Assembly (NCBI RefSeq): GCF_038025025.1
Contig: NW_027117353.1
Coordinates: forward strand, 434,001-498,000
Length of the DNA: 64,000 bases
Reading direction: 5' to 3'
Source of the DNA: Phyllosticta citribraziliensis
Taxonomy: Eukaryota
In this document: positions 1 to 64,000 of the stretch, in pieces
Layout: every line of letters starts with the position of its first letter
How positions within the stretch are numbered: the stretch's first letter is position 1
Program-made: the position numbers and the translations under genes
Notes under the pieces: generated by a model
Seen by the model: the letters and a program-made list of their open reading frames with translations, nothing else
What the model was told of the DNA's origin: nothing
The model's database searches: none

Positions 1-1410
1 GACTCCATCAGCGAGCATCCCGCCAACGAAAACCCCACCCCGAGAACCAGCCGCTCGCACCTGCTCGCTGGTCTTCGCACCGCTCCACGCAACAACAGCT
101 CGAGCCCTGTCCCCCAGTCTGCTCCCTACAACAACAACAGCTTTGGCGCTCAAAGATTCGTCCCCAACAACGGCCGGAACCCCGCCGTTCCGCAGACCGC
201 CATTGCTTCTGGCTTTCCCGTGAACCAGCAGTCTCAGTTTGGCTACAACGCCGGTCAGCAGTACTACGCCCTGCCGGAGCACGTCCTTGCGCCTCCCCAG
301 GTCAAGCTTGACACGCACGACGATGGAGAAATAGACCCCAGCATTGCCGCTCAGCTGCTGGCCACTGAAATGTACCTGCAGCAGCGCCAGCAGCAACTCC
401 AGCAGCAGCTGCTCAGTCTCCAGCTTGCTGGAATGAGCCTCAACGGCGCCAACGCCCGCCAGCAATTCCCCATCACGCCCATGACGCCGCAGGCCGGATT
501 CTACGGTCAGCAGATGCAGGCCGCCCAGGACTTGTCCGCGTCCGTGTCCGTGGGCTACAACCCCCTGACTGGCCAATACCAATACGTCTTGAATCAGGAC
601 GTGCAGCCGCCGCAACTCTCGGATTCGCCGCCTCCTCCCACGCCCAGCTTTACCAACTCTCCCCCCAAGTCGGCCACTCCCGCGTTTCGCGCCCAGGTCT
701 CTCCCCCGAGCGACGTCAGCGCCAACCCCTTTGACTCTCGCAGCTCCACTCCGCCCAAGGCTAGAACTCCTCCGGCCGACATTGCGCCGCTCCCGCCGCC
801 ATCCGCAAATGCGTTTCGCCGCGGTCACCGCAAGAACATCTCGTCTCTCAACTTGAGCGGTACCGACGCCGTCGCCGACGGTCCCAAGTCTGCCTTTGTC
901 CGTCCTGTCGGTTTTCCTTCTACGCCAATGACGGGCACTTTTGGCCCCGGTCAGGCCCGTGCTGGTGAGCATCCGACCCGCCAGCCCCGCGGACCGCCAC
1001 CTCTTGAGGAACTCCAAGCTGCCCCGACTGCCAAGCACGAGGGTAGCAAGAACTTTGCGACTCGTCAGCGCCGTTCGGCTGTGCGCAACCTCGTTCGCGC
1101 GGGCATCGAGCGTCGCGGAGTGCGCAGCAGCGGCAGCGGAACGCCAGTCAGCGAGATTGAGACGAGCTTTCCCTCGTCGGACAATGACTCTGACAGCGTG
1201 CGCAGCGGCAGTCTGTCGGCCAAGCCCAGCATTGGCAGTCTGCGTGCAGCCGCCAGCGGCGCCATTGGTTCGGAGCGCAAGACGCTCAAGGAGCGGTCCA
1301 TGGAGAGGAAGAGCAGCGATGAGCATTCCAGGTCTGGCTCGGGCGAGCGCAGGAGGATGCCCATGCTCGTGCTCACGAGCGCCGAGAAGCGCAAGAGCTC
1401 CATGTTCTGA
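1..1410 (+). CDS. Conserved fungal uncharacterised protein, 5'-truncated by the window edge; Q/P/S-rich with an RQPRGPP...KNFATRQRR motif
   Basis: Frame 1 is open from base 1 (DSISEHP...HLLAGLRTAPR) to TGA at 1410 with coding-like GC3 bias. Motifs AFRRGHRK, GEHPTRQPRGPP, SKNFATRQRR and LVLTSAEKRKS look conserved. Confidence 0.8.
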   Translation, partial: DSISEHPANENPTPRTSRSHLLAGLRTAPRNNSSSPVPQSAPYNNNSFGAQRFVPNNGRNPAVPQTAIASGFPVNQQSQFGYNAGQQYYALPEHVLAPPQVKLDTHDDGEIDPSIAAQLLATEMYLQQRQQQLQQQLLSLQLAGMSLNGANARQQFPITPMTPQAGFYGQQMQAAQDLSASVSVGYNPLTGQYQYVLNQDVQPPQLSDSPPPPTPSFTNSPPKSATPAFRAQVSPPSDVSANPFDSRSSTPPKARTPPADIAPLPPPSANAFRRGHRKNISSLNLSGTDAVADGPKSAFVRPVGFPSTPMTGTFGPGQARAGEHPTRQPRGPPPLEELQAAPTAKHEGSKNFATRQRRSAVRNLVRAGIERRGVRSSGSGTPVSEIETSFPSSDNDSDSVRSGSLSAKPSIGSLRAAASGAIGSERKTLKERSMERKSSDEHSRSGSGERRRMPMLVLTSAEKRKSSMF

Positions 1411-3755
1411 CGGGGGTTTGGCCGGCTATGGCGAGTTGGCGGGAAAATTACGATGACGATTACTGCATGTGGACTTTTTTGAATTTTGCCTAGGATTGCT
1501 ATGGAGTTCCTTTCGCTGAAGCCCCTCCTCCCAATGGCCTTCTTTGCCTCACATTCGCTTGGCACGCTCCTTTGCGGCGTTTTTTGCTTCCCTTCTTCTT
1601 GTCCGGAGCAGTAGGAATGGAAATACGCGGTCTCGGGCGTTTCTTTTTGCTTCTTTACTGCGTAAATCTCGTCGGGTCGTCATCGTGGGGAGATTGACGG
1701 CGCCCTTGAAACGCTTTTCTTGCTTCCGGTTTTGGCTGAGCCATGATTGAGCGGCAGAGGAGAAAGCGTGTCTTCTTTTCAACCGGGCACCAACATCACG
1801 TTCACTTTTTTCTCTTCTTCTTCCATTCGCTTCTGAACTCGTTGTGTCCGCTTTATTTCGTCCTCTTTGAGAGATCTGCCTCCCTTGTGCGGGGAGGAGA
1901 AAACAGCCCTTTTTTTTGGCTGGTCTTAGGTATATTTGCACGCTGCTAGCTAGGTTGCGCAAGCACTCTGATAGGAATCGGTGCCGTGGCTGCTATCTGC
2001 CTGTCTGTCTGTGCCTGTCTATCTGTCTGTCTCCTTGCCGTCCGTGTGAAGCGTGGGGGCGGTAGGGCGACGTCGGTGTGCAGCCGGCTGCTGCCGGTTC
2101 ATAAACGAATCACTGTTGTGGAGTCATCGTTTATGATGTGCTGTTTGCGAGCGCTTCACCCCCCTCCTCAACACTCGAGCCTCCCACTAACCTAACACCT
2201 CGTAAAAGCAGCCAGTACCTAGGTACGTAGCAGCAGGGCCAGCAAAAGCAGTAAAAGAGAACGGCGAGGATCGATCGAACCGCTACACTACCTAGGCACT
2301 TACCCGATCAGGCCGTCCATGCACTACATGTACCTTACCTGTACACTCACCACTGGTGCCTGTCGCCCTTTTTCGCTTGGTGCAGTGCCGTGGGCCTGTC
2401 GCTTCGTGTTGCGCCTTGAAAATGGCATCCAGCACCTATCGTACTCTCTGCGGGTAGAGCAGGCGAAGATGCTGTAGGGCAGGCAACAATCCCTCATCTC
2501 TTTCTCCATTCTCATGTCCGTCTCTCTCTCTCCTCCTCCTCCTCCTTCTCTCCCCCGTCCACAGAAAGGGAAAACAAAAGGGAAGAAAAGAAAAGGCCGG
2601 AGTGACGGTACGGACGTACCTGATAGCATCCCTACCCTATGCACCCTACCTCGCCTTAGCCCCGAGCCCCAGAACCCCAGCTCCGCCCCACGCATCCCTC
2701 CATCCCTCCATCCCTCCATCCCAGACATTCTGGAACACGCACCACCCACCGTCGGCCTGCCTGACGCGCTCCGTCAGTTAAATTAAGGGTCGTCTGGCTG
2801 GGACCTTGTCCGCAACATACACACACGCCGTACTACTGTAGGCAGACGGATGAGACAGCGTTCAGGCCACGCGCGCACGCACAGTGCGTGCACCCTTCCC
2901 ATCTCTTGCAGTCTTACCTTACCGGCCCATCCGCGCATTGCGTGCGTCGGAGGGAGGGTCCAGGCAGTCGGGCACACAGGGTCTCAATGCGGGGCAGCTG
3001 GGACGACCGAAGACAAGACGCAAGACGATGCGATCCAACGGCCGGCCGCTTGAGCCAGCTGTCAACGGCCTACCTATCAACTGCCAAAGTTGGTCGCGTC
3101 GTCTCGTTTAGCCTCCGTTTCATGGGTAGCTTAGCATGGCATTGCAAGACAAGCAGAGGAAGAGGAGGAAGGCCTCCTGTTTGTTTGTTTGTTTGTCTGG
3201 GTCCATCCTGTCATCTGTAGTACCTACACTAATTCAGGTACTCCCTCGAGCTAAACTCTCCCTTCTCCCTTTTCAAGAGAACACAGGGGATACAAGGGGG
3301 TGGGCTTTTGGTGAGTTGGTACAGTACTGTGGTTGGTTGATGAGTAGATCACATAGTGGGGTTTTCCTGGTACAATGTACACATGTAGGGCTGGGGCGTG
3401 TATAGGGCAGAGCTGTCAGGACAGGGCGTAGGGCGGCGCTAGATCAGGGAGCAAGTCGTCTGCAGGCACGCGCGCTTCCTTGGGTGCGGTACGCGCGTGG
3501 GGCAGGCGGACGTCACCTAGGGCAGGGCAGGGCAGTCAAAAAACGCGGGCCAAACTAACCCCACCCCGCCTTTTTCCGCCGTCGCTGGGTCCTGGTGAAT
3601 TTGGTTTCTCTGCAACCACCACCACCACCACCGACGACGACCACGACGACGCAATTGACGATTGACCGGGACTCACGACGACAACGACTCTACACAACAC
3701 CACCGCCACAACACTGCCCGGCGAGCGCAACGACACCACCACCTCCACCACCACC

Positions 3756-4887
3756 ATGGCGCTCCCCACAACCACCCCCCCACCGCCCGCAAGCCTGCAA
3801 CTCCCCTCCCTCTTCTCTTCTCCGTCCGCCACCTCGACGACGCCTCCCGCGACGCTCATCACCCAAGGCGCCGAAGCGCTCGTCTACAAGACAAGCTTCC
3901 TGACGGCGTCGCGCGCCGCGGCGCTCAAGTTCCGCCCCTCCAAGCCGTACCGCCACGCGCTGCTCGACCGCCGCCTGACGCGGCAGCGCATCCTGGCCGA
4001 GGCGCGCGTGCTGGTGCGCTTGCGGCGCGAGGGCGTCACGGTGCCGGCTGTTTGGGGCTGCGATTGGGATGGTATGTACATTATCTATGCGTTGGTTGGC
4101 AGCAAGGGATACTGCTTCTTCAATGTGCCTCGCGCTCCCTACCTCCCTCGGTCTTTTTGAGTCGCGGCGGGCGAGGTTATTTCTCCATCGGATTGAGCGG
4201 CTAGGCTGACGCTTCTTCTTTTTGCGAATGCTAGCCGGCTGGCTTCTCCTCGAGTGGATTCCTGGCCACACGATCCGCGCCTGTCTAGACCGCTACCTGC
4301 ACGACGCGCTCGCCGCGCGCCCCCGACCTGCCGCACTGGCCGCCGTGCCGGAAGACGGAGAACAAAAGCAGGAGGAAGAGCAAGGCCACCAAGGGCAGGC
4401 CAATGACGGCGACGGCGACGGCGCGCTGGACAAGTCGCGCGTCCCCGAGCTGTGGGACCTCATGGCGCGCGTGGGCCGCGCCGTCGGCCGCATGCACGCC
4501 GTCGGCGTCGTGCACGGCGACCTGACGACGAGCAACCTGATGCTGAGGACGCCTTCGTCCTCTCCCTCCTCCTCACCCCCCTCATCCACCACCCAAAACC
4601 ACCACCATCAACAATCACCCGACGCCGCCGCATCCACACAAGTCCTCGCCGGCACCGTCACCATAATCGACTTCGGCCTCGCGTCGCAAACCATCCAGGA
4701 CGAAGACAAGGCCGTCGACCTGTACGTGCTGGAGCGCGCCTTTGGCAGCACGCACCCGGCGGCGGAGCCGCTGTTCCACGAGGTGCTGCGCGCGTATCGC
4801 GATGCGGGCGGGAAGGCGGCGACGGCGGTGCTCAAGAGGTTGGATGAGGTGCGGTTGAGGGGCCGCAAGAGGAGTATGGTTGGTTGA
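3756..4887 (+). CDS. BUD32: KEOPS complex atypical kinase Bud32/PRPK; exons 3756-4071, 4235-4887
   Basis: Motifs QGAEA, KxRPSKPYRH..LD.RLT..R.LAEAR, HGDLTTSN, IDFGL, EDKAVDLYVLERAF.STHP and C-terminal VRLRGRKRSMVG. Intron 4072-4234 (GTATGT..GCTGAC..CTAG) restores the frame. Confidence 0.96.
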
Positions 4888-5426
4888 GATGGTTGAGATG
4901 GTCGAGTTGGGTTGGTCGACTGCCAGGGCTGGAAGCTGGCTGGCCGGCGTGATGCTGTAAACCCTACCTGTTGTCCTCTTGCTCGTCTCGCTCGTCTCGC
5001 TCTCGCCAGGCACGGCATTCGGCCAGGAAAGCATTGACGGCGGGCTTCTAATTCGCGCCATGCAGCAATTGTGAAAGGCATTGCATGATACAATTAGCGA
5101 CACTCTCCGCATGGCTAAGGGACGAGAAAAGGAAGACCAAGGTAGACAGAGAATAAGGGGAGTACCTAGTATACTGGCTGTCTTAGACCGAGGGCATTGC
5201 ATTCGCTCAAGTCAGCTCAGATTCCACTGGCAGGCAGGCAGGTTTGATGGATGTCTGGCGTGATATGTCATCCACTTGAAGGGAGCTGTTTCATTTGACT
5301 CGATTCACTCGCTTTTCTCTCTCTACACGTCTACTCCACATCAATCACCATAGCGCATCCCAGATCCAAACGCCAACCAACGCCAACCAACGCCAACAGA
5401 CAGAAAATACCCCCTTCCTCCTCCTC

Positions 5427-5795
5427 CTACAACTTCGATCCCCCCGCGTCCGCCTCATCCAACAACCTCGCCCCCACCGCCCCCTCCAAAACCCGCACCG
5501 CCTCCCTCGTCCGCCCGATCTCCACCTTGCACGTCCGAAACCCAAAAGCCCGCGCCGCCTTCAAATTGCCGCCAATGTCGTCCAAGAAAAGCACCTCCTC
5601 GGGCCGCAGCGCCGCGTCCGGGGCGAGGCAGCCGCGCTCGCGCAGCACCGCCTCCAGACGCCGCAGCGCGAGCGCGTAGACGCGCGGATCGGGCTTGCGC
5701 AGCCCGATGTGCGCCGAGTGCAGGAAGGTGTCGAAGAGCGGGGCGATGGGCGCGGTTGTGGTCTCGTTGCCGCTGGTTTCACGCGCTCCGCTGCC

Positions 5796-5840
<45 letters not shown>

Positions 5841-6404
5841 CAGCACGGCGCCGGCGTCGAACGGCTCGCCGCGCTCGTCGCGCACGCCCGCCGGGAAGAC
5901 GACGGCGTTGCTGAGCGCGCCGACGACGAACGCAGCCGGGTCGGCCGAGGCGGCGCGCGCGCGGCCCACGGCCACCAGTTTCCGCAGCGCAGGGTAGACG
6001 TGAGGGTCCGGGTGGCGCGCGGCGCGCATCATGGTCCAGAAGAGGGCGCGGGCGTCGATGCGGGCCGTCGCTATTTCAAAATCGTCCTGCTTTTGCTGCG
6101 TCCCTACTGCCGGGACCTTGTTGCTGCTGGTGGTGGTGTTGGTGTTGTTCGTGCGCGTAATGCGCTCCCACACATCCCTATTCCTGACGTCGCGGCCAAA
6201 CTCGTCGAAGAAGCGCTCGTCGAGCGCCATCTCGCTCCGTTCGAGCCGCTGAAAGGCCCCGTGCGGCGCGGCGGCGCCGATGGCGCTGTTGATGTAGCCG
6301 GGCGGGAGGGCGAGGGCTCGCTCGTAGGCGCTGATGGCGGCGAGGGGGGAGAGGACGACGACGCCGCCGATGTCGAAGAGCAGGGCTTTGGTTGAGGGTG
6401 GCAT
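5427..6404 (-). CDS. HAD-superfamily hydrolase (soluble epoxide hydrolase N-terminal / ACAD10-like phosphatase type)
   Basis: Motif I FDIGGV, LSN, GLRKPDPRVY and motif IV VLFLDDIGGNLKAAR..G. Internal poly-Ser from an (AGC)n tract. Confidence 0.9.
5797..5838. repeat. (CTG)n/(AGC)n trinucleotide repeat, about 14 units, encoding poly-Ser in the HAD gene
   Basis: Directly visible in the sequence. Confidence 0.95.
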
Positions 6405-7530
6405 GGTGGGAGGAATTGGCGGGCGGGCCGAAGGGCTGGTGTGGCGTTCACGGAATCGTCCTTGTCGTCAGAAACGCACCAGCCATGGGCTTCGTTCTGT
6501 CGTTGTGCATCGCGGGATAGCGGCGCATCTGGGGTCGAGGTAAGGTAGAGTTGTGGTGGTTGGGTTGCCGACGCGGAGCCGAGGCTCGCAGTCGTGCGTG
6601 GGTGGGGTAGGGTGGGACGGCTTGCAGGGCTGAACAAGAGGAACAACTCTTCAATGGCTGGCGAATCAGAGAACTACACTCCGACCTCGACCCATTGGTC
6701 TCACCTACCTTGACTGCCTCTAACGACACGTCCCCGTTGCAAATCTCGGTTGAAGCTGGCTTTCAGGCTCGCTCTGATTTAGAATATTGCGCGGATGAGA
6801 CAAAAAGTGTGAGGAGACATCGATCGAGCTTTCGCACGGGAAATTCTTCGGATCCAAACTGGAGGACGACCTCGAAACTTTTGACAGCCCGAAAAACATC
6901 TCTGCGCTGCCAGAGCCGGCTCCAGGCGTCGTACACCGCGCGTCTGCGCATTTTCAACTCGGATCGTTCAAAGGGTTCGATTGGAGACTATACCCAGCTA
7001 GCTATATGGGCTGTTTCGGTTTTGTTCTCCCCAATCTTCTTTTTTTTTAAAAAAAAAAAAAAATTAAACGCTTTGATTGACTATGCTACCCTTTATGAGA
7101 AGGAAAAAATAGCAAACAAGGTTGAAAATACTAAAAAAGGAAACTGAACTCGTATCTCGCCGTCCTTCTTTAACAATGTAACACGGAAAGAAAATGTGAA
7201 CGAAACCGAATGTACAAGCATAAAGCCACTACAGGCTGGAGCCATCTCAACTTATCGCATATTCCTTCATCAACCATCGTGCCACGACAAGACATGATCC
7301 GAATTGGATGGGGAAAGAAACAAGATCAGTGAAAGAAAGGAGAGGAAAATAGAAGCAAACGAGAGTGGGTCAAACCGACGGTGAAAACCCAACCAAAGCG
7401 TATCGACAGTACTGATCTCGTAGAAGCGATGGTCTGAAATGGACCGGCACAAGTAAAAGACCGCCGTCTAAGTTAGGGGACACAGAGATCCTGATGGCTC
7501 GAAGTTTTGCCTCCGAGCCGGAAGGACGAC

Positions 7531-8880
7531 TTAATGACTAGTTTGAAACTCAACAGGGTCTCCGCGGTTCTTCGGCATTGCTTCGTCTGTGGTGGACAGC
7601 AAATCCAAACCGCTGCCAATGCCTGAGTCTCCTGACTGCTTCTCGTCACTGTATTCGGAGCCCGACACGGGATCGCTGGAGCGTGCTGAAGGAGTGCGGA
7701 TGGCTGTAGTGGAAGGAAGTCGAGGTCTTTTTCGACTTGGTCCCGACGAATGACTTTCCGAGCTGGACCGGATTGCCTCTCGAGGGTGTTTGCCATGCTC
7801 ACTGGTCTGTTGAGCGCCTGGAAGAGATGGGCCCGATGTGACTGAAGCTGATTGCGCGAGGTCTGAGCCTGCGTCACGGGGTTTGCCCCGTGGCTGATCC
7901 GCCTCAAGGACGGCATCTGAGTCCGAGTCCGAGTAGTCGACAAGGCGGAATTTTTTTGGCTGAGGCACCTCGTCGTCCGCCGTAGAATTGATCTCAATCA
8001 CTGGCTGATTGACCTTTTCTCCCTCGGAGTCGGTCTGGTCCGGTCCGGTTAATTGCTGAGGGATCTCAACGCCTGTTGGCTCTCTATCCGACGTGGACTG
8101 CGCCGTCCTGTAAACCATCATGCCATCGTTGTAACTTTTTTCGAAACCGCGCTGGAAGCCCTTGGCGTAGAGGAGGTCTGCATGCGCTGCCGTGCGGCCT
8201 TCTGCAAGCCCTTGATTGTATGCCGCGGTCCTGATTGCAGCCATCTTTGAAACCGTAGTCTCCTCATTGTCGGGGAGCAGCACGTCTTGGAGAAATCCTG
8301 TGATGGTCATGGCCGGCACGAAGGGTGTGTCGCCGTCCCAATTGATGAGGGCGCTCTCCTTCACGATTAGGAGGGCGTTGCGGATGACAAGTTCGAAGAT
8401 TTGGGGGCGAGTCTTGTTCTTGTATTGCGGAGCGATGTAATCGGCTGGGAGTTCTGCCTCCAGCCATACGAGGGCCTCCATGAAGGAAGGAAAAATGCGA
8501 GGTGCTACTTTCATCAATTCCAGCGAGGCTTCGACACCAGTGCGGCGGCTCTCCCGGACCAAAGAGCCTCGACATCTACATATTATGGTGAGCTCCAAGC
8601 TAGTGGGTTGAGCATGGCATGTCATTCCTCTGGTCCACATTGGAACGTCTTCGTTGAGACTTTTATCCATGGGTGTCATACGGTTTGGAGCGGGTTGGAA
8701 GTCGATGGACGATGGATTGAAGATGGATGGAAGTGGATTGGAGGAGGATGGAGATGGAGGACGGATTGTAGAGCTGGGGGAAGAGGACCAACTTGGAAGC
8801 GAGACTGGAGGGAAGGAGGCCACCGGCCAGATGTGCTCTTCCTTGGAAAGAGCAATCGCGCATCCTTGCAGCACCGCCAA
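7531..8880 (-). CDS. Hypothetical orphan protein (449-aa ORF, TTG start as called; true start and introns uncertain), acidic/Ser-rich C-terminus with NLS-like PKKFR and RKRPR
   Basis: Long uninterrupted ORF with no family motif I can recognise. Confidence 0.45.
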   Translation of the reverse strand: MAVLQGCAIALSKEEHIWPVASFPPVSLPSWSSSPSSTIRPPSPSSSNPLPSIFNPSSIDFQPAPNRMTPMDKSLNEDVPMWTRGMTCHAQPTSLELTIICRCRGSLVRESRRTGVEASLELMKVAPRIFPSFMEALVWLEAELPADYIAPQYKNKTRPQIFELVIRNALLIVKESALINWDGDTPFVPAMTITGFLQDVLLPDNEETTVSKMAAIRTAAYNQGLAEGRTAAHADLLYAKGFQRGFEKSYNDGMMVYRTAQSTSDREPTGVEIPQQLTGPDQTDSEGEKVNQPVIEINSTADDEVPQPKKFRLVDYSDSDSDAVLEADQPRGKPRDAGSDLAQSASVTSGPSLPGAQQTSEHGKHPREAIRSSSESHSSGPSRKRPRLPSTTAIRTPSARSSDPVSGSEYSDEKQSGDSGIGSGLDLLSTTDEAMPKNRGDPVEFQTSH

Positions 8881-10456
8881 TGCCCATCGCGTACCTCAAC
8901 CACGACCCTCTAACATGCATACGCATTTTCAAAGTCCTGCCGTCCGCGACGGAAAGCCTCGCCCCTTCCACCGCAAAAGCCAGCATCTCGTCTGTCAGCA
9001 TGGGACAACAGCAGCTACCAGACAAGGCATCGATGAATCGTAAGGATGCTGTGGGTGTTTTCGGAAAAGAAGTGGCCGTTGGCTTGCTGATCGAGGACAT
9101 ACGGATGAAGTGCATCCATGCTCTTGGAAGGTATAGATGATGAATGTCCCTTAGCAACACCGGGACTTGGAGCACTCTAGCTAACCTCAGCAAAAACAGC
9201 AAGCTACTCGGAAAGAACCGAACAGCGAGTCCAATCCGCTCGCTGCTGGCGGCGAATTTGAATTGATTCCCTGTCCCTCACTTTCGACCCTTGATGGATC
9301 CACCATGCTGCTCGGGTGACGCGATTCGGTTTAAAAGACGCGAGAGCCTTCTGGAATCCCTCAAACACGCACACACATCTCTCCGTCCCCTTCTGAGTCA
9401 CCATGGCTATGGAGACGCGCAGTCAGCGTAAACCAAGGAATGAGGAGCTCCAGAGAAGAGACAGCGAGATCACAACCACTCAAGTTCACAACAATCGCTC
9501 TAGCCGAAGTCTGTCAGCGAGCGCCTGGTCACAACGACCGCACCTGGAACCTGCTCTTCCATTCCGCCACGAGGACTCGCAATCAAGGAGCGGCATGGTA
9601 TTTTCCCACGATTCCCATTGTCCATCTCGCAAGAGCATCGTGCTCTTTCCCCATCCGTCGGCGCCCTGGGCAAAGAAGGCTTTTGGACGGACCTCGGACA
9701 CGACTTGGGTACTCCAGACCAGGCGAAATGCCGTTTATGGCTAGCCCGCGCTCGCTTGTACCACGCCACGCCAGCCACGCCTCGTTTGATCCTCTCCAGC
9801 CCTTCTCGGCTGCGTACCGCAACACGATGCTCCCGCGGCGACTGCTCCCTCGCAAGAGGCGGTGCTACCTTACCCCACAAGACCGTGTGTGCGGAAGACG
9901 AGGAGCAGAATGAGCGGCTGCCATTGCTGCTTGGGACAATACGAGCGAGCACCGTACACGCTGTGCTCTACAGCACACCATGAGCGAAAGCAACGCCCTA
10001 CCGGACACGCCTAGCCCAACGTAGCCGCATCGCCGGCGCCGACCGAACAGCGCAAATCGCCACGATACCAGTCTCCGATGGACGACCCAATTCAAGGCGG
10101 ACTTCGAAGTCTCCGAGCAGAATGGCACGCGGCCGCTCCACCCCTAGCTAGCAGCAGAGGGACGTCGTATGTGTTGGTGTGGTTCGGCAGTGGGCTGTAC
10201 GGGCAGCTAGCAGGCGTGGCGGCGCGTAGGTCGAGGACGACGGCACTTGGAAGCGAAAGAAAACGCGTCCAGTCTGCGGTAAGTGGCGCACATATGGCGC
10301 CGCAGGGGCGCCCGGGCAGCCCCAATATGGGAACCGGACCTGAACATGGACCCTGGGGTAGCTAGCTCTCGTATTATTGGGGGCGGTGGGACCTGGACCT
10401 CAACTACGACCCCAGAAATGCAACCGTCCAGAGGGTAGGTGGAGAACTCGCGTCTG

Positions 10457-10464
10457 TATATAAG
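10457..10464 (+). promoter_or_regulatory. Putative TATA box of the small secreted protein gene
   Basis: TATATAAG about 285 nt upstream of ATG 10743, followed by a pyrimidine-rich leader. Confidence 0.45.
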
Positions 10465-10742
10465 CGAGTTCCTGCAGCTGTGTTTTTCCTGTCTCCCCAT
10501 CAGCAAGAATAGGAAATCGGCACGCAGCGAACACGAACACTCGCTTGGTTCTCGTACGACATTTGCGCGTTCTTCGTACCCACCCACCGACCATCATTTC
10601 GCTCCCTTAAGAGAACAACTTCTTTCACGACCTCTTCATCTTCTTCCATTTGAAGCCGTCCTTCCATCCAGCAACCATCCAACCCACTTCGTCCAACCGT
10701 CCAACCGCCAAACCAACTTCCCTCCCCACCACAGCAGTCACC

Positions 10743-11377
10743 ATGCTCGCCAACACCATCACGTCGGCCATGGCCCTCTTCGCCGTCGCCGCATCGGCCG
10801 CCCCTGCCCCTGCCCCCGCCGCTGCTCTGGCCCTCGACACGAGCGCCCTCAAGAAGTTCAACTGGAACCTGACATCCATCACCTCGAGCTACACGCCGTC
10901 GGGCAACTACCGCTCGCTCGACTTCACCGTGGCGTTTAGCGCGCAGACCAACACGACGCACTGCGCCTCCGGCTACGGCGCCAACGGCAACTTTGGCGGC
11001 GTGTACCAGCCGTGCGACAATGCTGCCGTCACTTTTACGTCGAACTTGGGCATTAGCTGTGAGTTCTGCTCCTCTTCCCCTGGCCCCTTTCGCTTGATAC
11101 TTTTTCTGTTGATGTCAAATGCGTGCTGCCGCTTTGGCGTCCGCTTTCGGGAGAATTGGACGCTGATTGAAATGTTTCCTTGATCACAGCCGTCAGCATC
11201 TCGCAGCTGTTCGTCTACAACGGCGCCAGCATCCGCGTCAACGGCAGCGCTCCTCTCTCCCTGTACGGCGGCTCCAACTGCAAGACCAACCAGGTTGGCG
11301 GCGGCACTTGCTCGCAGAGCCAGTTGACCATCCCCGTCAGCAACGCGACCGTCGTCACTCCGAAGAAGGGCAACTGA
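10743..11377 (+). CDS. Small secreted 4-Cys protein (167 aa), Alt a 1/AA1-like fold candidate effector; exons 10743-11058, 11190-11377
   Basis: Signal peptide MLANTITSAMALFAVAASAAP. Intron 11059-11189 (GTGAGT..GCTGAT..CAG) joins two ORFs in frame. Two Cys pairs (C-x16-C, C-x9-C) in a beta-rich sequence. Confidence 0.8.
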
Positions 11378-11761
11378 TTACGGCGTGGCAAGACTTGAAA
11401 AGAAAAAAAATGGGATGACGGTGACGACGAATGCTGGAAATGGGACTTCATGTTTGCAACGCACGGACTTTTGGAAAAGGCGCATGGAAAGGACGTTGCT
11501 GGATTTGATCGATTGCTTCTTCTTGATTCGCTGCGTTGCCATTTGCTTCATTGCTGGTACGACGACTTTCTGTTCAACCCTACGTGTGAAGTAAACCGAC
11601 CAATTGATTTCTCTTGGCCGCCAACGACGCCAGTATCCTGGATCTGCGTGACGTCGAAGTAGACCCGCGAGTTTGGTTTCGTCGAGGCCGGTCTCGCGCG
11701 TCAGGCTCTGTGAGGTTTCTGTTCAATACTTGTCCTCGTCACTGTTGCCGCGCACCTGTGT

Positions 11762-13942
11762 TTACAAACCACGCTGGCGGTAAAACATGGCCAAGACTTC
11801 GTCCACGACGGCCTTGATCTGCGCCGAGGGAAGCTTCTCCTTGCGGTCGAATGACAGGAGGCCGTTCGTCTCCTGCTCAATGTCGGCACTGTCGCTCGCG
11901 TTAGCCGTAGTCAAGGCGGAGCGTCTGAATGATACTCACAGCTGCGTGTAGACGAAACCGCTGCACTGGCCGTTTTGCACAACGGCCTTCATCAGGCGCT
12001 CGATCCTCTGGAGCAAGTCTTGGGGATCGCTCGCCGTCGTGTAGCCCCACTCGCGCTCCGCACCATCGGCGGCGGCAGGCGCAATGTTGACGCCGCCAAA
12101 CTCGGTGTTCAAGACGACAGCGCCCGGCTTGTGTGCGGAGCCGGGGTCGATGCCAGGGATCGGCTCGACGAACAGGCCTCGGCCGGCCTTGGGGCTGAGG
12201 ATGCCTTCGAGCGATGCGCACGTCTCGGCCAAGGCTGGGGCGTCGCTGTAGTCGTGGAAGGTGGTGAGGTCGGTCAGCACGTGCTGCCAGCCGCAGTTGT
12301 CGTTGATGGGCCTGGTTGGGTCGAGAGTCCTGGACACTGTTAGTATCTCATTTTCCTGTGCAAGCAATTCTACTCACTTGGTCAAGTAGTAAAGGGCGCG
12401 AATGTGGTTGCGCTGGTCGACATTGTCGTGGAGAGAGGGGTACGCCCAGCTCTCGTTGACAGGCGTCCAGGTGATGATGGATGGGTGGTTAATGTCCCGC
12501 TTAACCGCCTCAGTCCACTCTTGGTTGAATCTTTCGATGTAGTCGTGGCTGAACTGGTAGGCGTTTGCCATTTCGCCCCACACGAGGAATCCAAGACGGT
12601 CGGCCCAGTACAAAAAGACGGGGTCTTCGACCTTTTGGTGCTTGCGGCATCCGTTGAATCCCATGTTCTTGGCCATCTCAATATCAGCCTTGAGAGCATC
12701 GGAAGACGGAGGCGTCATGAAAGTGTCAGGCCAGTAGCCCTGGTCCAGAAACAGCGCTTGGAAGATTGGCCGGCCATTCAGCTTCAGTGCACCCTTTCCA
12801 GTGGTCCAATCGATCGAGCGCATGCCCGTAGTTGTCTTTGTTTCGTCCACCAGCTGGCTCGTCGAGTCAAAAAGACGCAAAGTCAGGTCGTAGAGCAACG
12901 GGAAGTCTGGGGACCAGAGGGCAACGCCATTGTTCCAGCAACGCTCATTGTCCAGCGGCGCACGCTGGAGGAACTCTGCCGGCAGATTTTCCCTCTGCTC
13001 TTGGGATAGACGCAAGGGAAGCTCGACGCGGGCAAAGTCAGCGTCCTTGGGAAGATCAAGCCTCGAAGTTTTTGAGACTGGGAAGCCACCAAGGCTCGCC
13101 TCAAGCTCCACGCTGTACGCGTGTCCAGCCTTCCTGCCAGACACGGCGATTTGGCCCCGGAGGTTCCCGCTGTCAACATCGTTGGAGTGTAAAAATGTGC
13201 CGTTGCTGCTATCGGCAATCCTGGCGGCCGGAACAGTCTCAAGCCAAACTGACTGCCAGATTCCGCCAGAGGGTGTGTAGAAAATGCTCTCGGGCTTTGC
13301 GCCCCAGTACTGCTTTCCACGCGGCTGGGTCAAGTCGTAGGCCGAGTCGTATACGCGAAGAGTCAACCGGACAGGGCCGCTGGGGTTTGACTCGAGAGCA
13401 TCGCTAATGTCGAGGTCAAAGGGGACGTGGCCGCCGCGGTGCCCACCAACATACTGCCCACCAAGCCAGACTTTTGCATCGTAGTCGACGGCACCAAAGC
13501 GCAGAAGCACCCTATCTCCTCGCTCTTTCTCGTCCGGCGTGCGGATATCTTCAATGCTGCGCTCGTACCACAAGACTTCGTGGTCGCCTCGCTCATTGAT
13601 TCCAGAGGCCGGGCTTTGAAATACAAAGGGGACCTGGATGTGACGCTTTTCATTCTTGGTAGCAACGGCACCGCGGATGTCGAGGTTGCCCTTCAAGAGC
13701 TCTTGTGTGCCAGCAACCATCTTGTACGTGAGGCTCTCACTGTCAGAGGCGGCGACGGGCTTGCCTGAGCCAGTGCCCTTTACCTCGACTTGGGCAGGAA
13801 GACCCTTGTGCTGCCAGCGCTCGGTCAATCCCGCATCGTCATCGTCGAACAAAAAGTCCCATGGGCCGTTGAGAGACTTCCAGCGCAAGGTGCTGCGCTC
13901 AAAGTCGGGGCGGGGATACGTCTGGGACAGCGGAGCGGCCAT
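11762..13942 (-). CDS. Glycoside hydrolase family 2, no signal peptide; exons 13942-12378, 12329-11940, 11888-11762
   Basis: Motifs YPRPDF, LNGPWDF, FGAVDY, QPRGKQ, GIWQSVWLE, LDQGYWP, RKHQKVE, acid/base NESW, nucleophile-like TEFGG and YTQLADIEQETNGL. Introns of 48 and 51 nt with canonical signals. Confidence 0.93.
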
Positions 13943-15243
13943 TGCTTCAAACAATTCAATTGGAAAGATTTCAAAAGTTGATGGGTAATTGGTGAGATGG
14001 ACGAATTGAAAATGGTCCGTTCCAAAGCGAGAGAGTTGAAGAGAGGGAGTAGTATGGAGTACAGCTGTCTTTAAGGTTTCGTCGGCAGCGACGTGGGGCA
14101 GGGCGTGACGTAATCGGGCCCTCTGGGATGGATGCTGCACAACGCGGGGGATTTTGAAACACCGCCATTTCTCTCCAACACAACCCTCACTCCCAGCGCG
14201 TCCGTCTCTTGAACTCAACATCTTCTTCATCTCTATCGGCTCCCAGCTTCAACGCATCATCTCCAGTTCGCTTCGCAGACGATGCGACCAGGTTGCTCTG
14301 CGGAGCCGCTGTCCGTCTTTGATCACCATCTGGACGAACGACTCATGGAGTCTTGACGAATCCCTGACCGCTGCTTGCATCGACGCGTCTTGCTACGGAC
14401 AGAGGTAAAGCCTCGATGCGATGCCTTTGGTCCATGGCCCACCTTGAGAAATATTTCTCTCTCTGCCGTCTGGGCAATTTCCGGCACTACATACGACGTG
14501 TTGTTGCCCCTTGCAGACGCCTTTTAGGGCGGTTGGAACTTTGCTCGGCAGTATTGTAAAAGCGATCGTCCGGTATGAGATGGAGCAGTTGGTCCGGGTC
14601 TTATCTGATCCACGAAGCCAATGATGCATGCAAATTTGGCGTCATGACAGCGCTGTCATGTAGCTCGAAGCAGCTATGTCGTGGGCGCATGCGGCCTTGG
14701 CTGATTTCATTAGCTTTCTGACCGTTCTTCCATTTCGTCCCGAGTCCATGACACAGCAATGCGTCCAGGTACAAACAGCAAGTCATCTTGAAGCTTTGTC
14801 GAGACTTTGGTGAAGGCGCACAATTTACCACCTCGTCATTGGAGCCATTTGCGTCAATGGACACTCCTAGAGCACCGAATTTCAAGCCGAGGAAGCTCAC
14901 GTGCAGAGAAGCATTTCGAGCCGACCATTTTGTCCTTCTCAACATACACGAGCTCCAGGTAGGCGCCTCACGACGCACAGGACCGAAGCCACGGACGGTC
15001 GTACAAATAGGCGAGCGGATGTAGACCCACCAAGATCGTTTCAAACGAACCCTCGGAACGCGATTCACCAATGCTGCCCCAGAAGCATTGTGTTACAGAA
15101 TGTTCGCTTCGCTATATACATCTGTTGCTCCAAACATCGTTCTTCAAGTTCGCGTCGATCACACGCACCATTCTTGGCAGGAGTATATCTAGTTGACAGT
15201 TTCGCAATGCAGCACATCGTACGCGCTTAAATTCTTTCAAATC

Positions 15244-16567
15244 ATGGGCCTGCGAATTCTCTCTCTCCTACTTTTATTTGTGGCCCTGGCTTGGCCGGTC
15301 GTTTCCGAGCAACTCGCATTTCCAGGGGCAGAAGGTTTTGGGCGATATGCCACAGGTGGAAGAGATGGAAGTGTCTACGTCGTCATGAACCTGGACGACA
15401 GCGGCAAGGGCTCCCTGAGAGATGCTGTGTCTGAATCAGACCGCATCATCGTCTTTGCCGTCGGCGGCACCATCAACATTACCGATCGCATGGTGGTCAG
15501 CAAAAGGGTATCGATTCTAGGACAGACTGCTCCGGGTGATGGAAGTAAGCAGATTAAATCAGCTCTCGCCACGAAGATTCTAACATGTCAAAGTTGCCAC
15601 CTACGGTAATGGCTGGTCTTTTTCCAACGCCAACGACGCGATTGTACGCTACATTCGCATCCGCATGGGCAAGGGTGGAGACAAGGGCAAAGACGCCATC
15701 ACCATTGCTGACGGAGAAAACATGATCTTTGACCACATCTCCGTCTCTTGGGGCCGCGACGAGACCTTTTCAATCAACGGAGAGGTATCCAACATTACCA
15801 TCCAAAACAGCATCATTGGCCAAGGCCTGGAAACCCACTCTTGCGGCGGTCTCATGCAGAGCGAAGGGGGCGTCTCGCTCCTCCGGAATCTTTACATCGA
15901 CAACAAGACGCGCAATCCCAAGGTCAAGGGTGTCAACGACTTTACCAACAATGTCGTTTACAACTGGGGCTCAGGTGGGGGCTACATCGCTGGAGGATCC
16001 GATGGAAAGTCATATGTCAATGTCGTAGGCAACTACTTCATTTCGGGCCCCAGCACCTCGAAGACCGCTTTTACGCGAGGAAACGACAACTTCTACGCAT
16101 ATGTGGAGGGAAACTTTTATGACTCTGACAAGGATGGGGAACTCAATGGGTCAGAGCTCGGCGTCGCATCTTCCAACTATGGCGGTATGAATCTCGTCGA
16201 GACCAAGTACGACTACCCGGCTCCGTCCACCATCATGAATGCTACCGCCGCTGTCGACTATGTCGCCAACCATGCCGGAGCGAGCCTGGTGCGCGATTCC
16301 GTCGATGCATACCTTGTCAGCGAGCTCAACTCTTGGGGCAAGGAGGGAGACCTCATATCAGACGAGACGGCAAGCCCCGTCAACGGGCCAGGCTACCTCA
16401 ACCCTGGGACGAAGCGCACCGACACTGATGGTGACGGTATTCCGGATGAGGCTGAGGAGAAGCTGGGCACGGACTCGTCCACGGACGACAGCATGAAAGA
16501 CGTCGAAGGCAAAGGCTACACCAACGTGGAAACCTGGGCCAACTCGCTAGTTCCATCCAGCTACTAA
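15244..16567 (+). CDS. plyC: Secreted pectate lyase, PL1 (PlyC-like); exons 15244-15544, 15594-16567
   Basis: Signal peptide, AFPGAEGFG...GGR, GSLRDAVS, GQTAPGDG, DHISVSWGRDE, RNPKVKG, NNVVYNW and a C-terminal DTDGDGIPD repeat. 49-nt intron GTAAGC..CTAAC..AAG. Confidence 0.93.
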
Positions 16568-16888
16568 TTTGCCAATTCGAGGAGTTGCTGCGGATCGGCA
16601 GAGCTATACATAACCCGTCGTCCCATGCAAAAGCCCCCAAATTAGATGTAGCCCCCAAAGTGGGTAGGTGATAGGCGAGTGACTGCACTCCCACGTGGAA
16701 TTTTGCATCATGCATCCATTGTGGCAGGGTTTCCTTGTCTTGTCTATAGAAAAGGACGATTTCCATTACTCGACAAACTCCAATTTTCAGAGCGCTCTCA
16801 ACAGTTGTAGAGGTTTCGAGTTGACGGGAGCTACCGCACGGTCCAGGTCTCCACTAATCACCGATCAAGTATATTGACTTGCTTGACC

Positions 16889-19627
16889 ATGGCGCCGGTA
16901 CGTGGTGAACAAGATACGGCGATGCGGCTTGCTGACTTGCTTGCAGTCGAATCCGTTGCCACGACTATTCGGGGGTCGCTCACCGTCAGAACCAGATATC
17001 GAGGCCGCAAATTTAGCCTACGACAGCGAGACCAAGCCTTTGTCAGAAGTGGACCTTCACGACGTGGATGAAAAGAAGCAGGTTGAACAAGAGAGCAAAC
17101 ACAAGTGGCAATGGATGCACCTGCATGGCGAGAAAAAGGCCAAACTCACCCACAGAGATGCGTTTGGGAGAATCGTCAAGATTGACGAGGATGACGACCG
17201 AGAGTACCGCATCAGGCCTGATGATGGAAAGCTGGAGCTCATGGAGGTAAGTCACCGCCAAGAGTATATTCTGTTTCCTTTACTGAGTACTCGAACTTAG
17301 GTGCAAAGCTTTGGCGACGTCGGAAGGGATCGTGTCCCCTGGAACCGGATAGGAAAGCCCAAGAACAAGACGCCCGCGCTCATTCGACTTTCCAACTGGA
17401 CGTTTTCTTCCGTCCGGAAAACCATGCTTCAAGACTACTATTCTCCAATTTCACGCACGACGTGGGTGCAAAAATACCAGCGGGCGCTGATTGTCGCGCT
17501 CAAGTGGCTTCCCTCTTGCATCTTGATGATGTTCATGGTAAGTGGCCCCGCAGAACGTCACTGGCACCGTGCTGACTTTTCCAGCTTCTGATACCGCAGA
17601 ATCTCGAAGGCGAAGAGAGGAACAAGGGATTTTATGACCCCATCAGATATCGGGACTGGGGATACACCAAGGTCGCGCGGAATCCCGCCGAGAATCGACC
17701 CAGTCGGTCACATCAAGAGCACGAAGACGACGAAAGCGCGACGCTTTTGCAAGAGCAGAGTCTCCAGCCTTCGCGGCCGTGTCTGGATCACAGGAGGATA
17801 CCCAGTTGGACGAGCGCCGTCAGCGACTCTGATTCATTGATGGATGCCAGATACGACGATATGCCAGGCCGCCATTTTCGCCCCCGATACTTGTGCTTTT
17901 TGACCCCCGAGGGCGGCAGCACAACACGACTAGTGTCCGACTGGGTGAGGGAGCAGGACAATGTCACCAACCCCGAGTACGTCTTCGTGTCGTACACGCG
18001 AAAGCAGTTCACCGTTGCCACGGAAGACGAGTTGAAGAGCTGGAGCATCCCAGAGGAAGAAAGGCGCCTCCGCACGCGTCTGGGGCCAGAGCACAGGCAA
18101 TTGCTCAAGGAATATGGCGCCAAATCTGCTCGGGCGGCCGGCGTGCCTGCATTCTGGCTGGACTTTGAGTGTCTGGGATGCTCGCACTCGAGCGTCGTCA
18201 CCGACAACGACGACGTCTGGCGCATCTGCGATATTGTCCGCGCCGCGCACTCGATGATCATCGCGCTGGGTCCGTCCTTCAGCAACCCGGAGGAGCCGTT
18301 CTCCGCCGCCGCAAAGGACTACTGGTTCCACGAATGGGGGACGAGGCTGTGGACGCTCCCGGAGATCCTGCTCTGCCCGCCCGAGCACCGCATCGCCATC
18401 TACACGGCAGGCGGACCGCAGACGCCCGAGCAGCTGGCCAAGCGCAACTTTGCGTCGCGGGCGTGGTCGGACGCGAAGACGGTGCGGCAGCTGATCGACC
18501 ACTACGAGGGCTCGATCCACCTGACGCCGCTGGAGCTGGTCAGCATCGCGCTCGAGTGCTTCGAGACGCGCACCACGGAGCAGCGCAGCGGCGGCGACAT
18601 GGCGTACGCGCTGATGGGGCTGCTGCGGCGGCGGCCGCGGGTCGACCGCAGCGACTCGAGCTTCGAGGCGTTTGCGCGCCTGTCGCTGGCCAACGACAGC
18701 GACGAGCTGCTGGAGCGCCTCATCTGCATGCTGCCCGCGGCCACGCACGACGGCGCGCACGCGGCCCAGTGGCATCACGTCCGCGACGCGTGGGGCGTGC
18801 GGCTGTGGGACATTGAGCCGCTCACGCAGGTGGCGGGCATCGTCGAAAAAGACAAGGTGCTGCTCGACGGGGCATACGGCGCCTCCATCACCTGGAAGAG
18901 CATGAAGCCGCACGCCTACATCGTCAAGCAAACGCTCATGCGCAAAGTCATGAAAGTGCTCCTCCGCGGGAGCCCAGCGTACCTCGTCCTCTCGCTCCTG
19001 TGGGTCGCCAACCTCTCCATCGCGTACCGCGACGAGCGCAAGTACGTGTCGCACGCCTTCGTCGCGTTCCTGTTCGCGCTCAGCCTGTCGTTCCTCGTGC
19101 CGGCCGTGCTGGTCGCGCTGTGCGGGCCCTGGATGCTGCGCAAGGTGTACCGCGGCAAGTTCTGGTCGACGCAGGCGTCGTTCATCGGGGTCGAGGGCAT
19201 CCCGGCCGACATTGGCGAGTGCGAGACGCTGCTCTTTGGATACAACCACGGCCGCCTGCAGTGGAGCGCCGCGGGTAGCGTGCACTCGCGGCACCACCTG
19301 CGCCATGGGGAGTGCGTCCCTGACGCGCCCAACCCCCACCTTACCTCTACCCCTAACCCCAACCACACCCGCGTCTTCACGCTCATCGACACCTTCAACA
19401 TGACGGCCACGGCCTTCACCGCCGCGCGGCCCCCCTCGGCCGTCGTCGTCTGCGGCCGCGAGGGCGGCATGCTGCGCGGCGTGCTGTGCTCGTACGACTG
19501 GCGCTCGCAGACGTTCTGCCGCGAGACGGTCGTCCGCGTGCGCACGCTGGCGCTGGACCGCTTGTTGCGTGTGGATCGGTTTCGTTTTGCGCTGGAGCAT
19601 CCCGAGGCGTGTGGGGGGACGCGGTGA
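16889..19627 (+). CDS. Membrane protein (about 862 aa) with a HET(PF06985)-like domain; exons 16889-16897, 16947-17246, 17301-17537, 17585-19627
   Basis: Three canonical phase-0 introns join four open frames. HET-like motifs FVSYT, AFWLDFECL, RICDIVRAAHSMIIAL and WGTRLWTLPEILL. Hydrophobic segments near 17490-17595 and 18955-19140. Confidence 0.8.
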
Positions 19628-19689
19628 TGGTTGTGATGATGGGGGAGGGGGGAGAGGGTGGCGTTTGGTTTGAATTTTCTTTTTTCTTT

Positions 19690-19711
19690 GGGGGGGGGGG
19701 GGGGGGGGGGG
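19690..19711. repeat. Poly-G tract (22 nt) just downstream of the HET-like gene
   Basis: Directly visible in the sequence. Confidence 0.9.
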
Positions 19712-20863
19712 AGGGAAGCGGAAGGCGTAAGGGCAAGGGCGTTAGAGATGTACAACAGCACGACTGTAAGCACATTTGTTGTTAGACGACATACACCATG
19801 ACAGAAGAAGCACAGATGGAAGAAAAGCACTGTCTCACTTCGACTCGATTCAAAATTCCCTCCCTCTCAACGCCCAACGTGACTCAACTCGCCTGCGTCA
19901 TCGTCGTCGTCGTCGTCGTCGTCATCGTCATCAATCCGTCAAGCAAGCGAACGAACGAGCAGACGTATCAAAAAGACAACAAGAAGTAGAAAAGGCAACG
20001 AGTCCCCTGACCCAGCCTGACCCCTTTGCATGCTATGCGGCCGTCGTTCGTGTTATCATGCCTTCCATCCATCCATCCATCCGCCCATCCATCCGCCCCT
20101 TTAAGCATGAACGAAAGAAAGAAAGAAAGAAAGAAGCGTCCAACAATTCAGACAGCACAGTGTGTGTATTAATCGATTGGTCGGCCTGAGATGAGAAGAG
20201 CTGCATATTCCGATTCCGATTCTCGCTTTCGCTCTCGCCACAGCAGCGACAGCGTCAGCGTCAATGTTGCGTTGGTTGTTTTGTTGTGTCATGAGGGCGC
20301 TGCCTGCCGTCCTGTCTTCGGCTCCTCGCTCTTTCTCTCTCTCTCTCTCTACCCGCCCTTTCATCTTTTCGAGGGAGTCGTGTCTCTCAGCAGCGGCGGC
20401 GGCGGCGGCAGAGGCGTCGAAAGAGAGAAAGATGGAAAGAAGAAGGAAGAAGGAAGAGAGAAAGGTAGCAGCCCCCTCGTCTCTCTCGACGAGTGCGTAC
20501 GGTGTGTCATCATTTGCCGCTCATCCGATCCCATCTCACCTCACCTCATCAGTCAAGAGCAAAAACAGGGCAGGCGGAGGGCAGGCGGAGGGGAGGAGGA
20601 GGGGAGGAGGAGGAGCAGAGCAGCAAGAGCACACCAATGCAGTCCGTGGCGGGAGAATCGACTCGACTCGACTCCGCAGAAGCAAAGCCAAACCCAAAAC
20701 CCAAAACCCAAACCGCAGAGAAACGGGAGACGTGAAAGGCACAAGTAGGGACCCACCCACCAATCAACCAAAATCAACCATGCACGAGACCAAAAAAGGA
20801 AAGAAAAAAAAAAAAAAAAAGGGAAAGGGAAAGGGAAGAATAGAATTACTTCGACATTAAATG

Positions 20864-20905
20864 CCACCACCACCACCACCACCACCACCACCACCACCAC
20901 CACCA
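20864..20905. repeat. (CCA)14 microsatellite
   Basis: Directly visible in the sequence. Confidence 0.95.
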
Positions 20906-21420
20906 TCACCTTACTTACTTGTCTGTCTGCCTACCTGCCCTACTGCCTCTCTCCATTTTAGCCAGGGGAATACCTAAACAAACGCTCAATCTCTCTCTCT
21001 CTCGCGCGCGCGCGCTGCAAAGACGAGGCTCGAATAATCAAACACAAAAGACGCACGCTTGCTTGCTGACTTGCTCATATTTTGCTTTCTTTCCATTCCA
21101 TTCCATTCCATCCATCCATCCATCTTTTCTTTCTCGCTCACGTCTTTTTCCCCGTGTCGTCGCCGCCGCCCGTCGTACCTTCACGGAAAGGCAAAGGACG
21201 AAAAAAAAAAAAAAATAGCCAAAAAAAAAAAAAAGACGACACCCATCCAAATCAAAGCACAAAAATCCAATCCAATCCCCAGAGCAGAGAAATAAAAAAG
21301 GCACGAGGGTGGGAGGGGAGGGGCTAGCTTGGGCAAAAACGGGGGGGAAAAGCTGTCTGTCTATTGTGTACAAAGAAAGAACCTTAGCGCACATCTCGTG
21401 AGTAGAAGAAGCAAAGCAGA

Positions 21421-21463
21421 GGTAAGGTAGGTAGGTAGGTAGGTAGGTAGGTAGGTAGGTAGG
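21421..21463. repeat. (GGTA/TAGG)n tetranucleotide microsatellite; a similar tract lies at about 26573-26602
   Basis: Directly visible in the sequence. Confidence 0.9.
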
Positions 21464-21888
21464 CGTTGTTAAAGCGAGAGAGGAAAAGAGAGAGAAGAGA
21501 CCCGAGCCGCCGCTGTCCGTCCGTCTATGCCGAATTTTTGATACAACGCCACTGCCCATAACACGCCAGCCACGGAAAAGCAAGCCGGAAAACGGAAGAC
21601 CCAACAACAAAGACGAGACGAAAGAGAGAGAGAGAGAGAAAGAAAAAAAAAGGGACATGTCCGTAATACGCGTCGTCGTCGTTGCCGTTGCCGTTGCCGT
21701 TTGACGACGGGACGGCCGGGCGGCGAGCGGCGAGAGCGAAGCGAGTTGGAGCGCCACGTGACCAGTGCTTTTCTGCAATTACGATGAACGTGGAACGTTC
21801 CCACTGGTGGTGGCGGCGGCGCGGCGGCCCTGGATTGCTGGCTAGCGCGGCGCGTGCGTGCGTGCAATAACAATGTATGTGGCCATGA

Positions 21889-23787
21889 TCAAAACATTCC
21901 ATCGCCCATGCCCGCCAGACCCGCGCCAGCAACGTTGACATTCATGCCTTGCACCCCTTGCAGGCCGGCAAGGTTCATGGCGTTGACCCTGAGCTCCGGG
22001 TTGCAGGGCGGCGAGTGTGCGCGGTGGTACTTGAGGCCGTTGAGGTTCTTGTAGCGCTTGCCGCACGTCTCGCAGCGGTATGGCTTCTCCTTCTCCATGC
22101 CGACAGTGCCAGGATACGGCACGGAGGTCTCCGGATCGACAATCGAAAAGGTGCCATCGGCGTTTTCTTTGAGCTGTTGGTTCTGGTGTCCGTGCTGCAC
22201 GAAGAGAAGAGAATTGGTCAGCGCTCAAAGCACATGCATATGCAGCGGAGATCCACCCATATTTTTCTGTGTCATGCAAACTCACCTGCTTGTGGTACTT
22301 GAGACCGTTCTGGTTCTTGTAGGCCTTTTCGCAGCCAATGACGGGGCACTTGAACGGCTTGTTCTCCTCTGGCGGAAAGAGGCCGCCGCCCATGGCGAGA
22401 AGGCGTTGGGCGTGCAGCTTTGCAATCTCGCTGTCGGGGCCCAGCTTGCCCTGTCGCAGGGCAAACTGCAACTGCTGTGGCGTCAGACCTCCACCCTGCT
22501 TGCTGAACAACCGCTTGGCCGGTTGGTCGATCGTTCCGTCGAGTCCGTCGAAACCGCCACCTAGGCCCATGCCAAGATCCATGTTGCCCTGCATCATGGA
22601 TCCTCCCATCGGCATGGGCAAACCGCCGAAAAAGTTGCCGAGGTCCTGCTCAAACTCTCCAGGAGTTCCAGGGACCGACGAGTCTGGCGTCGTGTTCCTG
22701 TTGGCACCGCCCAGGGTCGGCGTGTTGACGGACGACACGGTGGGGTTGTTTTGGAGGGAAAAGTTTGGATTGCTCGTGTTTGGCGTCGTGGGTGTCGATG
22801 TCCTGAAGCCAGAGTTTTGGACCGTGTTGGCGAGGTTGATGTTGAGCTGGGGCGTCCGGTCATTGTTTTGACCAAACTGTTGTTGCGAGTTGAACTGCTG
22901 CTGGGAACCTCCCAGCGGGGTCTGCGGGTCATCCATTTCCATGTCCTCGAGCGTGTCCATGTCCTGCGCGGACGACAGCTGGCTCTGCTTGTAACCATTG
23001 TTGAGGTTGGAGTTGAAGGAATGGTTTTGGAACTGCTGCGGGCGGTACGTTTGCTGCATGGACTGCGAATTGTCGGTCTGCTGTGGATTTATACTCCCCG
23101 AGGTCGGGCCCCGGTCGTTGTTGAAACCCTGGCCAGACAGCGACGAGCGCTGGACGGCCGGAGGGTTCGCGTGGCATTCTTCAAAATGTTGGAGGAGTTC
23201 GTGCAACGAGTCGAGCGTCAAGCCACAGCAATTAAAGTCCTTCATGAAATTGGCTTCCATCTTGGGCAGGTACGAAGACGAGTGGAAGGACGGCGATCTT
23301 CCAAAGGTATAGGGGGATGTGCCGGCCATGATTACACTGCGCATTGATGGTCAGCAACGTGGAAAGGTCGACGACATGACGTCGGTGGTGAGGAATTGGG
23401 CAATTGTGACGACGCCGGGCGCCGAGTCAGTAGGAATGAAGCAGGACAGACTTACTCGTCTCTGATCCAGCTGCCAACCGAAACTCCTCCCCAGCTCATG
23501 CCGTTCAGCAGGCTTCCCGCGGTTGTGCTTTCTCGCCTGGGGCGGTCCTTGAAGGAGATGGGCTTTGCGCCCATGCCGTAGTAGGAGCCGACATGACTCG
23601 TCGAGTCCCGTCTGCCGCCAATGCTCAAGCGGGCTTCGTTGCCGCTCCGCGGTGCCGAAGTCGGTGTGGCGATTGGCTGCGCGCCCGCGCCTTGCAAGGC
23701 GGCGCTCAGGGTCGAGGTCTGGTTTCGCGGGCTCGAGGAGCTCTGGCGAGAGAGGAAGATGTCGACCGGGGCGCCCGGTGCGGCCAT
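21889..23787 (-). CDS. SFP1: Split C2H2 zinc-finger transcription factor Sfp1; exons 23787-23456, 23336-22286, 22194-21889
   Basis: Motifs [75 protein letters not shown] and [24 protein letters not shown]. Two canonical introns. Confidence 0.95.
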
Positions 23788-25487
23788 TTCAGCGTCGGGA
23801 GGGGAGGCAGGGAAGAGGGGAAAGGTGCAGTCGCCGGCGTCGTCGAAGAGGATGTCGGAGTCGAGGTCGTCGAGGTCGGTCGGAGGTTGCACGTCGTGGC
23901 CCTGGTGGGGGTGTTTATGCCAGGAGAAGAGGAGGTCCTTCTCCTTGCGCTGGCGGTCAAAATGTGGCGAGGTGGTGGACGAGGTGGGAGTGGTGACGGG
24001 GGTCGGGTCGAGGGTGCTCTCGCGGTCGCGGTCGAGAGAAGAAGAAGGGTTGAGGGAGTTGTAGAGAGGCGGAGGGGTCTGTGATGAAGCCACTTTCGAC
24101 GGCGGGCACGAGGTTTATGTCAATGGGAGCGAGTGGGATCGGCTCGAGTCAGCGAGCAGGTGGGCCGGATCGGTCCAAGCTGGTGGAACGCGGGCGGGCT
24201 TCAGGTGGGCTCGTTGGAAGCGCAGAAGCGAGAGGGTGGAGAAGGAGGCGGAGAGCACCGTGTTGGGGGATATTTGGGACAGAGGAGAAGTAGTTGAGGC
24301 GGATGAGCTGGGGGCGGATGCGTTGTTCTGGTTCTGGGGCAAGGTAGGTAGGTACAAGTCGGCAGCCGACGATGAGTCGTCTAGCGTGTGCCGGATAATG
24401 TAGAGCGTAGCGTCTGTCTGTCGGGTCGACTCACACGGCGTGTGGCGGGCCAATGGATGTCTGGTGTTGACGGACGGTGCAGAGGGCCAAGGTAGGTATG
24501 TGGATTGGATGAGATGCTAAGAGACAGAACTGAAGCCAGAAGATGGATGTGGGCGTCATGGGCTGGCGGCGAGGGAGGGCTGCATTAAAGCAACCCAACG
24601 GCGCGCAGTGCGGCAAGCCGTAAGCGCTCTCCCGCAATGGCAGGCCCATCCTTGACAGGTTTTCGGCCCTACAGAGCCGTCGAGCGCGTGTGGCTTGCTT
24701 GATCCACGGGCGCGTATAGAGACAGACAGACACACACATTCAACAACCGAATCCCTTGACTGCTGCTGTCGTGGGCGGGCTGTCTGGCTGGTCTGGTCTG
24801 GTCACGTCTTCTAGAAGGGCGCAGCGCCCCACCGGCGCCGCGTGCCAATGTGGGGACCGACTGCGGTGCGGTGCGGTGCGGTGCGGCAGACACATGTATG
24901 AACAAGAGTTGAAGCTGTTGACCGTGTCGATGGTGGATGGAGTCTGGCCAGATCAATGGCACTGGCACTGGCACTCGCTGCATGCATGGTACATGGTACA
25001 AGGAACGGGCTTCCCGCGACTGAGGAACTGAACGCCCTCGCTTCGCCCGTTACGTTGGCCATGAGGTCACCGGCCTGCAAGTTACTGACTCTGCTGGTTC
25101 CAGCCTAATGTCCATCACCCTCCACGACTCGCGCCCGCGACAATCCATCCATCTCATCATCACGACCAGCGTCATGGCCGTGCCGTTCGGTGGTTGCTTC
25201 TCGTCAGGACGACGTTGTGGCATGCCTGTCGTCTCTCAGGTCGTCTCTCGTCTCTCGTCTCACTTGGTCGCTGGCTGGCGCACAGATGGACCCTGACTAC
25301 AACTTGGGGCTTTTTCTCGGAGAAGCGCTGCCGGCTGCTGCCCCTGCCTACCCTACCCGTACGCGCTCCGCGACGACGCGAGAACGAACAAAGCCCGCCT
25401 CGGGAGCCGCACCGCTTGTGTACTGTATGTATATTGACTTTTTGACCATGTGGCAGCGTACTCGACACGAGCCCATTGCTTATACAC

Positions 25488-25514
25488 CCACACACACACA
25501 CACACACACACACA
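25488..25514. repeat. (CA)n microsatellite in the long SFP1 upstream region
   Basis: Directly visible in the sequence. Confidence 0.9.
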
Positions 25515-28500
25515 TATAACCTTCTCGCTGCACACACTGCGGAACTGCCGGTCATCAACAGGTGGGCAGTCCTGTCGTCGTGGCCCGCGCGCGCGTCGAA
25601 GCCACCGGGCGTGCGATGCGGACTTCTCTCCACGTCCAGGAAGCCAAAACCACACGCAACAATGCAATTTCGTCTGCGCGTCTCTAATTCCGTCAGGTCC
25701 GCTGCATTTCCCCGCGCCTCAGCTCTCAGCTTCCGTTTCCTTGCCCAGCTCAGCTCAGCTTTCCCTGGCGGACCTAGACCTGGACCTGGCACCGCCACCC
25801 TCTGCTACCACAGCGCTCTACAACCGTAAGCTTCACCGACCCTCCCAACAACCGGTTATACATGATCTACTCGTGCACTTGACGCAGAAATGTCCGTCGT
25901 CGTCGCAGTGGAGTGGGCGCCAATCAATGCGCGCGCCCTCTGCTCACCGCCGGCCGCGGGTCCCCGTTGGTCCCTGGCGGCCATGAGGCTCCAACAAAAA
26001 CAAAAACACACAGAGCTCATGGCAACCGAGGCGGCTCCTCAGCTTTTCCGTCTCGAGCGTCGTGTGGGGGAAAATTTTCCGCCCTGCCCTGCCCTGCCCT
26101 CTCTGTCTGTCTCTGTCTCTCGTCAACGAAGTCGACTCTCGAGTCTCAGCCAGCCCAGTGCCCCAGCAAATCCGCAGCTACCAAGTCACACACACACATT
26201 TCCTCAAGAAGCAGTTGCTCCACCCGCCCGTCAACCAACAATGCTCCGCCGCCGCTGTGTGGGTGCTTGAGCTCGCCCGTCCCATGCATCATCTGAAACC
26301 GCTTCATGCACAATAATTGAACGAGAAACACGCACTCGGCACTGCACCGGGCACAGCCTCTCCAGAGGACATTGCTCAGGTCGAGGGGGCCGTTGGCTTT
26401 GAAACTGATGTGCGTGCCAAAACAGGCCCTCCGCCGCGCGCCCGCCCTGGAGATTTCGAGGCCGCGGGAGCTGACGACTTGGGTTGACGTCCGTAGGTAC
26501 GGTACCTAGGTTAACCTGCCCTGGGATTCGGATGCCGCAGGCGCCGTCGGCTGCCGCCGCTCCGAGCCGCTAGGGTAAGGTAGGTAGGTAGGTAGGTAAG
26601 GTTGGTAGCTGGGTAGAAAGGCGCGTCCACCGTCGGATGTCTCCCTCCTCCATCGTGCAATCGACCTGGTGCACGTCCCGCCTGTCTTCACCAATTGAAG
26701 AAGAGCCAGCGTGTGTGCTACCTACGCTACGTCTCTTGCTCAGTGCTCTCCAGCCTCGATTGGATTTCTAGCAAACTGCAGCACGTGTACAGGTCCAAGA
26801 CCTGCCCTGCCTGCCGCGTACCTCAGGTCATGGATGGTGACCGTCAATCATCATCGGCGCCTTGGCTGTCTCCGCCATTGCCATCGCCATCGCCATCGCC
26901 ATCGCCATCGAATCGACGTCGCCACTGGCCTCGGTGCCTGAGCGTGCCTGACGGACTGACCGACACTGCGTGGTGGTGGTGGTGGCGGAGGGGCAACAGC
27001 CCGGCCGGCTGTCTCTCGGTACAAGCCTAAGCACGTATATCCATCCCATCATCCATCTAACACGGAGGCGAGCGAGCAAGCAGGCGAGCAAGCGACATGT
27101 CACTTCACTTCCACCCATCATTGCTTCCTTCCTTCCAGCTCTTTCTTTCTTCCTCTCTCTCCTCATTGGTCAATGGCCCCATTTCACACCCCAACCGTAC
27201 GTACGAGTCGCGCAAAGCTCGCTTCTGTTCTTCACACCAATCATCATAATAATCACGTACGGATTATATGTGTAAGCAACCCCACGGCTCTGTTCCCTCT
27301 CTCTCTCTCCCGTCGCGCTGACAGGCAGGCCGGCGGCAGTCTTGCCCGACGCAGTAATTTTGGCGACGCCCTGCTCCCTGCGTGCGACCGAGCGAGCGCG
27401 CCTGGGTGGCTGGGCTGCCGTGGGCTCGGCTCACCGCACCGACCTGACCGAAGATAATCCGTCCCGTCCGACTGGACCGCACCGCACCGCATGGAACCCT
27501 GGGTGTCGAGGGAGAGGGACAGACAGGCACTTCACTTCTGCTGGAGCATGTATCTATCCATGCATGCGTGCTGGCGCTTCCACCTGCCTGCCCTCGCCGC
27601 TGGTGGTGCTAGTCTAGCCCCGTCCTGACGACCACACATACGCGCGGATGGCCACGCAACCAGGCGCGGCATCCAGCCTAGTCTCAAGGTAGGTACCGTG
27701 GTTTTTCCTTGGAGTAGGAGGAGGAGAGGAAGACCCTGAACCCCACCACCGCATTCGTGCTTGCGTCCTCGTCGCAATGCGAGGCAGAGCAAGAACCACT
27801 TCTGGCTCCGCACGCAAGTAGGTACGCACGCACGCACGCACGCACGCACATGGCCTCGATCCCTGATGAGCCCCAGGCATTGTCCATCATCGAGTGACTG
27901 ATTGCCTGACTGACTTGACTGTGCGGGTTTGAAATGGGACACGAGAAGGAGTCCCCGTTTAACTAATCACTGACCTGTCTGAGACTGCTGTCTACTATTT
28001 GTCTGTCTGTTTGTTTCCACCTTTCTAACCCCGCGTACACCTCATGCGCATCTCCTACACACACAAAATTCCACAAGCACACAGACATCCCACCGTCTTG
28101 TACAGCAGCCGGTGTACTTGACGCCGCTCTCGTCGCTCTCCAAGCATAGTGTCGTTCCCTCCCCAATCGCCTGTCTGTCCTGTCCGTTGATATCAGGCGC
28201 GAGACAGCCCTTTGTAGACCGACCGTCTTGTATGTCTGTACTGTACCACGCAGCCAGGGGCAGAGCACTCATGTATGCAGCAGCCGGTCGGTGCCTCTGT
28301 CGGTCTGTCTCAGTAGTCGAACGAGGCGGCAAACGGCGAAAGACGTCTCGAAGCGCCAACGACGACGACGACAGTACATATTCTAAAACGAACCTTTCGC
28401 AATCGCCCATGCACGCATGCTTAGTGATGGATGGATGGATGGATGGACCAATAGAGTAGTAACAATGCCATGTCCAAGCGAGAGCAGCATCACAAGCCGC

Positions 28501-28862
28501 AGCCGCAAACAAGCATCCAAGCATGCGGACCCACCCTCCCTAGTAAACACCCCCCCCTGACCGAGCGCAGCGGAACCCCCCTTGCTGCTTGCTGCAGGGA
28601 CGGGAAACCAAAGAAAAAGAAAAAGAAAAAGGTCCTTGCCGCCACGTGTGTGTGTGTGCTCTGGCCCTGCCGAGACATGACGTCCATCCGTCCGTCCGTC
28701 CGTCGTCATCTGTGCATTGTGCCACGCTACCCTACCGTCCCGTACCCCTGCAGATTGGGCTACCCTTTTTTTTTTGTGTTCTACCCCTGGCACGCCTGCC
28801 CCCCTTTCTACTCTCGACCCTGACCAAGCTTTGGCCTCACGCCCCGGCCCCAACCCTCGGCC

Positions 28863-31376
28863 TCAACCCTCGGCCTCAATCTCATACGCATTGCTCTTGT
28901 GCTTTGGCACGAAGCGGAACGTATCGGGCGCCTTGCCGAGGAACATTTCGCTAATCTTGATCCAATCCCTGTAATTGTCCGACGCGAGCAGCGTCTCGAG
29001 GTCGTCGCGGCCGCGGAACGCCGGCGCGCGGTCGTTGATGGCCGGCGGCAGCCGCTCCAGCAGCCCGATGGGCGTGTACCGGCAGCTGAAGCTGAGCCAC
29101 TCGAGCAGGAACCGCCGCGTCGTGCCCACGCCCATCTCGTCCGAGCCCCATGTTTCGAGCCCGTTTTTCACAAACGTCTCGATGTAGCGCAGCCGCTCGG
29201 ACGAGGTCTTGTCGAGGTACTGTGCGCTGCTGATTTCTTCGAAGATCCACGGTTTGATGAGCGCGCCGCGGGCTACCATGACTGAGTCCACTTTGTCTTC
29301 TTCCATGGCGCGGTAGTAGTCGTGGTGCGAGTAGCAGTCGCCGTTGCCGACAAAGTACACGCGGCCGCCGTTGGGCAGGTTGCGCGCGTCCGGCTCGCCG
29401 GCCGTGTCGAGCAGCCGGCCCTGCTCCTCGTTGAGCCGCTTGATCAGGGCGGCCGTCTGCGAGATGTAGCCCCAGTCGGCCGACCTGGTGTAGCGCTGCT
29501 GGCGGCTGCGGCCGTGCAGCGTGATGGCGGCGACGCCGCAGGGGCCTTGGTCGGCGGCGCGCGCCTCCTGCCCGCCCAGCACCAGCCGGTTGACGAGCTT
29601 CTGCGCCGTGGGCTCGCTATCTTTGACGCCCATGCGAATCTTGACCGTGATGGGGATTGCCTCGGACACGGCGTTCATGCCGCGCAGCATCTTTTCCAGC
29701 CTGCCCGGCGCGTCGAGCAGCGCTGATCCCGCGCCCTGGCGATACACGAGGTCGATGGGACATCCACAGTTGAGGTCAATGGCTCGCAGGCTGGGGCACA
29801 AAGCGGTAAGGATCTCCGTCGTCTTGAGGGCGATCCAAGGCTTGTTCCCCGCAATCTGCGCGCCGAATTTGAGGTCCCGCCCGTTGTCGTAGCTCTGGCT
29901 AGCCCAGTTGCGACGCTCGAAGCGCGGCGGCGTCGCCTCTGACTCGTGGGCCTTGACCAGCGCCCACTCACTCTTCTCGCCTTGGATCAGAGGCAGTCCC
30001 ATGGCCATCTCCGACCATGTCACCTGCGCCCCGAGCTGCACGCAGAGCCGCCGGAACGGGAGGTTGCCCTGTGTCGTCAGAGGCGCAAGCACTGGGGTTT
30101 CCGGCCCATAGTAGATCCGGCGCTTCTCTGATGCGAGCAAAGGAGGTTCCCTGTACGCAGCTCTGTTGTCGAGCTTGGCTTCGCTCATCTCGGTGTCGGC
30201 CTGAGCCGCCTCTGCGGGGACCTTTTGCCTGGACCTGCCCTCCTCTTCCGACTTGGCCAGATATTCGAGGTATACGTCAGACTTGGGCATCTTGGTCCTC
30301 TTGCGGTTGAGATTGTGCTTCGCTTCCGTAGACACGACGTTGACGTGACCAATGTCGTCCCTATCGCCCGTCCTGGTCGCCTCGGCTGCCGCTTTGCGTT
30401 CCGAGTCCTCGATCAGCACCAGTTCCTTTCGCCCATCGGCATGCGTCTTCTCTTCCGAGTGCGTCTTTGCGAATCGACATTTCCAGCCCGCGTTGCACCA
30501 GCCTCGAAGCTCCCAGATGGGGCACTTTTCAAACGTCGCCAGGTCCTCGCGTTTGCCCTCCTTGAGATACTTGCGCAGGTCGTGCTCGAACCTGCACTTG
30601 TTGGCAAACTTGCAGGGGGCGGCCGCAAACTCGTTGCAAAAGGCAACGGATGAGCAGAGTTGAATCGCGTCCCGGTGTGTTCCATATTCCCGGGCCTTGT
30701 TCTGGCCACGCTCTTTCTTCTTGTTGCCTTTCTTGCCGGCGGCCTGCTGCTGCTGCTGCTGCTGCGTGCCGTCATTCGCATCTGCATGCTTGGACGCCTC
30801 TGCGGCATCGTCGTCCGGCTCGTCTCTCGATACGAGCCGGGCTTGCCTCAATTCCTTGGGATCTACAAGATACCTGCCAGCCAACTTGTCAGGCACGTTG
30901 CAAATGATGGGCAAACAAAAACACCACGCCGTCGCCCGGCCATCATCATCATCACCGTCATCATCACCATCACCACTTACTCAGGCTTGATCGGCGCTAC
31001 GCCCTTTTGTCTCTCCCGTCGAGACTCGTCAACCTTAATGTCCGCGCTTGTCTCACCGTCTGGGAGGGGGGGCACCGTCAGCTTCCGACTCTGTCGATAC
31101 GCACACTCGGATTCGATCGTTCGATCCGCAGCGCGCTCGTCATCACTTACCTGTGTCCAGTCGGCGTCGCTTTGATGGAGACGTTGCTGAGTCGCCGTTG
31201 GCCCCGGGTGAGGATGCATCGGGTAGGCCGTGTCGCTCTACCTTCTCGGCCTTGTTTGCGGCCAAATCTTCTGCTGAGGCCGTGGCCGGTGCGAGCTCTG
31301 GACCGTTGAGGGCGTTTTGGTGGGCGTCTGCCACGGCGGCTGCCGTTGGTGGTTGAGACGTGTGTTGGTCGGACAT
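28863..31376 (-). CDS. DUS3: tRNA-dihydrouridine(47) synthase Dus3; exons 31376-31151, 31059-30981, 30873-28863
   Basis: [11 protein letters not shown], two CCCH fingers, [51 protein letters not shown] and C-terminal [10 protein letters not shown]. Confidence 0.96.
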
Positions 31377-31772
31377 TTTTTGAAAAGACGTCGAATTGAT
31401 GAGGAGAGGTACAGGTGGTGGTGGTAGAGGTGATGAGTGGTAGAGCGCTAGGAGACGCGACGGGTAGAGCCGCGCGACGACAATAGAGCAAAAAAACTCT
31501 CAAACCAGATGCCCGTCTGCTCTTGTAAAGTGAAAATGAGATAGTGGTCCAGCTTTGAGGTTGATGAAGCTGTGTGAAAAACTGATGGTCGAGATCACGT
31601 GCGGCGCTACGCTGGGCCGACGCCGCGCCTCCGGCCACCGCGCTAGAGAGCGGCAACGAGTTATTCTCCGACCCTGGCAACGCTTGTTTACAGTACAGAC
31701 AATCCACGCGCCGGCCTTTTTGGACAAAGCTCCACCGACCACCTCTGCGGCACATCACGAGCCTCGGCGACA
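31377..31772. promoter_or_regulatory. Compact (396 bp) divergent promoter shared by DUS3 and the TinA-like gene
   Basis: Head-to-head ATGs at 31376 (-) and 31773 (+). Confidence 0.6.
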
Positions 31773-33907
31773 ATGGACCCTCAGAGCCTGAGGGGCGCCT
31801 CAACTTACCTTAACAATCTGCTGCTTGCACGAGGCTTACTGCGCAATGGCAAGTCGATCGAATTCGCGCACCCCTCCAAGGGTGAGGGCGGGAAAGAAGC
31901 AACAATGGCCCAGATTATCAACCTGGTCCACGATCTGATTCTGAGGCGAGACGTGAGCGCGAGCCAACGACTTTGCTTTTTCCTGCACGCTGACATGCTT
32001 CCCTCAGCGCGAACAGGAACAGCGCGAGTCGATGATGCAAACCCTCCGCGATGTCCGCGTCGACAACCAACGCGCCAACAGCGCCCTGGAGCGTCTCCAG
32101 ACCGGCAACGACGACCTCAAGCGCCAACTGTCGCTCGCACAATCCTCCGAGAGGTCCGCCAAAAATGCGGTCCGCGCTGCCGAAAGGTCGGAGCGGTCGT
32201 TACGGGAAGAAATGGGCCGCTTGAAGACGACGGTCCAGCAGGTGCGCGCATCTTGTGCGAACGATGTTCGGAAGCGCGACCTACAGATCCAGCGCCTCAA
32301 GGCTCATCTCCTGGCACAACAACGCGGAAACAAGACGGGATTGGTCGGAGCGAGCATCACCATCACACCCGGCCAGACCGGAGCCAACAGCGCCAGCCGC
32401 GAAGAGGAGCCGGCCAATCTCGAAGACCCAGAATACAGCCTTAAGCAGGAGACGACGGAATTCTTGACCCAGCTGAGCCAAAGCTTGAGCGATGAAAATG
32501 ACAATCTCATCGGATTGGTCCGGAGCACGCTCGCGACGCTTAGAGAACTGCAGGGCATGCCGGAGCTCGGCCAACACGACCACGAAGCGGGGGTTCACGG
32601 CGAAGGCGAGGATTCAGATTCTGGCTTGATGCATGCGTTGCCGACGTCATACGATGCACTTGCAACCGACATGGACCATGTGCTGGATCACTTGCGTGGT
32701 TTGCTCACCAACCCCAACTTTGTCTCCATTCACGAAGTCGAATCGAGGGAAGAGGAAATCATCAGATTGCGCGAAGGCTGGGAGAAGATGCAGCAGAGGT
32801 GGAGAGAAGCTGTGAGTCTGATGCAAGGATGGAGAAGGCGGATGATGGACGGCGGAGACACCATCACTCTTGACGAGCTGCAACTGGGTCTAGTATCAGG
32901 AGAAGGTCTGGCGCCTGTGGCAGAGGAAGATGAAGAAGGTCATGAGATGGAGAGCGACGACGAATATGCGGAGGATGACGAAGAAATCGACGAACCACCG
33001 ATCCCTTCGCCCGGCAAGCCAACGCCAAAAGACAAGACGGACCTCTTTGACATTAAGCTTCGACCTACCTCCTACGCTCTCCATGAGTCTGATGGCAACA
33101 AAAAGTCGCCGCGCAAGGTTGTCTTTGCCCCTTCCAACAATAACACACCGCATCCACAGAACCCCGACGAAAACGCACCCGACGTCGACATGATGTCCCA
33201 ACCTATCTCCAAACCGTCGTCTACGAACCAAAAGACCGTCTCCGCGAGCCGACTTCCCACCTCGACAGGCTCTCACCCCTCTTCCACGCTCCGCAGCAAG
33301 CCTTCCACAATCGGGCGGGAAACGTCGGGCATCCCTCGAAGTGTACGCAAATCTCTTTCATTCTCTGAACAGCAGGAAAGCCCCACATCAACTCTCGACA
33401 TTTACTCAGCAGGCGCCTCGACTTGTTCCAACAAGTCGACCGAAGCCCAAATCCTCAACCTTGACAGCCTTTTTCTTTAGTCGAGTCATCGCACAGAACA
33501 TCAAAACTGACAGTCTTCCTCTTTCGAAACAGACACGTAAGAAGCGTAAATCGAGCGAGATGCCGCCGTCCGACGAAGAAGACTACGAGAACCTCTCCTC
33601 CCCCTCCAAACTCACCGTGCAAGAAAAACTCGCCATCGCCGCGCGAGAAGCAGAAGAAGCGGCATCGACGGCTGCCGCCATCGCCGCAGCCAAGATGGCA
33701 GAAGAAGAAGAAAAGGCAGCAAAAGCACATTTAAAGACGCAGGCCGAAGGTGGCAACATCGCAGGTAGTAATAGCTCGGGCTCCGCATCTGCGGCTGGCG
33801 TCGCGAAGAAGACGCCGAAGAAGACGGGCGTCAAGGGCCGCGCGAGGAGACGCAAGAGTACGCTTAGTCCGGAGGAGTTGGAGGCGCTGATGGGGCTTAA
33901 TGATTGA
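31773..33907 (+). CDS. tinA: NIMA-interacting TinA/Msd1-like coiled-coil spindle-pole protein (ADIP-like domain); exons 31773-31952, 32008-33342, 33533-33907
   Basis: ASTYLNNLLLARGLL, IINLVHDLILRRD, coiled coil with CANDVRKRDLQIQRLK, YSLKQETTEFLTQLSQSLSDEND, LTNPNFV and C-terminal RRRKSTLSPEELEAL. Two phase-0 introns. Confidence 0.8.
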
Positions 33908-34912
33908 TGAGATGATGATGCATGCCTTTTTTCTTGCTCTCTGCTATGCTTTCCTTTTTTTGTTTTCTGCTGGGTTGAGATTTGCGTCTGGCTGGAGCTT
34001 GCTTGCTTTGCTTTGCTTTGCTTTGCTTGCAAACAGAATCCCCTTTTGGGGCTGCGGCAGGAGTTGACAGAGAAGCGGTTCTTCTCGGCGCGCGCGTGTG
34101 CGTGCAGCGTTTTCGGGTCTGCTGGCTATGGGCGGTCACCTGGGTCAGGTTCCTGGTCGGACTGGGAGTGTGGGCAGGCATTACTGGCGAGACTTTTCCG
34201 GACATGGCCGTTGGGGGTGGTCTGGTGGTCTGGCTGGTTGCTAATGTACATTTTTGATGCTGCTCACGTGGCGTGGCTACCTCTCTTTTCTGTCTTTCTG
34301 CTGATTTTGCTCATCTTGCCTATCATGAGGATGCGTTGCTGGGGTGGAAGTGAAGGTGATGCACTACCTGCTTCTATCTTTTTGTTTACGATTCATAGAT
34401 TGCAGCATTTCGCTCATGCAATTGTTCATGATGTTGTTGTTAATCTTTCTGGTACATGCTTGAGTGTCTGACTGGTCTGCTCTCCATCTTTTCGTTCCTT
34501 TGCTCAGGACTGTTGCATGGAATCTAGACGTGGACGGACTTGAGTTACTTGATTGGTCACACTGATGGATTGTCTCATCACCAATCGAAGCCGCAAGGAG
34601 AGGGACAAAGGGCACTTCTGCTTCTCCAGAAGTTAAACATTTAACTAGATCAGGCAGGGTAGCTAGCTGCTTCCTTCAGAGAAATTAGATCGTATCTTCG
34701 CCCACGATACAGTAGATCCGCTCAACTATCCCGTACTCTCAGTTGGCTTGTCCACATCTCAGTCTGAAAAGACCGCCATGCCCGTTGGGCAACGAATCCG
34801 CCGGGGAACCACCTTCAAACGACTCGACTTTAAATGCAGCAACATCAAGAAACGAACGTCGACTGCGACCAACTTCTCTCCGAAAAGGCCTGCGGAGGCT
34901 CGCGTCACGTCG

Positions 34913-36934
34913 CTAAAAGAGAAAGGCAAGAGAGAAAAGGAAAACAGAAAGGGGGTAGCTATCGAGCGTATCAGTACTAGTTGGTCGGAAATATTAGGAG
35001 GGGTTTCCCACCTGATCCAAGGGCTCGGCGCGTGAAGTTGGCTCGCGCCAGCCGACGACTGGCGGCCAGTAGCATTGGTCCCAGCTGCGCAAAGTTAGCC
35101 AAGCTCCCATTTCAAGATGACGGGACGCTGGATGTGGTACGATACTCACAAAAGTTCGACGACACATTGCTGTCCTGCGGCTGCGGCAACAAGTCCTGCC
35201 TGACCTCGCCGCCGGGCGGCGCATATCCTTCCGTATTCGTCACAGCCGCAGCGACCTTGGTCCAAAAGTCGCAGGTAGGCTTGAACGCCTGCGGATCCTG
35301 AATGAGCTCAAACTTTGCCAGCGTGATGTTGAGGACGTTGGCGAGATTCGAGCCGCTGGTGTCGACCGTGGGCCACGAGGGCGGCGCCTGCAGGCCCGAG
35401 GCGTTCTGGCGGCGCGCGTTGGGGTCGCCGGTGAGCGCCAGCGAGGTGAACAGGCTGCGGTACGCCTCGACGAAGGTGCTGGTGCCGTTGGGGATGAGCT
35501 CCGGGAAGAAGAAGGTGGGCAGCACGTCGGCGCCGTGCTTGTACGGCGGCGCCGCGTACACCATGTTGTAGACCTTGGTGCGGCCAGTCTTGCTGAGCGC
35601 CTCCGCCATGTCGACCACGTTGCAATGGAACCGGTGGTCCGCGATCATGGTCTTCAGCCGAGCGGACTGCGTGTCGAACTGCGCCGGCTTGGTCGTGGCG
35701 TTGAGGGGCGGATACTGCGTGGCGATGGCTTCGGGGACGCCTTCGACGGGGAAGTAGTAGCGCACGTATTGGTCAAAGTCCTCGTTCGTCTGGACGCGCG
35801 GATCGACGTAGTCGGCAGCTTCGTCCAAGCAGTGCGAGATGATGATGGACTCGATGCCCTTCCAGTAGTTGCCGCTCTCGAGCTCCAACGCCGCCATCTG
35901 CCTGACGAACCCGCCGTCGGCTGACGGCTGGTATGCGCTGCGCTCCTTGTACGGGGTGGAGGCGCCGGCGTCGTTGGCTCGCTTCAAGGCTTCGGGGCTG
36001 GCGCGTCGCAGACAGTCGAGTCCTTTACCCTCGCAGCCGGCGTTTTTGGCAAAGTTTTGGAACTGCACCTCCAACGCGCCCCTCCTGTCCCACCTCAGAT
36101 CGAACGCAGGGCTTTGCAGAATGGCTCGCCGGAACAGTGGATCCTGCGTCCCTCCAAAGGCCGTGATTTGATGAAAGACTCCCCCGGCGCCGGCCGATTC
36201 GCCCATGGCCGTGACCTGGTCGCGATCTCCGCCCAAAAGGTTGATGTACTGGTTCGTCCAGTTCAACGCCGCACGCTGGTCCCAGAAACCAGCATTCGGG
36301 AGACCCTCTTTTTCCATGGTACTTCCCGCAAGGAAGCCATAGGCGCCGGTGCGGTAGTTGGACACTACGTACACCACCCCTCCCGTCTCAATGAAGTTTG
36401 CGCCACCGTAGATGTTCTTCTCCCCAAACACGTAGCCGCCGCCATAAAAGTAGTGTATTACTGGAATCATGCTGTTGGGATCTTTGATGGCCGGACCAGG
36501 GACGTAGACGTCGAGGTACAGGCAATCTTCCGACTGGGTGCCTCCCCCTACGTCCTGAATGTTCGTCGGGTTCCCAATGCCCGTCTGTACGCACCTCGGG
36601 CCGTGGGAACCGTCAATCACGGTGGAATTCTGGACCGGAGGCTGTGGCGGTCTCCAGCGCAACTGCTCCGTCGGAGGAGCAGCGAACGGAATGTTTTTGA
36701 AGACATACAGCTGCCCCTGTTCAGAAGCTTCCCAATGATACGAGGAGATTTGTAGCTTACTCTGTTTACTCGATCGTAGCTTTTCGCAACAACACGAGCG
36801 TACGGCAGATTCAAGACGGGCAGGTCCTTGGAGACTGATTGATCGAATTCGACTCCCAACTTCGCCTGCGATTCAACCCCTGGAACACTCGTCAAGGCCA
36901 ATAATATGGCGCAGAGCCTGGCAATCGACAGCAT
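34913..36934 (-). CDS. Secreted type-B carboxylesterase/lipase with a predicted GPI signal; exons 36934-36761, 36710-35150, 35084-35012, 34958-34913
   Basis: Signal peptide, SEDCLYLDV, YGGGY oxyanion motif, NAGFWDQ, nucleophile GESAG, LDEA and KHGAD. Splicing two more 3' introns gives a hydrophobic C-terminus. Confidence 0.88.
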
Positions 36935-37188
36935 GTTTCGGCGATCCGTAGGAACGAGTGAGACGCACAATCGAAAAGAGTGGAGAGGCAGAAGTAGACT
37001 ACCTCCTCGCAGGGGAACGCGCGGCCATACAGTACCTTATGACTGGATTCGCGGTGGGAAGCTCAACGGCGAGGCGGCAGGAGAGCATCACTCGCCGGCG
37101 TCGCCGCGTCGCTGGCCCAGTAAACTCGTCGCTTTGTGATGGACGGGAGAACCCACCAATCGGCTTGCCGTGTCCGCTGGCCCTGAAG

Positions 37189-37194
37189 TTTATA
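37189..37194 (-). promoter_or_regulatory. Putative TATA box (TATAAA) of the carboxylesterase gene
   Basis: About 255 nt upstream of ATG 36934 on the minus strand. Confidence 0.4.
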
Positions 37195-37743
37195 TGAGCG
37201 GGACACTTGTTTGTTCCGGGTCCGACCTGTTCGGGTTGCCCGCATTTCAGCATGCCGATGTCATGTCCACTCGCGCGGGTGTCCCTGTGGCCTTGTCATA
37301 ACAGACTGGGAAGTGATTAAGCTCAAGACCAAGCTCAGCAGCTCCCGCTAGCCTTACATTTGTCCGTTCAGTCTTGATCGCGTTGGGCTTGTAAAGGTGT
37401 GGAAGTGACCGACTCGCTCACGATTGCGATCGACGAAGTGTTGCCAGGATCAACGGTTAAGATTACTTGCAGCAGTTCCCGGCCGCCCGTCTCCCGATTT
37501 CTTTTGGCATCCATGAAGCAAAACATCATCATCGTTCACCACGTTTCATCCGTTTTCCGCGATTCAGAATATACGAGGCACGGCAGTGTTTGAAGCACCC
37601 GAAAAGTCTTCAGTTTACTAATCCGTCAAAAAATGTGGCGTCTAGGGTATCTGCCGCGGTTCCGTCTAAAATATGTCTTGAGAAGAGAAATGTGCATGAG
37701 AAGAAGAGAAATCTCCCGTCTCGTCGTGAGAGTAAGCCACCGC

Positions 37744-39605
37744 TTAAGCGGAAGCCTTGATGATGTCGGAGGCCTTCTCCGCGACGGCGTAGAGGGTCGA
37801 GACCAGGTGACCACAGACCTGGAAGGGCAGCACACCAGCGTCGACAACGCGGACGTTCTTGGTGCCGTACACCTTGAGGTTGGTGTCAACAACACCACCC
37901 TTCTCCTTGGGTAGCATGGAAGTGGTAGCGACGGGGTGGAAGTTGGAGCGGTCTAATTTAATGTTAGCATGTGATTTGCCAGAAGCAAGAAGATACTCAC
38001 AGTTGCCCTTGACCCAGTCGGCCCACTGAGCGTCCGTAGCGTTCTTGGGAACAAGGTCGTAGCCAGGAGAAGTCTCTCCACCAAAGTACTGGTTGAGAGG
38101 AGCAGTCTGGAACAACTCGCGGACAAGCTTGGCAGTGCCGACCTGCTCAGTCGTGTCCCAGTCGAGCTGGTAGTAGTTGGGGTTGATCTTGGCAACGGAG
38201 CTGTTGGCGCTGGTGATGTGGATGTTACCACGGGAGAAGGGAAGAAGAGACCAGAACTCAGTGGTGAAAGTGTCGGCGGAGGGGGTAACAAGGACCTCAG
38301 CGAGGGGAACCTTGGCGTTGAAAATCAGGTCGTACTGAACATCAAAGGCGCTCCTGAGCAGGTCGGTAGAGACGACGTCGTTGCTGCTTTCCTGGGAAGT
38401 GGTCTGGGCGTACTGGGCGAGCTTCCTCTTGACGTCAAGGGCAACTGCAGCAGTGTTGTTCTTGAGGATGTCGTCAACGGTGGGGTAGGCGACAAAGACC
38501 GCAGTCCCATCGAAAGACTTGGTCGCGGTGCCAGTGTACTCGTTGTTCGTCTGGTCCTGTAGGTTCTCGCCAACAGCAGGCAGCTCAACCTTGACAGGAA
38601 CGCCAGCAGCCTTCAGAATCTCGGGGTTTCCGACACCAGAGAGCTCAAGGAGGACCGAAGACTTCAGAGCACCAGCAGAGAGAATGACCTCCTTGTTGGC
38701 GTGGATGGTGCGGGTCTGGCCGTTGGTCGAAACAACAACGCCAGAGGCAGTGGCCTCGCCAGCATCGTCCTCAGTCCAGACGAGCTTCTGGGCTTCGGTG
38801 TTCAAGAACACGTTGTAGTTGGTTCTGTTCTGGTAGGGGAAGTAGTAGGCACGAGCAGCATCCTCACGGACGTTGAGCTGAGTGTCGAGAGTCGAGGGGA
38901 ACACGTTGAAGCCGGTCATGTCACCACCAGCAATGTCGGCGTTAAATTGCACGCCGACATTGGTCCAAGTCTCGTTGACAAGGGAAGTGACGGTAGAGTT
39001 GACGAGCTCATTCTTCCAGCCAACCTTGAGAGGACCAGTGGTGCCGTGGAATTCGGGGTTGTAGGTGACGCCATCAGCAATCTGCTGCTCAGTGGGCTTC
39101 TCGAGGCCCTCGCTCTTCAGGTAGTACTTGAAGAGCTCGTTCCAGTTCCAACCCTTGTTGCCGACCTGCTCCCAAGCGTCGATCTGGGCGTCCTGAGCGC
39201 GGGTGTATGCCAGACCTGGGCAGTGTTAGTTGTTGCCAGTTCGTCATGCTTAACTTCCGTACCGTTGATGGTCGAGGTTCCGCCAAGAGCCTTGCCGGCG
39301 CGGAGGGTCTGCTTCTTGCCACCAGCAAAGGTCTGGTTGACAGTCTCGTAGGCCCAGTCAATCTCCGAGCCAAAGGCCAGTCCGTAGCCATTCGGGTTGG
39401 TGACGTTGACGTTGTTGTAGACTGAACCACCAGCCTCAACGACAGCCACCGAGACGTTCTTCAGCTCGGAAAGGCGGTTTGCAACGACCAGACCCGATGT
39501 ACCACCACCGACGATGATGTAGTCGAAACGCTGTTCATGGCCGTGGGGGAGGGCAAGGGCGGAAGCTGCAAGCAGCGGTGCCGCAGTGAGGAGGCGGGAG
39601 TACAT
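37744..39605 (-). CDS. Secreted GMC oxidoreductase AA3_2, FAD-dependent glucose dehydrogenase type; exons 39605-39263, 39215-38001, 37952-37744
   Basis: Signal peptide, GGGTSG, GKALGGTSTINGLAYTR, LLELSGVGN and VGENLQDQ. Catalytic His motifs YRSNFHP and CGHLVSTLYAVAE are typical of fungal FAD-GDH rather than glucose oxidase. Confidence 0.92.
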
Positions 39606-42600
39606 TGTATAAGGTGATCCGGGATCGAAGGATTGTCTTTACTGAAACCTATCCGACTGTGGCAGTTGCATCGTCCTTATATCAAGGCCACCGTCCTTGC
39701 TTTTCACCTTCGGACTTGGCCATGACACAATTGTTGCTTATGGAATCTACGAGGGAAGCTTTCCGCTGTATTTCTGGCACTGGTGCGCTTGGTAATGCTG
39801 ATCAATTTCCACAGTGATGGCGCACTGGCAGGCCTCAGAAGTCGGTTTAGGGCACCAGGGATTCTTCCGATGGGCTGATGGAGCCTGGAACTTTCGGCTC
39901 GATTCCTAACGGCCGGCTCGTGCCGAGCTGTAGCTCCTGAATGTGTGACAGACTGACAGTCACTTCGCCTATCGCTTGTGGCTGTCGGATCTCCAAGCCA
40001 CAGTCTCAGTTTCGACGACGATGATACAATTCTGGTTGCGTCTTGAGAGCTCTGTGTAGCTATACTTTGTCGTTCACCACCGCTGAAGAGGACGGGAACG
40101 GTCCGATATCGACATGGCTCAAAATGGCTCGCTTTCGGTTTGCCTCTCGAAGTTGACGACATGGCGGTGCTTGAAAATTTCTCGCAAGTGTCGGGCCGAG
40201 TGCGAAGGTTCCAGGATCTGCACCGGGCTTGCAGATGAGGCTCCACCTCTTCTTGACTTTAATTCACGGGCTTGACTTGGGTTGGTCCAATCAATGCAGC
40301 CCTACCTTCCACATTGAACACCTTCCGTGTGATTGATAAGATTGCCTCAGACCTTCCTAGACCGAGTCTGATAGACGCAGTATTTTGGAAGGTGTTGACG
40401 GCTTGCATTCAAGTTAGCGATATGCTTGCTTCAATTCCAAAGCTCCCAGCTCTTGCGCCATAGTGTGGTCAGCGCCACTGAGCTCATAGTTAGGTTTCCA
40501 AGACGTGCTGCGGATGCCTGGCCATGACGGATTCTGCACTGGGTGAAAACGAATCAAGGGTCGAGATTGGGCTTCACATCTATCTTGATCCGACTGCCAA
40601 CCTACCGATCACCACCAGAAAGGGAGTGTTCCGGACCAACAGCTGCCAGAATCATAGGACCCTGCGTCTCAAACCAGCGCTCGCTTGCGACTCGTCGCTT
40701 TTAGTCTTGGACATCCTTGGTGTTGGTCGAAGGACCTGGGCAGTTTCCAAATGGTCCCCTCGTATTTCATCATCTCGAGCCCAGCCTGGTGTATGCGAAG
40801 CGTTGCCTTGCAACGTGAAATGACCTTGGCACTACGGTAGGTATCTCCCCTTGAACACCTTCACCGACAGCCCCTGTGCATGACATGCGCAGAACAGGCG
40901 CTGTGGCTCCAGCGCGGTACTGGTGTTTGAAGCTTGGACCATTCGACTGCCTGATCGATGCTTCAAGTCGCGACTCACGCCTCGGAAGCGATGTCGCACT
41001 CCCGCAAAGCCATCTTGAGGGAAGATTTCGTTCCTGGCTCTGATGCAAACAGCGAAGATGCTCTGAATTGGGGTCGAGTCCTTGTTGGTGGAAAGGCGAT
41101 ACTCTTCACCTCTCAAGTTCAGCCGCCAATGGCGTATGTTGTTCAAGTCCTCGCATGGAAGAGGCGGCATCTGTCGCCATTTCGACCCACCTTACAAAGC
41201 TAATCTCAACATGGCAGGCGATTCAGTCATTAGGAAGCACACCACAGCACTTACAAAGCGCGCATATCTTTCGACGCTCCTTCCGAACAGGTGTTTGGCG
41301 TGTTGCTAGATGCTTGGACTGCGCCATGCTCCGAAGACGGCGCCGGCGCCCAGTCGTGGTCAGGGCGATGGCCGTTCCCGCCGCTACCTCCGCTTCCCCT
41401 GCAGTAGTACTCCTACCGCCGCTCTTAAGAATGTGGTCCCCCTGCGGACATCAGCTTGCACCAGACGCTTGAGCGCCGTTTCCTTCGCCTCCAGATAAAT
41501 CCGCTAGGTCCACATCTTATTCCGACTATGCTGGGCCATATAAACGTGATTTGTGGCAGTTTTTCAAGTGGCTACTGCCCCTGGATCGTGGTGGGCATGG
41601 GAGGAATTCAGCGCGTTGGCTCTTGGGCTTGTTCGACGCTTGGGCGGTGAACGTTGTCAGGATGGCGGGTGTCGATCTCGTATGTCTCGAAGAAATGATG
41701 AGTATCATAACCAGTCGCAAGGTAAGGCGCTAGCACGAGCGTTCCAGAAGCTGAATAAGGAAGCCTGAGGTTCGATGTTTTGCGGAAGGTCGGGTTCGGA
41801 CAATGGAAACGGACAAAATCCGCCGGAAAGCGGAGCGGGATTCGCGCCGAGGCTTACCCGGATGCGATGCTGCAACCGCGGGCGGCGCGTCGACCACAAC
41901 TCGACGTCTACCAACTTGCACAAAAACGACCTACGATCCCAGCGTCATCGAAGATTTCTTGCCTTTGATCCTCGCAACCTTCCATACTACCTCTTGCGTC
42001 TGCCACGCGTACGCAGCTTGGCCCAGCCCGCTGTCGGACCTCTGCCTCTTCCACTGACGTCTGAGCTACGCAAAACCACTGGGAACTTCCAATTCGCATG
42101 AGGGCAAGATCGGAGGATATGGAGCCATTGACAAGCTGATATTGGGAAGGACAAGGCGAACACACTCGAGCAACCGATTCCAATGTTGGAGGTTGACTAC
42201 TTCGAACAAGAGCATGCAACGTTACAAAACCGGCAGAGCTGAGCCGAGCCTACGGACCACTTGGTACATCGAAGCAGCTTCTGGATGAAAATCCTCGCGT
42301 CAACCCAAATCGCTAGCCACTTCCGTCCTCCCAATACTTTAGCACATGTTCCGGGCTATAGATTGGGATTCAAACCAACGCCGTTAGATTGTATCATGGA
42401 GATGAGAAACCCGATCCAGCTCATACTCTTCAGAAATGCCCGCCAACACGCGGCCTTTTGCTGTCAACGTCGAATGCAACGGCAAACGAAAGGCTCCAGA
42501 TGAGCTTTACAATCTGTCCAAACAGACAGCCTACACTCACCAGTTGAATTGGCTGTTGCCTTTCCTCAACATTTGACCATATTTCATTGTCTACCGGTCC

Positions 42601-45600
42601 GGCGCATACACTAGTAGTTCCATCTTCAGGGTTATACTACCACGTCAGGGCCTAAGAAAGCCCTTCGCTGATCAAGCAACGGCACTGCATCACACCGTAG
42701 CCGCCTAGCAACTTGTAAAACGCAACACAGACAACGCAAATACGACCTCATTGCCTACCTCGGCATCAATCCGTCTTTAGAGTGCACCTGATGTCAGCAC
42801 GGCACGCCGGTCATCTCGACAAGAGAGAAAGAAGACCGACACATTCTCCTAATCTGGAAGTGTCTCTTAATCTTTCGTTGGCTGTTGGCTTTGCCTGTCA
42901 CAAGCTTCAGCTGTGGCTCTACAACCTGGACCGCTCCGCGCCACCACGCTGGGCCGCTCCGCTTGCAACCGGCTCATCTCCCTACCTACCTACCTGCGTT
43001 AGATTCAACACCTGCCGTCGTTAGCGTACCATGCTGCTTGCCTTTGACAGATGAGGACATGGAAAACGCACGTGTATGGCTTACACAAAATGGACGCTTG
43101 GTGAAGGCACCATGCGCAGGCAGAAGGATAGGTAACGAGATGCAGCGGAGCGGAAGATACAATCCAAGGACGACGTGCAACAGACGGAAACGCCGACAGT
43201 CACCACAAGCGGCGAAGAATATGCAAGGCCAACGCGACGAAAAAGGAAAACAGGGACAACGCATCACTCTTCGGGAGGGATAGCATTCTCTTTACCAAGT
43301 CGATCGCACAACAGCACAGCAGTACTGCTGCAAGGCAGCGTATCATGCGAGTAGGCGGGTGCGGAACGACTCGAGAAACTCGGGACCGAGCCAGCACTTG
43401 TCCTTCCGATTACCAGCCCTCACGTGTCCGTCTGGCCCACCTGCCTACCTTTCAACTGTCCATCAGGTGATGGTGGTTCAAATCTTCCCCGGTCAGACCA
43501 ATGTCAAAACTACATATGGACGGAAAAAGGGAATGCCGTTTTTTCCTTCCGTGGCTGTTGGCTCGTGGAGGCTGCGCTTCCGTTTGGTCCGGGGCCACAT
43601 GAGCTCTTCGGCCTTTGCAGCACCCGTTACGCTCTGGCTGAAGGGCTGTCAGCAGCCCAGATGTAGGCAGGTAGATACTGGATATGTGGATGAACTAACC
43701 GTTGCGCAGCCAAACTAATCAGAGACAGGGACGATCGCGGGACAGACTTGCAGAACGGCATGGCGCATGGCATGGCAGGACACGACACAAGCACAAGCCA
43801 ATGTGCTCCAAATCCCGAATTCGATGTTCCCTCGCTCAGTCAGTCAATTAGTCCGTCGCACGCATCCATGCGCTGGAGGCAGGCAGGTAGCGTCCCCGAT
43901 CCACTTGCTTGGTAGCGGGCGTAGCTCGTGTCATCTCACCGCATCCATGTCCGCGTCTATGGGGCCAGGGTAAGCTCAAGAAGGCAAGGTAGGGCAAATA
44001 CAGGTGAGCAGGGGGCCGAAGCGAAGCCATGCCATGACATGCCAGACTGGCATCTATCTGACTGCCGCTCTTGGTACAGACTTAGCGGTGCTGGGCGATT
44101 CCTCAGGTCCGGCAACTCGCACTGTTTTGGCTGCTACGCTCTTGTTTGTCCAGATTTCACTCTGGGAGAGACCTTCTCGTTCACTCTCGATCTTCATTTC
44201 TTTTCTGTGCAGGCCCTGTGCTTTCTCGTCTTCTATTCTGTCTCCATCTCATTCTTACTCCACATGTCTCCCGCTCCAGAGATGAAAAAGAAAGGTGGCG
44301 TGGCGTCAAGTCCGCCTAATTGCATCCACCACCTACGCACCCATGCATGCATGCATGCATGCATCAGCACCCAGCTCGCAGCAACTGGTCCCACCGCTGG
44401 CGACTTCTGCTGTGTCGTAGGGCTGCATAGGCCCCCCTCTGCTCCACATCCACATCAGTCGCGTGGCTTGACTCGCACGCCCGCTTCGGGCAATTGCTCA
44501 CTATCACCGGCAGGCATCGAGGCAGAAACATACAGCTTCTCGGCAGGAGACGATGCTGATGCTGCTGTGGACCCTACTCTTCTACTATGGCGCGACGCAC
44601 GCAGCGGAATCATCCGCAGCAACGCACTGCACCGTACCTCGCGTGTCGTGAGACGAGAGCAATTTCCGACTTTTGCGCAGTGAAGCGCAGCTGAACGCTG
44701 CTATTCTGGCCGCGTTCATCTATTTCTGCGGACGGGAGGATGCGTAGATCAAGAACGAAGGATGAAGGAGAAGGGGCAGAGCAGGTGAGCGAGCGGATGA
44801 ACCGGCGGGAAGAAGATGATGCCTCGACATACACATACCTTTGCCATTGCATGGTATGCCTGCACTACAGCTTTTCCGCACGCAAGTCTCAAATTTCCGC
44901 TGGCCGACTGGGAAAGAGAAGACAAAACTTTTCTGTCTACCTGTCTGATGGCGGCATGTACCATTGCTAATGGTCGCTGATGTGCGCCTTATCTTTCGCA
45001 GGCGCGTTGCATTGGTTTGCATCATGTGTTGCTGGGCTACCTTGCCCACCTTTCACCTGACCGGAAGGACATGTCATCAGGTATCGTGGGATCGTGGTTG
45101 GGTGGTAATCGGTCTGGTATTGTGGTCCCATCCGGATGTTTCCGCCTCCGTCCAGCCAACAACGCTAGAATGAGCACCGTAGTCTCTCTCTCTAGCGTCT
45201 GCTACAAACGCTGCGCCCGCTCTCGGCCTTGCCGTCAACGACTTGGACGCTCCCAGCCAATCCGCAGCGCTGCTTACTATACGGAAACACCCCGACTGGC
45301 AGTTGGATTGATGGATGAGAGCTCTCGTCGCCGTCGCCGTCGCAACAGTCATGGACGCAATTGCAGTCATTCTGCGCAGTCAACCAGCAGCCAACCAGCC
45401 AACCAACCAAATATCCACCCACATGCCAACGACCAGACTCTGTCCGTCCGTCCGCCCGTCATGCGTTGTCATCGAGTCGCGTCAGTGTCGTGCATCCAGT
45501 GCATCCAGTGCATCCAGTCGAATCCAGTCATGAGGTAGCTAGGTGGTGCGGTGCGTCGGGCTTGGGAGCGGAGATCCGGCGGCGGCGGGGACGCCACCAC

Positions 45601-48293
45601 CATCCACCCACCTACCGCGCCCGCCCATCCATGCACGACACACGCCACATGCATACTGCCATCCAACGCATTTGCGCGCGCGCTGGTTCCCTATCGCCGA
45701 ACTTTTGTCGGTCACAGTCAAGAGCTCCAAGCTTGCTCAATCCAGTGTTCAATGGATGGTTAGAATGGGGCGAGCCGGCAGTGCAAGCAGGTGGGCAGCT
45801 ACTTTGTCAAGAAAGTACATGCTGCAGGGCTGAGTGTTCCGCATTAGGCAAGAAAAGGAAGAGGAAGCGTGGGAAGCGGTGGTGCGGGAGCGCTTGGCGG
45901 CAATAGGGCTAGACAACACGAGACAGCTGTCTAAGGTACCTGTACCGACTAGTACGGCACCCACCTGCTTGTGTAGCCTGTTGCTACTACTGCTGCTTGT
46001 CCGACTTGGCGGGTTCCTGGCCCTCTGTCAGCTTTCTTGGTGTTTGCTTGTTTTGCTTGACTGAGATGGTCCAGCGATGGTGCGGCGACTGGCCTTCGAT
46101 GACTGATTGACTGACTGACTGCGATACATAGGTCGGCAGATAGGTTCCTTCTGGCGGTGTACTGTACATACCTATCTACAAACAACACGAGATTGTATGT
46201 ACAGTACGTCAACAACAGAAGCGAATGCGCAACGAATCGCATCCCTCCACTCCACCATCCATGGGTGCCTGTAAGATGCACAAGCCATATAGCACACGAC
46301 AGACACCTCTTGCCCCATCCGGAGCGCTTGGCTGACCAACATTGGTAATGCCCTCTTTCTGACTCGTTTCCTTCGCCGGCATCCATCCATCCATCCATCC
46401 ATTCACCTCATCCATCTATCCAGCCAGCCAGCCGCAGGAGCTAGCTTCCTTGCCTACCTTTAGCGCAGCCGAGCGCCGGGCCCGACAAGCAACAAACGAC
46501 AGGGGTACCGCCACCGTACAATGTACCCTTGCCACCATATTTTTTCCCTTGTCAACCCAACCTACCTGACCAACGTTTTTTTCGGCGTCGGCTTCGGCGT
46601 CGGCTTGTTCCTAGGTATTCATCAGCAATCGCGTCAGATGGCCCGGTTCTCGCGTCCGTCGTCGGTCGACAACGTGCAGACATGGCTGCAGATGATAATG
46701 TGTAATGCAAATCGTTCGGTGATTGTGTGGGTTGGGCTGCTGGCTGGATGGAAGTACCCAGGTAGCGAGATACGGGAAGGCAAGCAGAGTGCCGATTCGA
46801 TTGCATCCATCCATCTGTCCGTCCGTCCGTCGGTGGCTGGCTGCCTGCTTCTACTGCTTCTACTCCTGCTGTGAGCGGCGGCGCAGGGCAGTAGGGCCAG
46901 CAGGCTTGATTACCCACATACACCTGATGCTGCAAGAAGAAAGAAGCAAGATCGCACAAGGCCGCAGCGAGCGAGCGAGCGAACGAATGAACTGCTCACG
47001 TACGTTGGGGGTGTTGGATCCTGTTGCTATTGCTGCTGCTCACATACTGCTCACTCATACCACTAGCCATTATGATGTGTTCTAGGCTGTGTGTGTTGAG
47101 GCCGGCTGGCCGGCCGGCTCACCGTGTCGATTGGAAAAACACACAGCACAGCACAGCGCGCAGCAGTAAGGCTGTGCTTTGCAGTAGCACCAGAATCATC
47201 CGTCCAACCAACACGTCGGACACTCGCTCGCTCACGCCCTGGAGCTCGAGCTCGAGCTCGAGCTCGTCCGACCGAGCCAACCGCGCGAGGAGCGAGCAGC
47301 GAGAGACTCCTGCGAGCTGAACCACACCCACGCGCGTGAGAAGTGCGTGCGCGCCAGGCACGGCGTCGCTCGACGCGCAGCGGGCAGTCAGTCTGTACGA
47401 GTCGCAATTTCGGACATGTATGCGACGACAACGAGAGGCTCGAAAAGCGAGGCTCGAAGCAGAGGGACAGACAGCTCGTGCAAGAAGCCAACCGAGCTCC
47501 GTTGCGCAAGAGTCGATATCCTTTCCTCCCCCACATACGCACATACAGCAAGTTCCGGCGCCCGATACGGTGAGATGCTGGCTGGCCATGCGTGGCGTTC
47601 GGCGGCGGCGAGGTGTACTGTAGGCGGAGGCGGGGGACCGGGGTGCGTGTGTACATGCCTATGCGTGCGCCTCGTATGCAGCTAGCAGCAGCATGCAGGA
47701 GAACAGTGGAAAAGAAGATGATTACGATGCTTCTACTGCTGCTTGCTGATGGAGCGATTCCGGCTGTATGCGCCGCGAACCCGTACCTGCTGGTTGGCAG
47801 ACTGGGGTGGTGGTGGGTGGGTGGCGGTGAGGTGAGGGTGTTGTTGTCGGGGTGCGGTGGTCGGCCGACGGACCTCCTCCCTAGCGAAAGGATGGTTAGA
47901 GTTAGTTGGGCGGGCGCGCGACACCAAGGCGGTGGATTCCTATTGTGCTGACGAGAAGAAAATGCGCCACACAGCAAGGAACAAGAAATTGTGGCTGCTG
48001 CGGAGGAAACAAAAAATAAGAAAGGATTATGATGCCAAAAAAAGGTCGTCTGTGTAAGTCAGAGTGCGTGAGCATGTTGCGAGACCCAAACACCGGCCGG
48101 GGTCTGACTGGCTGACGGAGACTTTTTTGTATAAGATGCCTTGACGAACCTGGAAACGGATGCAGTTTTTGTTAACGAACCATCCACCGCTTCCACTTGC
48201 TTATCCAAACGGCCTTGACAAGAAGTGCAAGAGATTTCTTCTTTGCTTACCCACTGACTTCTCCTTGGCTTCTCCACTTTTCTTCCCACCAAC

Positions 48294-49334
48294 ATGCATC
48301 AAAAGTCTCTCTCCGCGGCCGTTTTGCTCGCCTCGGCCTGTGGCAGCACGGCCTTTTCTTTCCCATCACTCAAGGGAACGTCCCTCACGCGTCGACAAGA
48401 TGTCAACTCGACGGGTGAATCTTCCTACGGCTCAGGCGATTCGTCTGACGACTCTTCCAACTCCGGCTGCCCTGCCATCTGGACCACCATCTCGAGCGAT
48501 CTGACGAGCAATTTCCTCACTGATGGCCAGTGCAACGACCTTGCCCGAGGCGCCATCCGATTCGCCTTCCACGATGCGGGCACATTTTCGCAGTCGCTCC
48601 CCTACTACCCGCCGGCAGCTGGTGGCGCAGACGGATCTCTACTCCTGAACCCCGACGAGATCAACCGGCGCGAGAATGGCGGTCTCGGCCCCTACCACGA
48701 CTGGCTGTCTGGCTTCTACCCCAAGTACTCGGACCAAGTGAGCGCGGCCGACCTCATCCAGTTTGCGGGCGCGCATGCCACCGTGACGTGCCCCGGTGGA
48801 CCAGCTATCAAGGTGCGCGTAGGACGGACGGACACGGATCAAGCACCGCCAGAGGGCCTGCTGCCTCCAGGCTTCGGACCCGGCAGCGACCACGACTCTC
48901 TGCTCAATCTGTTTGTGGACAAGGGATTCAGTGCGGCGGACCTGGCAGCCTTGATCGGCGCCCACAGCGCCAGCAGAGCCTTTGCGCAGGAGCGAAATGG
49001 CATTCCAGTTGGTGGCCCGCAGGACTCGACACCCGGCCAGCTCGACGTCAAGTACTACTCGGAGACGTACAACCCACCCCCGGGCGTGTACCGCTTTGAC
49101 TCGGACATCAACCTGTCGCAGAGGAACACCAGCGTCGGATCCGTCTTTCAAACATTTGTGGGCGCACACGGCAAGTGGGCGGCGGCGTTTGTCGACCCTG
49201 CGGCCCGCCTCAGCGTCCTCGGCATCCCGGCAGAGACCGTCGCTGGCTTCGTCGATTGCACCAGCGCCCTCCCTCAAGGCACGTCGTCCAAGCGCGACAT
49301 CCGCGCCCGCCCGATCAACGACCGCGTGAGGTAG
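48294..49334 (+). CDS. Secreted class II heme peroxidase (AA2, generic-peroxidase type), intronless
   Basis: Signal peptide, distal motif ARGAIRFAFHDAG, GADGSLLL, SAADLIQFAG, GRTD, proximal GAHS, DSTP and FDSD. Confidence 0.92.
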   Translation: MHQKSLSAAVLLASACGSTAFSFPSLKGTSLTRRQDVNSTGESSYGSGDSSDDSSNSGCPAIWTTISSDLTSNFLTDGQCNDLARGAIRFAFHDAGTFSQSLPYYPPAAGGADGSLLLNPDEINRRENGGLGPYHDWLSGFYPKYSDQVSAADLIQFAGAHATVTCPGGPAIKVRVGRTDTDQAPPEGLLPPGFGPGSDHDSLLNLFVDKGFSAADLAALIGAHSASRAFAQERNGIPVGGPQDSTPGQLDVKYYSETYNPPPGVYRFDSDINLSQRNTSVGSVFQTFVGAHGKWAAAFVDPAARLSVLGIPAETVAGFVDCTSALPQGTSSKRDIRARPINDRVR

Positions 49335-50967
49335 TCGGCAGTGCGCCACGTGACGACGGAGCGTTGTGTTGACGGGAGGTCATGTGTTGGTGTTATCGTT
49401 TCTTCTCCTTCTTGTCCTGTCCTACCTAATCAAGCATCTTCACCGGCGTGATCATTCCGGGCATACATTTCCTAGCTCTTGCGGCGTTGGCGGCGAAAAT
49501 GGTTGCGATGGGGAGCTTTTTTTTGAGGTCCAACATTTTTTGCTGCATCCGGACGTGAGCGAATAGAAAGAGAGATAGCAAAGAGGAATTCGATAGCTCT
49601 GAACGGGGTCGCATTATCGAAATTCCATCCACAATCGTACTTCATGCCGTCTCTGGTTGTATCTTTCAAATGTCAAGATGATTGAAAAGTCGCGATTGGG
49701 TGGTAGCCGTTGTCATGTTGTAGCAGCACGCGCCCAGAAAAGTCAAAGGCCGGTGCCGCGCCTGGAGCGTCATGACCGAGCCGGTTCCCGTCTGTCAAGA
49801 AATTGGCGACGGATAGCGACGACCAACCAAATGTCGCGACCTACCTATTCGGTCAGTTCGTCATGCGTCAGTCGTGAGATAGACTCTGCACGACAAGACT
49901 GCCTCGTCCACTCGTCAACGTCTTGTCGCACACCTACCGTTTTTGGATAGACTGTAAGGGCGTGGTCGGCAGACCAGTCTCAACTAAGCTGCAACGTGCC
50001 GGTCCGCCACCCTGCATAAGTTGCGTCGACGGCCATCGTCTGCCGACGCTTGCCGATGGGAAAGACATGGAAGCTCATGACCCAAAATGCCACCCCATCG
50101 TGACAGGAGATCCTCTTGTTTAGTAGCCGTTTCTTAAAGGTGTGGCGCAATTTGGCACAAAGTCGAAGCCTTGTGTTTCAGTTTCGGGCCAACCTTATCC
50201 CCACGCTTATGCACGACACGCCATGCGCATACGTCAAATTTCCCACTTAGCGCGCGAATCTGTTGAGCAGTTTGTGGCAAAACCGTGCCTCGACCGGATG
50301 AAAGCGGAGAGGCGTTTCTTTTGCATGCGATTGGGAAGCTGAAGGAGTTTAAGGAGGCCGTCGTCGCAAATGAAACAGTGCGTGAGGGCTGTTGCCAGGG
50401 ATGGCTGGGATAACTGCATCGGTAGTCGCTCCATCAACTGGAGCTGCGTATTTTGACTTCCAGGAACGCTTCGAAAATAGCTGACTTTGCGCCAACCAAA
50501 GCAGGGCCGAAGGTATTCAGCGTCGTCGCTTACAGCACTGGGCGGCCTTGATAGCCTGTGGGTTCAGGGACGCCGTGTAGAGATGAATACGGCAGAAATA
50601 AGGTTTTTGTCGCGGCTTGGTATCGCCGGGTTCATGGCCCTAGCCTATAGAAGCTGGGGTTTCGAAGTAGGGTGCCATTGGTCATGGTTGCTCCTACGCG
50701 GCCATGACACCAAAACCGGGATGACGTTCATGACTCGACAACCAAAGGGTCGCGCCATTCCAGGTCACTGAGACAAGTGGCCAAGATGGCTATTAAAGTA
50801 GAGCGCGCCTTGGAGGACGTGAGTGGTTGGGTGTACGCACCTGAGCAGACGAGGACATATATCAGGTGCTGCGCGTCCCTCTTTGACCATCCATTCCTTG
50901 CCTCCTTTTTGTTGAGAAGACCACCCATCATTCCTCGGCCTCCAGTGTCGACCTCAGACACCACACC

Positions 50968-52333
50968 ATGGTCCAAATTCTGAGATACGGCCTCATGGCC
51001 GCGGCAGCACTGCTGCCCAGCACAACGTCAGCATGGTTCATGATGTACGCCGACCAGTACCACACTGCGGACCTGGGCAATCCGACCCTCAACAGTGGCA
51101 TTGACCATGCCATCATGGCCTTTTTGCCCGTCAAGGACTTTTTGACCCAGGGAGGCGGCGAGTTTAAGCTATTTGAGCCTGTCGAAACGTTTCGGGCTCG
51201 CTTCCCAGCCGGAGTCAAGGTCATGGCTGCTATTGGCGGTTGGGGAGACACCGACTACTCCCAGGCGCTGCAGACCGCCAATGTGCAGACCTTTGCGAAG
51301 AACTGCAAGCTGGTCATTGACAAGTACGGTCTGGATGGCCTTGGTACGTCGGCTCTTTTTGGTCTTGGAATGTCCACTTACCGTACCTACAGATCTCGAC
51401 TTTGAGTACGTCGGTGGCAACGGCGTCGATTACAAAACGGTCCCCAATTCGCAAAAGGTGTGGGAGATTGATGCCTTTCCTCCATTCTTGCAGGCGGTGC
51501 GCAATGCCATTGGCAAGGACAAGTTTTTGTCTGTTGCTGTTCCGGGCCTGGAGCGCGACATGCTTGCCTTCAACCCCACGACGACGCCCAAGATTGCTGC
51601 GCAGGTCGACTCTTTCAACATCATGTCGTACGATCTCATGAACCGCCGCGACAACTACACCAAGCATCACGCGGATGTAGTGGGTTCCTACAACGCCGTC
51701 AAGAAGTACCTGGACATGGGTCTCCCCAAGGAGAAGGCAACCATGGGTTTCGCCTTTTACGCCAAGTACTTTACGACTGATCCGGCCTCGGGCTGCGCCA
51801 CCACTCCCCTCGGACCGAACTGCAAGACGGTGCCTCTTGAAAACGCCGACGGATCAGACAACGGCAAGTCTGGTGCGTTGACATTTGAGCCGTCTAACCA
51901 GCCAGGTCCTGGCAACCTTCCAACGTCATATGACGGCACCTGCGGAGCAACTGTGAAGAAGAGCTGCGCTGCGCCAAACTGCTGCAGCTCCGGTGGTTAC
52001 TGCGGCACCACGGACGCATACTGTGGTCTTGCTTGTATTCCCGGTTATGGTACTTGTGCCGGAGCGAGTGCGGTTCAGTCGTGGGCAAAGGCGATTGCAG
52101 CTCCCAAGGTCGACAGCCAGGCTGGAGGTCACTATTTCTGGGACGCCTCCGCCAATTTGTTCTGGACTTGGGACGAGCCTGTCCACATTGACGCCAAGTT
52201 CGCGCAGATTGTCCAGGGTCTGGGGATCAAGGGCGTCATGGCATGGTCCCTTTCGGAAGACTCGCTGGATAGGCGCCACCTCAAGGCAATTCAGCAGAAT
52301 GTGAAGAAGTTGGGTTTGAGCTCTGTAGCATAA
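50968..52333 (+). CDS. Secreted GH18 chitinase with an internal CBM18/hevein domain; exons 50968-51343, 51393-52333
   Basis: Signal peptide, KVMAAIGGW, catalytic LDGLDLDFEY (formed after splicing a 49-nt intron), NIMSYDLM and GVMAWSLSED. Cys-rich CG..C...CCS..GYCG....YC insert. Confidence 0.93.
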
Positions 52334-53792
52334 GGGTTTTGTAACGGAGAAATTGTGAATGACGGCTGAGGAAATGTAAATTTAGTCCACTGAACGGCAT
52401 AGCATAGGCAAACCATAGAGCGCAATCATGAGCATCGTCATTCGACAGTTTCGGACGAAGTGAGAGGTGATTTGAACAAGGCCTCGAAGCTGTCAGTGAC
52501 GTGATGATGTGATTTTATCACACGAGGCTGTTGGTTCGGAGGAGGCAGTGAGCATGGAAGCTCTAGTTGTGATCGACTGGTGGCAGTGTTGGTCCATTTT
52601 TGATTGGCATCCGAGCTGTCAGCCTCTCGGCGACGGGGCCACGGGGCCACGGTCCACGGATGGAGGCGGATGGTGAAGGGGTAAATAAAGCGCGCCGGGC
52701 CGCACGGGCGTTCCGCCGTTGAGCTAGTTGATTCCTGGAGAAAGAGGCTTGGGCGAGGTGAAAAGGAGGCAGGTTGAAATCAAATGTCTCTGATCATGTC
52801 GTGCGGGCTTGGCTGCGGACTTTGTGAGCCGTTGCGTTGTGCAAGGCTGAGACGTGGCGCGCATGGTGGTAGGCAACACGAGGTGTCCTTTCCACGAGGA
52901 GGGACGACGAATGAAGCGAGGGAGAGGGAATTGAGATTCGCGAACAGCGCAACCGGAGTCCCACGCCTTCACCCCACACAATGCGGAAATGAGGAACGGC
53001 AGTCGGCGCAGCACGGTCCGGGCGCAGCGGCATTCGTGGAGCGGTGAAAGCAGGGGAAAGCCACGAGCGGCAGGCGGCGGGAGGGGGCATGGAAAGAGCA
53101 AGCCAAGCGGGTGGCGTTTGAATGATGAAGTGACGATGGATGGAAAAGAGAGGGAGAGGGAGAGGGAGAGGGAGAGGGTTGGGTGTGGTTCGAGACTGCG
53201 GTGCCTGAGAAAGAGCTGGAGTCGCGTCCCGTTTAGGTCTAGCCAGGCACGTCAGCTGCAGAATGCCTGGCTGCCTGAGCCATTGGCCAATCAGCAGCGC
53301 TCGTCCAACGTCAACACCACGCCAAGCAAACGCAGGACGTTCTTGACAGCGGACACGGCAGCAGACCTGGCACTGCAGCAGCTCCTTCCTCCGCTTTGCC
53401 ATGCCGTGCTGGACCGCAAGCCGCCATCTGCTCTCGTGTCTTGCATGCGCTCTCCTCCTGTCCATCAGCATCAGCGTCATCGCCACGGCCCTCGTTCTGC
53501 TCGGCTCGTGTTTGTACAGCCCGCGCACTGATGGAAGCACACCCCGGGGCTAACGCGAAGCAGGCAACCAGACGAGACAGGGACAAATCTCGGCAGATGC
53601 GGCGATCCTCCCTAATCATGGCCCGTTTCAACATGGCCAACACCTACAAAGCCCTCGTCACTCGCTCTCCATCTGCTTCCCACCCTCTCGGCACCCTTTC
53701 GCTCTGCAGCCCTTCGCTTCTCTGACTTTTCAGAGGTCCATTCTTTCCGTCCGAGCTCATATCGGGCTGCTGTCACTCTTTTACATCAGAAA

Positions 53793-56417
53793 ATGCGTTT
53801 CATCAACTCCGCCGCCGTTGGCGGTGCCATCGTCGCTGGCGCCAGCTTGGCTGCTGCCCAGCAGGACCCGTACTGCAGCGACCGCCAGACCATCTGGACC
53901 ACCGAATATGTCACCATGTCTGCGCGCTCCTCGCCCATTCCCGTCCCTCAGGCCAGCACTCCTGTTCCTGTGGCGTCGAGCCCCCAGCCCGTGGCCTCCA
54001 GCAGCTCCGTTGGCGGCGGCAGCGCGCCTCCCCAGTCGCCTGCCTACACGCCATCCTACTCGGCCCCGGCTGTCCCCTCGTCTCCGGCCTACACGCCTTC
54101 GCCGGTTCCGTCGTCCCCGGCCTACACGCCCTCGCCGGTTCCTTCGTCTCCGGCTACCCCTGAGAGCAGCGCCCCCGCGTCTTCCTCCAGCGTCGCTCCT
54201 CCCTCGTCGTCTCCCGTCGAGGTCGACAGCGTTTTGACTTTGAGCTCTACTCCTCTTCCCACCATCAGCTCCACTTCGTCTTTCACTTCGACCTTTTACA
54301 AGACGACTTCCCAGGTCGACTCCAATGGTGGCACCACTCTCGTCACCGTTCCGGAGACTACGACGGTAAGCCTGGTCTTCAATTGTCTAGAATCCATCTA
54401 ACTTGCCCAGATCTGCCCGGAGACGTCCTCGACCCCTGCTGCTGGCTCTGGAACCCCAGTTCCCTCTGTTGAGTCGCCGGCCCCCACGCCCGAGTCTTCC
54501 GTTGTTACTTCGGAAACTCCCGTTCCCCAGAGCCCTGCTCCCACGCCCGAGTCTTCCATTGTTACTTCGGAGACTCCCGTTCCCCAGAGCCCCGCTCCCA
54601 CGCCGGAGACTTCGGTGGAGACTTCTGTCATCGTGACTCCCATCACGCAGTACAGCACTTCCACTCTGTACCGCACGGAGACTTCCACGGACGCTACTGG
54701 CGGTCTTACGACGGTCACTGTCCCCCACAGCACCACGGTAAGCAATTTTATTCCACTGCTACGAATTCTTTCTGATTTGAGTAGATCTGCCCTGTGACTG
54801 CCAGCGAGACCCCGGCTTCGACGCCCCAGGCCCCTGCCTCGACTCCTGAGTCTGTTGTTTCGACTCCTGAGGCTGCTACTTCTACCCCTGAGGCTGCTAC
54901 TTCTACCCCCGAGGCTGCCACTTCGACCCCTGAGGCCCCTGCCTCGACTCCTGAGTCTGTCAGCTCGACCCCTGCCGCTGTCACTTCCACCCCTCAAGTC
55001 ACCCCCGTTACGCAGTACAGCACTTCCACTCTGTACCGTACGGAAACTCAGACCGATGCTACTGGCGGCGTCGTTACCGTGACCGTTCCCCACAGCACCA
55101 CTGTAAGCCAAATTTCATCTGGGTACCAAACCTCATTTCTAATTTCAATAGATCTGCCCCGTGACGGCCACCGAGACCCCGGCCTCGACTCCTGAGGCTC
55201 CTGCCTCGACTCCTGAAGTGACTGGAATTACTCAGTGGACGACTTCGACCTTGTACCACACTTCTACGTCGACGGACGCCACTGGCGGTGTTGTTACCGT
55301 CACTGTTCCCCACAGCACCACGGTCTGCCCCGTCACGGCCACCGAGTCTTCCGTTGCTGGCGCCTCGTCGACCTGCGACTGCACGACCACCAGCACGACC
55401 ACCGTTGACCCTGAGCCGGTTACTGTCACCGTCACTTCTACCTCCAGCCCCGCTGGCGTCAACGCTGCCGATGTGACCTCGCCCGCTGCCGGCGTTTCTA
55501 CGCCCGTTGCTACGCCTTCCGTCGACTCGGCCGTTGCTGGTGTCTCTAGCTCGCCCGTCGCCCGCGGTTACACCCCCGCTGCTTCGTCGCCTGCCGCCAC
55601 GCCCGTCATTTCCGATGCCGCCGCTGGTGGTGCCTCCACTCCTGCCCCTGTCGCTTCTTCCCCTGCCGTCGTTTCGACCCCTGCTGCTGTGAGCACGCCC
55701 GCTGCGGCTGCCTCTAGCCCCGCGGCCTCGAGCTCTGCTGGCCTTGTCGGCGACCTGACCAACTCCGCCGGTTCGGCTGCGTCTGACGCGGTTGAGGTGA
55801 TTGGCGAGGCCGTCACTGGTACCGCCACGTACTACACCTACGGCACGGACCTTTCGCAGGGAACTTGCTCGTTCTCCGGCTACACTCTGCCTGCGTCCAT
55901 CTTCGGCACTGCGCTGACGGACTCTGACTGGGCCTCTGCCGCCCACTGCGGTTCCTGTATCAAGGTCACCGGTCCCCAGCAGAACTCGATCGTCGCCATG
56001 GTTGTCGACCAGTGCCCCGGCTGCGGCGACCACCACCTCGACCTGTTCCAGGACGCCTTCACCGAGCTCGACTCGCTTTCCGCCGGCCGCATCAACGTCG
56101 ACTGGGAGTTTGTTTCGTGCGGCATCACCAGCGGCATCTCGCTGCTCAACAAGGACGGCGCCTCGGAGTACTGGTTCGCCATGCAAGTCCAGAACAGCAA
56201 CCTGCCCATCGAGTCTCTCGAGGTCTCGACCGACGGCGGCAAGACCTGGACCAACACCACCCGCACCCAGTACAACTACTTCGAGTACGAGACTGGCTTT
56301 GGCCAGGCCAACGTCGACGTCCGCATCACCTCGACGACTGGCCTCAAGGTCACCGCCAACAGCGTCACCGTCAGCTCGTCGTCCACCCACGACGTCGGCG
56401 ACAACTTCTCTTCGTAA
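53793..56417 (+). CDS. Secreted expansin-like protein (about 827 aa; DPBB plus CBM63-like, EglD-type) with a long S/T/P repeat stalk; exons 53793-54365, 54411-54737, 54785-55102, 55152-56417
   Basis: Signal peptide. C-terminal GTATYY..GTCSF..GTAL..CGSCI..VDQCPGC..HLDLF..YWFAMQV..LEVSTDGGKTW..YNYF. Three phase-0 GTAAGC introns join four ORFs. Confidence 0.92.
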
Positions 56418-56736
56418 GCAAAGCGGGTCGTTCAAGGGACAAGCGGGACGACGACATCTTGTCAATAACCTCTCACTTGGGCTGGAATGGGCTGCGGCCC
56501 GCCTCCAGCGGCTTTGTTGAATGCATAGTTTCTTTTTGATGTTAATATTCTCGTCCAATCTCAAAACCCTTTTCTTTTGCTTTTGGTCTTATTTCGTTGT
56601 ACATTCTTTGTAGTTGCATGTGTCAATGTATCCTACCCATTTGAGCGTGTCAATCAGCGTCGTGTTGCATTTCAAGCATTGCCTTGCATTGGGTCGTTGC
56701 GTTGCATTGTAGCTTTTCCTGTTCCATCAATCAATC

Positions 56737-56860
56737 TGTGCCGCCTGACTGCCTGCCTTCATGGATGCTCCCAATGTGCCGCCTGACTTTCTGCCGCCGT
56801 GAATGCTCCCAATGTGCCGCCTGCCTTCCTGCCATCATGAACGCTCCCAATGTGTCGCCA
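56737..56860. repeat. Degenerate tandem repeat (about 38-nt unit, 3-4 copies; core GCTCCCAATGTGCCGCC)
   Basis: Core visible at about 56767, 56805 and 56843. Confidence 0.7.
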
Positions 56861-56936
56861 AGGGACGTCCGCCGTCACAGCAAGCCAATGGCCACTTCAA
56901 GAACGCCAGCAGCGTTGTCGCAACACCGCCCCGCCT

Positions 56937-58290
56937 TCATTGACTCCATCCTCCTGCACAGGTCTCCAACCAACGACATCGCTCCTCATACATGACGACC
57001 ACGACATCTCTCAACGCTCGCGCATCCACCTCTGCATCATGGAACGTAAGAGACCCATCGTACACGAACAGTCTACCAAAGACTGACTGGAGCCTGTTGT
57101 CCGTGCCAGAGCAGGTTTTCTTGACCATATCCTGAATATCTACCGGTTGGAAGAGCGGTAGCAAGTTCTGGGACTTGAGCGGTGGTATTTCAACTTGGTC
57201 TTGGCCCCTTAAGAGCCTTGCCATGATCGCCATGTCACAACTTGATTTGTTGTATGATACAAGTTGGTGGGATTTTTTTTGAGAAGCCCAGGTCTTTCAT
57301 CCGAGTCTTAATATCACTAGGCTTGGAGCCCCGTGTCGTGTTGCCGCGGTATCGTTTCCGAAACGTGGACGAAAATCCTTTGCGTGTCATTGTGTCGAAG
57401 TACGGCACGTCTCCATATAGCTCCTGCCATAGTTGCTCGGAGGTCTTGGTTCCATAGTCGATCAAAGTTGAGATTAGGACTTTTCTGGTGCGGAGCTCCA
57501 CGACAGCAAGCTGGTATGGTACAACGTCGTGATAGGAGTAGTTGGGGGGCTGATGGTACTCGCAATCCACAATCCACGTCGTCCTGTCCGGGCTGCACAT
57601 TGCCTCGCGGAGCCACTCGAGACTTTTGGATGGCGCTTCAGTCCGCATGATTGCATCCTTCAAGTCAGCTGGCTCAGCATGGGCACTCGCGACTTGAATG
57701 CTGCGTAGACGAGTGGTGTCTGCGTAGGGAGCGGCTCTGATTTGTCAACTGTTTTGCCAGCTGGCTCGGTATGGGGGTTCGGGGCTTGTCCATCGCGTTG
57801 ATGGGTGTTATTTTTGTCGGAAGCGGTTGTATATTGGAGCGCATGGCTAACCGGCTCAGCGTGTGTGTTCAGGGCTCTGTCGCGTGGATGACTATCGTCT
57901 GCGCGGAGACCAGATCCAGATTCGAGACCATGGCCAGCAGCTGTTGTGCCAGAGTTCGGCTGAGAATCATTCCTTGGATGATGTTGGGCATCGACTGGTG
58001 GAATCGGGCGCTATCTCCGTCATTAGAATAATCATTGTGGACGGAGAAGGCGAACTCACATTGGATCTAGTTCCGCTATGTTCTCTCCGTCTTTTCAGCA
58101 CGCGATATGCAATGGCGCCCCTGTCTTTCCTATTCAGATTCTGGTACTCGGGCCAATGCGTCCTCAGAGCTTCCTTGACTGCCTGGATATCATTTCCGAT
58201 GTGTATGCCTTCGAGGAACTTCCAATATGGACTGAGAGGAGTCAGCACATGGAAATGGAAGAGGGTCGACTGCAGAGCATACGAAGTCAT
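56937..58290 (-). pseudogene. DEDDh (DnaQ-like) 3'-5' exonuclease gene interrupted by a +1 frameshift in an A8 run (pseudogene or sequencing indel)
   Basis: ExoI WIVDCEY in ORF 57235-57663. Removing one A from 57273-57280 continues the frame into ExoII LVSYNKSSCD and ExoIII FHDAEVD of ORF 56937-57233. Upstream exons from ATG 58290 with introns 58282-58232, 58059-58011 and possibly 57851-57658. Confidence 0.7.
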
Positions 58291-59025
58291 GGTGGATCCG
58301 TGCCGAGGTGGCTGAGAGACGACGGATGAGAGGACGTATCATGCTGTTTGAACCTAGGGGATGGGGCGACTTGAAGGAGCACAGGTCCGCCGAAGGTGCG
58401 AATCAAGGTGTAGTGTATTGAGTAGGTGAGTGCGGGACTGAGATATCGCCCTGAGCGACGCCCGCAGCACCACGCTAGACTATCTATGCACTAGCGCTTC
58501 GGCTGTCTGACGACTCTACTGCCTACTGGAGACTCCATCCTCCATCACGACTTCCTTGGCCCGGATCGGAGGCAAGAGCTGCAGGATCGACTTGGTTTGA
58601 AATCAAGAGCTGGAAGGAGATTCGACCATTAGGAAAGCACGCTGCCCACCTGGACTACTCCTTCTCGGCCCCACATGCGGCAGGCTGTCCTGGCTGAGGA
58701 TATGGAAGGAAAACTAAGGCACGAGTGGAGTTGGTTTGATTTTTTCACGCACATTATAAGACCCGACACGTGAAGAGATTAATTGCTGAGCAGCAGAAAG
58801 TCGTGGACCATTGAATTCGGGTCTCAAAACAAGAATTTTGGAGTGGAATGACCGCCTGGAAGTGAGAGCAAAGGGGGGAAAAAAATATAAGGGCGGGATT
58901 ATCAAAATTCAAGTTGTATTCTACTTGTAATCAACCTTTACTGCAACCCGTTCGCTCCGGCTCGCCAAAACCAGTATCGATGACAGCGGGGTCCCTGAGT
59001 CCGGCCTGGAGGCAAGCAACAGCGC

Positions 59026-60003
59026 TCAGAAGAATTCGTGGTGGCCAGTTGGCAGAGAGTTGTCCACCCTCTCCCCCCGCTTGGACTCCGCGACGGCAGC
59101 ACGTTGGCTGCTGATGACCCTGCGCAACGTCTCCACGGCGAACCTCACCTCGGGCTCATCGTGTCCCCACTTCTCGGCGCAGGCCGGGCCCAGATTGCAC
59201 TTGTCGGTCGAGAGTATTCCTTTGCGGACGTTGCGGCACGTAGGGAGGACATGGACGAGCACACCGTGTTGCTTCGGCTGGGAGCAGTTTCCCTTGCGCC
59301 ACTGCCTGCAAACGTGGAGCTTGTCGCAGTTGGTGCGGTCGTCTACTCCGACTCGGGGCCGTCCTGGAATCCGCGAGGGCATCTCCTGTCCAAGCCGGCA
59401 GGCTTCGCCGCGGAGCGAGTCAGGGCAGATGGACCTGATAAACTCTTTCTCCTCCGACGCGAGCGGGGCAGTCAGAGGTCCCGAGCGGTCGCCCCATTGT
59501 TGCTCCGCGAGGGCTTCGCTCACAAAGTCAGTCCACTCCGCCCTGGTGAAAACACGAGCCGCATCAGGGTCGTCCTCCTCGTCGGAGTCGGCATTCGGCC
59601 AGGATTCACCGTAGCCGTCAAGGATGCCCTCGATGAACCTTCCTTGCGGGTTGTCGAATGGGTCGGGGAGGCTGAAGTCGTCCCGGGGGATACTTGCTGG
59701 AGGAGGCGAGCCTGGGGGAGCTGGAGCGGCAGGGATGGCCTGAGGAGTAGCGGAGGCAGCGCTGCCCTTGCTGTACGCGTTGGAAGTCGGGGCGTCAAGG
59801 CCTACGGGTTTGCCCTCAGGCTGCTTCAGGACCACATCGGAGGGGATAGTGGTCGGAGGAGGCATGCTTGGGGGAGCTGGTCCAGGCGGGAGTTCGTCCT
59901 CCTCCTCTTCCCCTTCCCAGACGATGCTGTAAGTCGGGGACTCGGGGCCTAGGGGTTTGCCCGTAGGCTCCTTGATGATGCGGTCATTCATCCAAGATTC
60001 CAT
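59026..60003 (-). CDS. Tandem CCCH-type zinc-finger protein (325 aa) with a duplicated Pro-rich N-terminal module
   Basis: Ligand spacings C193-x8-C-x23-C-x3-H230, C232-x7-C-x5-H-x4-H251 and C256-x12-C-x5-C-x5-H281. ATG-initiated ORF with coding-like composition. Confidence 0.7.
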   Translation of the reverse strand: MESWMNDRIIKEPTGKPLGPESPTYSIVWEGEEEEDELPPGPAPPSMPPPTTIPSDVVLKQPEGKPVGLDAPTSNAYSKGSAASATPQAIPAAPAPPGSPPPASIPRDDFSLPDPFDNPQGRFIEGILDGYGESWPNADSDEEDDPDAARVFTRAEWTDFVSEALAEQQWGDRSGPLTAPLASEEKEFIRSICPDSLRGEACRLGQEMPSRIPGRPRVGVDDRTNCDKLHVCRQWRKGNCSQPKQHGVLVHVLPTCRNVRKGILSTDKCNLGPACAEKWGHDEPEVRFAVETLRRVISSQRAAVAESKRGERVDNSLPTGHHEFF

Positions 60004-60018
60004 AACGGGCTGTCAAAT

Positions 60019-60364
60019 CTAAAATTGACGTGAGACAGGAACTTCCAACGCGGACGGTGGACTTTGGTATGACTCACCGGGCAGCGCGAAGGGGATTGTG
60101 TTGTGTAGTATGGGCGGCACTGAAGTCATGTGAGATGAGACCCTCCAACGCGGATGGTGAGCTTTGTGACGACTTACCAAGCAGAGCGTGGTAGGGTATG
60201 TGGAACTGGACTCGTGTGAGAAGAGAGCTTCCAACGCGGACGGTGTGCTTTGTGATGACTTACCGAGCAGGGCGTGGTGGTGGTCGCGTTGTGTAGGGTA
60301 CGTGTAACTGGACTTGTGTGAGATGAGAGCTTCCAACGCGTTGCCAGCTTTGCTGTAGACTCAC
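60019..60364 (-). repeat. Tandem array of four similar intron plus mini-exon units (introns 60364-60308, 60263-60206, 60177-60120, 60077-60019)
   Basis: Each unit on the minus strand reads GTRAGT..CAAAG..CGCGTTGGA..CTCAC..YAG and is 57-59 nt long. Confidence 0.8.
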
Positions 60365-60865
60365 GCGTCCTTTAGCGACAAGAGCGAGGTTGCGTCCGGG
60401 GTGGAGGGACGGTAGAGGTTTGAGCTTTTGGCTTGGGCAATGCGGATGGCAGAGGTGCGGGAAGCGCGAGTTTTGCGTCCAGTGTGGAGGGATGGTGGAG
60501 GTTTGAGGTTCGCGATGGAACCAAGTGGGCGCTGCGCGGAGGTGCGCCCATGGACGGCCTGAGGTTCTTCCCAAGAACAGAACCAGCTCAGTGGTGGTGG
60601 CTTCTTCCAGTCAATCCAGAGTGGTCCCGGTCCTGTTTTTCCACCTCCAACCCAACAACCTCCCTCCTCCTCCCTCCTCCTCCCTCCTCCAGACGCCAAC
60701 CCCTCTCCCGACGCAAGGAACAAACAGGCCAAAATGCGTACCGTCTTTGACACTCCAGACTTCAAGAACAAAACCAGCACCGTCCGCTCCATGGCGGTGA
60801 TGAGCTTGCGCGCGTCGGCCGCCCCGCCGTGGAACCTCGCCACACACCATATCAAAGCCACGGCA

Positions 60866-61491
60866 CCCTCACCTCCCTCGTCGCAGCTTTTCGAGAAGAT
60901 GGCGACGCGCAACTCTCACCTCGAGCGCATGAGGGCCGCCAGAGATGGACGACACCTTCCTTCCCGCGCAATGTCAGCCCCGCCAACTGGACTACCGCGC
61001 CGTGTGGGTTTCGCCATGGAAGCCCGGCACCAAGCTGTCGACCTCAACACCACCGACTCTCCATTTCCCACCCACACCTCTTGTTCCACCTCGGAAGCTC
61101 AAACGCTCAAACGCTCACCTCTGCGGCCTCCGACCCACATCTCCATTCCCACGCCTCTCACCTCTGCTTGTTCCGCCCTGGAAGCTCTTGAGCTCACCTC
61201 GGCAGCCTGACGGCAATCCGGCCAGGCCAGAAACGCCTCCCATCACGACCCCACCATTGTCTGCCGCGAGCCGACACGCCGCCACCACTACCGAGAGGTA
61301 CATGTCGGAGCGCTCCCCTCACCTCCCTCGTCGCAGCTTTACGAAAAGATGGCGAACCGCAGCCCCCACCTCGAGCACATGAGGGCCGGCTTTGCCCGCA
61401 CGTCCGCGCCAGAGATGGACGACACCTTCCTTCCCGCCCACTGGACTACCGCGCCGTGTGGGCTTCACCATGGGTGCGCGGCACCAAGCTG
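60866..61491 (+). repeat. Imperfect direct duplication of about 175 bp (60866-61037 and 61316-61491)
   Basis: Shared CCCTCACCTCCCTCGTCGCAGCTTT...CCAGAGATGGACGACACCTTCCTTCCCGC...CTGGACTACCGCGCCGTGTGGG...CGGCACCAAGCTG. Confidence 0.9.
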
Positions 61492-63320
61492 GCCAACACG
61501 ACGAACCTGCCGATAGACGACTTTTTTGCCCAATGAATGTTACCAATTGCAGGCCCGCGTGCGGAGCCCACCACTCCAGCCTCCTCATTGGATTTATTGT
61601 GGTGGAGTCGAGGAAGGAGGGCCGCCGGGTCGCCTTCCACCCCGAGCGTCTCTGTTTGTGGGCGCCGTTCGCCAACGAGGACGGGAGCGTCAAGTACCGC
61701 TACCGCCCCATGGGCTCACCTTTCTTGATCCTCGACCAGGATGGAGAGGTCTGCCTTGGGCTTCTGGACGGCACCATCATCCTCGGCGGCGATTTTTTCT
61801 ACGAACGCTGCTGCAACCTCAATGCCTCCGACGAGGACCCGAACGCCATATGTTCCTGGGTCATCGACAAGCAGACCGTTTCGGAGTACCCCATCACGCC
61901 CTACAAGGGTGTGACCGTCCCCAAAAGTGTCATCCTTTACGCATCCACTCCCGCCCGTCAGTACCTGACAGAGCAAAATGCCAACCTCAATGGACTGGTA
62001 TTGGCCCTCCGCATCCACGCCGCCCCGGAAATGCTCTACCATTACTTCAGAAGGCTCCGTGAGGAGCAGGGTGTTTTAAAGCTTTCCGACAGCAAGGACG
62101 CCGGCGCCTCGTGCGCGTTGCAGGCTTCGGCCGTTCAAGGGCAGGAGCTCTTCCTGGCGCAACAATTGCGCAGCGCTGAATGGTCCAGCTGGGAGGACGT
62201 GACTGCCAGGGGAGAGGGGAAGATGGCACAGCTCGACGCCGTCATCTCGTACATGCACGCGCCCTTCAAGGATAAGCTCGCCCCGATGCGTATGGCATAC
62301 CATGATGGAAGGCCCGTCTACAGTTTGATGATGGCCCAAGACTTCTACAAGAATGCGAGGATCTCTGACAAGCGCCGCCGCGATGTGTCCCTCAGCCCTG
62401 AGCCCTCCAACAAGGACGACCACACGGGACAGCAAGCCAAGCGGATTTGCACTTCTCCAACCCAGCTCCTGTCCACGGCGAAGGTACGGAAAAGGACCAG
62501 GCTTTCCTTAACCATGCCCAAGAACCCTTATGTGTCGACTTCGGATCCAGCCCATCCTCGAGGCAAACCGCCAGGACCCAACCCGTCCAACGCAGCTGAA
62601 GCGAAGACCACCCCCATGAAGCCACCCGCCCCCGTCAAGCCTAAGCCATTTAACGCGTATGTCCCCAAGCACGTCAAGGCGAAGACTACCATGCCCGGCC
62701 CCGTCAAGCCTGAAGTATCTAACGCGTATATCCCTAAGCACGTCGAGGCGAAGACCACCATGCCCGGCCCCGTCAAGCCTGAAGTATCTAACGCGTATAT
62801 CCCTAAGCACGTCGAGGCGAAGACCACCATGCCCGGCCCCGTCAAGCCTGAAGCATCCAATATGGAGCAGCGTCAGTTTCCCACAACCCACCCTGGTGGC
62901 AACCCCCTAGGGCTTGACCTGTCCACCGTGGAAACCACAAAGACTGCCGTCAACACCCCCACAAAGCCCAATGACGTTGCAAAGCCGACCGCTGCGGAAC
63001 AGCAGGAGGACCGAGCTCCCGAATTGGAGCGGCCCGCGCTATGGAGCTCACGGCGGCGCCTTTTCAAAACGAGCAAAACACCATCGGCGTCTGCGTCGTC
63101 CATGGTGGGAGATGTCGCCCAGCCCTCGTCAGGTCCAAGAAAGACTCGGAGTCTGTTTGATAGCCATGCCTCGTCGTCATTCCTGGCGGGTCTCGCCAAG
63201 AAGGAGGCTGATATGAACGAAAAGGCCAGAACAGATCAGGCGGCGACAGCCATCCCCAAGATAAGACGGACGCTTTTGAAGAAGGCCGGACTGCGCTCGG
63301 TGCTCTCCATCAAAAGCTAA
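61392..63320 (+). CDS. Hypothetical orphan protein (up to 642 aa; start uncertain) with a globular-looking N-half and 23-aa tandem repeats
   Basis: Long ORF with C-ending codon bias; the repeats preserve the frame. No family recognised. Confidence 0.6.
   Translation: MPARPRQRWTTPSFPPTGLPRRVGFTMGARHQAGQHDEPADRRLFCPMNVTNCRPACGAHHSSLLIGFIVVESRKEGRRVAFHPERLCLWAPFANEDGSVKYRYRPMGSPFLILDQDGEVCLGLLDGTIILGGDFFYERCCNLNASDEDPNAICSWVIDKQTVSEYPITPYKGVTVPKSVILYASTPARQYLTEQNANLNGLVLALRIHAAPEMLYHYFRRLREEQGVLKLSDSKDAGASCALQASAVQGQELFLAQQLRSAEWSSWEDVTARGEGKMAQLDAVISYMHAPFKDKLAPMRMAYHDGRPVYSLMMAQDFYKNARISDKRRRDVSLSPEPSNKDDHTGQQAKRICTSPTQLLSTAKVRKRTRLSLTMPKNPYVSTSDPAHPRGKPPGPNPSNAAEAKTTPMKPPAPVKPKPFNAYVPKHVKAKTTMPGPVKPEVSNAYIPKHVEAKTTMPGPVKPEVSNAYIPKHVEAKTTMPGPVKPEASNMEQRQFPTTHPGGNPLGLDLSTVETTKTAVNTPTKPNDVAKPTAAEQQEDRAPELERPALWSSRRRLFKTSKTPSASASSMVGDVAQPSSGPRKTRSLFDSHASSSFLAGLAKKEADMNEKARTDQAATAIPKIRRTLLKKAGLRSVLSIKS
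62600..62862 (+). repeat. 69-bp coding minisatellite (about 3.5 copies; MPGPVKPEVSNAYIPKHVEAKTT)
   Basis: ATGs of successive units at 62691, 62760 and 62829. Confidence 0.95.
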
Positions 63321-63411
63321 CCGACACGCTGCCCGATGGCAGCGCGATGAAGCAGCGCCCCCCAATACCTCCGCGTACTTCGTCCAGATTTGCCGTCTCC
63401 GGCTTGAAGTC

Positions 63412-63509
63412 GGGCGCCACCAATGTGCCTCGCTCCTCTCGGTCCATGCTCACCAACGAGGGCGCCACCAATGTGCCTCGCTTCTCTCAGTCCATGCTCA
63501 CCAACGAGG
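63412..63509. repeat. 48-bp tandem duplication (2 copies)
   Basis: GGGCGCCACCAATGTGCCTCGCT(C/T)CTCTC(G/A)GTCCATGCTCACCAACGA at 63412 and 63460. Confidence 0.9.
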
Positions 63510-64000
63510 ACAACAAGGAATAGAGCTCTCAGAAGCCAGTCCCCGCCCCAACCGAGCCAACTATGTCCAAGCAGGACCCAGCCAAGACCACCAAGTCCAA
63601 GCAGGACGAAGAGGCTACAATCGACCAGGGCGGCAAGACTGCCAGTGGTGACGAGAGGGTCGTGCCAGAAGCGACGTCTGCGCCTGATCCTGCTCCTCCC
63701 CAGGTCCATGATGGATTGATGCATGATGAAGTAAGATGGCGCGAAGCCGACAGACAAGCGCGCCTCGACTGAAGCAGTAAGTCGTCGTCCGGATAAGCTG
63801 CAGTCGTCCAGGCGAGCTGCAGCTGAAACGACGCGAGGAGACTGCTTGGTGTTGTTACACAAGACCACCGACAATGCAAGACCAGCCCACCCAGGGCGCC
63901 ACCAACATGCCTCGCCGGGACCCCAGCACCGACACTCAGTACGATATGATAGCGGCGAATGGCGTCGCGCGCGGTATTTCACCGTTGATCCTGGCAGTGC

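Follow-up and report, generated by a model that had tools for sequence, protein, structure and literature searches.

The 5' leader of a gene that encodes a 325-aa protein on the minus strand of the window, i.e. the entire 64 kb stretch of DNA analysed here, contains four related U2-type (GT-AG) introns arrayed in tandem. These segments are real introns that are spliced, and the mini-exons separating them, including the one of only 28 nt, stay in the transcript. Sequence comparisons of the four copies indicate that the array is likely to have arisen through local tandem duplication of a unit of 86-101 bp consisting of a mini-exon and an intron. The account as a whole, namely of U2-type leader introns that were duplicated in tandem, are spliced and are most likely near-neutral, appears very probable to us.

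On the minus strand, positions 60364-60019 resolve into four GT..AG segments (57, 58, 58 and 59 nt) with mini-exons of 44, 28 and 42 nt between them (Table 1). An earlier, sequence-only reading of this DNA had assigned the same limits and lengths to the introns and mini-exons and the same positions to the start codon and in-frame TGA, all of them exactly. The donors (GTGAGT or GTAAGT) begin at 60364, 60263, 60177 and 60077, a shared core, CGCGTTGGA, begins at 60340, 60238, 60152 and 60052, and the CTCAC motif begins at 60322, 60220, 60134 and 60034. The A of this motif lies 11, 11, 11 and 12 nt from the 3' end of introns 1-4, respectively, and the acceptors are CAG in the first three introns and TAG in the fourth. 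All four copies thus combine GT-AG ends with a GTRAGT-type donor, as is characteristic of U2-type introns. The branch-site consensus of such introns is YTNAY and lies shortly upstream of the acceptor; CTCAC matches it in each of the four copies and is therefore a putative branch point. The acceptor of intron 4 lies 15 nt from the ATG at 60003, and a TGA (60015-60013), 9 nt ahead of the start codon, is in frame with it.

Table 1. Features of the leader array and of the gene that it precedes, listed 5' to 3' on the gene strand
Feature	Positions	Strand	Evidence
Leader exon 1 (minimum extent)	60365..60652	-	X1 contig piece, 0 differences
Upstream ORF, 59 codons, ATG 60551-60549, TAA 60374-60372	60372..60551	-	sequence only
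Intron 1, 57 nt, GTGAGT...CTCAC...CAG	60308..60364	-	joint 60307/60365, X1, one study
Mini-exon 1, 44 nt, untranslated	60264..60307	-	in X1 contig; 60264-60297 in X2 contig
Intron 2, 58 nt, GTAAGT...CTCAC...CAG	60206..60263	-	joint 60205/60264, X1 and X2, two studies
Mini-exon 2, 28 nt, untranslated, lacks ~16 nt present in mini-exons 1 and 3	60178..60205	-	contigs and alignment
Intron 3, 58 nt, GTAAGT...CTCAC...CAG, sole intronic ATG 60129-60127	60120..60177	-	joint 60119/60178, X1 and X2
Mini-exon 3, 42 nt, untranslated	60078..60119	-	contigs and sequence
Intron 4, 59 nt, GTGAGT...CTCAC...TAG	60019..60077	-	joint 60018/60078, X1 and X2
5'UTR, final 15 nt, including in-frame TGA 60015-60013	60004..60018	-	contigs use TAG 60019 acceptor
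Main ORF, 325 aa	59026..60003	-	sequence, protein searches
3'UTR up to X1 contig limit	58578..59025	-	X1 contig piece 58578-60018, adapter letters beyond

The evidence for splicing comes from contigs of four (X1-X4) of seven public sequencing runs, none of the seven being recorded as RNA; the contigs were compared with positions 58400-61400 of the window. X1 and X2 represent two studies that carry the same organism label, and we infer that their contigs derive from cDNA (see below). The X1 contig (1878 nt, 0 differences) maps to 58578-60018, 60078-60119, 60178-60205, 60264-60307 and 60365-60652, and the X2 contig (1240 nt, 0 differences) to 58926-60018, 60078-60119, 60178-60205 and 60264-60297. 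Accordingly, contigs from both studies are joined exactly across 60019-60077, 60120-60177 and 60206-60263, while the joint across 60308-60364 is found in X1 alone, the X2 contig stopping at 60297 in adapter letters. Every skipped part has CT..AC ends on the plus strand, which are GT..AG ends on the strand of the gene. A contig from a metagenome (X3), by contrast, is colinear with the window over 59922-60333 and keeps the introns, which implies that DNA with the introns in place is also found in a source other than the assembly from which the window was taken. It is this combination of exact skipping in the X1 and X2 contigs with retention in the X3 DNA contig that identifies the segments as real, spliced introns. 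Assembled contigs report the prevailing form only, and minor isoforms with retained introns or skipped exons, like the combinatorial leader splicing that the sequence-only reading had suggested as possible, fall outside their scope. The joints at all four places bear out the central proposal of the sequence-only reading, i.e. that the leader holds four complete spliceosomal introns. That reading had held that a lack of spliced reads, or a transcription start downstream of 60019, would speak against it; spliced contigs exist, and one of them extends upstream to at least 60652.

The same contigs delimit the leader and define its coding status. The X1 contig continues for about 25 letters past 60652 into a CCT-rich low-complexity tract (60653-60692), so that transcription would begin no further downstream than 60652. 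The primary leader hence spans at least 649 nt, and the mature leader at least 417 nt after splicing. The mature form keeps the three mini-exons, a 59-codon upstream ORF (uORF) in exon 1 and the in-frame TGA, and the start codon of this uORF is the sole upstream ATG of the mature leader in its known extent. Among the introns an ATG occurs only in intron 3, whose retention would, as read from the sequence, create a 28-codon uORF running across the main start codon in a different frame. In both contigs the acceptor used for intron 4 is the TAG at 60019 and not the CAG at 60010, such that the TGA is retained and the mini-exons belong to the 5'UTR. The earlier placement of the introns in the 5'UTR, which had been argued from this TGA, is consequently upheld, while the alternative CAG acceptor raised alongside it is not used in the contigs.

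Some further repetitive features were noted in and next to this leader. A second direct repeat (60390-60427 and 60473-60510; 38 nt, 87% identity, spacing 83) sits within leader exon 1 on the minus strand and overlaps the uORF. The idea that these exon 1 repeats are decayed units of the array was not supported: their Smith-Waterman score of 20 compares with 19.1 +/- 2.4 for shuffled sequences, 179 of 500 of which scored as high, and nhmmer searches with a profile of the unit gave E-values of 0.21 and 0.65. Upstream, a perfect low-complexity tract, (CCTCCCTCCT)x3.2, occupies 60659-60690 between two divergently oriented genes, and X1 and X2 contigs from both sides end at it.

Comparison of the four introns with each other gave pairwise identities of 63.3-84.5%, the closest pair being introns 2 and 3 (84.5%); their initial description as near-identical was therefore overstated. 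Intron 1 is 94% identical to intron 2 over the last (3') 33 nt and divergent in its 5' half, and the mini-exons are 64-69% identical over ungapped columns. A profile made from the four introns recovered all four in the 64 kb window at E-values of 9.6e-15 to 9.1e-19 and no further copy in it, the next-best match having an E-value of 0.56. Direct-repeat families with spacings of 100 and 86 and lengths of 59-86 nt span exon as well as intron. Tandem Repeats Finder reported four rows in the window, none of them within 60019-60364, which fits the low identity between the copies.

The divergence between the copies is unevenly distributed. Of the columns that constitute splice signals (donor positions 1-6, CTCAC and AG), 12 of 13 are invariant, as against 22 of the 47 other columns (Fisher one-sided p=0.003, a value that is indicative only, as the four copies are not independent), and the sole variable signal column is a G/A difference at donor position +3, where both bases fit the consensus. 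As an indication drawn from the alignment, this is the pattern that purifying selection on splicing would leave. Outside the signals, the 9-nt invariant core CGCGTTGGA is an unbroken run longer than expected if the invariant non-signal columns were placed at random (188 of 20000 shuffles); this test was post hoc and made on four related copies, and its outcome hints at a constraint beyond a purely neutral account. The 9-mer TCCAACGCG occurs six times in the window against an expectation of 1.09, and four of these occurrences are the introns. The other two, an inverted copy in the coding sequence (59776-59784) and one at 36070, were taken as chance. A 12-13 nt inverted copy of the core and the bases following it (59775-59787 on the plus strand; blastn E-value 0.14), which lies in the coding sequence of the same gene, is likewise probably due to chance.

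In length and predicted folding the introns are unremarkable. Six other intron candidates in the window measure 47, 49, 48, 65, 119 and 48 nt (median ~49 nt), this comparison set consisting of heuristic ORF-joining candidates that are unverified by RNA. Folding z-scores for introns 1-4 are -0.10, +0.41, -1.00 and -3.04, with the low value of intron 4 arising from pairing of its GUGAG donor with the CUCAC branch motif. The consensus fold of the four has an energy of -1.49 kcal/mol with no compensatory pairs, and the hairpins typical of introner-like elements (ILEs), which the sequence-only reading had suggested looking for, were not recovered as any stable or conserved fold. A search for known RNA families in 59800-60800 yielded three matches, all far below gathering scores, and the introns are presumably too short to accommodate intronic snoRNAs.

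These observations favor tandem duplication as the origin of the array, because the exon flanks were duplicated together with the introns, the introns are of ordinary length and lack a stable fold, and no other copy is present in the 64 kb. In particular, a repeat unit composed of a mini-exon plus an intron, rather than of an intron alone, points to segmental tandem duplication and not to independent insertions. We propose that several rounds of tandem duplication, perhaps by replication slippage or unequal crossing-over, multiplied a unit of ~86-101 bp comprising a short untranslated exon and a complete intron, and that a single leader intron would thereby have become four. The unit that was multiplied would already have held a working intron, and each copy would have brought along its own donor, branch site and acceptor and could thus be spliced independently. 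Recognition of short fungal introns is defined across the intron. The copies would since have diverged to 63-85% identity with their splice signals intact. The history of duplication does not seem to have been a simple one, judging from the mosaic likeness of intron 1 to intron 2 and the shortened mini-exon 2. Most likely, we tentatively suggest, the array is a near-neutral by-product of repeat expansion in an unconstrained leader, and splicing might have been maintained since unspliced leaders would be worse, being longer and, in the case of intron 3 retention, acquiring an inhibitory uORF.

Alternatively, the array might be a selected regulatory module, the copy number of which evolves under selection, rather than a neutral by-product; we regard this as unlikely. 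It could take one of two forms: either the stability or translation of the mRNA is tuned, through exon-junction complexes and nonsense-mediated decay, by how many junctions separate the uORF stop (60372) from the main AUG, or the core CGCGTTGGA acts in cis and the number of its repeats is what counts. The geometry of the leader is compatible with the former, in that the uORF stop (60374-60372) lies 7 nt ahead of the first exon junction and junctions 2-4 follow 51, 79 and 121 nt downstream of the stop. Through exon-junction-complex deposition, nonsense-mediated decay or splicing-dependent enhancement, the four junctions between this stop and the main AUG may possibly have some effect. In Neurospora crassa, an intron close to or beyond a stop codon recruits decay factors via the exon junction complex and thereby directs the transcript into decay, but uORF-triggered decay in the same organism needs no exon junction complex (PMC7746235, citing Zhang and Sachs 2015). 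The conserved splice signals and the unusual run of the core could also be read in favor of a selected module; however, signal conservation is expected of any retained intron, and the core statistic carries the reservations given above.

A lead to a different number or structure of units is provided by a contig of run X4, from a related organism (organism B), which is ~90-95% alike, runs to 60282, continues with 19 other letters and resumes at 60190 (side 66), having returned 93 nt within the array. Such a return at 60190-60282 could represent an extra or restructured unit in the related organism, though the joint may instead result from assigning sequence to the wrong one of two units with 85% identity. 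In its specific form, wherein each unit adds a junction and a CGCGTTGGA core, expansion and contraction tune expression and species differ in unit number, the idea of a selected module with variable copy number is quite unlikely in our estimate. Within the N-terminal coding region, X4 further skips 151 nt (59763-59913) and has 34 other letters at that place.

Expansion by tandem duplication has precedents among known systems of intron gain, of which the closest is that of the Cryptococcus neoformans gene CNN00420. In this gene a repeat of ~107 nt that includes exon ends and a full intron expands and creates introns, with slippage, unequal crossing-over or gene conversion being proposed as the mechanism (Sharpton et al. 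2008, PMC2395259). The resemblance is in the tandem repeat of about 100 nt (~107 there, 86-101 here) with exon ends and a full intron, the extra copies of which amount to extra introns. The differences are that the repeats of CNN00420 lie in the coding sequence of a basidiomycete yeast, whereas the present array is wholly in the 5'UTR; that the gained introns of CNN00420 match other copies completely or almost completely, whereas those here are 63-85% alike; and that repeat number varies among strains in Cryptococcus, whereas here there is only the X4 lead in a related organism.

A second precedent is the class of 'same gene duplications' (SGD), which comprises 82 introns in 24 fungi, about half of them with duplicated exon flanks, with lengths and folding energies like those of non-duplicated introns, and which was defined by a BlastN 'near-identical' criterion applied to annotated intron sets (Collemare, van der Burgt and de Wit 2013, PMC3609843). 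The array fits this class on similarity within a single gene (63-85% identity, with profile E-values of 1e-14 to 1e-19), on flanking exons duplicated with the intron (mini-exons 64-69% alike), on ordinary length (57-59 nt versus 47-119 nt) and on folding (three of the four z-scores between -1.0 and +0.41). Compared with the SGD introns, those of the array have diverged further and sit in a UTR, and a pipeline based on near-identity might miss them. The array is distinguished by its position wholly in the 5'UTR, by its four copies in a row and by an age sufficient for the copies to have drifted apart with their signals intact. A limited literature search found no account of tandem intron duplicates restricted to the 5'UTR of a fungal gene.

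Other routes of intron gain resemble the array less closely. In the AGGT exonic tandem duplication of the Rogers model, as reviewed in PMC3443670, the new intron is a duplicated exon between two AGGT sites; this shares with the array the gain of an intron through local tandem duplication, but it leaves no exon between copies, whereas here whole introns were copied and real exons (44, 28 and 42 nt) remain between them, and an AGGT origin was accordingly rejected. The sequence-only reading had offered an introner family beside tandem exon-intron duplication, and only the latter of its two origins is favored by the co-duplicated mini-exons. ILEs, known from Dothideomycetes and other fungi, number tens to hundreds of copies scattered over unrelated genes; their length is about double that of regular introns, and their predicted structures are stable and show compensatory changes (van der Burgt et al. 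2012, described in PMC3609843 and PMC3443670). That such elements are documented in fungi (PMC3609843), that they too are multi-copy spliceosomal introns with canonical signals, and that the four copies share sequence, including an invariant internal core, would all agree with a mobile or dispersed family, whether introner-like or a low-copy intron, having inserted four times in this leader. Yet the sequence between the introns is repeated too, which independent insertions would not give. Furthermore, in contrast to ILEs, the introns are 57-59 nt rather than about twice the regular length and have neither a stable or conserved fold nor compensatory pairs. The search of the 64 kb window gave no dispersed copy. 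A strict donor-core-branch pattern had no match in metagenome contigs, and a protein-based search of such contigs for the locus returned 324 pattern matches, none of which was a relative. Repeated insertion is very unlikely.

The joined form in the X1 and X2 contigs might also be DNA, i.e. an intron-less allele or a processed copy, and not a spliced transcript, given that the run type of X1 and X2 is not on record. Against this, the four removals are precise GT..AG removals; the contigs end in adapter letters at gene-sized limits (58578, 58926 and 60297); neighboring contigs differ greatly in depth (746 versus 1199 in X1, 52 versus 15.5 in X2); and intron sequence is absent from all the mapped records of X1 (n=4) and X2 (n=2), as is the intergenic tract 60653-60699 from their contigs. 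These same features are our grounds for considering the contigs to be cDNA, and they make an intron-less DNA source highly improbable.

The protein encoded downstream of the spliced leader has a low-complexity N-terminal half and a Cys/His-rich C-terminal domain at about residues 190-290. No Pfam family matched it at E<=0.1, and a word-indexed protein search retrieved no relative except itself. Among 1.84 billion representative sequences four relatives were found (E-values 1.7e-18 to 4.6e-4), all of which match the C-terminal part only. Twelve Cys/His positions are invariant among the 325-aa protein and these relatives, including a C-x12-C-x5-C-x5-H arrangement. The relatives are longer (466-556 aa), and two of them (P0002 and P0003) share a different N-terminal region that is similar between the two. 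The Cys/His-rich domain, encoded at 59026-59450 on the minus strand and common to the four relatives, thus stands without a curated family. The Atlas feature match to a tandem-CCCH cluster, at 0.82, counts as no more than a lead. The earlier label of 'CCCH gene' is fair as a statement of composition, given the 12 invariant residues, although no curated CCCH profile (Pfam zf-CCCH) matches.

The possibility that the mini-exons are coding, adding an N-terminal extension through the alternative CAG acceptor at 60010, would draw on the 122 open codons of the main frame across exon 1 and the three mini-exons and on the longer N-terminal regions of the four relatives, but is close to negligible, as the TAG acceptor used in both contigs keeps the TGA, the main frame has no ATG anywhere in the known leader, the translated leader is unlike the relatives (best E-values of 2.7 in blastp and 0.15 in tblastn) and another frame likewise has 143 open codons in this leader, such that an open frame says little. 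The leader was also considered as a former coding region and rejected as such, its translation having no similarity to the four relatives.

Elsewhere in the window, ORFs match Dus, carboxylesterase, GMC oxidoreductase, glycosyl-hydrolase families 2 and 18, ADIP and DPBB/Barwin; this gene mix, together with the short introns, was taken for that of a filamentous fungus. The divergent neighbor of the array-bearing gene (61470-63320, plus strand) is a 616-aa ORF without a Pfam family, which contains three tandem copies of a unit of ~23 aa (...KPEVSNAYIPKHVEAKTTMPGPV...) and G-K/N-P-x-G motifs. By eye only, these look similar to the N-terminal half of the 325-aa protein, which is itself internally repeated (KEPTGKPLGPESPTYS / KQPEGKPVGLDAPTSNAYS).

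Few cases allow the origin of an intron to be read directly from sequence, and this leader array is one of them. Here one leader intron would have become four by duplication of a unit of intron plus exon, and all four are still spliced, even across an exon of 28 nt. The mechanism is not new, the same process being documented in Cryptococcus and in surveys of fungal introns. The value of the array lies instead in being a clean example of a known route of intron gain with RNA support, in so far as the contigs are cDNA. It suggests that untranslated leaders, which are free in length and frame, can accumulate introns by unit duplication, and if the number of units varies among isolates, these would constitute a natural series for the effect of extra 5'UTR introns on expression.
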